A DNA stretch of 64,000 bases from Andalucia godoyi And28 (taxonomy: Eukaryota > Protista > Jakobida), in contig VRVR01000020.1 in the NCBI GenBank assembly GCA_009859145.1, positions 62,001 through 126,000 of the forward strand, read 5' to 3'. A model generated the notes under the pieces. The model was not told where the DNA came from. It saw only the letters and a program-made list of their open reading frames with translations, and searched no databases. This document shows positions 1-64,000 of this stretch, piece by piece. The stretch's first letter is position 1, and every line of letters starts with the position of its first letter. The position numbers and the translations under genes were made by a program.

Positions 1-1
1 A

Positions 2-850
2 GCTGGGGATCTTGCTTCCTTGTCGGTTGTCGACTACGAACTGTTCCAGTCTGCGTATTCGCGAATGACGTTTTCCATCAAGGTGGATCGTGATCCACAG
101 TACTACCTGTCCAAGTTCGTGTTGGGAGTCGTTGTGCTTGTGATGATGTCGATCTTATGCTTTGCACTCGAAGTGGACGAAGCAGACCGAATGATGGGAA
201 CCTTGACCGTGTTCCTTGCCATCATTTCATACATGTTTATCGCGTCGCAAGACTTGCCGAAGGTTGCCTACCAGACTCGCATCGACTCCTTCATGACCCT
301 GTCTTTTCTCACCGTGTTTTCCTGCATGTTTGTTCACGCCTGCAACTATCTCCTCTTTTACTACCACGAAAAGCAAGATGAACACGCCGAACTTGACTTG
401 CAAATTGCAGAGGCAGAAGAAGCACAGGCAGAGGCAGAAGCTGCTGCTGCTTCCGACGATTCAAAGCCAAGCTCAAGATGCTCCGTCAATCTCGCAGATG
501 TGGATGTTGTGCACCACCACAAGGACACTGGAAAGGAAGATCCAACGTCTCCGCACGATGCGATTCCCAAGGTGTATCCTCCCATATCCTCTATCTGTGC
601 TGATCCACAAAGCAGGAATTCTACAAATCCTCTTCACGGCCCGGCATTCACGTGTTACTCAAAGGACGAGGAGTATTCAGCTCGGAAACCGTCGGCAGGC
701 GTTACTGCGCTTGAAACGCTCCGCAAGCTCAAGAAGAGCAAAGCGAAGAAGCTCAAGAGAACTCGATCCGTCGATGCTCTGTCCGTGGTGTTCATCATGC
801 TTGCTTATGCAATTGCAGCCGCTCTTGTATTAACAGGAGAAGGTCAATAA
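2..850 (+). CDS. Pentameric ligand-gated ion channel (Cys-loop/Pro-loop family), 3' part only: end of extracellular domain, M1-M3, long intracellular loop, M4; 5' end lies outside the window
   Basis: Frame open from base 2. YSRMTFSIKVDR-DPQYYLSK pre-M1 motif, M1-M2 linker DR, M2-M3 loop LPKVAY, then T-x-ID into M3, and a C-terminal hydrophobic M4 (VDALSVVFIMLAYAIAAALVL). Confidence 0.85.
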   Translation, partial: AGDLASLSVVDYELFQSAYSRMTFSIKVDRDPQYYLSKFVLGVVVLVMMSILCFALEVDEADRMMGTLTVFLAIISYMFIASQDLPKVAYQTRIDSFMTLSFLTVFSCMFVHACNYLLFYYHEKQDEHAELDLQIAEAEEAQAEAEAAAASDDSKPSSRCSVNLADVDVVHHHKDTGKEDPTSPHDAIPKVYPPISSICADPQSRNSTNPLHGPAFTCYSKDEEYSARKPSAGVTALETLRKLKKSKAKKLKRTRSVDALSVVFIMLAYAIAAALVLTGEGQ

Positions 851-1014
851 GCGAGGCTAGCTCATCATCATTTTTGCAGTCTACAGAAATTGTTTTTGTA
901 TTTTACGTTATAATAAGCAGCGTAACTTCTTAAACCGGTTATTATTATTATCTTTTGTTTTTGGTTCTTGGTTGTGTTCTTGTATTTTACGCGAAGAGAA
1001 GCATATTAAGACAG

Positions 1015-1491
1015 TTAGTCGCTTGTGGATCGATCGATCTCAAACTTTGCAAACTGTCGAGCTGCAACCTGCTGTTCGTTCGTGAACACCGCGCGCTCAA
1101 TCTTTGACTTTGGCGATCCAACAGTTGAAAGCCATTGCTTCATAGCCGCGATGTTCTCTGCAGACCCCTCTGCAACGCCAACTACCGTTCCATCGGGATC
1201 GTTCCGGACCCACCCACTCAATCGAAGCTTCTCAGCCTGTGCATGCGTGTACTTTCGAAAGAACACTCGCTGCCTGTTCTCCCATCCTCACTCAGCACCC
1301 AAACACCACAGAACACAACGGAAAAGAATAGAATAAATGCATCTGTTTGTTAGTTATTCGTGTACATACATATAGATACAGCAGTGGGTCTCCCAGGGGG
1401 CACACAGGCCGTTCTGCTCAAAAAGCCTTCACATAGAATTCTACACATACACTTTTCCAAACACCTGAAAATGAATCTGCACAATTGCCAT
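1015..1491 (-). CDS. ACYP: Acylphosphatase; 2 exons (1451-1491, 1015-1273), intron 1274-1450
   Basis: Spliced product MAIVQIHFQVFGKVQRVFFRKYT...LSGWVRNDPDGTVVGVAEG...GSPKSKIE. Has catalytic Arg, the GWVRN Asn and the GSP motif. GTATGT donor, CAG acceptor, phase 2 joins cleanly. Confidence 0.9.
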
Positions 1492-1755
1492 TCCTACTCT
1501 TACTATGGAATATCGTGTCCTACTTGTTCATACATCATCTTCTTCTCTTTGGTTTTCCGTGCCTTAGACTGCTCTGCTCTCCAGTGCGTCAGAAGGACGG
1601 ATCGTGATTTGTCATTACAGCGGATTGCGTTTGGTTGCCATCGGAACCCCGGAACAGACGATTGCTGGTGCCTGCCTGGTGGCCTTCATGCTCATCGATG
1701 CCCAGGATCTTCCCGGAAGCATCGACGTGGCATCGGTCACCGTTCCTCTTTCAGC

Positions 1756-1758
<3 letters not shown>

Positions 1759-1814
<56 letters not shown>
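1759..1814. repeat. (CA)n microsatellite, about 28 units
   Basis: Direct reading of the sequence. Confidence 0.95.
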
Positions 1815-1816
<2 letters not shown>

Positions 1817-2074
1817 AAAAAGAAAAGAGATCACCGATTATTCTTGCTAGAACGCACTTTATAGATGCATCGACGCCAGATCGACAAAATGGAGGCAGGA
1901 GCATTGCATTCACCGCATCCCTCAAGGCGCAAATATGAAAGAATGCAGCAGAGATAGTACAGAAAGAAAATGGAACGAGGACGCCCGACAATTGAAAACC
2001 CCAACGAACTATATAATACAACTCCCTGATGAAGAAGAAGAGATGGCACGAGGTGGAACACTGACATGCACCAC

Positions 2075-3538
2075 TTAAGAAGGGATGACCACGCGAGGAA
2101 CCAAAAACGCACCGTCGATCCTCCTCATGATAGGCACCAGGACAACAGCATTATTCTGTTTTGTTTTCTTAAACTTGGGGCCGAAGTGCACCGCAACATC
2201 TGTGTCCACCCGCTGCACTGGAGACGCATTCATGACAGACCAGTCCACCGACACAGATGGGTCGGCCAGCAGCGAATACATGCAAAGTGTCACCCAGGTC
2301 CTGAACACCGAACTCGATGAGCTGAGATCAATCAGCAAAGCAAGGACATTCAAAATGGCGTCATCCTCTGGAGTTCGGTCTGCCTGCGGAGAAGAGCCAT
2401 CATTCTTATCCTCTGTAAGAAGCATTGCATCTGCTGCCGAGGCATCCATGCTGAATTCTCTCCGCAGACTCTTCCGCTTCTTGCTTGGGGTGCTCGGGGC
2501 ATCGTTGCGAGGCTCCGTTGAAGTCGCCGAGATTGCAAGATCGATCGCGTCCAGCATGTCATCAGGGCCTGATTGCAGCCATGATCCCCACGTCTCCAAG
2601 ATCTCGTCCACTTCGACCATTGCAATCGACGCAAAATTGGCCCGCAGACACGCTAACAGCAGACCTTCAAACTCTGATATCGCAGGATCCTTCTCCTTCT
2701 CCTTCTCCTTCTCCTTGCCCTTCTTGGACCCTTCCATGTTCTGGAAACCCAACTGAGCAAACGTCCTATCCCTTCTTTTCCTCATGGATTCACCAACCAA
2801 TTTGCGAATTGACTTCAAGGCAACCACCAAAACAGTAACACATGCACTTGGAGTCGCATTTGGCACCTTCGAAAAGAATGCCGTATAGTAATCACGCATT
2901 TCTGTCATGTACCATTCGCGACCGACTTGCTGCATCGCTTCAAAGGACGGGATGGACAGTTCCCTCTTCATGACAGGCGCTCGATTTGCAAACAGATCCG
3001 CAAAGTTTGGCAGCACAGCAGGCCCGCCGCTGTTTGAAACAGATGCCTGGTAATGCGATGTACTTGGCGTGGCCGGCGGCGAAACCGGAGTCAGTTTGGG
3101 AGAATCGGCTGCACGCTCCTCAGCCAAAGGTCCAGAACTTGGACTTGTTCTTCGAGGGGCATTGCTGCCGTTATCATTGATGTTGTGATTTGGTGAGACC
3201 GGCGTCGAATGTTGCAGCGCCTGTGACATAACAAGAGGCGACGACGGCGATGTCTTTCGCAGCATAACGACCTCATTCGACAAGTCCTGAACAAGCTGGG
3301 AAGACTTGACTGCAGAAGACAGTAACCAGTGGATATCCTCCACCATAAGAGCAGATTCATGATCGGACTCTGCAAACGTAAGAACATCAGCTGTGCGCTT
3401 CCAGTTGTCGACAACTCGCGTTTTCCCCTCTGTATTCGGAATGTTGGATATCAGCTGGATGGCATGCGAAAGCGAAACCACAAGTCCCTTTACAGGCTCC
3501 TGATCATCCTTGCTCGTCTTGGAATTTCCACACCCCAT
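2075..3538 (-). CDS. Hypothetical protein (487 aa) with N-terminal myristoylation/palmitoylation-type motif MGCGNSK
   Basis: Long ORF. The ATG at 3538 gives MGCxxS; the upstream in-frame extension is T-rich and looks like UTR. Confidence 0.7.
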   Translation of the reverse strand: MGCGNSKTSKDDQEPVKGLVVSLSHAIQLISNIPNTEGKTRVVDNWKRTADVLTFAESDHESALMVEDIHWLLSSAVKSSQLVQDLSNEVVMLRKTSPSSPLVMSQALQHSTPVSPNHNINDNGSNAPRRTSPSSGPLAEERAADSPKLTPVSPPATPSTSHYQASVSNSGGPAVLPNFADLFANRAPVMKRELSIPSFEAMQQVGREWYMTEMRDYYTAFFSKVPNATPSACVTVLVVALKSIRKLVGESMRKRRDRTFAQLGFQNMEGSKKGKEKEKEKEKDPAISEFEGLLLACLRANFASIAMVEVDEILETWGSWLQSGPDDMLDAIDLAISATSTEPRNDAPSTPSKKRKSLRREFSMDASAADAMLLTEDKNDGSSPQADRTPEDDAILNVLALLIDLSSSSSVFRTWVTLCMYSLLADPSVSVDWSVMNASPVQRVDTDVAVHFGPKFKKTKQNNAVVLVPIMRRIDGAFLVPRVVIPS

Positions 3539-4018
3539 TCTTACCTCGCGCAAACAGGGGAGAAAAAGTCGACTGCTGCGCAAATCAAGCAAGTAAGAGA
3601 ATGACTTCCCCCTCCAACAAACAACAAGCCAAAAGAAAGAAGAAGAAAAGAAAAGGGGGAAAAACCACCAACAAACGCACAAATGCACAAACACAACGAC
3701 AAGGTGGAAAGTCGGGCTGGATTCCCGGGACGAGTGGCTGAAAGAGAAAGAAGCCGGGAGAAGTCGAAGCTGCATGAAGGAGAGAGAAGAAAAAAAACCA
3801 GGACGAAAGCGGAACAACCCGGCATAGCTGTTTGCGGGCAGATAGCTTTTCCGTCTGCTGTGACAGCTATTCGGACCCTTTCTCGAAACGCGCTCTCTAT
3901 TATTATTATTATTTATTTATTTCTTCTTGACCCACTCTTTCCATTCTGTCCATTTCATCCATTCTTCTTGCCTGTACTTTCTCCTTGTCTCTTACCGCAG
4001 TTCGTCGAGCATGAAAGA

Positions 4019-4219
4019 ATGAGCACAAAGCTTGCGAACCCCAGCAACACGACATCGTCCAGCCTTCTCTTGTACATCCTTGTATTTGGACTTGTCTTTG
4101 TCCTCGCATGGCGGTTCCGGTCTTCTCCACAGTCTCTTGTCGGCGCTGTCCTCGTCGTCATGGTCTCTGTAATGCTGTGGTTCCTCTACAGAGCAGCCAT
4201 CATGTCTGCCACCTACTAG
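4019..4219 (+). CDS. Possible small two-TM membrane protein (66 aa; 5' end uncertain)
   Basis: Two hydrophobic stretches (LLLYILVFGLVFVLAW; LVGAVLVVMVSVMLWFLY); no family recognised. Confidence 0.3.
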   Translation: MSTKLANPSNTTSSSLLLYILVFGLVFVLAWRFRSSPQSLVGAVLVVMVSVMLWFLYRAAIMSATY

Positions 4220-5078
4220 CAGCCTCTCCAACAGCGCTTTTGTACATACACACGTCTTTTTACATCGTTATCTTATAAATACCATTTCCTTTTTATGTGT
4301 TGATTACGACAGATGAAGGCAGTGTTCACGAGGACGGGCTCGGTTGCGAAGTAGCCGGGCGCGTACGGAGAAAGTCGGTCCAAGCGTGAACAAACGGCAA
4401 TTGGGACTCTACATCTTCGGCAAGTTTCGTAGCGGCCGGAACCATCTTCACAACCGAATCAAAGATCACCACCAGCTTTTCAGCAGCCTTTGTGTATACA
4501 TCCACGGTAAGCAAGCAAGCAAACAATTGAGTGAGTGAGTGAGAAAGACCGAGGATTGCATACTTGTTCCAGTTCAAATGAAATTGGATCTTGAATGGGT
4601 GTTTCTGTGCTCATTCTGCTTGATCGTGGCGCTGCAGTCGTTGCAGTCGTTGCAGTCGTTGCAGCCTGCAGAACACCTGGTTTTTCGTCGTTTCAGCATG
4701 CGCATTATTATTATTTTTTGGAGGGAAGCAGCCGTACGACAGAAAAATCTGGCCCCCAGGGGTTTTTGTTTTGTGGATGCGGGCTGCATCAGGCTTGCTG
4801 CTAGGGTAACGTTCGTTATTTTTTCCGTTTGTTATTATTATTATTAGTATTACAATTGCACATTTTGTTATACGTAGTTTTGAAGAAGCAGTCTTCTTAT
4901 TTGCTTAATTAACGGATTCGAGAGCGTGTCATTTCATGTGTTTATTTATTTGATTCTTGTTTTCAGAAATAGTGGTTGCTGCGTTTTCATTTTAAATTAA
5001 TCAATAGTGTTTTTTGTTGTTGTTGTTGTTGTCGTCGTCGTCGTTTTTATTTGATCGTGTATTCGTGGAGTCCGTTAC

Positions 5079-8000
5079 ATGTTTATCCGTAACGCAGCTG
5101 GAGAATATGAAGGGATATGTACGTGGGCTGAGTTGGAGACTTTGTTTCAAGCTGTAGGACTTGCTCCGCTGATTCCGCACCATGTCTTGGCTCTTTTGTG
5201 TGCGGCCCTGCGGCCGACCTCTCCATCGGGAGCATCACACAAGCACCCTGGCCGACGCATCGCAAGCTCCGCGGGACTTCGGTCTCCTGCTTCCGGAGAT
5301 CAGCCTCACTCCCAGTTTCAGCCGGGCACGGACACGAACACCCCCACCCTCTCACCGACGCAACTGCCATCTGTGGATTCCTCCTCTGTTGCCATGGCAG
5401 CGACGACGGCGGGGATACTTGCTGCAGGGGATGAATCGAAGCAACAACAAATTTCTGGGGCTTCGAATCACCAGGCGGCAATGGCTTCGAATGTGGGGTC
5501 GAATTCGCGAGGCCTTACGTTTCCCGAGCTGTGCAAAGTGTTGGAAAACAGGGAGTTTCGAAACCAGCACAACTTGACGTATAATGCGAGATCGGCATCC
5601 GAGAACCTTTCTGCGCTCTTGTCTGCGCTGTCGCTCGTGGTGGACAAACGGATAACTTTGGATGAAATTCGTGCGGTGCGACGCGCGTTTGATTACATCG
5701 CGGTTTCTCAACACTCTGCTGAAAGAGATCGTCGCGAAAAAGCCAAGAGTCAAGACGCTGCAAAGGCATTGTCCGGCTCAAGCGTCGAGAATGGTCTTAG
5801 CAAAAACAGCAACAACAACAGCAGCAGCGATGGTGGTGGTGGCGTTGAGCAGAATAGCGGAGATGCGGGTATTGCTGCCGCAGGTGGGGCTAGTCCAAGC
5901 AGCGAATTCATGAAGGAGATCCAAGCAAGTCGCAGAGCAGACTTTGAAATTGAAGGACACGCGTCGCTTCGAATTGCCCGGACTGCTGCATCGGTGGCCG
6001 CAATGTTGGATCGCTGCGGGAAACTACTCTCGCCGTCGGAAGCAGGACACATCTTGCTAAACGTCGAGCCGCCGGTTGGCTCTTTGGCGATCAAAAAGGG
6101 TGAGCAGATGAACGTCGCTTCTGGCAACGCGAATGCTGCAAAGAGCCACTCCCAGAGAGTATTGCGTGTGGGTCTGGATATTCGCTCTGATATGTACGTC
6201 CATCCAGACTCGCTGTCTCTTGACGAGGTTTTCATCATCTATCTGAGCGCACCGAAGAAGTCCGAAGCTCGATCAATCAGCCCTTTGATTTTGAGAAAGG
6301 AGGCCTCCGTGGTTGGAATGCCTGCACCCACAAAGAGCGGGGTTCCTGCTGGAAACCCTTCGTCTGTTCGTGGTTCGGTAGTTCCCGGGCTTCAACTTGG
6401 ACAGCGATCTAGTGAGAGTGGAAATCCGGTAATCGGTTCGCGGAATGCCAAAAAGGAATTGCTGTCTCCGCGGAATGGGCGGCCAGAACAAAAGTTGTAC
6501 GCGCTGTTTGATGAAACCGTGTTTCGTACGGACCGCGATCTTGTGATTGAAGACCGAGAAAACGCATTTCGAGCGGAGGCAATGGCTGCAGAGCTTGAAA
6601 AGCAGGCACGCCGAAACGATCGAAGGGGAAGAAGGTTCTCCGCGAGCGCAACTTCGCGTTCGACGACCGCGCTGAGCATCGCTTCTCCGACGCTGACTTC
6701 CGCTCCGTCGTCCGCACGTGGTTCTGCAAGACGCAAGATGTCTGCTACCAAACGCTCCAAGCCCGCAGATGACTCGGATCGCGACGAGCATGTTGTTGCC
6801 GAAACGACTTCAAACTCTGGATCCGACGGTGAATCAAGCGAAGAGGAGTTCTTGGTTTTTGAAGATCCCGAGGAAGCGATGAAGCGCAGGAAGCTCCGAC
6901 GAAAGACGCTGAGTTCGGAAAGCGACCGGCAACTTCACGCGCAAGTTGTGTCATTGATCGCTTCGTCGTCGCAACAGGTTCTGCGTGTGCGTGCTAGCCG
7001 TCCTTCGTCGAGCGGACCGACTGGTATACCCAAAACAACTCCCCGGTTTCATCCCAAAGAATCGCCATCTGGTGATGCGGATGTGAATCCGTGGGCGTCC
7101 GCAAGGAAATTGATGTCGGATGTTGATCAGAAGGCCGAGACGGCGAGAGGAAACTTGTCATTTCGACCGTCGTCCGTCCCGTCTTCTGCTCGACGCCCAG
7201 TCGATTCGGAAGCTGGTTCGCGGTTGTCCACAGTGACTCCTCGGTCAGGGACGTCGCGGTTGTCCAGCGCGCGAGGAAAGCTGAGATCTGCGTCCGATTT
7301 CGAAAGGGCCGTGCAGGAATACGGAAACTTATTCTCCGTCCGTGAATCATCTCTTGCCCAGTCTGCACGAGGAGGTGGCTCGTCAGGTCGGCTTGCTGCA
7401 AGCGACTTTGCGATCAGCTCCACTACCTTTCCGAATGCTTCTTCCGTCAAGAATGCCGACAGCAAGGCCAAGCAAAAGTCTGTCTTTCGAATAGATTCTT
7501 ATCGTGGGAGTGAACGGAGTGAAGATGCGACTACGACGTCGCCCAGTGCAATTCTTGAGGATCGAACGCATGATTCTTGTGATTTGGATTATGTTCCCAA
7601 TGAGCTGCCGGCTCCGGTTCGTCGAATTCCCAAGCCACTGGAAATCACGGGGATGTCTGCCATTCAGCGATCCGTCCCACCCATCAATCCAGAATTGTGG
7701 AAAAGGGCCACCACCCTGTTTGATTCTCTAGCCCTCCAACCGTTATCGTCCCCACAGCATGCGCCATTGAATGCGGCTCCAGCAGCACTACATGGTGCGG
7801 CGCAGGCGAAGACGAGGACCGCATCCGAGTCGAATGTAGCCAAAAGAAGCATCCACGGCAATCATATTGAAGACGTCCGTGAACGAGGCCTGGTGCACGG
7901 GGAAGAAGATCCGCATCGGCGCCTGAATCTTTTGCGAGCGCAGCCCATTCCTCCGACGCACAAGTGCATCACTCGTAGCATGAAGCAAACAATTTCCCCG

Positions 8001-8174
8001 CCTTCAGCACCATCGTCTTATCGCCGGTTTTCGCACGACGCTGCAAAATCTGATGGCAAGAGTTCGGCACCACAGTCCAGTGGGTCGTATAGTTTCCGGC
8101 CAGCACCTCCCCCTGCATCCAGTTTGGATGCTAGTGCACATCGCCGAATATCACATGCGCGATCCGGTCATTGA
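5079..8174 (+). CDS. Hypothetical 1031-aa Ser/Arg/Ala-rich, largely disordered protein; weak EF-hand-like segment at the N-terminus; start uncertain (possible upstream exon)
   Basis: 3.1-kb ORF flanked by AT-rich intergenic DNA; N-terminal GEYEGICTWAELETLF; acceptor-like TAACGCAG near 5090-5097. Confidence 0.7.
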   Translation: MFIRNAAGEYEGICTWAELETLFQAVGLAPLIPHHVLALLCAALRPTSPSGASHKHPGRRIASSAGLRSPASGDQPHSQFQPGTDTNTPTLSPTQLPSVDSSSVAMAATTAGILAAGDESKQQQISGASNHQAAMASNVGSNSRGLTFPELCKVLENREFRNQHNLTYNARSASENLSALLSALSLVVDKRITLDEIRAVRRAFDYIAVSQHSAERDRREKAKSQDAAKALSGSSVENGLSKNSNNNSSSDGGGGVEQNSGDAGIAAAGGASPSSEFMKEIQASRRADFEIEGHASLRIARTAASVAAMLDRCGKLLSPSEAGHILLNVEPPVGSLAIKKGEQMNVASGNANAAKSHSQRVLRVGLDIRSDMYVHPDSLSLDEVFIIYLSAPKKSEARSISPLILRKEASVVGMPAPTKSGVPAGNPSSVRGSVVPGLQLGQRSSESGNPVIGSRNAKKELLSPRNGRPEQKLYALFDETVFRTDRDLVIEDRENAFRAEAMAAELEKQARRNDRRGRRFSASATSRSTTALSIASPTLTSAPSSARGSARRKMSATKRSKPADDSDRDEHVVAETTSNSGSDGESSEEEFLVFEDPEEAMKRRKLRRKTLSSESDRQLHAQVVSLIASSSQQVLRVRASRPSSSGPTGIPKTTPRFHPKESPSGDADVNPWASARKLMSDVDQKAETARGNLSFRPSSVPSSARRPVDSEAGSRLSTVTPRSGTSRLSSARGKLRSASDFERAVQEYGNLFSVRESSLAQSARGGGSSGRLAASDFAISSTTFPNASSVKNADSKAKQKSVFRIDSYRGSERSEDATTTSPSAILEDRTHDSCDLDYVPNELPAPVRRIPKPLEITGMSAIQRSVPPINPELWKRATTLFDSLALQPLSSPQHAPLNAAPAALHGAAQAKTRTASESNVAKRSIHGNHIEDVRERGLVHGEEDPHRRLNLLRAQPIPPTHKCITRSMKQTISPPSAPSSYRRFSHDAAKSDGKSSAPQSSGSYSFRPAPPPASSLDASAHRRISHARSGH

Positions 8175-8306
8175 ACCGGCCCTCAGTAGTATTTTTATCC
8201 GTCTTTTTGTACATTCTGTAATATCGTTTGTTCTTGTTTTGCTTTGTTGTGTTTTGTTTTTCTCTTGATTTTTCTTTCTTCCATTTAGTCGTATCGAGTT
8301 CCGCTA

Positions 8307-8445
8307 CCGTTGAATAATAATAACACGTCATTGTCATGCATTCGGAAGGAAAGTGTACATAAACAGACACGGTCAATACTGGCCGACACCTGCACGTTTG
8401 TTTCACAGGGAATTCGTGCTTACGCGTAGCCATCTATCATTCGTT
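8307..8445. repeat. Dispersed repeat family B, copy 1 (internally deleted relative to 63716-63920)
   Basis: Shares e.g. AACACGTCATTGTCATGCAT, CATAAACAGACACGGTC and TTTGTTTCACAGGGAATTCGTGCTTACG with the 63.7-kb copy; lacks its 66-bp internal segment. Confidence 0.85.
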
Positions 8446-9072
8446 CAGCGCACTGCCAAGAGGCGAACTTCCAAGACACGATCTCCAATCCCCAGCACGC
8501 AGCGTAGCCACCCCAAGCAGAGACCGTCTCTTGCAGAACTCGTGGTTTTCTGCTGCGATGCATCAGGCGCAGTCGCAGTCGCAGTCGCAATACCCCACCG
8601 TCTTCCTACCGCCTCTTCCTCTCGTCTCTCCAGTTGCATCAATCGCGCTACTACTGAGGACACGAAAGCGCCTGCTGCTAGGGCCGTCAGAATCAAAATG
8701 CACCCTTCTCAGGAACAACGCGTCACGCTGAGAAAGTAGCTCACCGATTGATCGAGATTGGGAACGGAGCGCGGGGCATTTATCTGAAGAACGCCAGCAA
8801 GGCTTGTCGGGGGCCTATCCCCTTCCCGGCAACGGGATGGAAGACTGAGTATGCATGTCTATTCGTAGATATGCATGTTCAGTGTATAAAGTAGGCGTCG
8901 TCGGGGCCTTTTGCAAAGTGTTTTCGCAGCCCTCGGGGAAGGTTGTTTATTCTCAATATTTTTCGTATCCCGATGACGTTTCGCTGCTGCAGAATCTGTG
9001 CAGCAATGGAACATCCTGCGGGCATCTTGGGGACAGTTGATATGTACAAACAGGGGGGTGCTGACTCCCTTC

Positions 9073-10596
9073 TTATTTGTGCAGCACCAGTCGATCTGGG
9101 ACCAACTTGTCGTGCATGTCGACGTCCTCATCGGCGTCGTTTCCAAATTGGCCTGGTTCATACTCATCTTCTCGCAAAGCGCTCGTCGGTCCTGCTGCTC
9201 CCTTTCCAGGTTCAAAGGGAACGTACTGAAAGCCTCCACTGTCAGCCGCATCTTGCTCGAGAAGCAGGTTCTCTTGCTCAAATGCACCCCACAGTCTATC
9301 TTTTCTGATCTCTTCCACAGGCCGGCGCTTCGTGATCCATTCGTATCCCGCCGGTGGGGCGCCCCAGCCGTTCTGTCCGTATCCCCAAACCACGCTGACA
9401 GAAGGAGGAGAGGTTACTCCAGGGATTTTGAGCGATGCGTACCCAGGCGGGGGGCCCAGCTTCTGCATTGCCCACAGCCACGGAACAGGCTGAGTCTCGT
9501 TTTCGAGTCCAAGAGCCCGTCGAAGCTTGGCAGACACCTTTCCCGGCTTCAGATGGCCCATTGCCGAGTTTTGCAGCACATTTTCCTTTCCCTCAAAGTA
9601 CAGTTCCCCAAACCCGGTGATAGAGGGCCGTGTTTGCTGCTCGAATGCATGCAGCAGAATCGAATAATCAATGTTCATCCGTCCTACGGAAGGTCTCAAT
9701 CGTTCTCTCCCCTTTTGAATCATGGACTTTTTCGCATCTTGCGCAACCATTGCTTCGCGGATCTTTCGGATTCCAGTAGCCTCGATGTAATCAGGAAGCT
9801 TGTACGCCGACATTTCCGTTCCGCGCTTTGCAGACAAGTACCTTCGCTTCGCAGACCAGTGCAATGGAACAGGAACCGTGCTTCTGATCGACTTCAGCTG
9901 AACCAGCAAATCCGGATCCGGAGCCGTAACATCCCAACTGTCCACAACCTCCGGATGCAACGTCGTCGCCTTCAGCTCTGCGATCTTGTCCCGCAGATAG
10001 AGCTTCCGCTGCCGATTCGACATCAAATCCAGCTCGCTTGCATCCAAATAGAAACCGACACTCGCTCCCCTCTTTCCCAACTCGCCCCGCTCACCTTGCA
10101 TCTTGGAACCGTCCACGTTGGCACGGGCACCACCGCCATAATCAACATTATCACCGTCCTGCATATGCCGAGCATCCCCATGTGTCTCTGAAGCATTCCC
10201 GAGCCCTGCGCCCTGCTCCATCCCACTATCATTGCCGCTACGATCATCCACGGGTTGCCGAAATCGGTCCAAAACCGCTGAGAACTCTGACTCGATTCCT
10301 CGATCCTCCAATTCTATGCTCATTCGTGCAGTCGGCTTATCCAAAGAATCATTCAATGCATAATCAGCCGACGGCGCAGACGACGATGAGAAGAAGTCAG
10401 ACCGTGACGGAAGTGCAGTCCCGCTCTTCTGATTCTGATTCTGATTCTGAATCGTTTCCGTTAAAAAAACTGGTTGCTGTTTTTTGCGGTTTTCCTTCCG
10501 TTTTTGTCGCTTTTGACGGATTAAAGCACGGCGCTTTGCACTTTTTGGTGAAACGGGGCTCGAAGCCGACCCATCCGAATCTGAATCGTCGCCCAT
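9073..10596 (-). CDS. SF3B2: Splicing factor 3B subunit 2 (SAP145/Cus1)
   Basis: HPEVVDSWDVTAPDP, VPVPLHWSAKRRYLSAKRG, GELYFEGKE, KPGKVSAKLRRALG, PVPWLWAMQKLGPPPGYASLKIPG match the DUF382 + PSP regions. Confidence 0.95.
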   Translation of the reverse strand: MGDDSDSDGSASSPVSPKSAKRRALIRQKRQKRKENRKKQQPVFLTETIQNQNQNQKSGTALPSRSDFFSSSSAPSADYALNDSLDKPTARMSIELEDRGIESEFSAVLDRFRQPVDDRSGNDSGMEQGAGLGNASETHGDARHMQDGDNVDYGGGARANVDGSKMQGERGELGKRGASVGFYLDASELDLMSNRQRKLYLRDKIAELKATTLHPEVVDSWDVTAPDPDLLVQLKSIRSTVPVPLHWSAKRRYLSAKRGTEMSAYKLPDYIEATGIRKIREAMVAQDAKKSMIQKGRERLRPSVGRMNIDYSILLHAFEQQTRPSITGFGELYFEGKENVLQNSAMGHLKPGKVSAKLRRALGLENETQPVPWLWAMQKLGPPPGYASLKIPGVTSPPSVSVVWGYGQNGWGAPPAGYEWITKRRPVEEIRKDRLWGAFEQENLLLEQDAADSGGFQYVPFEPGKGAAGPTSALREDEYEPGQFGNDADEDVDMHDKLVPDRLVLHK

Positions 10597-10667
10597 TCTT
10601 CCGTCAGCACCACGTTTCCCCTAATCGTCGACTCAAAATACAAGAAGGACTAAATTTAAAAAAACAA

Positions 10668-10733
10668 ATCATAATCATAATCATAATCATAATCATAATC
10701 ATAATCATAATCATAATCATAATCATAATCATA
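10668..10733. repeat. (ATCATA)11 hexanucleotide tandem repeat between divergent SF3B2 and N6AMT1
   Basis: Direct reading of the sequence. Confidence 0.9.
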
Positions 10734-10969
10734 ATTGAACAGTTCCCAAAATCAGGTAGACGGCTAGCATCAACTCATAACGGTAGACTCACGTCCAGCA
10801 TCAGCTGTAGTTTTTTTCCTGCAGTGCAGCTCGACTACAGTGAGGTGAATGACGAACAACGAAATTGCGTCGTTCTACTGGTGCTGCTTTGGGAACTGTG
10901 TTGTTTCGATTACGATTCACGAAGCACGTAGAGAACGTTGGCTGCGGCAGGATAAAAGTTGCATCACAT

Positions 10970-11711
10970 ATGCCTTCAAAGTACAGACCAAAGCTGGATC
11001 ACATATCGTTTGATACGCTGAAAGAGATTTACGATCCGTCCGATGACACGTTTTTGTTTTCCGATGTTTTGGAAGAGCAACAGGCTGCACTGAGCGCTGT
11101 GCTCCCTGGGATCTGTCTTGAGATAGGGTATGTACCATCCACTAGGTTTACGCTCTTGTGCTTGCTTATTTTTTGCAGTTTCGTCCATAATGACACTAAT
11201 CTGGCTTATGTCGATGGTGATGGTGAACAGACCGGCAACCGGGTATCTGACATGCCACTTAGCCCATATGTTTCCAGAGTCGCACTATGTGTCGGTTGAT
11301 GTGAACCCGATTGCATGTGCAACATGCAGTGCGACCTACAGAGAGAACCAAGTGTCGCAGGCTGATGTTGTTCATGGCGATCTGGTGACCTCTCTGTGCG
11401 ACTCGTCGGTGGACGTTGTCATTTTTAACCCGCCGTACGTTCCTTCTGAAGAGGATGAGCTGGGGACGCAGGACGTCATCGCGTCGTATGCAGGAGGTTG
11501 GAAAGGCAGGGTGGTCATTGACCGGTTTGTAACCCTTGTCTTTCCAAAGCTTAGGAGCTCCGGGTTGCTGTACTTGCTTGTCATTCGCGAAAATGAGCCA
11601 CTGGAGGTTATCGAGAACATGAAACGAAGAGGTTTCCTGGACGTGGCGGTCGTGGGCGAACAGAAACGAGGATGGGAGCACCAGTTCATCATTCGCGCTC
11701 GAAAACCGTGA
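10970..11711 (+). CDS. N6AMT1: HemK2/N6AMT1 (Mtq2) eRF1 glutamine methyltransferase; 2 exons (10970-11127, 11231-11711)
   Basis: IYDPSDDTFLFSD, CLEIG-PATG (motif I, joined by splicing), DVNP, DVVIFNPPYVP, YAGGWKGRVVIDRF. GTATGT donor, CACTAAT branch point, CAG acceptor; spliced length 639 nt is in frame. Confidence 0.93.
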
Positions 11712-12376
11712 TCATCAGCCTTCAAAGTGAATCCCGTATGCACACACGCGCATCGTCGGAAGATCTCGAAACAGTGATCGTGCGCACTATTGGACCGGTC
11801 AGTTCCACGAGAACTACGTCAAAGGAGTGGCAGGCAGTCCATGGCGATGATTAGAGAAAATGGGAAGATGCCCCCGGAGTTGTCTGAAACGACATGGCGT
11901 GTATGCCACTGGTGGGCTCACTGGCGAGACTGCCTCTGAAAGCTCCTGGACTCTCTCCACTTGCACACCCCGTGTTTCTGTGTTTGTGCCGTCGCAGCCC
12001 ATGAAGCAGCAAGCCATTTGGACTTCCCGGAGCATCTCCGCAAGTCGATCGATGACCTCCTGAGAGGTAAAACATGCGATGGCGAGTATGTGGTAGGTTT
12101 TGGTGTTTGCTTGTTTGTTTGTTTTTCTTTTCTTTTTCTTCTTCTTTTGAGCGATCATGTTGCGCACGAGATTGACAGGGACTGATGAGAATGCTCAAAC
12201 GTATTTTTACGTAGAAGATAGATAACTTGACAGAATACTGCAGGGAAATGATGAGCGGGACCAAGAAGAGTAGATAAACAGATAAAGGATGCGATACGTG
12301 TGCCAGCATTCTCACAGCTCCGTGTGCTAATGAGATGGTAACATTTGATTCGTAGAAAGGATGCGTTGCTCGCTGC

Positions 12377-13251
12377 TTATGACGACGATTTGTCCATTGG
12401 CTCCCATTTGAGCCGGGCTTCGAAGTATTTGAGCGCAGCGACAGGATTGTCAGCATAGACCACTTCCTTTGTTTCCCATCTCGAGTCTATCCTTCCCATC
12501 CGATCCATGCGATTTACTCTAAAAAACAGCGAGTCCGAGAGTTTTCTGCAGCCCACGACCTCCGTGATTGCACCAAGCTCAGCAACCTTGGTATCCGGTC
12601 TAATTGAAATTCTGTCGTCGGTCGAGCTATTCTTTGTACCATCACTAGAGCCCGGCTCTCCTCTGCTGTGACTCGAATGGCTACTCGACGTCGAGAGCCG
12701 TGCTACTTTTGACGGCTCCCCTCGCTCCTCACTCTCTCCCTCTCGTTTCCTCTTCAAACCATCCTTCCCAGGAGTTCCCGAACCCGATTTCCCGCTCGAA
12801 TTAACAGATGCTGACGACCCAGACGCACCACCAGCAGCCGAAGCCGAAGCCGAAGCCGAAGCCGAAGCCGAAGCCGAAACACCAGCACCAGCACCAGCAC
12901 CAGCACCAGCAACACTACTATTAGATCCTCCAAACTGTTTTTCATACTCGTGCACAACCGCCGGAATGTCCTCCATCAGCGTCGAATAAGGCTCCCACGT
13001 CTTTCATCCGTCCATTAAATCAACAAAAAAAAACGAAAAAGGAACCCCCCCAAAACAAAACAAAAAATCATTAGGTCGATGAAAACACAAGAAGGAAAAC
13101 AAACACCGCAAAGCGGAAGAAAAAACAAAATGCATACGTTTGCGTCGTCGCCATAGCCCTTCCATTTGACAAGATACTCGACTCGATTCGCGATCTTTCG
13201 CTTGTCAAGCAGCTTTTCGACTTCATACTGCTCGATTTCCTTCTTTGGCAT
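12377..13251 (-). CDS. HP1-like protein: N-terminal chromodomain, Ala/Ser/Gly-rich basic hinge, C-terminal chromoshadow-like domain; 2 exons (13138-13251, 12377-13000)
   Basis: Spliced YEVEKLLDKRK...EYLVKWKGYGDDAN|TWEP is a canonical chromodomain with the aromatic cage. GTATGC...AAG phase-0 intron. Hinge has KRKR; C-terminus ends ...NPVAALKYFEARLKW. Confidence 0.88.
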
Positions 13252-13634
13252 GTTCACAATCTTCAAACAGGAGCCTTCAAAAGCAGCACCAGGCAAATAC
13301 GATATCTCTTTCTCTCAAAATTAAATAAAAAAGGGAAAAAAACCCACACTCGACGCAAATCACACAATGAAAAGAATCCACAAACGAACGATCGTGATTC
13401 TTGAAGTCGCATAAAGAAGAGGAAAGCTTCAGTGGCTCAGGTCGCGCGCCAGTTCCGAAGGCAGTGTTTTTGTTTTTTACGAGCGTTGGAGCGAAGGTGC
13501 GCGTCTCTGGGGATGTCTGGAAAGCTTTGTCTCACGTACGTGGTCACAAGGTGAAAAGAGAGAGGATGAAGATGAATGGATAACCAAATGCTTTACATGA
13601 TAATCAGAAGGATTGTGTAAGTTCTTGGGGCAGT

Positions 13635-13913
13635 CTAGTCAAAGGCAGACTGTTGCGCGGCTGGCGCGGCCATGGCAGTTGAGATCGAGTATTCAAACTT
13701 CATGATTGACTCGTAGAACTCGAGTGCCTTGATTGCGTCTTCTGGAGATCGATGGAGCACCGATGCATGTTCCCATCTTGAGCTCTTGTTGGTTTGCACC
13801 GTCGGATCGACTCGCGTCACCATGTAGTAAAGAGATTCGTTGTGCCACCGTGCGTCCGTCACAGACAGTACTCGTCCAAGATTGTCCAACGACGTCGACA
13901 CACTGCTTGCCAT
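13635..13913 (-). CDS. Stand-alone chromoshadow-like protein (92 aa), paralogous to the C-terminal domain of the adjacent HP1-like gene
   Basis: LGRVLSVTDARWHNESLYYMVTRVD...SRWEHASVL...AIKALEFYESIMKF aligns with LGAITEVVGCRKLSDSLFFRVNRMD...SRWETKEVV...VAALKYFEARLKW. Confidence 0.7.
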   Translation of the reverse strand: MASSVSTSLDNLGRVLSVTDARWHNESLYYMVTRVDPTVQTNKSSRWEHASVLHRSPEDAIKALEFYESIMKFEYSISTAMAAPAAQQSAFD

Positions 13914-14338
13914 TTCCCCTCCCCTTTCGCTCAACGTCACTTACTCACTGCTCTCTGCGTCTCACGGCTGTCTTGAGGCCTCACTGCTTCACAAACGGTT
14001 GGTCCCATAACTGCACTACTGCGGGAATCATTTTTTGCGGTGTGCTTGAGTTTCCGTCGGCTAAGCATCAATTGTTGCAAGACAGCAAAAGAAAGCACGG
14101 AATGACAAAACACTCGGAACTGTCACTCGTTGTCACCTATGTCACCGGTCATCGTTTGTCATTTCTCATTACTCATTGCCTTTTCTCTTCTGTTTTTCAA
14201 TCGGACTGCGACCATTCAGTCGACCTTTAAACATTTTTTTGCTTCTGCTTCTGCGTCTTCTTCTGCGTCTTCAGAAGAAATCATCTGGGTGTTTTTCACG
14301 GGTTGTTTTGTTTTCCTCTTCGTGTAGAGCGGTGTCGA

Positions 14339-17300
14339 ATGGACCTTTCTGCACTGACGTATATTCCGGCAGAAGGCGCCGTTGACTCGGTGTTTTCCAG
14401 CTTTGAAAAGGATGCCTTCGGAAATATTCCTGGACGAGCTGCAGGGACCTATCTTGCACAGTCACAGCTTCCGCGCGAGGTTCTGGCGACCATCTGGAAA
14501 CTTGCGGATCGTGATAAACGCGGAGCGCTGGATCGCCGAGCTTTCGGAACCGCTTTAAAGCTTATTGTACTTGCCAAGCTTGGAAAGCCCTTGGATGTTT
14601 CTGTCGCGGATTCAATGGCTTCCGCAGCCCCGGGTTATCCTGCATACGGGTTTGCACAGTCGCCGCAGCAGCAGCCGAGCTTTCTGCCGCAAAGTGCTCC
14701 TCCACAAGCGACATCGCCGAGTTTTTCTGGTTTCAACGACCCGTATGCACCAACGGAACACGAACGAATCCAATTTCTGGCGCAGTTCAGAACCCTGGAC
14801 TCGGATAACTCGGGGAACGTGGCGGGTACGGCGTGTCGAAACGAGTTTCTTAGATTTGGAATCCCTGCAACACAGTTAAAGTCAATATGGGGTCTCTCGG
14901 ATCTTACTCGAGATGGCAAGTTGGACGTGAAGGAGTTTATGATTGCGATGGCGCTTATTACGCGCGCGCGTAGTGGGCTCCCAGTCCCGGAGAAGCTTCC
15001 TCTGTCTCTCGTGTCGTTTGATCCATTGCAGCCTGTCGCAGCACCTGTGGAGGAGAAACCCGTCCAGTTTGGTCTTCCGCAAACTGTCTATGCTGATCAG
15101 TTTGCCATTCAGCAGCAGCAACTATCAATGATGGGAATGCAGTCAAACATGCAACCTGCGCATGCCCCGAGTACACAACAATTTTCTCCAGTTCCTGCAG
15201 TTTCTCTGGCACAGGAACCCGTTCCTGTTGTCGCGGAGAAGAAGCAGGAATCGAAAAAATTGGAGAAAAAAGTTGTTGACGCGTCTGCATTTGAGGCTTC
15301 TGTGTTGTCTGGCGCATTTGCTGAAATTTCAAACACATTCTCCAAACCAAAGCCTGCTGACCCGGTTGCGGCACAGCCAGTCGCAGCTTCTGTAGCTGTT
15401 CCTGCATATGGTGGCTTCGATTCCGGAAGCAGCACTGGAGGATTTGCCTCTTTTGACTCCCAACCAGGATTTGGACAGCCTGGTGCTGCTACTGGTCCTG
15501 CACCTTCTTCGGGGTTCGCATCGTTTGATTCACAATCTGCATTCAGTGGGCCGTCAATTGTCCCTGCTTCCTCGTCGTTTGATACCGGCTTTGGTTCCGG
15601 TTCATTCGGGAATTCGCAACCGGCGGCCTTTGGGTTTGATTCCGGGAGCAGTTTCGGACAGAACAGTGCTTTCCATAGCGCGCAGCCTACTTTCGGTGCG
15701 TCGTCGGGTTTTGGTCAAACTTCTACTGGTTTCGGCGATTCTGCGGCATTTGGGCAGCCCCAGCAAGCGAGTGGCTTTGACTCGACGGCTTCTTTTGGCC
15801 AGCCGTCAGCGTTCGGGCAGCCCCAGCAAGCGAGTGGCTTTGACTCGACGGCTTCTTTTGGCCAGCCGTCAGCGTTCGGGCAACCCCAGCAAGCGAGTGG
15901 CTTTGATAATGCGGGTTTCGGAGTTCAGTCTTCCGCTGCGTTCGGACTCAGCGGTAACGCCCCTGTGCAAGCATTGACCCAGTCCCAGTTACAACAACAA
16001 GAGCAGCAACTGCTGCAATCGTCAGCGGTCAGTGAGCACCCATCGAAACATTCTCCTCCTAAACTCTCCGTTCCGGAAAGAGAGACGGTACCGGTATCGA
16101 CAATTCCTTCCCCCGTACCGAATGTTTCGTCTGCTCCCTCGAGCCCGTCTTCTGGGACTCCTGCCCTTCGAGGAGTTTTGAGCCGTTCTTCTTCTATGGA
16201 CTCTGTTGAATCATTGGACGGTGACGGTAAGAAAAAGAGGAAAAATGGAAAAGTGTCTTTCAACGACAAGCTGGACGTTAAAACGTTTTCCAAGCCTTCC
16301 AAAGATGACATCCCTTCACCGGACGGCCCACCGCCAGCAAACATGTTTGCACCACAAGCCCAGCCTGTTCCTGCAGCTGGTCCGCATTCTCCCCATCCAC
16401 CTTCATCTGCGGCGTCTCCACGTCTTACAGTACCGACTCCGCAAGAAATCGGAATGATGCAGCAACAAGCTCAGGCAGCAGACAAACGCGTTCAGCAACT
16501 CCAAGGACAGATTGTTCTGGATGCTCGAACGCTGCAGATGTTGACCATGCAAAGAATTACGTTGGAGACAAAACTTGAAACATTGAATGATTTGATTTCG
16601 CATTATGAGGAAGACTTGGCGACGCAGAACTCGGCAAAGGCGACATTACAAGCACAGATTAGCGAGGTAGAGCGTCGCTTACGTGCTTCAGAACAGAAAT
16701 CAAAGTCTCTTGATGAAGAAATTGCTGCGCTAAAAGGGGAGGTTGCTGGTCTTGAACTCAAGTTTACTGGCTTGTCGCTTCAGGCTGAGAAAGTGGACAA
16801 GATGAATTCTTCTAAAGCAGCAGAGATTGCGCAGTTGCAGGCCCGCAAAGCGAATGCGACCACAGGAGGCGTTTCCAAAACTGTGCATGATCCCCTCGCA
16901 TCCAATAAGAAAGATGAATTTGGTGCATTTGCTGGAAACTCTTTCGGATCTTTTGACTCAACTGCCACAACCGGCACGAATTCATCTATTGGAAAAGTCG
17001 ATGACTTTGGTTCCTTTGGAGATGCGTCCAGTTTTGAAGTTTTCCCAGTTCAACCACCGTCCGCCATGGCAGCCCATTCTTCTTTTAGTGGTAGTGATTT
17101 CGGAGATTCGACGTTCACAGGCTTTAACAGCTCTCCAGTAGTTGCCACGTCCGTCCAAAAAGATGATTTTGGCTCGTTTGACGATACAGGATTTGGTTCG
17201 TTTGACGATAATAAGTCTTCCGCAATCAAGCATCATGATGCATTTGGATCTTTCAATGGCGGCTTTGATGTTCCTGCTCAGACCTCCCCGGCTGCTGCAA

Positions 17301-18172
17301 AGAGTGATGATTTCGGTGGTTTTGGAGACTCGTCGTTCGGTGATTTCGACACCAAGCCTGCTGCTGCTGCTCCTGCTCCTGCTGCTGCTCCTGCAAAGAC
17401 CTCCCCGGCTGCTGCAAAGAGTGATGATTTCGGTGGTTTTGGAGACTCGTCGTTCGGTGATTTCGACACCAAGCCTGCTGCTGCTGCTCCTGCTGCTGCT
17501 GCTGCTCCTGCAAAGACCTCTCCGGCTGCTGCAAAGAGTGATGATTTCGGCGGCTTTGGAGACTCGTCGTTCGGTGATTTCGACACCAAGCCTGTTATGC
17601 CCATATCTGCTGAAAAGTCAAAAGAGACTAGCGAATCGTCCGTCAGCTCCGCGCCTGTGGATTTCGGATTTGAGTCTTCTAGTTTCGAAAATTCCGGGGA
17701 AACTTCCACGGGTTTCGGATTTGCAACTGGCGCCTCTGATTTCGCAGCAGTAACAAGCCCCACAGAGTCATCTACGGCCCCTAGCTTTTCTTTTGGCTTT
17801 GAACCAAAGGATACTGCATTTGGAGATTTTACTCCTGTAGAATCATCCTCATTTGCCTTTGCTCCCGCAAATGCATCATTTGCACCCGTTGATCCCGCCT
17901 TTGGATCCGATTCGTTTGGATTTGATGCGTCTGCACCACCTTCTATGGCTGCAAATGCGGCTACCACTGCTTCTTTGACTGCAGCGGCTCCCGCCAAGAA
18001 GTTAGATGGCTTTGACGATGCTGGATTTGATGATTTTGGGTCTGTTACTGCTGCAAATGATTTTGGTGATTTTGACGCTCCTGCATCTGCTCCTAAACAG
18101 GCTCCGGCTGTTGCGTCTGCAGGAGGAGACGATGGTTTTGGAGACGCGGGTGGATGGGATTCTTCGTTTTAG
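14339..18172 (+). CDS. Eps15/Ede1-like endocytic scaffold: two EH domains, Phe-Gly/Ser-rich region, coiled coil, long DDFG/DF-motif tail
   Basis: EH1: SQLPREVLATIWKLADRDKRGALDRRAF. EH2: GIPATQLKSIWGLSDLTRDGKLDVKEFMIAMALI...LPVPEKLPLSL. Heptad region about 16460-16860; many DDFG motifs. Confidence 0.88.
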   Translation: MDLSALTYIPAEGAVDSVFSSFEKDAFGNIPGRAAGTYLAQSQLPREVLATIWKLADRDKRGALDRRAFGTALKLIVLAKLGKPLDVSVADSMASAAPGYPAYGFAQSPQQQPSFLPQSAPPQATSPSFSGFNDPYAPTEHERIQFLAQFRTLDSDNSGNVAGTACRNEFLRFGIPATQLKSIWGLSDLTRDGKLDVKEFMIAMALITRARSGLPVPEKLPLSLVSFDPLQPVAAPVEEKPVQFGLPQTVYADQFAIQQQQLSMMGMQSNMQPAHAPSTQQFSPVPAVSLAQEPVPVVAEKKQESKKLEKKVVDASAFEASVLSGAFAEISNTFSKPKPADPVAAQPVAASVAVPAYGGFDSGSSTGGFASFDSQPGFGQPGAATGPAPSSGFASFDSQSAFSGPSIVPASSSFDTGFGSGSFGNSQPAAFGFDSGSSFGQNSAFHSAQPTFGASSGFGQTSTGFGDSAAFGQPQQASGFDSTASFGQPSAFGQPQQASGFDSTASFGQPSAFGQPQQASGFDNAGFGVQSSAAFGLSGNAPVQALTQSQLQQQEQQLLQSSAVSEHPSKHSPPKLSVPERETVPVSTIPSPVPNVSSAPSSPSSGTPALRGVLSRSSSMDSVESLDGDGKKKRKNGKVSFNDKLDVKTFSKPSKDDIPSPDGPPPANMFAPQAQPVPAAGPHSPHPPSSAASPRLTVPTPQEIGMMQQQAQAADKRVQQLQGQIVLDARTLQMLTMQRITLETKLETLNDLISHYEEDLATQNSAKATLQAQISEVERRLRASEQKSKSLDEEIAALKGEVAGLELKFTGLSLQAEKVDKMNSSKAAEIAQLQARKANATTGGVSKTVHDPLASNKKDEFGAFAGNSFGSFDSTATTGTNSSIGKVDDFGSFGDASSFEVFPVQPPSAMAAHSSFSGSDFGDSTFTGFNSSPVVATSVQKDDFGSFDDTGFGSFDDNKSSAIKHHDAFGSFNGGFDVPAQTSPAAAKSDDFGGFGDSSFGDFDTKPAAAAPAPAAAPAKTSPAAAKSDDFGGFGDSSFGDFDTKPAAAAPAAAAAPAKTSPAAAKSDDFGGFGDSSFGDFDTKPVMPISAEKSKETSESSVSSAPVDFGFESSSFENSGETSTGFGFATGASDFAAVTSPTESSTAPSFSFGFEPKDTAFGDFTPVESSSFAFAPANASFAPVDPAFGSDSFGFDASAPPSMAANAATTASLTAAAPAKKLDGFDDAGFDDFGSVTAANDFGDFDAPASAPKQAPAVASAGGDDGFGDAGGWDSSF
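15752..15907 (+). repeat. Intragenic 63-bp (21-aa) tandem repeat, about 2.5 copies (GQPQQASGFDSTASFGQPSAF)
   Basis: Units start at 15752, 15815 and 15878. Confidence 0.9.
17281..17594 (+). repeat. Intragenic 117-bp (39-aa) tandem repeat, about 2.7 copies (TSPAAAKSDDFGGFGDSSFGDFDTKPAAAAP...)
   Basis: Units start at 17281, 17398 and 17515 and are near-identical. Confidence 0.9.
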
Positions 18173-18330
18173 TCAGGGTAGGTTTTCTCCTTCCTCCCCC
18201 TCTTTCCCCCTCGGATCTTGTAAAGTTATTGTGTTTTGTGCAGCAAATTTCAAAATTCCCGGAGGGGTTTACTCTGGGATTGGTACAAGAAGTGAGTAGA
18301 AGAAAAAGAAAAGATGCATCGGGAAGTACG

Positions 18331-20178
18331 TTAGTTCGTAGAAGAGAGATGCTGCTGAAAGGACGAAAGAAATGCTTCTTCAAATGATACAGGAGAACCT
18401 CGGGGATTTCCCAGAACACCAGCAACCAAGATTCCTACCTCAACGTCCAGTTCTCGAGCAAAGTCCGGAAGGCACCAATTCAGTAGATGGCGTCGAAGAC
18501 CGGTCCAGAATGGTGGTGTCTTGCCGAAACGCACTGCATAATGAAAAGACATTAATTGGATTCGGTAGGCATAGGCTCGACGAGTCATTCGGTGCGGAAG
18601 GCGCGTCTCCAAAACGTTATGTGCTGGATAATGTTGAAGAAACTCCGCATGCGATGCAAGTGCGCCGTCAAAAATCTTTCTCTTGAAATCACGATATCGA
18701 AAAGACGGAAGTTCCTCCTCGTCCAAGATCAATTCCAACTCCTTGGCCAACACAGCTTGCGGCAGCAGCTCTTCCAAAAATCCAGCGCCAAAAGAATCCG
18801 GAGAGAACATGGACGATGCAGCGTCGCGGGACGAGGACTGCGCCAAAGGAGGCGCATGACGTAGCTGGTTCTCAAAATCATCGGAAGTACGCATCAGGAT
18901 GGTCGATAGACGAATCGGTGCTGGAGGAGAACTGGCTGTTCTACGAGAAGAATGATGATGATGATGATGATGCTGATGGCTGCCGGCAAATTTGTTGTCA
19001 TCGGAACGGAACGGTGCACTTGTGTTTAGCGGCACGACTCCTTCTACAGAAATGGCGAGCTGAGGCGGCGCAGCAATCGTCTGGTGGTGCTGCTGATGTG
19101 GTTGCTGCTGCTGCATCGCTGGTCTAGGCGGACCATGGACATTCATCACAGTTCCCGAAGGATGAATCCCAGAAACTGCATTGTAGGACTGAATTGCATA
19201 GCCGGTTGCGGCATGTGGCGCCATCATAAACGGTTGGTTGTGATAATACGTTCCAGGATTGGGAACAGGAAACCCTGACATCGGTGGGTAGGAGAAATCT
19301 TGAAGAGACGGCGGGTGCCCCACACTGGGGATCCCTGATGACGGCGGCCCAAACATCAAGCCCGCTCGAAGATTGGGCATTGACTTGGCTCGAGCCCAAG
19401 CTGCAGCCGTGTTTTGTCGGAACATCTGGTATCGGTCCAGCCCAACAGACGGCCGATTGCTGGTATTCGCATCCAGTGCATTCGATGCAGGGCTTGACGA
19501 TGAAAAGTGCGTGCTTCGCAATCCAGCAGAATGATACGCAGGATCGCTGATATACTGTCCTTCCATCATGTTACCGCCTCCGCCACCACCGCTAACGCTA
19601 CTGCTACTGCTGACGTTGCTGCTGCTGCTGCTGCTGTTGTTGTTGTTGTTGTTGTTCTGCGGAACAGGGTTCTGAGGAAAGGACGAACGATCGGTTTGCA
19701 TGTATAGACTCTGGGGTGCATAGCTTGGTCCGGGCATCATCGTTGGTGCCGAACGCTCGAGAGTGGGACATGTAGCTTGTCTTGAAAAGTTGGAGCGAAA
19801 TGGCTGTCCAGAAAAGGGCCCAGTGTGATGATACCGTCTTTCCTCGTATCTGCTGGTTGCAGCATTTTCCAGTGAGTTACTATTCCCAGCAGCAGTGTAC
19901 ACAGCAGCACTCTCATTAGTTGTCAAATGCGAGGTACTACCCGGCGATCGTTCACGCTTCCGACTGGCCGTCGAAGCCGCGATCGAGTCTTCACCAAGGA
20001 GAGGCATCCCACGTCGGCTATCCGTGCCACTTGATGGCTGAGTCGGTATTGAAGGGTACATCGAACTCAGATTTCCAGTGCTAGCCATTCGACCCTGTTG
20101 ACGCAGAAGCCCTTCTGATTTTCTTACAACCTTTTTTCGGCTGACTGCGTTTGGATCATCTGCGGAATGTGGCTGCAT
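18331..20178 (-). CDS. Hypothetical protein (615 aa): low-complexity S/N/P/Q/H-rich N-terminus plus a C-terminal globular domain shared with 31541-33712
   Basis: Long ORF; C-terminal FRYRDFKRKIFD...PAH...RLPHRMTRR...PPFW is similar to the paralog. Confidence 0.8.
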   Translation of the reverse strand: MQPHSADDPNAVSRKKVVRKSEGLLRQQGRMASTGNLSSMYPSIPTQPSSGTDSRRGMPLLGEDSIAASTASRKRERSPGSTSHLTTNESAAVYTAAGNSNSLENAATSRYEERRYHHTGPFSGQPFRSNFSRQATCPTLERSAPTMMPGPSYAPQSLYMQTDRSSFPQNPVPQNNNNNNNSSSSSSNVSSSSSVSGGGGGGNMMEGQYISDPAYHSAGLRSTHFSSSSPASNALDANTSNRPSVGLDRYQMFRQNTAAAWARAKSMPNLRAGLMFGPPSSGIPSVGHPPSLQDFSYPPMSGFPVPNPGTYYHNQPFMMAPHAATGYAIQSYNAVSGIHPSGTVMNVHGPPRPAMQQQQPHQQHHQTIAAPPQLAISVEGVVPLNTSAPFRSDDNKFAGSHQHHHHHHHSSRRTASSPPAPIRLSTILMRTSDDFENQLRHAPPLAQSSSRDAASSMFSPDSFGAGFLEELLPQAVLAKELELILDEEELPSFRYRDFKRKIFDGALASHAEFLQHYPAHNVLETRLPHRMTRRAYAYRIQLMSFHYAVRFGKTPPFWTGLRRHLLNWCLPDFARELDVEVGILVAGVLGNPRGSPVSFEEAFLSSFQQHLSSTN

Positions 20179-22033
20179 TTGCAGAAGAACAACAGCAGGT
20201 TCTTTTGACTTCTTTCCCTCCGAAAAGAAAGACGCAGACTTTCAAAATCGATACGCGAAGAACCCAAAATATTGATGTTCTCCTCGGTGCCAAAAAATGT
20301 ACAGAGAAACAGCAGGGGGGAGGCGAAACACGTGACACTGAACAAACACCAAACACAACAAAATAACAACCAGTACTAACAAGAACACAGAATCACGCCA
20401 CCTCTAGATAACGTAGAGCAAACTTCCGTTTCTACTTGTCTTGTTCTTGTTCTTGTTCTTCCTCTGCTTGTTCAGCTTCTACTTCTTCCTCTAAACAAGA
20501 GCACAATATGAGACACTGACAACAAGAGGAAGGAAGAAGAGAAACATAAGGGATCGGAAAGAAGAAAAAAGCTGACAGCAGAGAGTTTTGGATGTGTTGA
20601 GGAGCCGCGCAGTTCGCAGTATGCAGTTCCAGAGCTCGTAGCAACAAACAAACAAAAAAAGAATGTCAACAAGGAAGACGAAATCTCGAGCAGCTATGGA
20701 AAACCGGCTTCTCGCGGCAGGTCCTTGTGCGAAACTTGGAATATTATTATTGGACGGCGAGAGGGGGAAAGAGGGAAGGCAGCAATCGCGGTGCGAAGAT
20801 TTTCCTAGGGAAGTTACTGAGAAAACGCTGTTTCAAGTAGAGAACCCTCAGTCAAACTGTTTCAAGGAGGACCTGAGCACATCCAGCATAGACGCGCACG
20901 GCAAGCATCAGAGCAGGATGTGTCAACAATTGCTGCGTGCTCGTGTCGCTGGGCAAGCATTCTCGGAGAAAGACCACCGTGGAACAACGGACCAATCGGG
21001 GCATTCTGGAAACCATCCGCGAGTGCTCGTATGCCCCTCAAGTCCTTCAATGCTATGCGAGCATACTCTGGAGGGCGTCAGGGGAGATGCAAATCGAAGC
21101 GCAGGGATCGTATGCAAGCAGAAGGAGGGTTCGGATGGGCGGCCGTCCAGTCTTTCGGCACACAACCCAAGCAGCGAAACATCAATGGGGTGGCGCGATG
21201 AGGACAGTTGCCAGCTGAACATGGTGGGCAGAGATTAACTCGGGGGAAAGTCTGATGGCCCCTGGCGTTCGTTTGCCACTACGGAACGGACAAAACAATG
21301 CAAAACCGATGTGCGAGGAAAAGCGAATAACTGCGGGATGTCAATCACTGGGTTTCCCCTTTGTCGTAGCGCACGCTCCGCCTAATCGACGATGCCAAGC
21401 GGACAACGTGCAGAGGCGGCAAGTCGGCGGGAGGGCACAGATGGTGCAGACTGCTCCGACTCGTCTCAAGTCCACTCGGCCAACTCCGGTTGCGCCCTCT
21501 GCCAGGGCACGCCTGTTCGAACACCCAGTGACCCAAAGCATTTCCCAGTTCCTCGCACGACAAGCCAAAATCAAGCTGCAGCACTCGTCCCCGCAGCATT
21601 CCACCTGCGACACCCAAAGTGTAGCAACCCGCAAGCTGAGAAGTGAGGGTCTGGAGCCTGGAGCCTGGAGCCTGGAGCCTGGGAGCCCAGTGGACAGCAG
21701 GGCACCGGCCTCTAGGATGATTGCCCCAAGACGCACACATTCGCGCACAAAAGCAACAGCAAAAGCAACAGCAAAAGCAAAAGCAAAAGGTAACATCATA
21801 AATATGTTTACCACTTGTTAGATGGTTTTTCCTCAGTATTTATTTACTATCTGATTCATTACCAATTGACCAAACAAACACACGCAAAAACACCACAACA
21901 GCGACACAGGTAGACACACAAAAACATAATCGAGACGAAAACGTCCAGTACTAAAAACCGAAAACGTTCCAAAGAGAGAGCATCCCAACGAAAAAACAAA
22001 ACCCCAAACCAGTTTTCTAGATTCGTCTTCTAC

Positions 22034-23068
22034 TTACAGATTCTTGATGACATGGTTGGTGAATTCCGAGCAGGTAGAGTTACCACCAAGATCCTTGGTC
22101 TTGACGGATCCCTTGAGCGTCTTGAGGACTGCGTTCTCGATCTGATCGGCGTGTGTCTTGAGTCCAAGGTGTCGCAACATCATAGCACCGGAAAAGAGAA
22201 GAGCGGATGGATTGGCAAGGTCCTTTCCGGCAATATCCGGGGCAGTTCCGTGTACAGCCTCGAACAACACAGCCTTCTGCCCGTAGTTTGAGGACGCAGT
22301 AAGACCAAGGCCTCCGATCAGGCCAGCCGCAAGATCCGAAACGATGTCACCGTACAAGTTTGGCAACACCATCACATCAAACTTGGTGGGATCCTGAACC
22401 AGCATCATGCATGTTGCATCAATGATCCTCTCGTCATACGTAATCTGCGGATACTCCTTGGCAACCTTTCTGCAGCATTCCAGAAACAGTCCATCGGTAA
22501 GCTTCATAATGTTCGCCTTGTGAATCGCGCTTACCTTCTTGCGACCATTTGCAACTGCGTACTCGAATGCATATTTTGCAATACGAGTCGATGCCTTTTC
22601 CGTGATAATCTTCAGCGAAATATTCACACCATCCGTAATCACCGCCTCCTGACCGGCATACAAGTCCTCCGTGTTCTCGCGCACAATCACAATATCCACC
22701 TTTTCATATCGTGTAGGCACGGCAGCAATCGTCTTTGCAGGACGCACATTTGCGTAGATGTCCAGAGTTTGCCGGAGCGTCACATTCAGTGATTTGTGGC
22801 CCTTTCCAATCGGAGTCGCAGTCGGTCCCTTCAGGCAGACCCCGGTCCGAAGCACCGAATCCAGAGCCTCCTTTGTAATCAGAGACCCAGTCCGCTCGGC
22901 AGCCTCAGCCCCAACGTCATACGTGTCCCACACCACCGGAACACTGGCTGCAGTAAACACCTTCTGGAGCGCAGACGAGATCTCACGCCCTATTCCATCA
23001 CCTGGAAACAACGTTACCGTCCGCGAGCCTGCTGCTACTGCTGTCGAGAAAAGGCGCCGAGAAATCAT
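22034..23068 (-). CDS. IDH3A: Mitochondrial NAD-dependent isocitrate dehydrogenase, catalytic-type subunit
   Basis: Presequence MISRRLFST; [48 protein letters not shown] (metal-binding Asp residues retained), [14 protein letters not shown]. Confidence 0.93.
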
Positions 23069-23602
23069 CGTGAATGTCTCTGTCTCTGTTTCTCGCTTTC
23101 TCTATTCTTAGCTTGCCTTTTTTTTTTTTTTTTTTTTTTTGGTTTGGCTGTTTGTTTGTGTGCGTGGGCACGTATTAATTATAACGTATTTTTAAAAAAC
23201 AAAATGCTGAAAAAAGATGCGTTGAAAATTAAAATTACTAAAATAATTATAATAAACAGAACGAAAATACGACGAATGGACTTTGAGTTTGACGATTTCG
23301 ACTGACAGTGGGGTTAGCGTTTAGAGTATGGATGGAAGAGGCCAGTTGGAGTGGTTAGGATTTTGGGACAAATTATGCAACTTGAAAAGGCGAAAAAAGG
23401 AGAGAGAGACAGAGAGAGAGGGTTGTGTCAGTTGATGGGTGTGAGGACTGAGGGCTAGTGTCGCAGAGTGTCAGAGCAGAGGCTGTCATCTGGAGATTCC
23501 GCTCGTCAGTCATCATCGATCATCATCGGCTAAAAGATGTCACCCAAGACAGATCGAAGCCGCATGTTTTTTTTTTGTTTTTTAACTTGGGGCGAGTACC
23601 AA

Positions 23603-23981
23603 CTCTTCAATGCAGATTGCTCTGCAGTCAAAGAGTCATCGCAGCCAACATATTACCCAATCGATTCAACATTCGAAAGATGAGCATTGGAGGAAACAGA
23701 ATGTGGTCGGCGGCGTTGCGCATTGTGTCTGACGACGCTTTTGCCCTTGCTTCTTCTTGTTCTCTGACTTGAAAAAGCGCATTCCGAACGCAAATCGATC
23801 GCATCTTCGTGATTTGATGATCCTCAGCTTGCTCAGCAAGTTGCGACGAGGGGAGAATCAACGGATTTCTTGGTTCTCGGTATCTTCGGGCATGGTCGAT
23901 TTGCGTTTGTTGGGAAGATCCCTCTTTGGAGCCATGAGATGATTTGTCTTTGTCCCTGATGAAAGGTGCTGCTTGAGGGTT
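23603..23981. repeat. Dispersed repeat family A, copy 1 (379-bp core; candidate structured ncRNA or non-autonomous element)
   Basis: Matches 57527-57905 with 2 mismatches by manual comparison; flanks are homologous but diverged. Confidence 0.92.
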
Positions 23982-24250
23982 CGATTATAAAACACAAACA
24001 AACAGAAAGTGGTGGAAAGAAAAGAAAACGTTGACTGCGGTGAGAGAATCCTCAAAGCTGTCAACCGTAGTCACACAGACGCCCTGTTTAGTTTGTAGCC
24101 CGGTAGCCTACAGCAGTTTTGCGTTTTTCCATTCTTCTCTCAGCTCGTATCTACGGCAGCCGGACTCCTCTGGTCTCGGTTACGTTTTCAAGTCCCAACG
24201 CTCACATTAAAATATGCAGAACCACACGTTCTTTCTTTTAATCAGCACCA

Positions 24251-24302
24251 TCTTCTTCTTCTTCTTCTTCTTCTTCTTCTTCTTCTTCTTCTTCTTCTTC
24301 TC
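24251..24302. repeat. (TCT)n microsatellite
   Basis: Direct reading of the sequence. Confidence 0.9.
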
Positions 24303-24434
24303 CTCAACACGACGTTCTATCCGACAACACGGAAAAACGCGCAGAGACTGCAAGCTAGAAAGAGAAAGCTGTTTGTGCATGCGTGCGTGCGTGGGTGTTC
24401 AACGGAAAAAGGAGGACAGTTCGGTTGCTTTTCG

Positions 24435-26717
24435 ATGCTGACACGCGATGTGCTATCGAGCCATGCAGAACAGCTTGGCGATTCTGGGTACCTGTCGGCC
24501 CCAAATGAGCCGTACAAGGCATTCGGAGGACATCCGGTGGACGACCATAGGCTGCTAGCCGGGGTTTCAAAGCACATTAAGCTCAAAAATGCAAAGCAGA
24601 ACGGCCGGAACCGATCAAAGTCCATGCTGTCGGACTACTTACCGATATCTCCAAGCGTTGGAAATGAGCAGCGAGAGCGCGAAGAGTCGGGCAGCCCAAC
24701 GGTCGAAAACACCCGCCTTGAGATGCCACTCGATAAAAGTTCCATCAAGGCCGGGTTTCGAAGCACGAGTCAGCTGTCGACGGGGACCAAAAAGCGGTCG
24801 ATCCCCATGGTGGAAAGCCTCAAGACATCGACGCTGGACACGACGAATCTTACATTCTTTATGGAGGCTCCCCCGTTTGGATGCGAGCTGGAAAGAAGAA
24901 AGGTTGTGTTTCCGCAGAATGCCATCCATGAAAGCACAAAGAAGCTCGGACTGGTCAAGAAGGGCTTCACGTTCATGGAGAATGTTGAGCGGGATATCGT
25001 GCTCGAGGAATTGCTACCTCGAATGCCGCTTAAGCAGGTTACAGCAACACGTCCGAATATTCTTGCAACGGTTGGTTATGTGAACAAGGCTGTCGGAATT
25101 TTCAAAAGAAAACAGTCGCAGGGTGCAGATCCGTCGAAAAGACCAGCACAGCCAGCTGTGGACAGCAAGAACACACAAAAGAAGCCAGGAGGCCTGCTCA
25201 AAATTATGCAGAATAGTCTTGGAAGCGGGGGCTCTCCTCCTCCCGCTGGGAATTCAAGTCCAACAACTCCGCATGTGGAGGTTTCTGGAGAATTCAAGCC
25301 ACGTGCAGACGCGGTCATTGAGCAAATCCACAAGGAAGTCGAAGAAATTCAGGATCCAAACATGACCAAAATTCGAAGAACTGCTTTAAAATGGGAGCTG
25401 ATTTTCGAGAAGCTCCGCAAGAATCCCGCTGGAGACAGCGAGAAATCGCTGTCCCCGGGGAGTACGCAGGATGGGAACGACGGATTCGCATTCAGAAACT
25501 CTTCCTTGATGATCGGACGGCGATCCTCCATTGCCGTCGACACATCCGCTTCATCGTCCTTTGGAAGATCCAGTTCGTCACTCGGTGGGCCGTCCGACGA
25601 CCTGAAAAAGTCATCCAGCTTCCTTCGCGGAACAGCAGCACTGATCACACTATCCCGGTCTCAGTCCAGCTTGAGCGGATCCATCTCAAAATCCAAAAAA
25701 AAGAGCAGCGACAGCCGACCGTGGTTCATGACCGAAGTTGGGGAGACATCCGGAAGTGACTCGGACCTGGACACCGACACCGACCCGGCCACCGACCCGG
25801 AAGCCGAGCTCAAGTCAAAGTCCCGACCGCTGACTGCCATGTCCACCACCGACGGAGAGCCCGTGTCCCTAGAAAGCACCTTTCCGTCGATCCGAGAAAT
25901 GCGAAAGGAGATTTCGAGAAGACGACATATGATGCCATACGATCTGCAGGCCTCGCTACAGCGTGCACGTCTCAGAAATGAGACGTCTGAGCTGCTTGCG
26001 ATGCGAGAACAACAGTTCTCAGAATGCTGCCACTCCGTTGCTCGGCTGTCAATGATTGTGAAAGACGCGGAAAGGCATGGCAGGATATATGCGCACATCC
26101 GACGTTTGCCGATGCAGAAAGTTCCATTGTGGCAACGCATGTCCAAGCTCCAGAGACAACAGATTGAAAAGATGGAGCGGGTGTGTACATTTTGGGCTCG
26201 GTTTCTGGAGTGGGCAGACCACGCACGACTGCCCACCGTTATGCGGCTCCACGACTTCTGCAACAGTCTGCGGTTGAAACTGTGCCAGCAGGATAGCGAG
26301 ATGAACAAGGATCTGTTGCTCTGGTGTATGGACAGTGGCGGAGTCGACACTGTGGAGAACCGAGAATCCTACAAGGTGCTCCAGTTTGTTCGCAAAGAAT
26401 GCAACGTCAACGAGTACGAACTCATCCTTGAGATTGAAAGACGGGGATGGCGCCTTCCGATGGAGCTAAAGAGCAAGAAGAGAGCCCTGCGGTACCAGTT
26501 TGGCAGAGTGGACAAGGTGGAGAAGCCCGGCGTCGACAGTCCACCATCTCCGACCAACCTCAGCTCCAGTGCCGCTGCATTGCGCATGAGTCCTGTTGCC
26601 GCTCGGTCTGGAGATCTGTCGCTTCTGAACCCGCGTCAGCGGTCACTCTCCAACAGCTCCCTGGCGAGCATGAACCCCCCCTTTTCAGCATCGAAGACGT
26701 TCGTCCCCATTTCGTGA
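24435..26717 (+). CDS. Hypothetical protein (about 760 aa), Ser-rich disordered middle and helical C-terminal region; start uncertain
   Basis: 2.3-kb ORF, convergent with DRC10; no family recognised. Confidence 0.7.
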   Translation: MLTRDVLSSHAEQLGDSGYLSAPNEPYKAFGGHPVDDHRLLAGVSKHIKLKNAKQNGRNRSKSMLSDYLPISPSVGNEQREREESGSPTVENTRLEMPLDKSSIKAGFRSTSQLSTGTKKRSIPMVESLKTSTLDTTNLTFFMEAPPFGCELERRKVVFPQNAIHESTKKLGLVKKGFTFMENVERDIVLEELLPRMPLKQVTATRPNILATVGYVNKAVGIFKRKQSQGADPSKRPAQPAVDSKNTQKKPGGLLKIMQNSLGSGGSPPPAGNSSPTTPHVEVSGEFKPRADAVIEQIHKEVEEIQDPNMTKIRRTALKWELIFEKLRKNPAGDSEKSLSPGSTQDGNDGFAFRNSSLMIGRRSSIAVDTSASSSFGRSSSSLGGPSDDLKKSSSFLRGTAALITLSRSQSSLSGSISKSKKKSSDSRPWFMTEVGETSGSDSDLDTDTDPATDPEAELKSKSRPLTAMSTTDGEPVSLESTFPSIREMRKEISRRRHMMPYDLQASLQRARLRNETSELLAMREQQFSECCHSVARLSMIVKDAERHGRIYAHIRRLPMQKVPLWQRMSKLQRQQIEKMERVCTFWARFLEWADHARLPTVMRLHDFCNSLRLKLCQQDSEMNKDLLLWCMDSGGVDTVENRESYKVLQFVRKECNVNEYELILEIERRGWRLPMELKSKKRALRYQFGRVDKVEKPGVDSPPSPTNLSSSAAALRMSPVAARSGDLSLLNPRQRSLSNSSLASMNPPFSASKTFVPIS

Positions 26718-26843
26718 TCCGTCGCGGACACACGAACATGATCAAGAGTAATGAAGAAAATACATATCACACTGTACTGCACACACACTTCATACATCAA
26801 TTTAAAAAACATTATAAAGACTCCTTTTCTCCCAGTGTCCAAT

Positions 26844-27971
26844 TTACTTTCCCTTTTTCCCTGATTTCCCCCCTTTCTTATCCTTTCCGCCCTTCTTTTG
26901 CGGAGGATGCCGAACCCGATATCCCCTCCACAGCGCCTGAATCGTCGTAGCGGCATCGGCCTGTCTCTGCAACTCCACAAGCACGGCTTCCTCGGCTTCC
27001 TCTCGTCTCCTTTGCTCCTCTTCCCTCTTTTCGCGAGCAGCATCAAACTTTGCGAGCTCCTCTTCCAAAAACTCAACTCGGGGGGCATCCGCAGAAATTG
27101 CATTGGACAGCATGTCGAGCTCTCCCGCCAGCTTCTCCATCTCACCATCATACTTTGAAATCCAAGCCTGGATCTCCTGGTAGAGCTTGTAGTTCTTCTT
27201 GCGAAGCTGCGTTTCCTCTTCCTTGTGCTCTTCCTTCATCTTTGAAAGCTCCTTTTCAAGAGACTCTATCCTTGACTTAAGCTGGTCAAGAGTCGACCCA
27301 AATCTGGCTTCGCTGTCATTCTTCCTCGAATCTGCACCGCTGACAATCTTGCTCTTTGCATCCCCCGACGAGACCTTGACCTTCTCCATCTCGAGCTCAA
27401 GCCGTGAAATTTCAGAATCCTTCTCATAGATCGTGGACTCGCCTTGCTGACGCTCCGCCTCCAAATCTGCCTGCAATGCCTTCAAATCCCCTCCGGCTTG
27501 CCTGTACCGCGCCACCGTATCTCTCAGCTCCTCGTCCTTTGTGCGAGCTTCTTCTGCAGTGGAAAGCAGACTTTCTTTGCTCAGATCCACCAGCTTCTCA
27601 AACGTCGAAATAAAATTCAAAAGACCATCGGAACTGGGAACATTGTAATACGCTTGGAACTTTGCAAGTCGCAATTCCCGAAGCAAAACGCGCGTTGAGA
27701 ACCGAACATCATCAATTTTGGTCTGGATTTCTTGTTTTCCAACGTTTTTCGTCGTATCTTTGTGAAACGTAAGTGCATCCGTCACATTTGACTCGAGCGT
27801 AGCATGTGAATCAAGAGACTCCACAATATGCGAATCAAGATTCTGGAAAAGATCAGGCCGAAATGCTGTATGCGAAGGAATCACAGACGCAATCTTCAAA
27901 TCATCAAGCGCTTCTCGAAGAACTGCCAACGTCCGATGCGCTTCCGCAGCAATCGCAGGGTTCACCGCCAT
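26844..27971 (-). CDS. IQCD: Dynein regulatory complex subunit 10 (IQ domain-containing protein D)
   Basis: Coiled coil with LRKKNYKLYQEIQAWISKYDGEM, C-terminal IQ motif AATTIQALWRGYRVR and a Lys/Gly tail, as in IQCD/DRC10. Confidence 0.85.
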   Translation of the reverse strand: MAVNPAIAAEAHRTLAVLREALDDLKIASVIPSHTAFRPDLFQNLDSHIVESLDSHATLESNVTDALTFHKDTTKNVGKQEIQTKIDDVRFSTRVLLRELRLAKFQAYYNVPSSDGLLNFISTFEKLVDLSKESLLSTAEEARTKDEELRDTVARYRQAGGDLKALQADLEAERQQGESTIYEKDSEISRLELEMEKVKVSSGDAKSKIVSGADSRKNDSEARFGSTLDQLKSRIESLEKELSKMKEEHKEEETQLRKKNYKLYQEIQAWISKYDGEMEKLAGELDMLSNAISADAPRVEFLEEELAKFDAAREKREEEQRRREEAEEAVLVELQRQADAATTIQALWRGYRVRHPPQKKGGKDKKGGKSGKKGK

Positions 27972-28364
27972 TTCCTAATGATCCACAACGCACCACCGAA
28001 ACAAATACAAAAATATTCAAAGCAAATTATAAAACAAAAACATAAACAGAATTATCGGCGGCAGAAAAACGAAAGAAACGGTTTTTATCTACAGCTGCGC
28101 AAAAAAAAAAAAGACTTTAAAGTTTCGGGGCCTTGAGACTTGAGACTTGAGACTTGCGACTTGCGACTTGCGACGTCATTCCCCGATTTTTCCCCCGATT
28201 TCCCCAGCTTTGGTATCTTCTTTTCATTCGGTAATTCATAATCTGAATAGCAACAAGGTGCGAGAGTATTTATTAAATTTTAGTTTCTGTGTGTCTCTTT
28301 GTACGGCACTTTTGCAGAGTGTTGTGACCACGCCTTGCCCGCTCTCCCCCTCCCAAAGTAAGGG

Positions 28365-31300
28365 ATGTCGACGCCGAGTCCTGTGACGGAGATTTATCTA
28401 TCTCAAATATCGGATCTTTCAAAGTACTCAAATGTCGTGACTTCGGACACCTTGGTGCTGTCGTTTGATCTGAATCTCGACGAGTCCGTGAAGAAGTTGG
28501 ATGCGTTTTCGGAGACGCTGGTTGAGGAGTTTGTTGCGTCGTTAAAGTTCACTTCGCAGTCATTTCGGCGCTTGGAGATCGATAATGCTTGGATTTCAGG
28601 CAGCTTTTTCCCTGCTTTGCAACTGGCGTTCCTTTCGTCAGACGATGTGTTTCCAAAATCATTGTACCTGAGGAACTGCTGCTTTGACCATGCTGCCGCT
28701 GCTTTGGAAAAGCTCGTTCCTTCGTTCTGCATCGATGAATCGGCTTGTTCTTTACGGTTGCTGGATTGCGAGGACTGCAACTTGGTGGCTCGGCACGCGT
28801 CCCTGCTCCTCATGAATCTGGCAGAGGCCCATTCGGTGCCGACAGCGACTGCAGCGGATGTTGCGGTTCGATTTTCGAGAGTCGACTGCTCGGATCCAGA
28901 AGCTGCCCAGTTGTTGTTCCTCATGATGAAAGAGTCTAACCTCAAATTTCGATATTTGATGTTTGAGAATTGCTATTTCCTTCCGGATGTGTTTCCATGG
29001 CTTTGGAAAGTGTGGGAGAGGGATGGTCGGCGTCCCCGTGATCGTGAGGACCGTGAGGACCGTGATGGTGATGGTGATGATACCGATGGTGATGCCACTG
29101 ATGATGAAAGGGAAGAAGAACGATCAAGCGGTTGTCAGTTTTTCGATATCTCCTTTTCAAAGAATCCAATTGGCATGCCAGAGATTTGGTCGTCGTTCTA
29201 TGAATCTGCTTCTAAAGGGAACCGTGTGTTCCATCGGCTGCGCGGATTGGATTTGTCATGCACGGGACTGACCCAGAGGAGTTTGCATTACCTGCTTTCC
29301 GGATTATGTCTGTCGGGTGCCTCTGCTTCTCTCACGACTCTAGACTTGAGCTATAATCCGTTGGATGACGCCTCTGTGAAGACGCTGTGTGATGAGCTGT
29401 CTTCACGTGGATCGTTTTCCACATCCTTGCGAAACTTGGCTCTGGTTGCTTGCTACATTTCTCCAAAGTCCGTAGCCAGGTTGCTGGGACTTGTTGCATC
29501 ATTTGAGTGCCTTGTTCATGTGGATTTGCGACACAATTCCATTTCTGCCGAAGATTTTCGACGTGTAATGTCGTTGGTAACAAGCTACATCTCGACCATG
29601 GAGCCGCGGACTGTAGCATTCTCTTCGCTGCTCACTCGCGAACGCAAGTCTCTGCCACTGGTCGACTTTTCCCAATGCTTTGTCCCCGATTCCTTGCAGT
29701 ACGTTCCGGAGTCCTTGCAGGCTTCTTTGGACTTCACGTTCGAGAGCGCCCCGCATCGTTTTTACGAACGATTCTGCGATGACAATTACGTCTTTCGAGA
29801 TCCAGAGTCTGGAAAGATCGTCTTGGACACGTCGCAGTTGCTAAAGCCGCAAGTCGACTCGTCTTATGGTGACGATGACGACCTGATCGTTGACAGCCCT
29901 GTTGGGGACGATATCCGTCGTCAGGGTGCAGGCGTTCCAGTCGTCGATTTGGACCTTGCGCAGGCTGTTGCGTCTAGTGAAGCAGATGCATTGAAATCGA
30001 TGTCCTGCAGACCAAAGTTTGTCACGAATCCTGCACCGTCCTGCTTTCCGGTGAACTGTCGGCAGTTCAACAATTCTTGCTACATCGACAGTGTGTTCTT
30101 TTGCATGTTCTATGCCTCTGGACTGTTTGATTCGCTGCTGAACGACGGAGTTGTCATTAATGAGGTCTTCCGTGCGCGATCCTTGCTGCGGAGATTTGTA
30201 ATTGATTTTCGAAGCGGCGCCGATGTCCATGCTGCGCGCGAGGCGTTTCGGGATGCTGTCCTTGGGTTCCCGAAGGCACTCGACTTGAACTGGCCCCCTG
30301 ATGGCAAGCGAGATGAAATGCAGGACGCAACGGAATTTCTGCAATGGTTTTTGCGTGCCTTTGGTTATAGACCGTTTCGTGTGAGATACAGAAATGAGAA
30401 TGCTGTGGAGCCGGAGTTTGTGCTGAGTGTCTTTCAAGGATGGTCTCAATCCGATGATGTTCGCGACCGAGGGACGAGTTTGCAAGAGTTCACGTCGTCG
30501 ACGGTCGAGTATCTATCCAAGGAGTGCGCGGTGCCCAAGATTCTGCCAATCGAAGCAGTGCGTCCTGAAGTTCGATATGCAATTGAAATGAATACATCGA
30601 TTAACCTGCGCCTGCACGACCACAATCAAGAAGTTGTCTATCGCTTCCATTCTTGCATTGTCCACTCTGCCTGTCACTATGTTTCAATTTGGAGAACGGA
30701 TGCATCCCCGACAGGATACATGATTTTCGACGATACAGCTGGAGAAAACATGCAGCTGCGGGTTATTGAACCGGATTCTTCGTTTTGGACCTTTGTGCAG
30801 CAATATGCGGTTCTATATTTCTATACCTTGTCGGATTCTGAAACGTCTTTGCACGATATGCATGTCGCAAGGAGTCAAAAGGGGTCGAGAAAGAGGCATC
30901 GACGATTTCATCAACACCATCGAAGTCATTTCGTTCCGCGGCATAGCTTCACTCATCAGCGAGGCCATCCGCATTTTCTTCCTTCTCAGCGAATCCCAAC
31001 GTTTGAAGAGCGGACGGCTGCTACGTCTTCCTCCGACGACATGACTATTTCTGACAACAACCTCGAACTTCCAGTTCGAATCCGTGAGCAGGTGTTTCAC
31101 GTCATTGTACCAATTTCCGGAAATGAGGACGTTGCTGATGTTTCCACATCCGTTCAACGATATATTCAGGATGTGTTGGGACAACCACATTATGAGATTC
31201 TGAGAGACATTGCAAGCGCCGAGGAACTGCAGGATTGGACCTCCGACGAAGAGGACGATTCCGAAGCGGCTGTGCAACGGGATCGAGCGCCTGCGGAAAC

Positions 31301-31415
31301 GGTTCGTGCGGACAAGAGTGATGGGCTTGATGACCCGCATAGACGACCATTGATCCCGCGTGAAAAGGTGTGGCGTGATCCACACAGTGGGACATTTCAC
31401 GTATTTATTGAATAG
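28365..31415 (+). CDS. Leucine-rich repeat (RNI-like) protein fused to a CYLD-like USP (C19) deubiquitinase domain
   Basis: LRRs LRGLDLSCTGL, LTTLDLSYNPL, LRNLALVACYI, LVHVDLRHNSI. Cys box QFNNSCYIDSVFFCMF, QDATEFL, His box HSACHYVSIW, Asp box MIFDD. Confidence 0.8.
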   Translation: MSTPSPVTEIYLSQISDLSKYSNVVTSDTLVLSFDLNLDESVKKLDAFSETLVEEFVASLKFTSQSFRRLEIDNAWISGSFFPALQLAFLSSDDVFPKSLYLRNCCFDHAAAALEKLVPSFCIDESACSLRLLDCEDCNLVARHASLLLMNLAEAHSVPTATAADVAVRFSRVDCSDPEAAQLLFLMMKESNLKFRYLMFENCYFLPDVFPWLWKVWERDGRRPRDREDREDRDGDGDDTDGDATDDEREEERSSGCQFFDISFSKNPIGMPEIWSSFYESASKGNRVFHRLRGLDLSCTGLTQRSLHYLLSGLCLSGASASLTTLDLSYNPLDDASVKTLCDELSSRGSFSTSLRNLALVACYISPKSVARLLGLVASFECLVHVDLRHNSISAEDFRRVMSLVTSYISTMEPRTVAFSSLLTRERKSLPLVDFSQCFVPDSLQYVPESLQASLDFTFESAPHRFYERFCDDNYVFRDPESGKIVLDTSQLLKPQVDSSYGDDDDLIVDSPVGDDIRRQGAGVPVVDLDLAQAVASSEADALKSMSCRPKFVTNPAPSCFPVNCRQFNNSCYIDSVFFCMFYASGLFDSLLNDGVVINEVFRARSLLRRFVIDFRSGADVHAAREAFRDAVLGFPKALDLNWPPDGKRDEMQDATEFLQWFLRAFGYRPFRVRYRNENAVEPEFVLSVFQGWSQSDDVRDRGTSLQEFTSSTVEYLSKECAVPKILPIEAVRPEVRYAIEMNTSINLRLHDHNQEVVYRFHSCIVHSACHYVSIWRTDASPTGYMIFDDTAGENMQLRVIEPDSSFWTFVQQYAVLYFYTLSDSETSLHDMHVARSQKGSRKRHRRFHQHHRSHFVPRHSFTHQRGHPHFLPSQRIPTFEERTAATSSSDDMTISDNNLELPVRIREQVFHVIVPISGNEDVADVSTSVQRYIQDVLGQPHYEILRDIASAEELQDWTSDEEDDSEAAVQRDRAPAETVRADKSDGLDDPHRRPLIPREKVWRDPHSGTFHVFIE

Positions 31416-31540
31416 CGAATTTCGATGTAAATATAAATATATATATATATATACTGGTATTTTGTGCTTGCGAAATGTTCCCGCGGCGATGCACAGCAAG
31501 TTAGACATTCGCAAACAGCAGTATCCACAGCATGGCTGTA

Positions 31541-33712
31541 TCATGGAAGAACGATGCCCCCCGCCAGCTCGCCTCCTTTTTTCGTATCCGCCAGAGACAC
31601 CACAAGCGAAGCAAGGGTGTTTTCTGGTGAAGGAATAGGCGACGTAGATGGAATATCACGCTTGACAGTGAGCGATTCGTCATTGGGGTTTGCTGCGGAT
31701 TCGTCATTGGGGTTTGCTGCGGATTCCTCATATTGTCGTCGCGACCATTCAATGCGGTCCAAGATCGGGGCCGAGGATCCCAATGCAGAAGCGCTTCTTT
31801 CGTAGTAGATGATGGCTACTTCCGGGAGGAAACTTTTGGCACAATCTGGAAGCATGTGATACACAAGTGATTGGTCAACAGCCTTCCAGAACAGTGGGAT
31901 GTGGCCGGTCTTGATGGTGACATGAAACACTGCCATGAGCAGACGGAATGCAAAAGATCTTCTTGACATCCGGTGCGGCAATCTCTGGGTCACAATGCCA
32001 TGCGCAGGATCATCGCAGAACAACTTGAGTTGTGCAGCATCGGCCCGATCAAGGATGTTTCGCTTGAAATCACGGAATCGGAACTGTGCCATTGCGCTTT
32101 CGTTCGGAATCAGGCCAAATTCAACTGCAAGCTGAGCTTGCGTCAAAACCGTCATGGAAAAAGAAGGAGGGTATTCGCGATCATTCCTGACGGAAGACGG
32201 ATAATACGCAGCAGGCAACGGATCCGAGTTGTCGAGCCCATCAAGAAAATTCCGCAGTGCAACAAGATTGATTTCCACCTTTGGTCGCGGCGCATACGGC
32301 TCTATTCCTGCGGACTGAGTTGTTGCCAGAGAGTTTTGGTATCGCACATGCCCCGAAACAAATGCTGCCGATGTCCCATAGTTGTGGTAGGACCCACATC
32401 CCACGGAAGACCCAGCGGGTGAATGCAAGAGTTGATGCTGCAGATAACCATGATCATGATGATGATAATGAGGTTGGTAATGAGGGTGAGAATGAGGGTG
32501 AGAATGAGGGTGAGAATGAGGGTGAGAATGAGGGTGAGAATGAGGGTGAGAATGAGGATGATTCTGTTGTTCTGCATCCCGAGACGGCCTGCCATTGTCT
32601 ACCGTCCGTGCAAGTGAACAGATACAGTTCCCACTCGCGTTGTGTCGTCCCGCGACGAAATCGCGCTGGTGGCTACTGTTATGACACAAATCAGACAAAG
32701 GAGGCGACGAGGATGACGATGATGATGAAGAAGAAGCGTTGCTGGTACATCGGAGATAGTTACGGCATCGCATTTTCTTCGACGGATTGTCGTCGCAAGA
32801 CGAACATGGAGACGAAGAGTCATTTGAAAATGCTGAAGGAGCAGCAAAATCGCAGGTGATTGATGCACTCGTTCCGGATCCACGCAAGGCCATGTGATCT
32901 GGCGCTGGCCCAAACTGCAAATACATACTTGCGTGGGCCACACTTGGAAGCGGAGCACCAAACGACGGTCCTGATCTCACATTCGAAGACGGAAGACCTT
33001 GGTACTGGTCTGAATAGGGATGTGCTGGAAACGGGACAGATCCTTGAGGATGCGCAGGCAGTCCATTGAAGCCACTGTGACTCTGGCTGTGACTTGGAAG
33101 CTGGTTGTGCCCGTGTATGTGAAACATGCTCGAACCTCCCGGCATCCTTGAAGGACCGTCATATGCTGCAGGACCGAACGGTCCTTGATTCCTCCGATAG
33201 CTCCACTCTGGATTCACGCTGTATGTGCTTCCACCATCATTGCTGTAGCCATTCGCAGCATTCGAACTGCTGTTGTTTGAATAGTACGATGCAGAGAGAA
33301 CACTGTTCCCGCTCAGTTCGGTTGGGCAGTTGCTCGAACTTGCAAGCGAGGAGGTCGAACTCCTGTGATGAAAACTGTATGGGTGTGGGGGTGGAGGCGG
33401 CAGGGGTAATGGGAGTGGCGGCAGTGGCAGTGGCAGTGGCAGTGAGAGCGATGATGGCGGCGGAGGAAAAGACCTGGACTGGTGTTGCCCGTAAGGCGGT
33501 GCGTAGGAGGCGTGGGGATGGAGTACTGCCGCAGAGGGAGCATTCATAGATGACGATGACGACGACACGGTAGACAATGTGTTCGATGACGTGGAAGGTG
33601 ACGACGCAGATGCCGACGATGCAGTAGAAGGCGACGATTGAGAGGTGGAGAGAACAGGGTAGGAGCCATAAGCACTGGAACGAAACTCGGCATTTGGATA
33701 TATTGGATGCAT
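31541..33712 (-). CDS. Hypothetical protein (723 aa): S/P/H-rich low-complexity N-terminus plus a C-terminal domain shared with 18331-20178
   Basis: Long ORF; PHSH repeats; C-terminal FRFRDFKRNILD...PAH...RLPHRMSRR...PLFW. Confidence 0.8.
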   Translation of the reverse strand: MHPIYPNAEFRSSAYGSYPVLSTSQSSPSTASSASASSPSTSSNTLSTVSSSSSSMNAPSAAVLHPHASYAPPYGQHQSRSFPPPPSSLSLPLPLPLPPLPLPLPPPPPHPYSFHHRSSTSSLASSSNCPTELSGNSVLSASYYSNNSSSNAANGYSNDGGSTYSVNPEWSYRRNQGPFGPAAYDGPSRMPGGSSMFHIHGHNQLPSHSQSHSGFNGLPAHPQGSVPFPAHPYSDQYQGLPSSNVRSGPSFGAPLPSVAHASMYLQFGPAPDHMALRGSGTSASITCDFAAPSAFSNDSSSPCSSCDDNPSKKMRCRNYLRCTSNASSSSSSSSSSPPLSDLCHNSSHQRDFVAGRHNASGNCICSLARTVDNGRPSRDAEQQNHPHSHPHSHPHSHPHSHPHSHPHSHPHYQPHYHHHDHGYLQHQLLHSPAGSSVGCGSYHNYGTSAAFVSGHVRYQNSLATTQSAGIEPYAPRPKVEINLVALRNFLDGLDNSDPLPAAYYPSSVRNDREYPPSFSMTVLTQAQLAVEFGLIPNESAMAQFRFRDFKRNILDRADAAQLKLFCDDPAHGIVTQRLPHRMSRRSFAFRLLMAVFHVTIKTGHIPLFWKAVDQSLVYHMLPDCAKSFLPEVAIIYYERSASALGSSAPILDRIEWSRRQYEESAANPNDESAANPNDESLTVKRDIPSTSPIPSPENTLASLVVSLADTKKGGELAGGIVLP

Positions 33713-35531
33713 GTTGTGAGTTGGCCGTCAGAAAACAACGTCAAAAAAAAAAACCAAACCAAACCAAAACCAAAACCAAAAACCAGGAACAAACACTCTT
33801 GTTTTTCTTTCTTGGTTCGTTCGCAAGTACTTTAATTGCGGGGGGGATGTTGAAATGCCACGGATGTCAAAGATCGATGCAATTCGCGAAGGACAAGGAC
33901 CAGGAGAACACTGCGAAAGGAAAATATCGTGTCAGATTGAAGAGAAATCGCGGTTCGCCTATTTGGACACTGTGAAGCAAAAGGCTATTTTTGTCAGCTT
34001 CGGAATACCCGGAACAGAACGACTGATGTGGCAGATAGGTACGTAGAGCGGGGGAAGAGAGTCTGGAGCTTGGAGGAAACGAAGAACGGGGACGTGCAAG
34101 TACGGCGGCGGTGCTCGACTATGGAGACGCAGTGGGGGATTTCAATGTTGTTGTCTTTTTCAGAAAGGGGCTCAAAGGAGAACAATAGTGTGGTGGACGA
34201 CGAGAGGGTAAAGGTTGGTAAGGGGGAAAAGGGAGGGAAAAACCGACAGCAAGGAAGATGGGAGGCCTCGGCAGGCGGATAGGAAGAGAGAATGGCAGGG
34301 AGGACGGACGGTGGGAAGGGAAAGGAAGCAGGAGCAAGCAAAATGAATTCGCGAAGACCGTTCAGTCTATTTGCGTCTCACAAGCAAAATTATTTCGCGG
34401 CAAAAGAAGAAAAAGGTGGGGGCGTGGGGACCTTTGGAAGCTTCCTTCTGGTCGTTTCCCTTCCTCCTGTGCAAAAATAGCATGGAGACCTGGCACGCCG
34501 GGTGATAGTGAAGCGACGGCGGAGAGCAGACCGCTGGTGGGACAGTTGACTTCGTGACGCGTTGGGGAATGCCGGAGCACGATTGCTGACAAATCACTCA
34601 GGGATGTGCACGCGTTTGGCTGTGGAAGAAACGGAATTCGCCGCTTGAATCATATTGTTACCGGTGCTCCTCATACTCGTGGTTTATTTTTACTGTTTCC
34701 GCAGAGGATTCTGCTCTGATGTGTGGAACAAAGATGCTTGGACGATACCTTTCAGTCCGATCTTTCTTAGAACGCACATGCGAGCAAAGGAGGGAAAAAA
34801 AAACAGAGCGGAGTGTAATTTGTAGATCGAGATCTCCTAATCGGTCCACAACCTGCCTGAAACAGCAAGTCGAGGGACAAGCAGATAGCAGATCGCTGAG
34901 CGAACAGCTCGTAAACCGTTGCAGAGCTGGATTCCGCCACAGCGTCTGCTTTCCCACCCCCCTCCCCCCTACCCCCCCCCCCGCGCCCAACTCAGCGTCC
35001 TGGGTTCTTCAAATTTCGAGGACTGCAAAACTGCAGCAGGCAGAAGCAATATGGCTTTTCACGAGAACCTGGCGATTTCCTGGAACCGTGGGTGTCCAGC
35101 GTGATCTACACGCCGCTGTTGGATGTGCAGTGCGCATCTCCGTCTGCTTTCACCAACGAATGCAGCCCCGCTGGTGTCAATGTGCATGGACGCGGAGCTC
35201 GGGGATCCTTCGTCTACAAAGGGGGAAACGTTCACGTCTGCAAGAAACACAGAGCCAGAGGACAATGCGTCGAGTGGAATACGAAAAAAGAAGACTCCGA
35301 CGGCAGCCTCGACGGGAGGCTTTTCGTCTGTGGCGAGTCCACGTCGGCAATGTGTGAAGGAAGAAAGAAAGAAGAAAGAAAGAAAGAAAGACGGAGTGTT
35401 TTACGCGTGAAAGCGGAGGTGCTCACAACCGACAAGAGCGGTGGGTGGGACGATAAACCACACCCCTCTTGATTCTTCGTGCGCCTTATCGTGTGCGTGC
35501 CAAAGATGACCAACTCTGTCCTTTCTGTTGT

Positions 35532-37079
35532 CTATGCCTTGGGGCAATCCTTGACAAATGGGATGAAGTCGAATCCGCAGTATGGCCGGAGAACCTCGGG
35601 GATGACGATTCCTTCCTTCGTCTGGTTATTCTCGAGGATGCAGCAAATTGTTCTGGTGGTTGCACACAGCGTGGAATTGAGCATGTGAACATACTCCTTC
35701 TCTCCAGACGACTTCTTGGACAAGCCAAAGCGGGTGTTCAGACGGCGTGACTGGTAATCCGTGCAGTTCGAGCACGACACAAGCTCACGGTACGTTTGGG
35801 ATGCCGGGAACCATGCCTCGAGATCATACTTTCTGGCGGCGGCGTTGTTCAATGCACCTGACACAATGTTCACGACATGGTACGGAAGTCCGAGTGACTG
35901 GTTGAACTCTTCGGCGTTCTTGAGCATCTCTTCCTGCAGATCCCACGAGTCGTTTCCAGACGGCGCAGTGCAGCAGAACTGCTCAATCTTTTCAAACTGG
36001 TGCACACGGAAAATTCCCAGTGTATCTCTTCCATGCGATCCAACCTCCTTTCGGAAACATGTCGAGAAGCCGGCATATTTAAGCGGAAGAGTCTTCGGGT
36101 CAACCCACTCGTTACGGTGGAACGCGCAGATTGGCTGTTCCGACGTCGCAATGAGGTACTTGTCTTCTCCTTCGCCTGTGACCTTGTACAACTCATCGTC
36201 GAACTGCTCGAGCTGGGCGACCTCGGCCATAATGTTCTTCTGCATGAAGAACGGAGTGTACAGGGCTGTGTATCCCTTCTTTGCAAGGAAAAACATCGCA
36301 TACTGCACCAGTCCAAGATGCAGAAGCACGGCCTTGCCCTTCAAGAAATATCCTCGTGATCCGGCAACCTCAGCACCTTTAATCGTGTCGTATCCATCGA
36401 TCATCCACATCAAGTCAACGTGGTTGTGCAATTTGTGTCCCTCTGCGCTGATCGCGGCCTTTTTTTCTCCAAACACACGCTCCACCCGGTTGTCGTCTTC
36501 ATTGTTCGAAACCGGTACCGACTCGTGGACAATGTTTCCGATCGAAACAAGAGTCTTGTCGCGGCGATTCTCCAGTTCTTCCATTCGTGTCTTTGAATCT
36601 GCAAGTTCAGAATCGTACTGCTTCGAAAGCGCTGAAAGTTGCGGAATCGAAAGCGTCGCAATTCTCGCAGTAGCCTCCGGTGTGGAAAGCGCTGGGAAGT
36701 CCGCTGGAAGCGTTGCATCTCCCTCTTCGCTAAAACATCATAACAAATAAATCAAAGCAATCAAGCATAAGCATAAGCATAAGTAACAGAAGCCACCTCC
36801 AAGATTATTCGAGACAGTTTAGACATTTTAGAAAAACTCCATTAAAATAAATTCATATGAACACACATACGATGCCTTTTGCTTCTTGAGCGTCGCATAG
36901 GCCTTTCCAACAGCATTCTTCCCGCGGCCAAGGTTGTCCGTAAATGCTCGTTCGCGCCGCCATTCTTCGTCAAGCGCGATAACCGCGTCAATGACAGACT
37001 GGTCCTTGTAGCGACGACGCTGCGATTCACGAATCACAGCGAGTTTCGACGGGTCACGGAACAATGCAATGTCAAGCAT
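35532..37079 (-). CDS. SARS1: Cytosolic seryl-tRNA synthetase; 2 exons (36871-37079, 35532-36729)
   Basis: MLDIALFR...ESQRRRY; IGNIVHESVPVS; YLIATSEQP; motif 2 FRKEVGSHGRDTLGIFRVHQFEKIEQF; ELVSCSNCTDYQSRRL; motif 3 HMLNSTLCATTR. GTATGT...TAG phase-2 intron 36730-36870. Confidence 0.96.
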
Positions 37080-37739
37080 TTCTGGAAATCCCTCTCCTAA
37101 TTAATGGAATTAATTAGCTTTTAATTATTCTTTAAAAAAAAGTGGAAACTGAATAACCAACGCTATAACCAGCTGTCAATAGCGCTCGTTAGAAGGAAGA
37201 CGGGAAAAGATCGAAGCCGAAAAGAACGATTGCCAATTGCTCATTTGAGAGAAAGCAATTTCAATTCCAGATGCTCTGACAGCACTGACATTTTCCTTTC
37301 CCTGAGATGATGATGATGAAAACGAAAGGTCATTGAAGCGCGATGCTTCTACAACAGCCGGCGACATTTTTTGGATTTTTTTTTCTTTTTTCCCTTTACG
37401 TCTGGAGTTTGGACAGCCAGTTTTGCTAAGCCTCCTGCCCCGTCCCGCTCCCTCTTCGAACACAGGGGATTCTTCAGTGTCCCAACAGTAGCAGCAGCCT
37501 TTATTGCAAAGGCCTGCACTCGGCATGCATCCGATCAAGATGAGATTGACGGACACAAGATCGCAGCCGCTCTCACAATCGCCAGCGCTACTACGGTGGC
37601 CCAGACAACTATGCTTGCAACGACGCTTGGGTTGGTCGGGCAGCAGTGCATTTTTTTTCAGGTTCATAAAAGGATGCGGATGAACGACCGCCCGGTAGAC
37701 AAAGAAGGACCCTGCATTCATGATACATGTCTACGCTAC

Positions 37740-38267
37740 TTACACGACGTGATGGCTCGGCGGCACAATAAACTTCCTCGTAAGCGTGACTGGTTCGTCA
37801 TCGTCGGTCTCTTCGTCGTCCTCTTGTTCGCTACCGCCACTGGAATCGGAAACCGCGCGAAACGGATCGACAATGATTTCTTCAACGTCTTCGGCTCGAT
37901 CGGCCATCTCGGCAATGATTTGCTGCACATTCTCTGGATCGTCCTCAAAATCATCCACAAAAGTAGAAAATCGTGCAGTCGCTGAACCCATTAGAAAGTC
38001 TACGTGATCCAGTCCCGAGGGCAGGCGACAACGCCCTTCTTCCCCCGTCGCAAGCACCACCTCCTCCAATACGACCTGCATTCCCCCAATACCCGCACTC
38101 GCAGCATTAGCAGCAACAGCGCCAGCAACAATGCTCTCTTCATCATCCGCGGCATTTGGCAACGAGCCTGTCGCATTCGCAGTCGTAGTCATTACTGGTT
38201 CACGAAGCTCGGAACCAAAGATGAACATCGCTCGCAGCTCATCCTGCGACTGCTGACGGACCGCCAT
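37740..38267 (-). CDS. Hypothetical acidic protein (175 aa)
   Basis: ATG-initiated ORF with protein-like acidic composition; no family recognised. Confidence 0.4.
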   Translation of the reverse strand: MAVRQQSQDELRAMFIFGSELREPVMTTTANATGSLPNAADDEESIVAGAVAANAASAGIGGMQVVLEEVVLATGEEGRCRLPSGLDHVDFLMGSATARFSTFVDDFEDDPENVQQIIAEMADRAEDVEEIIVDPFRAVSDSSGGSEQEDDEETDDDEPVTLTRKFIVPPSHHVV

Positions 38268-38586
38268 TGAAAGAGGAGCCTCTCACTCTCTCTATCTAAT
38301 AATTTTATAAAAATTCCACTAAAAGTAGCTTTAATAGCCGTGAAATTCTGTTGAGATAGAGAGGAAACAATACCACACGAAAACGTAAACACACAAACCA
38401 ATAGAAGAGATTTTTTGTTACAGCAGGCAAGGAGGAAGAAACCCCCCGGGTTGAGGGCTTGAGGCTACATGCTCAGGGCTTTGGAACACTTGGTTTGGGT
38501 GATTGTTGTGGAGCCTTCGTCGTGCTTCATAGGTGGACCAACGGATGCGGATTAGGTTGGATTTCGACAAGTAAAGATTGGAATGA

Positions 38587-39459
38587 ATGAACATCCATGA
38601 ATCTGTTCTCTGGAGCACGCTGCAGCTGATGCGGCTTCCGAAAACAGCTGGCAATGACAATGACAATGACAGTGACGACGATGCGCTGAAGTCTCGTATT
38701 GAAAGGCTGTTGGATCGCGGACCGTGGAACAACAGCACGCTGAGTGCGTGGTTGAACGATGACCAATGCTCGGAATCGGATGATCGTAAGCACCTTAACA
38801 CGCGTACGCCTGCTAGAGCGATTGCGAATGTGTGCGATTCGCTCTCCGAGTGTCTTGCGCGTCTTAGAGTTCGAGGGTATGCAAAGGAGATGTACGCGGA
38901 AATTCAGCAAGTTCAGGCTCCCCCATCAAAACTACGAGTGTTTCTGAGGACTCTCACTTGTTGTCATCTGCCTCGTATGTGGAGCAAGATGGGACATGTT
39001 CCACGATACTGTTGTTTCTTTGTGGCCTCTCTGGCGGGAGTGCTGCTGACTGTGCACGCATATGATCGTGCGATGCGGTTTGTTGCTGTCGTTGTGCAGA
39101 TAAAACGACGTTCGATTGCTCCGTTTGGGTCATACTCGGACGCTTTGCAAGTACTGGCGATTGCTCCTCATGTTGATCATCCCAATGATGGTCGTGTGTT
39201 GACGCCCACGGACGCGGACAGAGGCAGGGACGCGTATGTGCTCAAGAATGACGTATTGGCGTCGAGGGATGTTGCGGCATTCAAAGAGCACGCCAGTCGT
39301 GAGTCTTTGGTCCAGAGCGACTTGCACACTGCAGAGAGAATCATGAGGAATTTGATGTTGCAGAGTGGTGGTCGGTCGTTGGAGCATCCTGTGTTTGAGA
39401 AGGCTGATGGACTTCCGCGTCATGCATACGTGACGACGCTAACCAAGCCAGCACTTTAA
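38587..39459 (+). CDS. Hypothetical protein (290 aa) with one probable TM segment
   Basis: ATG-initiated ORF; hydrophobic CCFFVASLAGVLLTVHAY. Confidence 0.55.
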   Translation: MNIHESVLWSTLQLMRLPKTAGNDNDNDSDDDALKSRIERLLDRGPWNNSTLSAWLNDDQCSESDDRKHLNTRTPARAIANVCDSLSECLARLRVRGYAKEMYAEIQQVQAPPSKLRVFLRTLTCCHLPRMWSKMGHVPRYCCFFVASLAGVLLTVHAYDRAMRFVAVVVQIKRRSIAPFGSYSDALQVLAIAPHVDHPNDGRVLTPTDADRGRDAYVLKNDVLASRDVAAFKEHASRESLVQSDLHTAERIMRNLMLQSGGRSLEHPVFEKADGLPRHAYVTTLTKPAL

Positions 39460-39636
39460 CCCAGTGCTCCCTTCGTTTTCTGCATCAATGCTTCTTTTTT
39501 GCTGTTCGTTGTTTCCCCCACCCACCCACCAAAAGACGGTTTTTCGTGTTTATGAAACCCGGATGATAATACATTTTGGTTGTGTAGGAAAGTCTGCAGG
39601 AAGCCAGAGCGCCACTCGGACTCGCTGGCTGGCATG

Positions 39637-40455
39637 TCATGAGCTAACAGATATTTGGCATTGGAATGATGACGTCCTTCTAGAGACGCTGTGACGACGA
39701 ACACATGATGGCTGTGCGTCACCATGCTGCGCTCTGTGGGCCGTTTGTGAAGGACTGACCGAGCGAGTTGTCGGAGACTGTGGACTCGAACGAGCGTGCT
39801 TTGGACTAATCTCATGGTCAGTTGGCTCGTCGCCGCAAACATCATTCTCTGCGTTCTCTTGTTTGAAGAGCATGTGGCGACCACTCCGAATCACTCCTGG
39901 TGTGTCCGATCGAACGGGAGAACGCTGCGGAGATGCCGCTCCTGTCTGATTGGTGCCGTCAGCAATAAAATCCCATGTATGAGGGCTGGGGCTTCCAACC
40001 GGACTGTGGACAATCGTCAGCTCCTGAGAGCCCGGGGTTTGTACAGTGATCAGCATGTCAACCGGTCTGTTGTGCTGTGAATTGGTGCGGCGGCGACGAT
40101 CATTAATTGTCGGACGTCTTGCAAAGTTGCGCGATGTTCTTCCCTCCACGTCGTCAAGCATCGATTTGGAACGGGAATGACCCCGGTGCAAGTTCGACGA
40201 ACTGCCGCGAAAAGAACCGCTACGAGAAAGCGCCGCGGTGCCCCACACCTCTTCTCCCGTACCTGCAGCGCAAGGGCTGGTTGACCACCTTGGAGAGGCA
40301 CAGGGACTGTTATGGAACGATCCAGAGCCTCGAGGGGATCGCGGTGACGGGCTCATTTGAGATCGGCTGGGACTGCGACCAAGCTGGGAACGAGAACCTC
40401 GTTGGGATGGCGCGACGTTGCGCGATTGCGCAGAAGTTGATGCACACGAGCCCAT
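39637..40455 (-). CDS. Hypothetical Ser/Pro/Arg-rich disordered protein starting with myristoylation-type motif MGSCAS
   Basis: ATG at 40455 gives MGSCxS; many SP sites. Confidence 0.5.
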   Translation of the reverse strand: MGSCASTSAQSRNVAPSQRGSRSQLGRSPSRSQMSPSPRSPRGSGSFHNSPCASPRWSTSPCAAGTGEEVWGTAALSRSGSFRGSSSNLHRGHSRSKSMLDDVEGRTSRNFARRPTINDRRRRTNSQHNRPVDMLITVQTPGSQELTIVHSPVGSPSPHTWDFIADGTNQTGAASPQRSPVRSDTPGVIRSGRHMLFKQENAENDVCGDEPTDHEISPKHARSSPQSPTTRSVSPSQTAHRAQHGDAQPSCVRRHSVSRRTSSFQCQISVSS

Positions 40456-41543
40456 CCTTTTTGCACGGACCCTTTGTTCAGGAACTTTGGTTGTGGAACG
40501 ACGGAAGACAGAAAGATATGCACAGCGCAACAAAAAAGAAGAAGAAGGGGTTTGACCCAACGGTGTTCTTCTGGCTCCAGGGGCTGGCACGGCGGACAGG
40601 GGGGGAGGAAAGAGGGTGTTTGAAAATTCAAAAGGGTACACACACCAGCACACGACCCTTGCGGGTACGCGCACCGGACCTTGTATGGAGAACGATCGCC
40701 CATCAACTGCACTGGAGGATCCTCCCCCACAAATGGTTCCTCCTTTGACAAGCACTGTCGCAAAGTTCTGCGCAACGAACCTTCCGATCGCACCAGATCA
40801 ATACGACGCAGTACTCAAAACGTCGCTTGTTCATGCCATCACATCTCGGTACACACGCAAATGGGCAGCACACTGGCTCCTCGACTGCTTGGCAGCTCGC
40901 ATCGATCGGATCTCCAAAATCCTCGCCGTGCGCGGATCTCTTCCCCTTTGCACCCACACACATCTTGGACTCTGCTCCCACAGGCCAGCTAATCTTTCAA
41001 AAGCCCCATCAAAATGTGATGCACGAAAATGAGCTGCGCCCTTTTTGTCTCCTTGCCTCCTTGCAGGTGTTTGACAAGCAAAAAAATCCAATGATAAAGC
41101 CTTTTGCTTTCGAATCCTGTGAAACGCTCGTGCCAGGCAAGAATCGCTTCTATCGAGGCCTTAAAAAGACAAGAAAAGTCGAAATTTTTGTGATCTTCAC
41201 AGCCCCGACGATCATCGAAATGAGGAAGGTTGGATACAGTAAAACATGTATGTTCTCATTCTGGTGATTGCCAACCTGCGTTGCACAACGTTTACTGCAA
41301 AAGAAGCCACAGCAGATGTACAATACAAAATAGAAAAGAAAAGACGGTGCCGCGGACTCTCACCCTGATTATTATTTTTTTCATGTGGGAATCTCGCAGA
41401 CGTTATGAAAAAGAAACAAAACGACGAAGAATGCCAGTAAATTTTTTACGATGACGATATATCAACACAAGAAGACGATGGAGGTGGAGGGAAAGAATAC
41501 ATGAAGATCTGTTCAGGACGGCAGCAAGCAGCAACAATGACCA

Positions 41544-41885
41544 TTATGAGCTCCATCGATGACTGCATTTGCAGCAAACAAAGAAGATTGCAAGTGCTTC
41601 TGCCGCCGGACCGCCCGAAGACTTGAAACACACGGCGTCCTTTGCGCCGCAGTTTGGACAAGGCTCCGTTTGGGTGCGCGGAAGTGTCGGGTCCGATGCT
41701 GGGTCGTACAAAATAACCGTCTTCTCCGACTCTTCGTGCATAATGCGATTATTGTAGACTATGTTGTTCACAGCCGGAGTCACATAAGGACACACGTGAC
41801 ATACCAGCATCAGACGCTGGCGCTGGACATCTTCTTGTGGAAACAACATATTGCTGCATTCTGCACAAAAGCGGATCGTTGACAT
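41544..41885 (-). CDS. POLR2I: RNA polymerase II subunit RPB9
   Basis: Two zinc ribbons FCAECSNMLFP...CHVC and CPNCG...FVCCKC, linked by DPTLPRT. Confidence 0.93.
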   Translation of the reverse strand: MSTIRFCAECSNMLFPQEDVQRQRLMLVCHVCPYVTPAVNNIVYNNRIMHEESEKTVILYDPASDPTLPRTQTEPCPNCGAKDAVCFKSSGGPAAEALAIFFVCCKCSHRWSS

Positions 41886-42126
41886 TCCTCCTTCCCCACA
41901 ATATGGTATCGACTAGTGAACTCTTCTTTCTTCCTTCTTCTTTAAACAATGGAAACGTCCTGAAAAGAAAAAGAAATTTATTATTACGTTTTTGAATGGA
42001 AAATGCGGACTACGGTAGGAATTTATGATGATTGTGAGCTGCGACGCGGGGGGGGGGGGGGGGGGGAACTGAACAGGTGTTGGAACAACTGCAAGAACGG
42101 TATGCGGTGTTCCGGGTATTATTGCC

Positions 42127-45100
42127 CTAGGGGTCTTCAGAAGGAAGGTCATAGGCAGCAGCGCCAAAATCTTCTGGCACTTCTCTTTCGGGGCCGAGCA
42201 AGTACGTGACGGCGCTCTCGTGGCCCTTGAATAGTGAATTGACGCTCGAGAACTGGTACCACGGGCTGATGAGCTCACAAGTCTCGCGGCTCAGGTGGAC
42301 GCCATCGATCTTCGGACACGCTTGCTCCAGACGGGCTGCGTAGTTCACAGAGAGGCCGTAGATGTCGTACAAATACCGGTTCTTTGAGATGACTCCGGAC
42401 ACCACAGGGCCAGTATGCACACCGCAGCGAACATGCATTCCAAATTCGTTGGTGATCCGGATGACTTCCAAACAGAACTGCACTGCCGCAAGCGCGTCCT
42501 TGCGAACATCGAGGTCGCGTTCATGATGGGATCCGTACAAATTGGAGAAACGGAGGCCGGTGGCTCCAAACCAGCAGTCACCGATGATCTTCACCTTGAA
42601 TACACGGAAAGAATCCGCAGCAATATCAAATCGCGTGTACAGATTATCCAGAAGAGACACGATCGCACCGGGGCCTTCTGCAATTCGATTCTGACACATC
42701 GTCGAGAATCCCACAATGTCGATGAAGATGCATGAGACGTTGGTGTGAGCAAATGCGATGGGTCGTTCATTGCGCTTCAAGCGATCCACAATCGGAGCCG
42801 GCATCATGTTCAGCAACAAATCGGTCGACTTTTGCTTTTCGACCTCCAGTAAGGCGCGATTCGTCAATTCTATGGAAATATCTCGGATATAGACGTCATA
42901 AATAATGCGACCGCGCCGATGCAGTTCAGCGCCATTGGAAACGACGGTCACTGCACACGGGAACACACCGGGCTCCTTCGACTTGCCCGTCCTCTCTGAT
43001 GACGAACTCTCGCCCAAAGATAAATCTGCAGAAGAGCTCGATCGTTTCCGCGAACCACGCTGACCATGCAACCGGAACTCTCGAGATTCAACTGGTGCTT
43101 CCAAAGGGTCTATTTGCGACAGAAACCTATCAAAGTCCACGAAGGCGTCGTCACGAATGAAAAAGTCTTCCAACGGCGAGCCCAAGACATCGAATTCGGT
43201 GTGGCGAAACATGCGCAAGAACTTCATATTGGAATCCCGAACAACAAAGCGTACATCTGCTTTTGTTTTTGTGTTGTGCACACCAACTATCTGGCAAAAA
43301 GCAGCGGGCATGGTGCGAATATCCCATTGAGGACCAGTCAACATCGGAAAATGTGAAGCATTTTTGGAATCGACTTTCAAATCCAACTTGCCGCCGGAGG
43401 TCGTTGCCGATTTCGACCCATGTCTTGATTCGGCATCGTCTTCCTCGGAAGAATAATGCGATGCCCCCGAGGACATCGATTCTGCGGGCTTTTTCGATCT
43501 CAACGTCGTCGCACGGACCAACGATCCCGACGACATGAATGTGACCACACGTGGATTGGAGTACAGCGTGTCCAGCGACAGCGAGCATAAAATCTTTCGC
43601 ATCTGCAATTCACGGCGCTCCAAGTGCCGAAGTGCATTGTGGAAACAAAACAAATAAATGAGCGGAAATCCAATAAACGACACAGCAAAGAACACATTCA
43701 CAACCGTCACATACGTGTCACTTCGGTCGCTGTAGTACGAAACAAGAAGACGATACACAGTGTCGATTTTTTCTGGGATAATAGAAAACAACAGCGGTTG
43801 GAGACGATTCTTATAGATTGTCCACAACGCCGACTGATCCACCCCGGTCGCGATCATGCTGACAACATCGTCATGCGCCGTTGAGATATCTGCAGCGAGG
43901 GAACGAGCGGCGACATCGGGGAAGTACGCCGGATACAACGACGCAGAGTGAGGAGTGAAGATCGCATCTCGAATATTAGCGGAATAGTCGGAAATTCCAT
44001 TCGTGTGTGAGCCATCGCCATTGGTGAAGTATGCCCAGTTCTGAAGACCTTGCGACGAAAGTAGTTGAGATGTCTGGACATACACTGGATCCAATATTGC
44101 TTCAGAGAATTGCGGAAAGGCGATCTTCAGCAAAGACGGATAAGAGATGGGAAACAATTCGATGGCAGACCCGGCAGCTCGCGAAAAAAGGCCCAGCACA
44201 GAGGTGATATATTCCACTTCATAGATTGCCCTACGAGCGTCTGACACATACAAGAACAACACAAGCGTGAATACTTGACAATACAGCATGATAATCAACA
44301 TGGCAAACACTATCAAAAGGCCGGCGTAAAGATACCGATGAGCACCCCATTTAGTCGTGACAATCGACGCTGAGAGAGAGGACAGATGTGACTCTGCAGC
44401 ATGCACGGATTCGGGATCTGCTTGATCTAACTTTTTGCTCCGCAAAGTGTTCGTATGCAGACGAATCCCCTCCGTTGACCCTTTCCGTCGGCTCCCGCTG
44501 TTGATGTCCTGATTGGACAGATCCTTCACGATACGGGCATGCTCCTCACTGAGTGCGTACTTGTCGAAATCCAAGTTGAGAAACATCATCCTCTTTTGAT
44601 TGTTATATGTCTTCACCAGAAACGGAATAATGACGAAAGCTAAACACGCAAACGTAATGCAAAACGCACACAACGCACACGTCAGCACAACACTGAAAAG
44701 CCTGTCGACGTAATCTTCGGTCTCTTTTTGGTACCGCGGGATAGAATTTTGCACAGAGTCCCATGCAGAAACCAGACTGTTAAACCACCCTGAGAGTAAC
44801 GATTCCACGCAGATGTTCCGCAAGTTAGAAAATGGATAGGATGTGTTGGCATAATACTGCCACCCAAACAACGCTGGGTCTTGCGAACACTCAACAACCT
44901 GCTGCAGTATTGGCTCATATGCCCGAAGAACACTGGCAACAGAGATCGCAGAAAACGTGAAAGCATAATTGCTGGAAATGGTAATGTTCTGCACACTCGT
45001 ATTCACAGGAGGAAAAGGAACCTCCACGAACAATGACTGAGCGGCAATTTCGTCCCTCCAGTAAGAGTCAATAGACACTGTGTGCTGCTCGTCAAGCACA

Positions 45101-47550
45101 ACTTTGAGCATTCCACGGTATGCAGAAAGGAGTCCAGGAAACGTCATCTGGATAAATTCAACCTCTCTTGAAGACAAAAAGAATGGAAGGCCCAAGGAAC
45201 GAAACATGAGTGCAAACATTCCAATAGGCCGCCGAAGACGGGAGGCCGCCTCCAGCGGCAGTGTTGCAGCATCTGCGCCGCTGTTCTGCGATACGCTGTC
45301 ATATGAAATGGAATCACCAAGAAATTGAGTCGTGATGGGAGAACGAATGATAACACGGGATATTGCAAACAGAGCAATTAACAAAGCCATGGAAAGAAAT
45401 AGCGTTCCCAGGATCGCCATACGCATACCCCAAATTGTCGATGAATTCCGATTCATGACCGCAGATCGCAAACCTTTCAACCGTCTCGCTTCAGAAGAAT
45501 CCCCCAAAGAATTGTTCATGGACTCTGAAGAGTCCGTCGGATCTATGCTGTCCTCATCACCCCGTGTTCCAGGAGACGAAGGACTCTTGGATCTCCCTTG
45601 TGGATCGCCAGCGGGAGCGTCTGCATCCGACCGACCTTGGCTTGCAACAGAAGAAACACCTACAGAAGGAAGGGATGCATTGCCTGGCGGAAAAGGGGCT
45701 TCAATAGTAATGTACGAAGGTCGACGCGGCCTTCCCACATTCAGTTGTCGAGTACTTCCCCTCGACAAACGAGCAAGATGGTCTTCAAGCGTATCCGCTT
45801 GAAGAAGCAACCTTGCAGCGACTTCCGTGTTGTGCTCCACATCATCCAGCCACCGTGCGCGGCATCGCAGCATCTCCGGTGTTACCATTGGAATCCGCTG
45901 CAGTCGTTGAATAATCAGCGAGCCCTTCGTCTCTAGGGATTCAATGTATGACAGTATACCCCATAATCGAGACAAATCAAACGAGTCTTCCCACGAGCGA
46001 TTCGTCCACTTATGGAAGAAGTTGTGCTTTGACAAGAAAAGCTTGGTTTGCAGTTCCACCTCGGAGTGGGATGTCGTGTTCATGACCTCCTTCCAGAATG
46101 TCGCAATCCCAGCAATGACCTCGCGCCGAATGCGATCGAGTGCATTGATCTCGGTGCGGATGTGATACAGAATTAGGTTGCCGTCGGGACCAAAGGCCTG
46201 CATGGTTGAACGCAAAAACGTGAGACCATGGAAAAACTCAAAAGTCGTAGAGGCGGACCAGAGAGACGTCACCTTCTGCATGAGTGCTAACCTCACCAGG
46301 ACGGACGGCAGATTCCAAGTGGAAGCACGGCCGACGGAAAGGTTCAGCGAATATCGCATCAAGCAATACTGACCTGCAAGAAACGTGGAAAGCGGGAAAA
46401 TATCGAGTACAGCGTCAAATAGCTGCAGAACTTCATGGGCTTGATCCGGTGACACTGCCACGATCTCCGATCGTACGCAGAACGGAAATGAATGATTCTG
46501 CGGTAAATTCAGCCTACTGCGGAGCATGCTTCGCAACTTTAGATGGCAGACCAGCGCATTGGGAGCCTTCGACAGCGCGTACAAGTCACGTTCGAACAAA
46601 TCGGAGTCCGAAACCGGATCTGGCAATCCCGGCCCGCTGTTCCAGACGCGTAGACGTCGGCGGAAGCAGAGAACGGTGACGGCCCACAGCAGGATAAAAC
46701 TGCCGACGGCCACAGGAACCACAATCGCAGCTGAGCGAGATGACGATGCTTCCATGCCTATCATGAACAGGACAACAACAAAAGGGTACATCGCGAGCAG
46801 ATTGCCTTCCTGCGTATTCCAGGGCAGTACATACTGGCCAACACCTAGAATGAACACGCAGGTCGCAGAAGACGCGACATAAAAGATGATCCTTTGCCCA
46901 ACGGCTATGGACAAGAAATCAAAAAAGAAAACCAAGCCCTCGAGTAGGAACAACACAAGAGGAAAGTATCCGACAGACACGGACTGGATGGCGAAGCTCA
47001 GAGGCGAGGTCAGCGTGCAGAATAATGACAAATACAATCCGTATGTGAAGAACGTCCAACCGAAGTGCACAAACAGGATGATGCTTTCCGGACCCCCAAT
47101 TTGCGAGGAGGAGGCAACGTCGTTTGCATCTAAAGCATATGCTCTGAGCATCAGATATTGGATGGGCATTGTGGATAGAACACCCCAGCACAGCCAGCGC
47201 ACCGTACGATCCAGCAGCGACATCCCAGAATCCCCCTGCCTGAGCCGCGCGTACACAATGACAAACGAGAACAAGGAGATGAACGAGATGACGAAGAACA
47301 CCCACGTGATTGCGGTGGCTGCCGAGGAAGCTCTCATGGCCGTCCGCATGTCGTCGCGAAAGAACCAAGAAAAGCCAAACACACTCATTGACAGCGACCA
47401 CGCCAAATGAGAGAGTGCAGGTTGACAAAGGTATTGTTTTAAGCGCGATCCCGTCTCAAAAAAACTGGCAAAGTTGGTGCTCAGCAAGGAAAACGTGGTC
47501 TTCGACGAGGCCGCCTCTTCTCCATCGCTGTCCTCCCTTGACGCCGACAT
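42127..47550 (-). CDS. Large multi-TM, PAS-containing class III nucleotidyl cyclase (adenylyl-type specificity residues)
   Basis: About 10 N-terminal TM helices plus further TM clusters; PAS (NMKFLRMFRHTEFDVLGSPLEDFF...YIRDIS); signalling helix STDLLLNMMPAPIVDRLK; catalytic FIDIVGFST, KVKIIGDCW, RCGVHTGPVVSGVI, YDIYGLSVNYAARLEQ. Confidence 0.92.
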   Translation of the reverse strand: MSASREDSDGEEAASSKTTFSLLSTNFASFFETGSRLKQYLCQPALSHLAWSLSMSVFGFSWFFRDDMRTAMRASSAATAITWVFFVISFISLFSFVIVYARLRQGDSGMSLLDRTVRWLCWGVLSTMPIQYLMLRAYALDANDVASSSQIGGPESIILFVHFGWTFFTYGLYLSLFCTLTSPLSFAIQSVSVGYFPLVLFLLEGLVFFFDFLSIAVGQRIIFYVASSATCVFILGVGQYVLPWNTQEGNLLAMYPFVVVLFMIGMEASSSRSAAIVVPVAVGSFILLWAVTVLCFRRRLRVWNSGPGLPDPVSDSDLFERDLYALSKAPNALVCHLKLRSMLRSRLNLPQNHSFPFCVRSEIVAVSPDQAHEVLQLFDAVLDIFPLSTFLAGQYCLMRYSLNLSVGRASTWNLPSVLVRLALMQKVTSLWSASTTFEFFHGLTFLRSTMQAFGPDGNLILYHIRTEINALDRIRREVIAGIATFWKEVMNTTSHSEVELQTKLFLSKHNFFHKWTNRSWEDSFDLSRLWGILSYIESLETKGSLIIQRLQRIPMVTPEMLRCRARWLDDVEHNTEVAARLLLQADTLEDHLARLSRGSTRQLNVGRPRRPSYITIEAPFPPGNASLPSVGVSSVASQGRSDADAPAGDPQGRSKSPSSPGTRGDEDSIDPTDSSESMNNSLGDSSEARRLKGLRSAVMNRNSSTIWGMRMAILGTLFLSMALLIALFAISRVIIRSPITTQFLGDSISYDSVSQNSGADAATLPLEAASRLRRPIGMFALMFRSLGLPFFLSSREVEFIQMTFPGLLSAYRGMLKVVLDEQHTVSIDSYWRDEIAAQSLFVEVPFPPVNTSVQNITISSNYAFTFSAISVASVLRAYEPILQQVVECSQDPALFGWQYYANTSYPFSNLRNICVESLLSGWFNSLVSAWDSVQNSIPRYQKETEDYVDRLFSVVLTCALCAFCITFACLAFVIIPFLVKTYNNQKRMMFLNLDFDKYALSEEHARIVKDLSNQDINSGSRRKGSTEGIRLHTNTLRSKKLDQADPESVHAAESHLSSLSASIVTTKWGAHRYLYAGLLIVFAMLIIMLYCQVFTLVLFLYVSDARRAIYEVEYITSVLGLFSRAAGSAIELFPISYPSLLKIAFPQFSEAILDPVYVQTSQLLSSQGLQNWAYFTNGDGSHTNGISDYSANIRDAIFTPHSASLYPAYFPDVAARSLAADISTAHDDVVSMIATGVDQSALWTIYKNRLQPLLFSIIPEKIDTVYRLLVSYYSDRSDTYVTVVNVFFAVSFIGFPLIYLFCFHNALRHLERRELQMRKILCSLSLDTLYSNPRVVTFMSSGSLVRATTLRSKKPAESMSSGASHYSSEEDDAESRHGSKSATTSGGKLDLKVDSKNASHFPMLTGPQWDIRTMPAAFCQIVGVHNTKTKADVRFVVRDSNMKFLRMFRHTEFDVLGSPLEDFFIRDDAFVDFDRFLSQIDPLEAPVESREFRLHGQRGSRKRSSSSADLSLGESSSSERTGKSKEPGVFPCAVTVVSNGAELHRRGRIIYDVYIRDISIELTNRALLEVEKQKSTDLLLNMMPAPIVDRLKRNERPIAFAHTNVSCIFIDIVGFSTMCQNRIAEGPGAIVSLLDNLYTRFDIAADSFRVFKVKIIGDCWFGATGLRFSNLYGSHHERDLDVRKDALAAVQFCLEVIRITNEFGMHVRCGVHTGPVVSGVISKNRYLYDIYGLSVNYAARLEQACPKIDGVHLSRETCELISPWYQFSSVNSLFKGHESAVTYLLGPEREVPEDFGAAAYDLPSEDP

Positions 47551-48256
47551 GTGGTAGTTCTTTTATCCCTTCTTGTCTGTGAGAGAGTGTGTGAATGTAT
47601 GTATGAATGTGTGTGGACGTTCGTTCAAAATGAGCAAGCGAGTTATTCCCCTACACCCGCGCTACCTTTATTTTCCCTTGTCTGTACTGAAAGGCCGAAC
47701 GCAAGAATTTCACATAAGATGGACGGATCAAACGTGTGTTGCGTGTGTGCATCAAGAAACAAGAAGCGCATCTTTTTTTAAGCCAGAAAAGAGAGAATGG
47801 CATTCGAACTTGGGAGTAATGGATGCGTACATTCAAGCATTCGAAGTTGTGAGGAAAGTGGGAGATTTCCTGGGAGTTCCCGACTTCCCCTCTAGTCCCC
47901 CGAGTTTCGTCTTCCGGAGAACGCGGAGCGGAGCGACCAGTTCGCAATTCTCTGTCTCGAACATCCGACCAGGCCTGGTACCAGTGCCTTGAAAGGAGAA
48001 CTCGAAGATGCAAGAAGAACGCAACACTCCGAGCTCGCTTTTGCGGTTTCATTCGGAACGTGTGTGACGACGGGGGAGTCTCAACTACGGCAGAAACGAT
48101 CTTGTGCTCGGGTCTTTTGGAGACACCCAAGTCTCAACTCAAATCTGCAATTGACATTTTGAAGTTTTCTTCCATCGATGAATTGGAGTCTTTTGAGATT
48201 TCTGTCACATGCCGCGAAGAACTCGGTGGAACAGGAGCAGGCTTCAATTAGAAAAA

Positions 48257-48925
48257 ATGTTCAACGTGGCAAGGCAGCTCATTCCGCGGTGTTGTGCGTG
48301 TTCAATCCAGCGTGCTCCATTCCTACGCCACGCAGCATCAGCATCAGCAACACGCAGGTCACCTGCTGCGTCAAAGTTGCTGCTTTCTGCGAGGACTCCA
48401 ATTCCGCGGAGGGCACCACCGGCAAGACGCGCTGCATCAAAAGAAAAAGAAGCAAAACCGAGGGTGGAGGAGGTGGATGTGCAGGTACGGGCACAGACAC
48501 AGACAGGGATCTGCGAACAGGAGAATAGGAGTAACAAAGACGAGGAAGGTTCGTCGTTCCCGTTTCCTTCTGGTTTCCACTGGTACTTGGTCAGCATCAC
48601 AGGGAAGGATGAATTTGTAGAAAAGGTTCTTCCTCAGATGATTTCGCATTACGGATATGGGGAGCATGTTCAAGAAGTAGTCATGCCAAGGAGAAAAGAC
48701 GTGTCCTTGACAGCCAGTGCGACAGCCATCAAGGAGCGGTACGTCCCATCGCTCCCTGGATTTCTCTTGTGCAAACTGTCGTTGACAGAGCGGTCGCTGT
48801 CGTTTTTCTTGCGTCTCCCGTATGTGAACTACATCGTTCAGCCCCTTACGGAGGAACAAGCGTCGCAAATCAGAGAAAGGATTCCTGTGGTGATCCCGCT
48901 CCATCAGAATACCGACAGGTTGTAA
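48257..48925 (+). CDS. nusG: Bacterial-type NusG N-terminal (NGN) domain protein with a predicted organellar (mitochondrial-type) presequence; no KOW domain
   Basis: HWYLVSITG...VQEVVMP...PGFLLCKL...RLPYVNYIV-QPLTEEQASQI aligns by eye to the NusG NGN pattern WYVV...EVMVP...FPGYVLVQM...VPRVMGFI...PISDKEVDAI. The first about 60 aa are Arg/Ser/Ala-rich with no acidic residue. Confidence 0.75.
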   Translation: MFNVARQLIPRCCACSIQRAPFLRHAASASATRRSPAASKLLLSARTPIPRRAPPARRAASKEKEAKPRVEEVDVQVRAQTQTGICEQENRSNKDEEGSSFPFPSGFHWYLVSITGKDEFVEKVLPQMISHYGYGEHVQEVVMPRRKDVSLTASATAIKERYVPSLPGFLLCKLSLTERSLSFFLRLPYVNYIVQPLTEEQASQIRERIPVVIPLHQNTDRL

Positions 48926-49185
48926 CCTGCAACGGGAACCTGAGAATATCAATCTCTGCATGCATGTGCGTGTGCGTACCGGTATGAAAGGCAGATTGAG
49001 ATATGAGTGTATTTATTGTGTGTTGTGGGGTTTTGTTTTCTCTCGCCGGGGAGAGGGGGGTTATGAAAATTTAGAAGAACAAAAGCACTCGATGTTTTGT
49101 CGTGTGTGCGGCGATACAGTCGAAAGAGAGGAAGAAAATGACCAGGATACTATGCGGGCGAACGGATGGAACACGCATGATGTTG

Positions 49186-49971
49186 CTATTGTCGACTGAG
49201 AAACAACTCTGTCACAACCGGAAAATGATCCGAGGGAAAGCGGCCGTCTCGAGAGGTGTGGTCGACCCAAGATCTCGACACTTTCCAATCATTAGACGCC
49301 CAAATAAAGTCGATGCAGTCCCCTGACCTTCGCCCACTAAACGCATGGAACGTCCCTTCCTTTGCGCCGTTGTTGGCAATCGCGAACGTGTTTGAGAATC
49401 CCTCCTTTGCAACAATGAGACACGGCTCCTCAGACGATTCGCAATTGAAGTCTCCGGTCAAGACCGTAGGAACTCGGGTGTGTTTCTTAACCTGCCGAAA
49501 GATCATCCGTACACCTTCTGTTCTTGCTTTGGCCGAGAGATGATCGAGATGTGTATTGCAGATGCACAGCGGAATTCCGCTGAGATTTTCCGTGAAGTTA
49601 ACCATGGTGCAGATACGTGGACATGCGGACATCCAGGACCGACTTCCCGGAACATCAGGCGTCTCGCTGAGCCAAAAAGTAAGAGACTCTTTTTCATTGA
49701 CAGTAAATCTCGAGGCAAGATAAAACACTGAAGAATATTCGCCGCCTGTCCAGCCGTCGTCTCGTGCTCCGCCGTACTCGCGGTACTGAGGAAAACTCTG
49801 TCGAATAGCATCCATCTGGAACCGCAGCGCTTCTTGCACACACAGAATATCAGGATTCACAGCCGCAATCGTCTGAAGAAGAAGCCCCGATCGAAACTCC
49901 CAAGAATTTGTACCATCGTCCATCGAACCCGTTCGCACATTGAACGTCATAATCCGAACAGTCCGCTCCAT
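49186..49971 (-). CDS. Endonuclease/exonuclease/phosphatase (EEP) family hydrolase, bacterial-like subfamily
   Basis: IMTFNVR, DILCVQE, FWLSETPDVPGS, NTHLDH, LTGDFN, CIDFIW, SDHFPV. Confidence 0.92.
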   Translation of the reverse strand: MERTVRIMTFNVRTGSMDDGTNSWEFRSGLLLQTIAAVNPDILCVQEALRFQMDAIRQSFPQYREYGGARDDGWTGGEYSSVFYLASRFTVNEKESLTFWLSETPDVPGSRSWMSACPRICTMVNFTENLSGIPLCICNTHLDHLSAKARTEGVRMIFRQVKKHTRVPTVLTGDFNCESSEEPCLIVAKEGFSNTFAIANNGAKEGTFHAFSGRRSGDCIDFIWASNDWKVSRSWVDHTSRDGRFPSDHFPVVTELFLSRQ

Positions 49972-51588
49972 GTTTTCTCAACTTGAAATAATTTCTTCTA
50001 CAGGTTCTACTATTAAAAAAAAGCCTAGAGACAACACACACACACACTCACTCTCTCTCTCTCTCTCTCTCTCTCTGCGCTTTTGTTACAATGTATATTA
50101 TTACTGCTATTATTATTTTTTAAAGAATAGACGATTGCAAAGAATAAAAACAAAATGTTCGCTGGTGCTGCTTGCTGGAAACTGTTCACAGAAAAAGAAA
50201 AGGAAAAGGAAAAAGGGAACCCAGAATAAATAATAACATTCATATTAAAAAATGCAGAAAGCAAGTCTATTTTCCGCCTGAAAAGAACACGTCATCCGGT
50301 AACCCCATTGAGTTCAAGTTCTCATTGAAAGACGCTGTATGAGCGCATTTGCTGAAAAGTTCCTCGATCTGGCAACAACAATTCAACACGCTTCAGCCGG
50401 AAAATGAACGGAGCTGCGCGGCGTCGCTGAACTTCAGTTATGGCCCATGAGTCCCGCATCCTTTGCTTGTGTGCGGCTCTATGACAATGAGTGCTTTCAG
50501 CGTCTCTCGACCCTGATCGCGACCGAGTGATCTGCACTTCACGGACTGACATGCCGCTTCCAATACTGCATTCAGACGCGACTGATCCCGCCCCAAAGCA
50601 CGACAACAGGAGATGCACTCTTCCGAACCATTCCTCGCGGAATGCCCAAAAAAATCGTCCTTCAGTGCCAGGACCAAGAAACGAACAGGGGGGAAGTCAA
50701 GAGCAGCCCAATCTCTTTTTCAACATTGTCTGTGTCGAAACACGGATTCAGACGGTGTGCACGATCCTTTTGTTCGCGTCCTCCAAGAACTAGTGGCTTT
50801 GGGCTTCCCGCGAGCGTTGTCTGGCCACGCTTTTGGTAAACATACATGCACAGGCTTTGCACGATCAAAAAATAATAATAGCAATCTGGAACAACTCCTT
50901 CGTTTCAGGAGATGGCCGCAACCGCAGTGTGAGTGCGCACAGTAGCATGCTCGGCGCATTGTCTTTTTTGCTTCTTCCACTGCACCTGCTTCTTCTGTCT
51001 TTCCTGTTTCATCGTTCGCTGTAGAATGTCCTCCGCACTGATCGGATTGTCGTACAACAGGAACGGAAATCCGACTTCCGTGCACAGTGTAACTCATTCA
51101 CAGTTTCGTCATTGAGACACCGCGATCCAGCAATCCTTCCTCGGGTTTCTCTGAACGAAGCGGGAGCGAGGCTGCACGACTGCGACGATCTGCATTGGTT
51201 TTTTTTTCCCCTCGGAACTTACTGCGGCCTGTCCGTTAGGTCCGGAGATTTGCGACGACGTTTTTTTTTCCTGGGAGAGTCTATTGACGACCCGCCATCG
51301 CTGCTCGCGGTCGGACGCTTTTTGGCAGAATAATCTACAATGCAAAAAACAAGGATTTTTGTTGTTGTGTCATGGCCTTAGCAACTTACTTTTCCACTGT
51401 AGCCAGAACGCATTATTCGAGTGGGTTGACCAAGGTTGAGTAGCGCACAATGCGACCAGCCTGTTTGCCAGCAAGAAAGAAAAAACACAAAAACATGTCA
51501 TTGCAAGGAAAGGAAAGAATCGACCCTTGTTGTTGCCACCTTTGATCATCTGCGGTGGGGACCAAAAAAAAAACACAAAAAACAAGAC

Positions 51589-51924
51589 ATGTTCTCTGAT
51601 GAAAATATAGAGTCGTCGGAAGAACGACTGCTGCGTCGAGAAAAGGCATCGAGAATCCTGTTCTACGCTGGGTTTGCCTGTCTTCCGATTCTGTGGCTAA
51701 TCAATGCGGCGACGTTTCTGTCGGACCAGCCGCTGTTTCACTCAACTGTGCACACGAAATCTGCACTAGTCCACAAGTTCGCTCTCTATTCTCTTTGCTG
51801 CGGTCTCGTTTCTATGATTGGGTTCGTTCTTTGGATCGGATTCATGTGGACGTTTCCGCCTTTCGAGACGGACAGCCAGTATTGGGCAGTGTCCACGAAT
51901 CCTGACGATTCTCCCATCCTCTAG
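51589..51924 (+). CDS. PSENEN: Gamma-secretase subunit PEN-2
   Basis: 111 aa; FYAGFACLPILWLINA resembles the PEN-2 GFAFLPFLWLVN motif, followed by a second TM helix. Confidence 0.8.
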   Translation: MFSDENIESSEERLLRREKASRILFYAGFACLPILWLINAATFLSDQPLFHSTVHTKSALVHKFALYSLCCGLVSMIGFVLWIGFMWTFPPFETDSQYWAVSTNPDDSPIL

Positions 51925-52096
51925 GCTTCACAATCTTATCTCTTCATGAGCTGCCCGTGTGGGCAAGATCTGCTTTGTCTTGTTGAACAACAGTGCCAAA
52001 AAAACAAAAACAAAACACAAAACGCATCAGAAGTCGCAAATTTCTCTCGACGGTTTGCAAAACGAGAAGGGAGGGGTGGTGGAGGAAAAGAAACGT

Positions 52097-53215
52097 TCAT
52101 TCGCGCGACGAATAGGTAACCTGGTCGTCTGCTTTGAGCTTCTGGTTCACGCGTGCGTATTTGATCAGAAATGACTCGCCTGGCAACCCAATTTCTCGGA
52201 TATCTCTAATAAACGGTTCTATTTCGGCGGCAGTCCACTTCACTTTTTTCTGGAACAGTGCGCGGAACCTCGTCGACGGATCGTTGCTGAGTTGTCGTTT
52301 TGAGAACTTGGTTACGGTCTTCATCAGACCGTCTACAAGAAACAACCCCTCGTCATACAGCGAATCAATGGAGAAGAATGATCCCCGGGGAAGCGAAGAA
52401 CCAAGTATATCCAGCAGGTCGTCCATAGGCCACACTGGGCTTCTGCTCAACAGTTGCTCTGTGCGGAACACTGCGGCGTCCACACTGGACATGCAGCCAA
52501 GGAAATGCGCAATCAGCATGGGATCCAAGTCTGGATGGCCCTCTGTTCTTTCCACAATCATCCGTGTGCATGCGTCCAGATCGTGAGCAGCAACAGGAAT
52601 CGAGAGGTTCAGTTCCACACAGGAATCCAGGATAAAGTTTGTGACGAAATGCCGCGTGTTCGGCTCCGCAAGTCTCCAAAACCCGTTCACTTGCAATGCC
52701 TTGATTGCTCGGAGCCCGGCAAGGATCTCGGCACGCGATGCTTGAACCTCAGTCTCGAGTGCCTGCAAAGTATACAAGTCCAGAGTCGTCAGCAGCTCCT
52801 CGTGAGGCTTGTAGTACTTCTTCTTTAGCAGCTCTTCTATCCTAGAAAGCCGCGGGTTCGTCCTCGCAATCTCCAGAATGGAATGGTTGCATGACTGCAC
52901 ATAGCGCACTTCACTGTCAGATACAACTGGTAACGCAACTGCTGACGGCGCTGAAGGAAACAAGAGCAACGAATTGGATGTTTCTGCAGCGCGCACAGAG
53001 AACGTTTCACAGTCGGTGCACAACACAAGAAGGTCATCCGGTCTGCCTTTGAATGAGACACTCGAAGAAGCGGGAGCTGAAGAAGAACCTGCGGGAAACG
53101 AGGGAAGACTCGAAAACACAGCAAGCTGAGCTTCCGTTACCTCCAAAAGTATTACGTCTGATCCATCCGCATCAAACCGGCCGCCATAGAAAAACTCGAA
53201 TGCTTTGTTCTCCAT
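52097..53215 (-). CDS. DSCC1: Sister chromatid cohesion protein Dcc1 (Ctf18-RFC module)
   Basis: VILLEV, FKGRPDDLLVLCTDCETFSVRAAETSNSLL, VQASRAEILAGL, RFRALFQKKVKWTAAEIEPFIRD. Confidence 0.9.
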   Translation of the reverse strand: MENKAFEFFYGGRFDADGSDVILLEVTEAQLAVFSSLPSFPAGSSSAPASSSVSFKGRPDDLLVLCTDCETFSVRAAETSNSLLLFPSAPSAVALPVVSDSEVRYVQSCNHSILEIARTNPRLSRIEELLKKKYYKPHEELLTTLDLYTLQALETEVQASRAEILAGLRAIKALQVNGFWRLAEPNTRHFVTNFILDSCVELNLSIPVAAHDLDACTRMIVERTEGHPDLDPMLIAHFLGCMSSVDAAVFRTEQLLSRSPVWPMDDLLDILGSSLPRGSFFSIDSLYDEGLFLVDGLMKTVTKFSKRQLSNDPSTRFRALFQKKVKWTAAEIEPFIRDIREIGLPGESFLIKYARVNQKLKADDQVTYSSRE

Positions 53216-54207
53216 GGCTTGTTGACTCCCCCGTACTGAATGTATCTGAATGTTCGAGTCTGGGAAAGAAAAAGAAGAAGACAAAAAAAAGAAAAGCAAA
53301 ATAGACAAAAAGAGACAAGAAAAAGCAAACACGACAGTATCCAATGAAATAGACACACACACACACACACGCACATACGCACATGTACCGCTGCCACTTA
53401 CTGCGGGAATGATGAAGCAATCAAAAGCGCACGTAAACAAAAACACTGCCACTCGCCTTGCGCATGCGTTTGCTATCTTGGCAGCTCTGTCACACGATGC
53501 CCGATTCGTTTCGCCCCATTTTGATCATGAAATCCCTATAAACACGCCGTCGCGTTGCATTCTCGCACACCGACGCTCATTTCTTTATTTTTATTGTCCA
53601 TGCAACGCAGCATCTATCCTAGGAACGTATCTCATGCCGAGGGGCGTGTTGGGGCCTTACCCCCTTCCCACTCATGCTACGCATGTTGTTGGGTTGCAAC
53701 ATTGATTATGGGTGATCAGCGGTGATTATGGGTGATCAGCGATAATTATCCGTGGATAGGGTACAATGTAAGCGCACGCAATGAGTCCGCCGCGCCAAAA
53801 TCGGAGGATTTTTTGTTGGCACTTTCAAAGGAAAGCAAAACAAAGAGCCGTGCATCCCGATCGACCCGTGTCGACAAAAACCCGCAAGTCGCCAATCGAG
53901 GTGGTGACACCTGGCAAGTCTGACAAACATGACACATACACACGCATCCCTTGTCTTCTCAGTATGACGACGGGCTCTCTGTCTTTCTCTCGCAGCCTTT
54001 CTCTGTTTGCAAATCGCACCAAGACACAAACCCTCCGACTTTTCCTGCTTTGTTTCAACTCAGGCTCGCTTGCTTTCCCTATTTCTCTTTATATTATTTT
54101 ATAATTTTTTTTTTAGTAAATTTAATTTGCCCATCTTTATAGAATTTGCTCTTCTTCTTTTTTTCTTATTTGTTTGTTTTGTACGTTAACGCATTTGTGT
54201 TGCAGCG

Positions 54208-55101
54208 ATGAGATTTTCTCGGTGCATTGCGCTTGCACTTCTGGGTCTTCTTGTGCTTTCGCTCGTTCCGCGAGTGTATACGCAGCAGCCGACGGACGCT
54301 TCTGATGATGATGTGGAAGTGTATGATGAAGACGATGAGTCGGGGACTGCAGGAGGCGCAGCTGGCGTCGATGGCGAGTTCAGCGAAGAACAGATCAAGG
54401 CACAGCTTGCGGCTCTGCAGCAGCGGTCTTTGCTTCGGTTTCGCACGTTGATTCCGATGCATGCGGACCTGAAGTTCCCTGTTTCCGAGGTTTTTGATAT
54501 TTTGGTTGGAGCATTCAATGTGCATTCTACTGCAGTGAACATCTCGGTTCTCCGCGCTCAGCTGATGCCCGCATATGACCTCTCGACTCCTCTTTACAAC
54601 TTCTCTGCCATTGCATACAACGATGTTGTCCAGCCTGGTGAGCACACTGCGCTCATGTACAAGTTGCGCATCGACCCGTACTTTGACCCGCGTGAATACG
54701 GTCTTGTTGTCCAGGCGTTCTATGAGGACACCGAGGGACAGCGGTTCATGTCGACGGTTTTCAACTCGACGATCACTGCCGTAGATGCAGCACCCGCATA
54801 CGAAGCCGACAAGCTGGTTTCTTCCATTCTTGCATACTCTGTGATTGGTGCTGCTGTTTATCTGGTTGTGAATGCGCTGTGGGAACCGTCTGTCAAGGCT
54901 CTCATCACGCAAGAAAGAAAGAAGAAATCCGCAGACACAAAGAAGAGCGCCGCCGCGATCGAAAAGGAAGAAGCACTCGCAGCCGTTGTCTTACCGGAAA
55001 ACGTCAAGAGAGACTTCCTGCCCGAGCATGTTCTTCGCGATCTCTCCAAGCGATCCGGAACGACTTCCCCAACAAAGAGAGCTCCGTCGCCAAAGAAGTA
55101 A
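54208..55101 (+). CDS. SSR1: Translocon-associated protein alpha (TRAP-alpha)
   Basis: Signal peptide, acidic N-terminus, luminal YNFSAIAYNDVVQPGEHTALMY...FNSTITAVD, single TM, basic tail ending in a D-FLP-like segment. Confidence 0.88.
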   Translation: MRFSRCIALALLGLLVLSLVPRVYTQQPTDASDDDVEVYDEDDESGTAGGAAGVDGEFSEEQIKAQLAALQQRSLLRFRTLIPMHADLKFPVSEVFDILVGAFNVHSTAVNISVLRAQLMPAYDLSTPLYNFSAIAYNDVVQPGEHTALMYKLRIDPYFDPREYGLVVQAFYEDTEGQRFMSTVFNSTITAVDAAPAYEADKLVSSILAYSVIGAAVYLVVNALWEPSVKALITQERKKKSADTKKSAAAIEKEEALAAVVLPENVKRDFLPEHVLRDLSKRSGTTSPTKRAPSPKK

Positions 55102-55369
55102 CGTTTCCAAAAATGAGCTCCTGGACTGTTTTTCTTCTCCTTGTTCTTGTGCAGAAGGCTTTTGTGGTCCACAATACTATGTTGATAGGATGAGTATTGA
55201 GTATGATGATGACAATAGTAAAATAATCAACAACAACAACAATAACAATTATTATTATTATAAAAGAAGAGCAAGGAGGACAGCATCAAAGGACTTCTTA
55301 GAAGACTCAAGAGAGAATACAACCGCCAAAGTCTGCATGGATTTTTTGCGTTTGCGTTTTTTTTTCCGT

Positions 55370-55371
<2 letters not shown>

Positions 55372-55442
<71 letters not shown>
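55372..55442. repeat. (CT)n microsatellite
   Basis: Direct reading of the sequence. Confidence 0.95.
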
Positions 55443-55446
<4 letters not shown>

Positions 55447-55520
55447 TTTTTTATTGATTCTAATTAATATTATTTATTGCTACTGGTACTGGGTTAGTTC
55501 TGCAACAGCGAGGTACTGGG

Positions 55521-56747
55521 ATGGAGAGAAAAGAATACGGAAATGGGCAAGTTGCGTACCAGTTCTTTTCGGACGGAACGGGGACTGTGTATTATCCCGA
55601 TGGCCAAATTGCCATCAGTCTGACGCCGTGCTCCGATGGTATTTTGACGCATATTTTTAATTCCAGCTCCAGCGGTAGCGGCAATCCGAGTCTTTCACAC
55701 AGTCAGAGACTGCGGCATCCGCTTTCCCGTGGTTCATCCAGCACACACTCAGGGCAGCCAGGCGCAGGCGCGGGACTTCCGCTTGGATCTCTGGATATTC
55801 ACATGCGCGGTGTTCTTCTCGACCCGACTTCAAAACCGCCGCATTCTTCTTTGAAACTGCTCCCTGGATCCGAAGCTATTCTAAACGAGTATCTGTCGGC
55901 TTCTGCTCACGATGACGGGAAAATCTCGTTGCGGTACAAAGCAGAAGGGATCGTTCTTACGCTGCCCAGACCGTATATATCTAAGGCGAAAATGAGCACA
56001 GCCGGCTCGCCGTTGCCGTCTCCGGCTGCCAATCGTGAACTGAACGGGCAGCTGCGGGAAATCGAGCGATCTCTTCGGATGTGCACAGAGACATTTTCGC
56101 AGAGTTTGCAGTCTCCTATGGCGCTGAAATCGCACAAGGACGATCCCCTCAATGCAACGATTGATGTCACCAAGAACGCGCCGCTGAGGCTTTCAAAAAC
56201 AGTGAGGCAGGCAAGTGGCAGATACAAGGCTCCGGTGATTCTCAGGTCGGATTCAACAAAGGTAGCGCTCAGGACGTTGTCCCATGTGTCCTACGATTCG
56301 ACGATTGCTGAGGTGAGCAAAGAAAAGCCGCTGATGGTGTGCTGCTGGGCGTCGTGGATTCCACGGGCGTGTGTGTATGAACGAGTGTGGGAAGAGGCAA
56401 ATGGAGTTCCTGGATATCAGATTATGAAGTATGACATGAGCGAGTCAGGATTCCTCAGAGAACGGCACAACGTCAGAATGCTCCCTGCGTTTCTCATTTA
56501 TCACAAAGGAAAACTGGTGTTTGCGAATCATACATTCGATACGCTGAGTGCAACTGTGGACATTACGCGTGATTCCAAACCTTATAGAAAAGCAATGTTG
56601 GAACAGCTGGATGCCGCCGCCAATTTGGCCCCTTTGCCTGAGAAGTTTCGTTTTCGATCCGACATCGATGGTTCCCTGGATTCCGCGATGAGAAACATTG
56701 AACAACGATTGACGGGCTCCAATTTCAAATCGTTCCAAAGGCGATGA
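55521..56747 (+). CDS. FAM194/ERICH6-like N-terminal domain plus C-terminal thioredoxin-like domain lacking CxxC
   Basis: FFSDGTGTVYYPDGQIAI resembles FAM194. KPLMVCCWASW...YDMSESGFLRERHNVRMLPAFLIYHKGKLVF follows the thioredoxin fold pattern. Confidence 0.6.
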   Translation: MERKEYGNGQVAYQFFSDGTGTVYYPDGQIAISLTPCSDGILTHIFNSSSSGSGNPSLSHSQRLRHPLSRGSSSTHSGQPGAGAGLPLGSLDIHMRGVLLDPTSKPPHSSLKLLPGSEAILNEYLSASAHDDGKISLRYKAEGIVLTLPRPYISKAKMSTAGSPLPSPAANRELNGQLREIERSLRMCTETFSQSLQSPMALKSHKDDPLNATIDVTKNAPLRLSKTVRQASGRYKAPVILRSDSTKVALRTLSHVSYDSTIAEVSKEKPLMVCCWASWIPRACVYERVWEEANGVPGYQIMKYDMSESGFLRERHNVRMLPAFLIYHKGKLVFANHTFDTLSATVDITRDSKPYRKAMLEQLDAAANLAPLPEKFRFRSDIDGSLDSAMRNIEQRLTGSNFKSFQRR

Positions 56748-56836
56748 TGTATAAAGGCTGATAAGATCATTTTTCATCCCCCGTGCCTGCGTTGTATGGA
56801 TCATGGATTTCCCCATGAACTAGTAATAATGGCAGA

Positions 56837-57262
56837 TCACTCCGCGAAGAATCTGCGTTTTAAGCGAAGGTTAGAATCAAGAAGCATCTCGCGAGACGAA
56901 GTCGGCACCGTTCTCGTGGTGTCGTCCAGAACAGACCCCGAAACATCGCTGACGACGCACACTGCATAATGATGCTGCGCAAGCGGTTGCGAGGCACCAG
57001 ATGCATCTGGTGAACCTGCAGACTGGAAAATCGGAGTGGCTTGAAATGACTCAAATCGGTGAGACACTCTCGAAAACTCTTGCGGCTGGTCTGACGGAGA
57101 AGCTGCTGGTGAGGCTTGTTTGGGGTCTGAAGAGGCAAGCAGTTGGACCTCCGACTTGTTGGACGCCTGTGCCTGGTCCTGTTGGCAGCAATAATAATAA
57201 TAATACCATCCTCCACCAGCAATAGACATTCCGCAAACCGCACGAAGCAGGAATCGAGGCAT
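56837..57262 (-). CDS. Possible small protein (141 aa) with an N-terminal hydrophobic anchor
   Basis: ATG-initiated ORF; no family recognised. Confidence 0.3.
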   Translation of the reverse strand: MPRFLLRAVCGMSIAGGGWYYYYYCCQQDQAQASNKSEVQLLASSDPKQASPAASPSDQPQEFSRVSHRFESFQATPIFQSAGSPDASGASQPLAQHHYAVCVVSDVSGSVLDDTTRTVPTSSREMLLDSNLRLKRRFFAE

Positions 57263-57526
57263 CGTCGAATGTGTTCTTGTTTCCTGCTAGCCGATAGTCA
57301 GTGCCCAAATGAAGAAGAAAAGAGATGATGATGACAATGATGGCGATGGCAAAGAAGAAAAATGGAATGGGAAGGAGAACAGAACTTTTGTTTTTACGGA
57401 TAGTCATCGCTCGCCAAAGACATGAATCATCATGGATCATCGGCTAAGCTGTCCCCGAAGATAGATCCAAACCACATGTTTTTTTCGGGGGGTTTTTTAA
57501 TTTAAATTATTCGGGGCAAGCACCAG

Positions 57527-57905
57527 CTCTTCAATGCAGATTGCTCTGCAGTCAAAGAGTCATCGCAGCCAACATATTACCCAATCGATTCAACATTCGA
57601 AAGATGAGCATTGGAGGAAACAGAATGTGGTCGGCGGCGTTGCGCATTGCGTCTGACGACGCTTTTGCCCTTGCTTCTTCTTGTTCTCTGACTTGAAAAA
57701 GCGCATTCCGAACGCAAATCGATCGCATCTTCGTGATTTGATGATCCTCAGCTTGCTCAGCAAGTTGCGACGAGGGGGGAATCAACGGATTTCTTGGTTC
57801 TCGGTATCTTCGGGCATGGTCGATTTGCGTTTGTTGGGAAGATCCCTCTTTGGAGCCATGAGATGATTTGTCTTTGTCCCTGATGAAAGGTGCTGCTTGA
57901 GGGTT
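57527..57905. repeat. Dispersed repeat family A, copy 2
   Basis: Near-identical to 23603-23981, same orientation. Confidence 0.92.
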
Positions 57906-58084
57906 TTGATTATTAAAATAACCCAAACAAACAGAAAATAATAATAGAAAGAGAAAAAAGCAAAGAATGAAAAAATTCTGGATAAGAAAAATCTTTGTGC
58001 TGGTGAAAAAAGCTTCCGGTGTGATATTGTCTGATGTTCAACGTTGATACACAAAACGGTCAGCCGTCACCCAGTATCGGTGTT

Positions 58085-60148
58085 TTAATCGTCATATCGT
58101 CTGCGCTTGCCTCGTGGACCGTCATCGTCATCCTCGTCATCTCTGGATCGCTTTCCAAAGCGCCGTCCGTCATCCAAGTCTCTTCTTCTATTATCAAAGT
58201 CGCGATTGCGATCCTCGTACGCACGCCCACCTCGGCCCCGGTTCTCAGGACGTCCATGTCCGAACCGCGAACGCTCTGCACCCGCCATCGGATCCACTTG
58301 GCGGCCGACCATGCCGGCAGCAGCTGTTTCTTCTTCGTCGAGTGCATGGTAGCGAAGACCGACAGCTTTGGGGGTTACTACGCACATGGCATCTTTGACA
58401 CGAGCAACTTTCTCGGGGGAAGGGTTCCACTTCTCAAACCCAGCTTCGTTCTGCAACCAAAAGACATGCGTGCCAGAACGATTGGGAAGGATGCGCTCTT
58501 CAATAGAAGCACGATGTTGGAAGCCGTTCACAGAAGAGTAAGTCAGCGGTAGTGCGACAAAGTCAGCACGCTTGAAAGGAGAGGCTTCCAACATTTGCAA
58601 AGTCTTGAACGGAGGATCAAGCCATTCAGGGACAAACACAATAAATGAAATTGGCTCTGACGTCGCCGAAATTAAAGACTCCATGTGCTGAACTGCTCCT
58701 TCCATAACATCCTCTGCATACGGAGGATGAACTTGGAAAGATCCGCGAGTGGGGCGAAAATTGAAAAAAGAACCCAAAGACCCAAATGCTGCGTCGGTGT
58801 CAAGAAACAGGGAGCAATAGGAAGGAAGGTATGAGTTCAACGGAGAAGCGAAGCACTCCACGGAAACTTCAAAGTGCTCGACAAGCGATCGGAACGTCTC
58901 AGGAGTAATGGAATTCTGGAACCCAGCTCCTTCGAATTCTTGGAAGCCAAACCAGGAGCGGTAACGTCGAAGAAGCAGCCACACTCGAGTTGCACAGTCG
59001 TTGAGATCCGCGGCTGCATTGTTCCGCAGATACAAAAATTGCAACTTTTTCCAAAAAGCACGATTTAAAGTGGCCTCATCCTCACCACCTCCGTAAGACA
59101 GCCGCAAGATGTCCACGGTGTGGTCATTCGTGTCCACGTCAACGGGCTTCGTTTCCGAAGCCGCAGCATCCTTGCAAAAACCATTCAACCAAGATGCAGC
59201 TATGTCAGCATCCTCGATGACTTCGCGAATGAGTTTCTTGACAGGCTCTTCCAAGCACTTGCGAGCATACGGAATCATAGCCTCTCGAACCTCCGCCATC
59301 TTGTTGTGGAGATCCGAAGTCTGCACTTGCGCTGCTGAATCGCGAGCCCACTCCAAAGCATCTCCCAATATTTTCTGCAAGTTTGCAAGTTCTGCAGTCG
59401 AAACCAGAGAGCGTCGGTCCTCAGGCTCCATCATTTTCTTGCAAGTCTGGATCATCTCCTCTAAAACATGCTTGCCATCACGAACATTCGTGAACCTGCG
59501 CGGCTTTGCGGGAACTCCAGATAACAACTGAAACTCCAGCGCATAAGAAGAAATGCCAGCAGCTCCCATGAGACATGGGATGATTGGATCCTTGTCAAGC
59601 GCACCGGGAACCATGCAGCGTTCATGCAAGAAACGGTTATACGAATCACGGGGAGGGGCTGAACCAAGTCGATTGCGGCACCACGACTCAAAATCCGTCC
59701 GCAAATCATGCAGTCTGGACGCCCTCTTCATTTCCATAAGCCCGGATGGAGGAAGAACGGGCTGCGGGACTTCAATGCCCAGCAATGCCGCAAGATCGCA
59801 CGGTGGAGAAAGATCCCACATTGGAGTTGGAAGATTCCCCGCAACATATGCGATATCGCATTTGTCAAAGGAAACCACTTTCTGACGGACCTCCGCTGGG
59901 ACACGCTCGTTGCGAGCTGAAGAAGCCGAAGACGGCAAAGACGAAGAACCACCGGAAGAGCGTGAGAAAGACCGGTCTTTAAGCGAGGCTGACGATGAAG
60001 AAACCGGGGCAGCAGCAGCTGCTGCTGCTGCTGCTGGCAATTCTTCCTCCCATTTCGACTCTTCCGTAACCGGATTGTACAGATAACTGCGGTTCCAAGT
60101 CTTTGACCATCTAGCCTCCCAGCCCGGAGGAATCTTTGACGGATCCAT
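58085..60148 (-). CDS. PCIF1: PCIF1/CAPAM cap-specific adenosine N6-methyltransferase homolog (WW + helical + MTase domains), with a non-canonical HPPY motif
   Basis: WW domain IPPGWEARWSKTWNRSYLYNPVTEESKWE; MEMKRASRLHDLR; SYNRFLHER...DPIIP; LLLRRY; ECFASPLNSY..YCSLFLDTDAAFGSLGSF; GSFQVHPPY. Confidence 0.9.
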   Translation of the reverse strand: MDPSKIPPGWEARWSKTWNRSYLYNPVTEESKWEEELPAAAAAAAAAPVSSSSASLKDRSFSRSSGGSSSLPSSASSARNERVPAEVRQKVVSFDKCDIAYVAGNLPTPMWDLSPPCDLAALLGIEVPQPVLPPSGLMEMKRASRLHDLRTDFESWCRNRLGSAPPRDSYNRFLHERCMVPGALDKDPIIPCLMGAAGISSYALEFQLLSGVPAKPRRFTNVRDGKHVLEEMIQTCKKMMEPEDRRSLVSTAELANLQKILGDALEWARDSAAQVQTSDLHNKMAEVREAMIPYARKCLEEPVKKLIREVIEDADIAASWLNGFCKDAAASETKPVDVDTNDHTVDILRLSYGGGEDEATLNRAFWKKLQFLYLRNNAAADLNDCATRVWLLLRRYRSWFGFQEFEGAGFQNSITPETFRSLVEHFEVSVECFASPLNSYLPSYCSLFLDTDAAFGSLGSFFNFRPTRGSFQVHPPYAEDVMEGAVQHMESLISATSEPISFIVFVPEWLDPPFKTLQMLEASPFKRADFVALPLTYSSVNGFQHRASIEERILPNRSGTHVFWLQNEAGFEKWNPSPEKVARVKDAMCVVTPKAVGLRYHALDEEETAAAGMVGRQVDPMAGAERSRFGHGRPENRGRGGRAYEDRNRDFDNRRRDLDDGRRFGKRSRDDEDDDDGPRGKRRRYDD

Positions 60149-60516
60149 AAGTCTCTTTGTCAAACAGGAATGCGACAAACGACAGAGAAACGAAGTAAGA
60201 GAAAATATGCAGCAGATGCAGCAAAAGGGCCCACAAAGAAAACAAGCACAGGAAAGGCCTGCTCGCTGCAGTCCATGAACTCGTAGGCTGTTGTCTCAAG
60301 TGATGCTGTCGTGGTCCGATATTTTTTATATTGCTTCTACCAAACAAACAAAAAAGGCGTCAGGTTCAAGCGTCTTCTCGCCAACAGGCTCGGACTTGAC
60401 AGGTTTCTCGACTTCTCCGGTCTTGCCCTCCGCAGTTGCGTCTTTCTTCCACAGCCGAGAACGCCCAGGACAAGGGAAAAAGCGAAGGGGATAAGGATTT
60501 AAATTAAAAAAGAAGG

Positions 60517-62058
60517 ATGAGCGCGCCGATTCTCAAACTTCCAGCCAGCACGGGTCTGTTCATCAACAATGAGTTCGTGCGGTGCAAGAAAGGAGATCAA
60601 ATTGCAGTCGTGGATCCTGCAACCGAAGCAGTTATGACTCGTGTGGACGAAGCAGGTCCCGAGGACATAGATGCCGCAGTTCTTTCTGCGCGTCGTGCAT
60701 TTGACGATCCAAACAGCGAATGGAACAGGATCACCGCAACTCAACGTGGCCGCTTGATTTATCGACTTGCGGATGCAATTGAACGCCGGTTCAAGGAATT
60801 CCAGGCTGTGGAATCCGCAACGTCCGGAAAGGCTTTTGCAGAAGCAGAGTATGATGTGAATGCGACTTTGAACGGACTGCGGTACTATGCTGGATTCGCA
60901 GACAAGATCCATGGAAAGGTCATTCCAGTGGACGCAGAAAGTACCCTGTGCTATACACGACGAGAAGCAATCGGGGTTTGTGCGCTGATTGTTCCCTGGA
61001 ACTTCAATCTGATGATTTCTGTGGGCTGGAAAACTGCGTGCGCACTAGCTACTGGCAATGTCGTTATCCTGAAGCCGGCTGAGCAGACGCCACTGACGGC
61101 GCTGCTTGTCGCCGAGTGTGTGAAGGAAGTTGGGTTCCCCCCGGGTGTGTTCCAAGTGTTGAACGGCCGTGGCGCAGTGACTGGAGACGGGCTTGTTCGG
61201 CATGCAGGAGTCGACAAGGTTGCCTTCACTGGAAGCACCGAGGTGGGCAAGTACATCACTCGTGCTGCTGCAGATACTTTGAAGAAAGTCTCTCTGGAAT
61301 GTATGTTGTTTTGTTCTTGTTGTTGTTTATGTTTTCGTTCTAGTTTTTACTAATTTTCTTCGCATACAATAGTGGGTGGCAAGTCTCCAAACATCATTTT
61401 TGAGTCCGCGGACATTGATGCTGCTGTTGAATGGTCCTTCATGGGGACGTTTCTCAATAACGGCCAATGCTGCTGTGCTGGAACTCGTGTTTACGTCCAG
61501 CGTTCGATTTTCGACAAGTTTGTGCAGAAAATTGTCGATATTGCAGAGAAGAAGAAACTCGGGCCTCCATTGCAGCCGGGAGTTGATTACGGTCCACTCG
61601 TTTCGAAAGAGCAGTTTGACAAGGTTATGTCGTACATTGAATACGCAAAGAATGACACGAATTGCAAGATCTTGGCCGGTGGTCGACGCGAAGGGACTCG
61701 TGGCTTCTTTGTCAGGCCAACAGTCGTTCATTGCTTAACGGACACCACAAAAGTAGGTCGTGAAGAAATTTTTGGTCCTGTCATGGCCGTGTTTTGCTTT
61801 GACACGGAAGAAGAGGCAATCCACAGAGCAAATGATTCGTCGTACGGCTTGGCGTCCTCAGTCTTCACCAAGGACCATTCGCAAGCGCTGCGCGTCTCAA
61901 GCAGGCTCCGAGCCGGAACAGTCTGGATCAACAATTACAACATTGTTCCCGTGCAAGCGCCTTTTGGCGGCTTCAAGGAATCTGGAAGTGGCCGTGATCT
62001 CTCAAAGTATGCCATCGAGGGATGGACACAGACGAAGTCGGTAATATCCCGGATGTAA
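60517..62058 (+). CDS. NAD-dependent aldehyde dehydrogenase (ALDH1/2-type, no presequence); 2 exons (60517-61300, 61373-62058)
   Basis: PWNF, KPAEQTP, FTGSTEVG, spliced LE-LGGKSP (catalytic Glu), GQCCCAG (catalytic Cys), EEIFGPV, PFGGFKESG. GTATGT donor, TACTAAT branch point, TAG acceptor. Confidence 0.95.
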
Positions 62059-62216
62059 GACATTCGTCTGCTCCTTTGTTTGTTCGTTTGTTTGTTTTTT
62101 TCCTCCTTCCCGATACTATCCGCTGCAGGCAAAGTGATCTGCCGTGGCATTCGCATTATTTAGCAATGGTAATAAAAAGTTGGATCCCCGTCGATATTTC
62201 GCGCATTCCTGTCTCT

Positions 62217-63338
62217 TCATTCTTCAGGCTCTCTTTCAGGCTGATTTCGGTACCGAAATTCTTCAAATTCCGGCTCAACGCTGTCGTCTTCGAGCGCTTG
62301 GAAAGTACGCATCTCCAAATTGTCTTCACTGTCAGCAAGCCCATCGTGTTTGAAAGACTCTTCGATGTGCACGGGAGTCTCTTTGGACTTGGCATACAGC
62401 ACTAGCGCAAGTCCAGACAAAATTAAGACACCACCAATAAGATCACTGATCAAAGGGGTCCCTCCAAACGCAATCCACGACGCACACGTAGCAAAAATGG
62501 GTTGCAGTGGTTGGAAAGAGGACACGAAAAGAGGGGAGCTACGCTTGAGGGCAACACTGAACAGGATGTATCCAATCGTGGAGCCAACAAAAACCGCAAA
62601 TAGAATCGTTCCCCAAACAATCAGCGGCATCGTGGAAAGCGCGACTCCGAGATCCATTCCAGGCTCGACGAACAGGACATCGATCCCCAAGAAGATTGAA
62701 ATAAACAAACATCCGTACACAAAGAAATTCGCATTCACGCTCAGAACAGGCATGTGCGCCGAAACAGACTTTTGAAGGAAAACACTCCAAACGTTCAAAA
62801 TGATTGTGGAAAAGCACAGCGTTGCACCCAAAGGCACATTTCTCCCTTCTGATGGAGAGTTTGCGTTATTGTCAGAAAAGAACGGGCGCAGCAGAATCAC
62901 CACAAAGCATCCTACGACAGTACACAATATCCCAACGCCTTTGATCCAGGTAAACCGCTCTTTCTTCGTCAATATTGCGACGAATGACACCAGAGCCGGA
63001 GTGGTTGGCACAGCCAATGCAGCAATAATCGCATTGGAGAAGTACAGCCCAACGAGAAACATCAGCTGACTTCCCGATCCTGTGATCAGTCCAAGCAATA
63101 TCAAATCCTTGATGCACCGTCGCGGAGGAATGATTCTTTTCTTATCAAACACTGCTGCAAGAACACCCATTGGAACAATAGACATCCAGATACGCAGAGC
63201 AACAAAGAGCACGGGATACTCGTAGCCTTTCAGTGCGATCGACGACAATACATAATAAATAGCCCAAATCAGTTGGTTGAACACCAGCAGCACGGAAGAC
63301 AATATAATATCCCTTCGTTGCAAACAAAAAGCATTCAT
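62217..63338 (-). CDS. EamA/DMT drug-metabolite transporter (WAT1-like, 10 TM)
   Basis: Two EamA halves: LRIWMSIVPMG...GLYFSNAIIAA...PALVSFVAILTKKERF..IKGVGI and SSPLFVSSFQPLQPIFATCASWIAFG...LIGGVLILSGLALV. Confidence 0.9.
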   Translation of the reverse strand: MNAFCLQRRDIILSSVLLVFNQLIWAIYYVLSSIALKGYEYPVLFVALRIWMSIVPMGVLAAVFDKKRIIPPRRCIKDLILLGLITGSGSQLMFLVGLYFSNAIIAALAVPTTPALVSFVAILTKKERFTWIKGVGILCTVVGCFVVILLRPFFSDNNANSPSEGRNVPLGATLCFSTIILNVWSVFLQKSVSAHMPVLSVNANFFVYGCLFISIFLGIDVLFVEPGMDLGVALSTMPLIVWGTILFAVFVGSTIGYILFSVALKRSSPLFVSSFQPLQPIFATCASWIAFGGTPLISDLIGGVLILSGLALVLYAKSKETPVHIEESFKHDGLADSEDNLEMRTFQALEDDSVEPEFEEFRYRNQPEREPEE

Positions 63339-63715
63339 ATCGGAAAAAGGAACGTGCAAAACAACAATATTCAAAGACGGATTGAAATTACTGGAAATAA
63401 ATAATGGAAAACGGAAATGATGAGGTTCTGTCGATAAAGAAACTAACGCAAAAAATGCAACGCAACCACGCAACCATGCACTTTGAACAGCTTTTTCTCT
63501 TTATTTTCTTCTTTGTTTTTCTTTTTCTTTTTTTCGGTAGTGATGTTGCTGCAGCGATGTGATCAAGTTGAGAAGTCAAACAAACAGCAACGCGGATAAA
63601 AAGCGGGACGCCATTTTTCGCGAACCATTGTGAACTCCTCCTCTTGAGTCGCTCAGCAATGCAATTGTGGACGAGAATGCCCAAATCAAAGCGCGAGTCA
63701 GCCGGAAATCGCATG

Positions 63716-63920
63716 CCGCTGAATAATAACACGTCATTGTCATGCATACGGAAAAGTATCCATAAACAGACACGGTCGATACTGGCCGACACTAGCACGT
63801 TTTGTTTCACAGGGAATTCGTGCTTACGCACGCTCGGCCAAAATTCAGCCGGTGGCACAGGCTCCGCATTTTCGACACGATTTAAGGCAGCATCCGTAGC
63901 CATCTATTCTATCATTCGTT
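63716..63920. repeat. Dispersed repeat family B, copy 2; overlaps the 5' end of the minus-strand ORF 63388-63903 (MATDAALNRVENAEP...)
   Basis: Homologous to 8307-8445 plus a 66-bp internal segment. Confidence 0.85.
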
Positions 63921-64000
63921 GGTTTGGTTTTTTGGTTTCACTTTTTGCAACGTTTGTTCCATAAGGCGACCGAGTATCGCGAGCGCCATGTTGCCATCGT

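Follow-up and report, generated by a model that had tools for sequence, protein, structure and literature searches.

Does the nuclear genome of a jakobid supply the bacterial-type RNA polymerase (RNAP) of its mitochondria with an elongation factor of the NusG type? The question is raised by an open reading frame (ORF) on contig VRVR01000020.1 (362,723 bp) of the Andalucia godoyi nuclear genome (GCA_009859145.1), within a stretch of 64,000 nucleotides (hereafter, the window). Only in jakobid mitochondria does transcription still depend on the ancestral bacterial polymerase; how the nucleus services this enzyme, and how and why all other eukaryotes switched to a phage-type one, are open questions in the field. 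The initial annotation of the locus had proposed a trimmed NusG serving the organellar RNAP on the premise that the host is a jakobid, and had pointed to rpoB and rpoC as the genes to look for in the host mitochondrial DNA (mtDNA). A. godoyi, the source of the contig, is indeed a jakobid, and according to the literature, its mtDNA encodes rpoA-D, the resulting α2ββ'σ RNAP is considered to be its sole mitochondrial transcriptase, and a gene for a phage-type (T7-like) RNAP was not found (PMC7050145). In the same organism, a mitochondrial Rho was not found, and a mitochondrion-targeted GreA/GreB homolog exists (PMC7050145). The contig was recognised through the isocitrate dehydrogenase ORF of the window, which is recorded on VRVR01000020.1; an apicomplexan or plastid-bearing algal source, suggested by GC content and long ORFs, was rejected on that basis.

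The ORF consists of 222 codons without interruption, from the ATG at 48257 to the TAA at 48923-48925, and encodes a protein with three recognizable parts (Table 1). An in-frame stop lies 4 codons 5' of the upstream ATG at 48209, and the 16 residues that this start would add have no counterpart in the only ortholog detected, P0121 (see below); either ATG may be the true start. By codon log-odds, the frame of the ORF is the best of the six, yet scores below the neighbouring genes, and its GC3 (0.56) matches that of the neighbours. No RNA families of Rfam were detected in the window.

Table 1. Features of the NusG homolog locus in the A. godoyi window (nucleotide positions in the window; aa, residues counted from the ATG at 48257)
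Feature	Position	Strand	Basis or remark
NGN-only NusG homolog ORF, 222 aa + TAA, intronless	48257..48925	+	presequence-like N-terminus, linker and NGN domain
Putative N-terminal extension, 16 codons, MPRRTRWNRSRLQLEK	48209..48256	+	second in-frame ATG at 48209
Presequence-like N-terminus, aa 1-62; putative mitochondrial targeting peptide	48257..48442	+	composition
Acidic/polar linker, aa 63-107	48443..48577	+	weakly conserved; predicted disordered (AF2 pLDDT <50)
NGN domain, aa 108-207	48578..48877	+	Pfam NusG, TIGR00922, PDB profile search, AF2, Foldseek, hhalign
P167-G-F-L-L-C172, β3 'PG[YF]xL' core motif	48755..48772	+	unchanged in both orthologs
Short C-terminal tail, IPVVIPLHQNTDRL, followed by the stop	48878..48925	+	ends at the position of the bacterial NGN-KOW linker
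Predicted NGN elements: β1 107-114, α1 118-131, β2 138-143, β3 169-175, α2 178-184, β4 190-194, α3 199-208 (aa)			AF2

Neither the ORF product nor a near relative is present in a collection of 5.8 billion protein clusters that includes NCBI proteins of this genome and proteins derived from EukProt and MMETSP, and neither the 222-aa nor the 238-aa product was found there by its exact sequence. Given this absence from the protein sets, the gene appears to be unannotated. Public protein sets, including the transcriptome-derived ones (MMETSP, EukProt), contain no transcript or peptide support for the ORF. The word 'NusG' and peptide strings of the ORF are likewise absent from the A. godoyi mitoproteome paper and from the available parts of its supplement (PMC7050145).

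The C-terminal domain of the protein is an NGN domain, divergent in sequence but of the type found in bacterial NusG. All five NGN motifs on which the initial annotation had based its assignment are present when checked residue by residue: W109-Y110-L-V112; E140-V-V-M-P144; P167-G-F-L-L171; P188-Y-V190; and P196-L-T-E-E-Q-A-S-Q-I205. The NusG family (PF02357) is the sole Pfam family matched by the protein, even at E <= 10 (aa 108-207, model positions 2-86 of 93, E 0.0024), and the NCBIfam model TIGR00922 matches aa 109-205 with positions 1-96 of its 172, which is exactly the NGN half (E 6.8e-7). The ortholog P0121 alone also matches both models (Pfam NusG, E 0.002; TIGR00922, E 3.2e-4). The scores of the window protein lie below the curated cut-offs (18.8 vs 22.2 bits for Pfam and 29.3 vs 135.7 bits for TIGR00922), so that its assignment as an equivalog NusG is not warranted; the shortfall against TIGR00922 is largely explained by the missing KOW half.

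A phmmer search of 1.84 billion representative proteins with the window protein yielded three matches, namely, P0121, P0122 and P0123. The match to P0121 (E 3.7e-31) shows 51% identity in the NGN part. P0123 (E 3.6e-4) is a genuine bacterial NusG with NGN and KOW domains, scoring 78 bits against Pfam NusG and 132 bits against TIGR00922. The match to the repeat protein P0122, as well as a PDB match to CroV588, were rejected as repeat artefacts on an 'ISHYGYG' segment. When a two-sequence profile built from the window protein and P0121 was compared with all PDB sequences, the 17 best matches were all NGN domains of bacterial NusG, from M. tuberculosis, B. subtilis, a cyanobacterium, E. coli, Thermus, Thermotoga and Aquifex, and all of these alignments stay in register for about 87 residues (best E 0.012; scores of 12-19 bits). 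Comparison of the same profile with E. coli NusG and P0123 by hhalign gave a probability of 96.5%, E 9.3e-10, over 104 columns; the E. coli NusG sequence used in the comparisons agrees at every residue (100% identity) with a locus of an Escherichia genome. Identity between the window NGN and bacterial NGN domains is about 17-20%.

Structure prediction points in the same direction. An AF2 model based on the two-sequence alignment has a domain core with pLDDT of 65-77 and the element order β1-α1-β2-β3-α2-β4-α3; the confidence of this model is moderate because the alignment consists of only two sequences. A second AF2 model, of the NGN region alone, was poorer (pLDDT 44.7) and was set aside. In a Foldseek search of the PDB, the best nine matches were NGN domains of bacterial NusG, with probabilities of 0.97-1.0, E values of 5e-3 to 5e-2 and TM scores, normalised to the target, of up to 0.69. 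Bacterial NusG NGN domains thus ranked first in both the profile comparison and the AlphaFold/Foldseek comparison that the initial annotation had named as the check on its assignment.

The affinity of the domain is specifically with bacterial NusG. The profiles of the Spt5 NGN domain (PF03439) and of archaeal Spt5 (TIGR00405) do not match the window protein at E <= 10, and no Spt5 or RfaH chains were found among the 20 PDB sequence matches or the top Foldseek matches; the earlier distinction between a bacterial-type NGN and Spt5 is borne out by these results. Profiles of RfaH, LoaP and UpxY matched neither the window protein nor P0121, and the control, the bacterial NusG P0123, did match several models of specialised paralogs. 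The residues best conserved between the window protein and P0121 are those of the NGN core motifs, including L171, which aligns with L70 of E. coli NusG. We take L70 to be the counterpart of RfaH F56. The RfaH F56/Leu position has a role in RNAP binding (PMC7593976).

The KOW domain, which follows NGN in bacterial NusG, is missing. None was detected by Pfam or NCBIfam models in the window protein, nor in the downstream ORFs on the + strand. The match to TIGR00922 stops at model position 96 of 172, the boundary between NGN and the linker; aligned to the full-length P0123, the window protein ends inside the linker that precedes KOW; and P0121 shares this end point, including the final pair of residues, R-L. 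The absence of KOW, first noted by reading the frames of the window, is therefore upheld by where the profile matches stop, by the conserved end of the ortholog and by the content of the downstream ORFs. The possibility of a KOW exon further downstream, beyond an intron for which a GT just before the stop could serve, was considered and rejected since P0121 ends at the same residue pair; moreover, only 260 bp separate the gene from its convergent neighbour, and the ORFs downstream lack KOW.

The ORF is a genuine nuclear gene that is conserved and evolves under strong purifying selection. P0121 is a 199-aa protein of an environmental relative, from the JGI metagenome 3300042934, and has the same architecture as the window protein, with a linker shorter by about 24 aa. 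In the NGN part, the proportion of nonsynonymous differences between the two genes (pN) is 0.35 and pS, at 0.77, has reached saturation; the identities at the three codon positions are 58/73/34%. On a shorter time scale, the metagenome contigs L001 and L083 (96% identity) carry two environmental alleles of the NGN gene with 15 differences, of which 14 are synonymous; the single replacement falls in the presequence-like region. The gene neighbourhood is conserved between the window and L083, where NGN (+), Exo_endo_phos (-), PEN-2 (+), Dcc1 (-) and TRAP-alpha (+) follow in the same order and orientation, with 38-56% protein identity for the syntenic genes. A thioredoxin-like gene has been relocated between the two neighbourhoods. 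The neighbours in the window are eukaryotic (SF3B2-like, EH-domain, Dcc1, PCIF1-like, TRAP-alpha), and the compact, mostly intron-free layout agrees with the published description of the A. godoyi genome. Location on a eukaryotic contig of 362 kb and conserved synteny both confirm that the gene is nucleus-encoded and does not come from bacterial contamination, as the initial annotation had anticipated from the flanking genes.

The N-terminus of the protein looks like a mitochondrial-type presequence. The first 62 residues contain 11 R, 2 K, 14 A and 7 S but no D or E, with the first acidic residue at E63, and the net charge of +7 over the first 40 residues is an outlier when set beside the N-termini of 22 other ORFs in the window. 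The Arg/Ser/Ala-rich, acid-free character that had been reported for this region is thus present as described, and it recurs in the ortholog: the N-terminus of P0121 is likewise basic, Arg/Ala/Ser-rich and acid-poor, with the first acidic residue at position 32. Identity between the two proteins in the N-terminal part is only about 25%, and low identity with retained composition is expected of a targeting peptide. In addition, the region resembles the N-terminus of the A. godoyi GreA homolog, as given in the mitoproteome table. Elsewhere in the window, the mitochondrial NAD-isocitrate dehydrogenase gene at 22034-23068 (-) encodes a shorter form of the same acid-free basic pattern.

The sole multisubunit bacterial-type RNAP of A. 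godoyi is mitochondrial, the N-terminus is presequence-like, and the NGN core is the conserved part of the protein; in view of this combination, a mitochondrial elongation factor is the most likely identity of the gene product. We consider it probable that the locus encodes a nucleus-encoded, mitochondrion-imported, NGN-only NusG that acts on elongation by the mitochondrial RNAP. Under this proposal, the protein would be synthesized from a nuclear gene and delivered to the mitochondrion by its N-terminal presequence, where the NGN domain would dock on the β' clamp helices and on the β gate loop and protrusion of the mtDNA-encoded α2ββ'σ RNAP. So docked, it may modulate pausing and processivity of mitochondrial transcription, and the KOW half, with its coupling to Rho and S10, would have been lost from the A. 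godoyi factor. Import into the mitochondrion, RNAP binding and transcription of the gene are what we infer.

In bacterial NusG, NGN binds the RNAP at the β' clamp helices, at the β protrusion and at the gate loop, with a stabilising effect on both the upstream DNA and the non-template strand, whereas Rho, S10 and the flap tip are contacted through KOW (PMC7593976, PMC8940904). In E. coli, NGN alone suffices for the anti-pausing effect (PMC8940904). That KOW was lost agrees with the report that A. godoyi has no mitochondrial Rho; the loss also implies that the transcription-translation coupling by NusG through uS10 was given up or is achieved otherwise. The direction of the effect on pausing differs among bacteria, with NusG of Bacillus and Mycobacterium reported to promote pauses and NusG of E. 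coli suppressing them. The A. godoyi factor may be either pause-suppressing or pause-promoting.

On the origin of the gene, a tentative scenario, which we hold as one that could well prove wrong, is that the protein is a vertical relic of the alphaproteobacterial endosymbiont and the first mitochondrial NusG, surviving only where the α2ββ'σ RNAP does, that is, in jakobids, and trimmed to NGN when Rho-dependent termination was lost. Descent from the endosymbiont, which we infer here, competes with a later lateral transfer from another bacterium into the ancestor of Andalucia and its relative, followed by the same mitochondrial role. Such a transfer appears unlikely on balance, although the distribution of the gene speaks for it. 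The ortholog was found in one other lineage only, so that two related lineages carry the gene among the more than 1.8 billion representative proteins searched. No further relatives were detected with the full protein or with the two-sequence profile in the 5.8-billion-cluster collection, and no ortholog from a named jakobid was found in the protein and metagenome searches. Scans of metagenomes with a protein pattern and with a degenerate DNA pattern for PGFLLC...FFLR.PYV gave no matches, and these also left the JGI contig of P0121 itself unmatched, which is evidently absent from the collection scanned. Scanning of GTDB genomes seeded with the jakobid NGN gave no match, and a scan seeded with E. 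coli NusG and P0123 retrieved Enterobacterales only and no alphaproteobacterial NusG.

The affinities of the domain have a similar bearing. P0123, the bacterial protein that matches best, is a metagenomic NusG and unclassified; in the PDB, the top matches are to actinobacterial, Bacillus and cyanobacterial NusG rather than to proteobacterial ones; and plastid NusGs likewise lack a single bacterial affinity. However, the differences in score among the bacterial NusGs in the PDB comparison are tiny and carry no phylogenetic signal, and the host-like composition of the gene, together with its conserved nuclear neighbourhood, indicates that any transfer must be old. With a domain of about 100 residues that is so divergent, an endosymbiotic and a later origin may be hard to tell apart.

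A mitochondrial NGN-fold protein could also have been repurposed, acting, for example, in the nucleoid, in RNA binding or in association with the mitoribosome instead of through the RNAP. The strong divergence from bacterial NGN domains and the loss of KOW are compatible with such a change of function, as is the behaviour of plastid AtNusG, which in BiFC binds PAP9 and ribosomal proteins and not the core Rpo subunits. Yet it is the NGN core motifs that are best conserved, including the Leu that matches an RNAP-contacting residue, and an isolated NGN is not known to have any partner other than a multisubunit RNAP, which is present in the A. godoyi mitochondrion. We therefore consider repurposing improbable, and action on the mitochondrial RNAP remains the preferred reading.

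It is still less probable, indeed very unlikely, that the protein resides outside mitochondria, as a cytosolic or nuclear NGN protein whose basic N-terminus is not a presequence. At about 60 aa, the basic region is long, and the product of another ORF in the window, at 39637-40755 (-), also has an acid-free, Ser/Arg-rich N-terminus. But nuclear RNAPs use Spt5/Spt4 whereas the window NGN is bacterial-type, the acid-free Arg/Ala/Ser-rich character is kept in P0121 though the sequence is not, and the A. godoyi GreA homolog has a presequence similar to this N-terminus. The lack of annotation in public protein sets and the weak codon bias might point to a chance ORF, a pseudogene or contaminating bacterial DNA, but these can be regarded as excluded by strong purifying selection at two time scales, synteny among eukaryotic genes on a 362-kb contig and significance in several independent homology tests.

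The initial annotation was not aware of a described mitochondrial NusG, and we found none in the literature searched: NusG is not mentioned there together with jakobid names, 'mitochondrial NusG' does not occur, and nusG is not mentioned in a survey of jakobid mtDNA. Among eukaryotes, descriptions of bacterial-type NusG are confined to plastid-bearing lineages; the A. godoyi protein, if its assignment is true, would be the first outside them. So far, the GreA/GreB homolog has been the only bacterial accessory factor reported as retained in jakobids, and the NGN factor would add to it the universally conserved elongation factor. It would also constitute a natural 'minimal NusG' experiment, in which NGN operates in the absence of both KOW and Rho. 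Finally, that the gene is unannotated suggests that query-driven surveys of mitoproteomes can miss divergent bacterial relics.

Among known systems, Spt5, the NGN-KOW factor of eukaryotes and archaea, and the specialised bacterial paralogs RfaH, LoaP and UpxY share with the A. godoyi protein the NGN fold and, probably, the overall manner in which NGN binds across the RNAP cleft; the profiles of these proteins, however, are unmatched by it. In animals, TEFM, the elongation factor of the T7-like mitochondrial RNAP, would be a functional analogue, as a nucleus-encoded factor proposed to raise the processivity of the mitochondrial transcriptase, but its fold is unrelated, as is the single-subunit polymerase on which it acts. 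With bacterial NusG, the A. godoyi protein shares an NGN domain that aligns end to end, matches in fold and predicted topology and keeps the WY, P, PG[YF]xL and PxV residues; unlike bacterial NusG, it lacks KOW, and hence the module that contacts Rho and S10, is nucleus-encoded, carries an N-terminal extension of about 105 aa and is highly divergent. The GreA/GreB homolog of A. godoyi (Gray et al. 2020) is likewise a divergent nucleus-encoded bacterial elongation factor with a mitochondrial targeting sequence, which in the NGN protein is putative, and was proposed to act on the mtDNA-encoded RNAP. It belongs, however, to another protein family, binds the RNAP at its secondary channel and not at the clamp helices, and has been annotated and reported.

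An evolutionary parallel is pTAC13/AtNusG of the plastids of plants and algae, also a nucleus-encoded NusG of bacterial type in an organelle with a bacterial-type multisubunit RNAP, with the qualification that targeting of the A. godoyi protein is putative. The N-terminal targeting extension of AtNusG is 105 aa; the protein keeps both NGN and KOW, binds uS10c and uS5c and associates with the plastid-encoded polymerase (PEP). Direct contact with the core Rpo subunits was reported to be lacking, its partner being the PEP-associated protein PAP9, so that organellar NusGs need not work exactly as E. coli NusG does. Whereas pTAC13/AtNusG is plastid-targeted, has kept KOW and is known only from plastid-bearing lineages, its A. 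godoyi counterpart is KOW-less and belongs to a plastid-free heterotroph in which the bacterial-type RNAP is mitochondrial.

The gene for the NusG NGN domain protein and the downstream gene of the Exo_endo_phos family are arranged tail to tail, in convergent orientation, with a 260-bp spacer between them, and this adjacency is also kept in the environmental relative (56% identity). The intergenic region downstream of the Exo_endo_phos gene has microsatellite-like (CT)n/(GA)n runs at positions 50000-50110, recognised as SLSLSLSL and ERERER translations among the listed ORFs. On the other side, approximately 650-700 bp upstream of the NGN gene and divergent from it, lies an ORF whose product is a large membrane protein of the multi-pass type that ends in a class III adenylate/guanylate cyclase domain (E 3e-30).

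Farther downstream, a short coding region resembling PEN-2 was found by tblastn alone, using the ortholog from the environmental relative as the query (45% identity, E 8e-30). It is located immediately upstream of the convergent Dcc1 gene.

Features of the window
Feature	Position	Strand	Basis or hallmark
372-aa ORF	39637-40755	-	acid-free N-terminus
Single 1807-aa ORF, large multi-pass membrane protein	42127-47550	-	C-terminal cyclase domain
Exo_endo_phos (endonuclease/exonuclease/phosphatase) family gene, 261 aa	49186-49971	-	family assignment
PEN-2 (gamma-secretase subunit)-like short coding region	51589-51906	+	tblastn
PCIF1-like protein, 697-aa ORF	58085-60178	-	WW domain and PCIF1_WW domain

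The two environmental contigs that carry the NGN ortholog, L001 and L083, both from JGI metagenome 3300042934, share 96% identity across their initial 3.8 kb, beyond which they diverge; the comparison concerns positions 4389-7001 of L001 against 4200-7300 of L083. In L001, a gene for an 870-aa ankyrin-repeat protein takes the place of PEN-2 and Dcc1 in L083, and it is the L083 arrangement, with both of these genes, that matches A. godoyi. The difference could reflect a rearrangement between haplotypes or strains, or else a chimera made in assembly.

An exact-sequence look-up in a public gene-position index recorded neither the product of the NGN gene (48257-48925, +) nor that of the Exo_endo_phos gene, although the index does contain the isocitrate dehydrogenase encoded on this contig, VRVR01000020.1. 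The annotation of this contig around the two genes seems to be incomplete or built on different gene models.

Elsewhere in the window, the N-terminus of the 372-aa ORF, for which a Pfam search produced no match, is rich in Ser, Arg and Pro and free of acidic residues over a run of 67. Besides that of the NGN protein, it is a second N-terminus of presequence-like or low-complexity character in the window. The 697-aa ORF contains a WW domain along with a strong match to the PCIF1_WW domain (E 1e-54), and its product is, as judged from these domains, a jakobid PCIF1-like protein of the cap-adjacent m6Am methyltransferase family.
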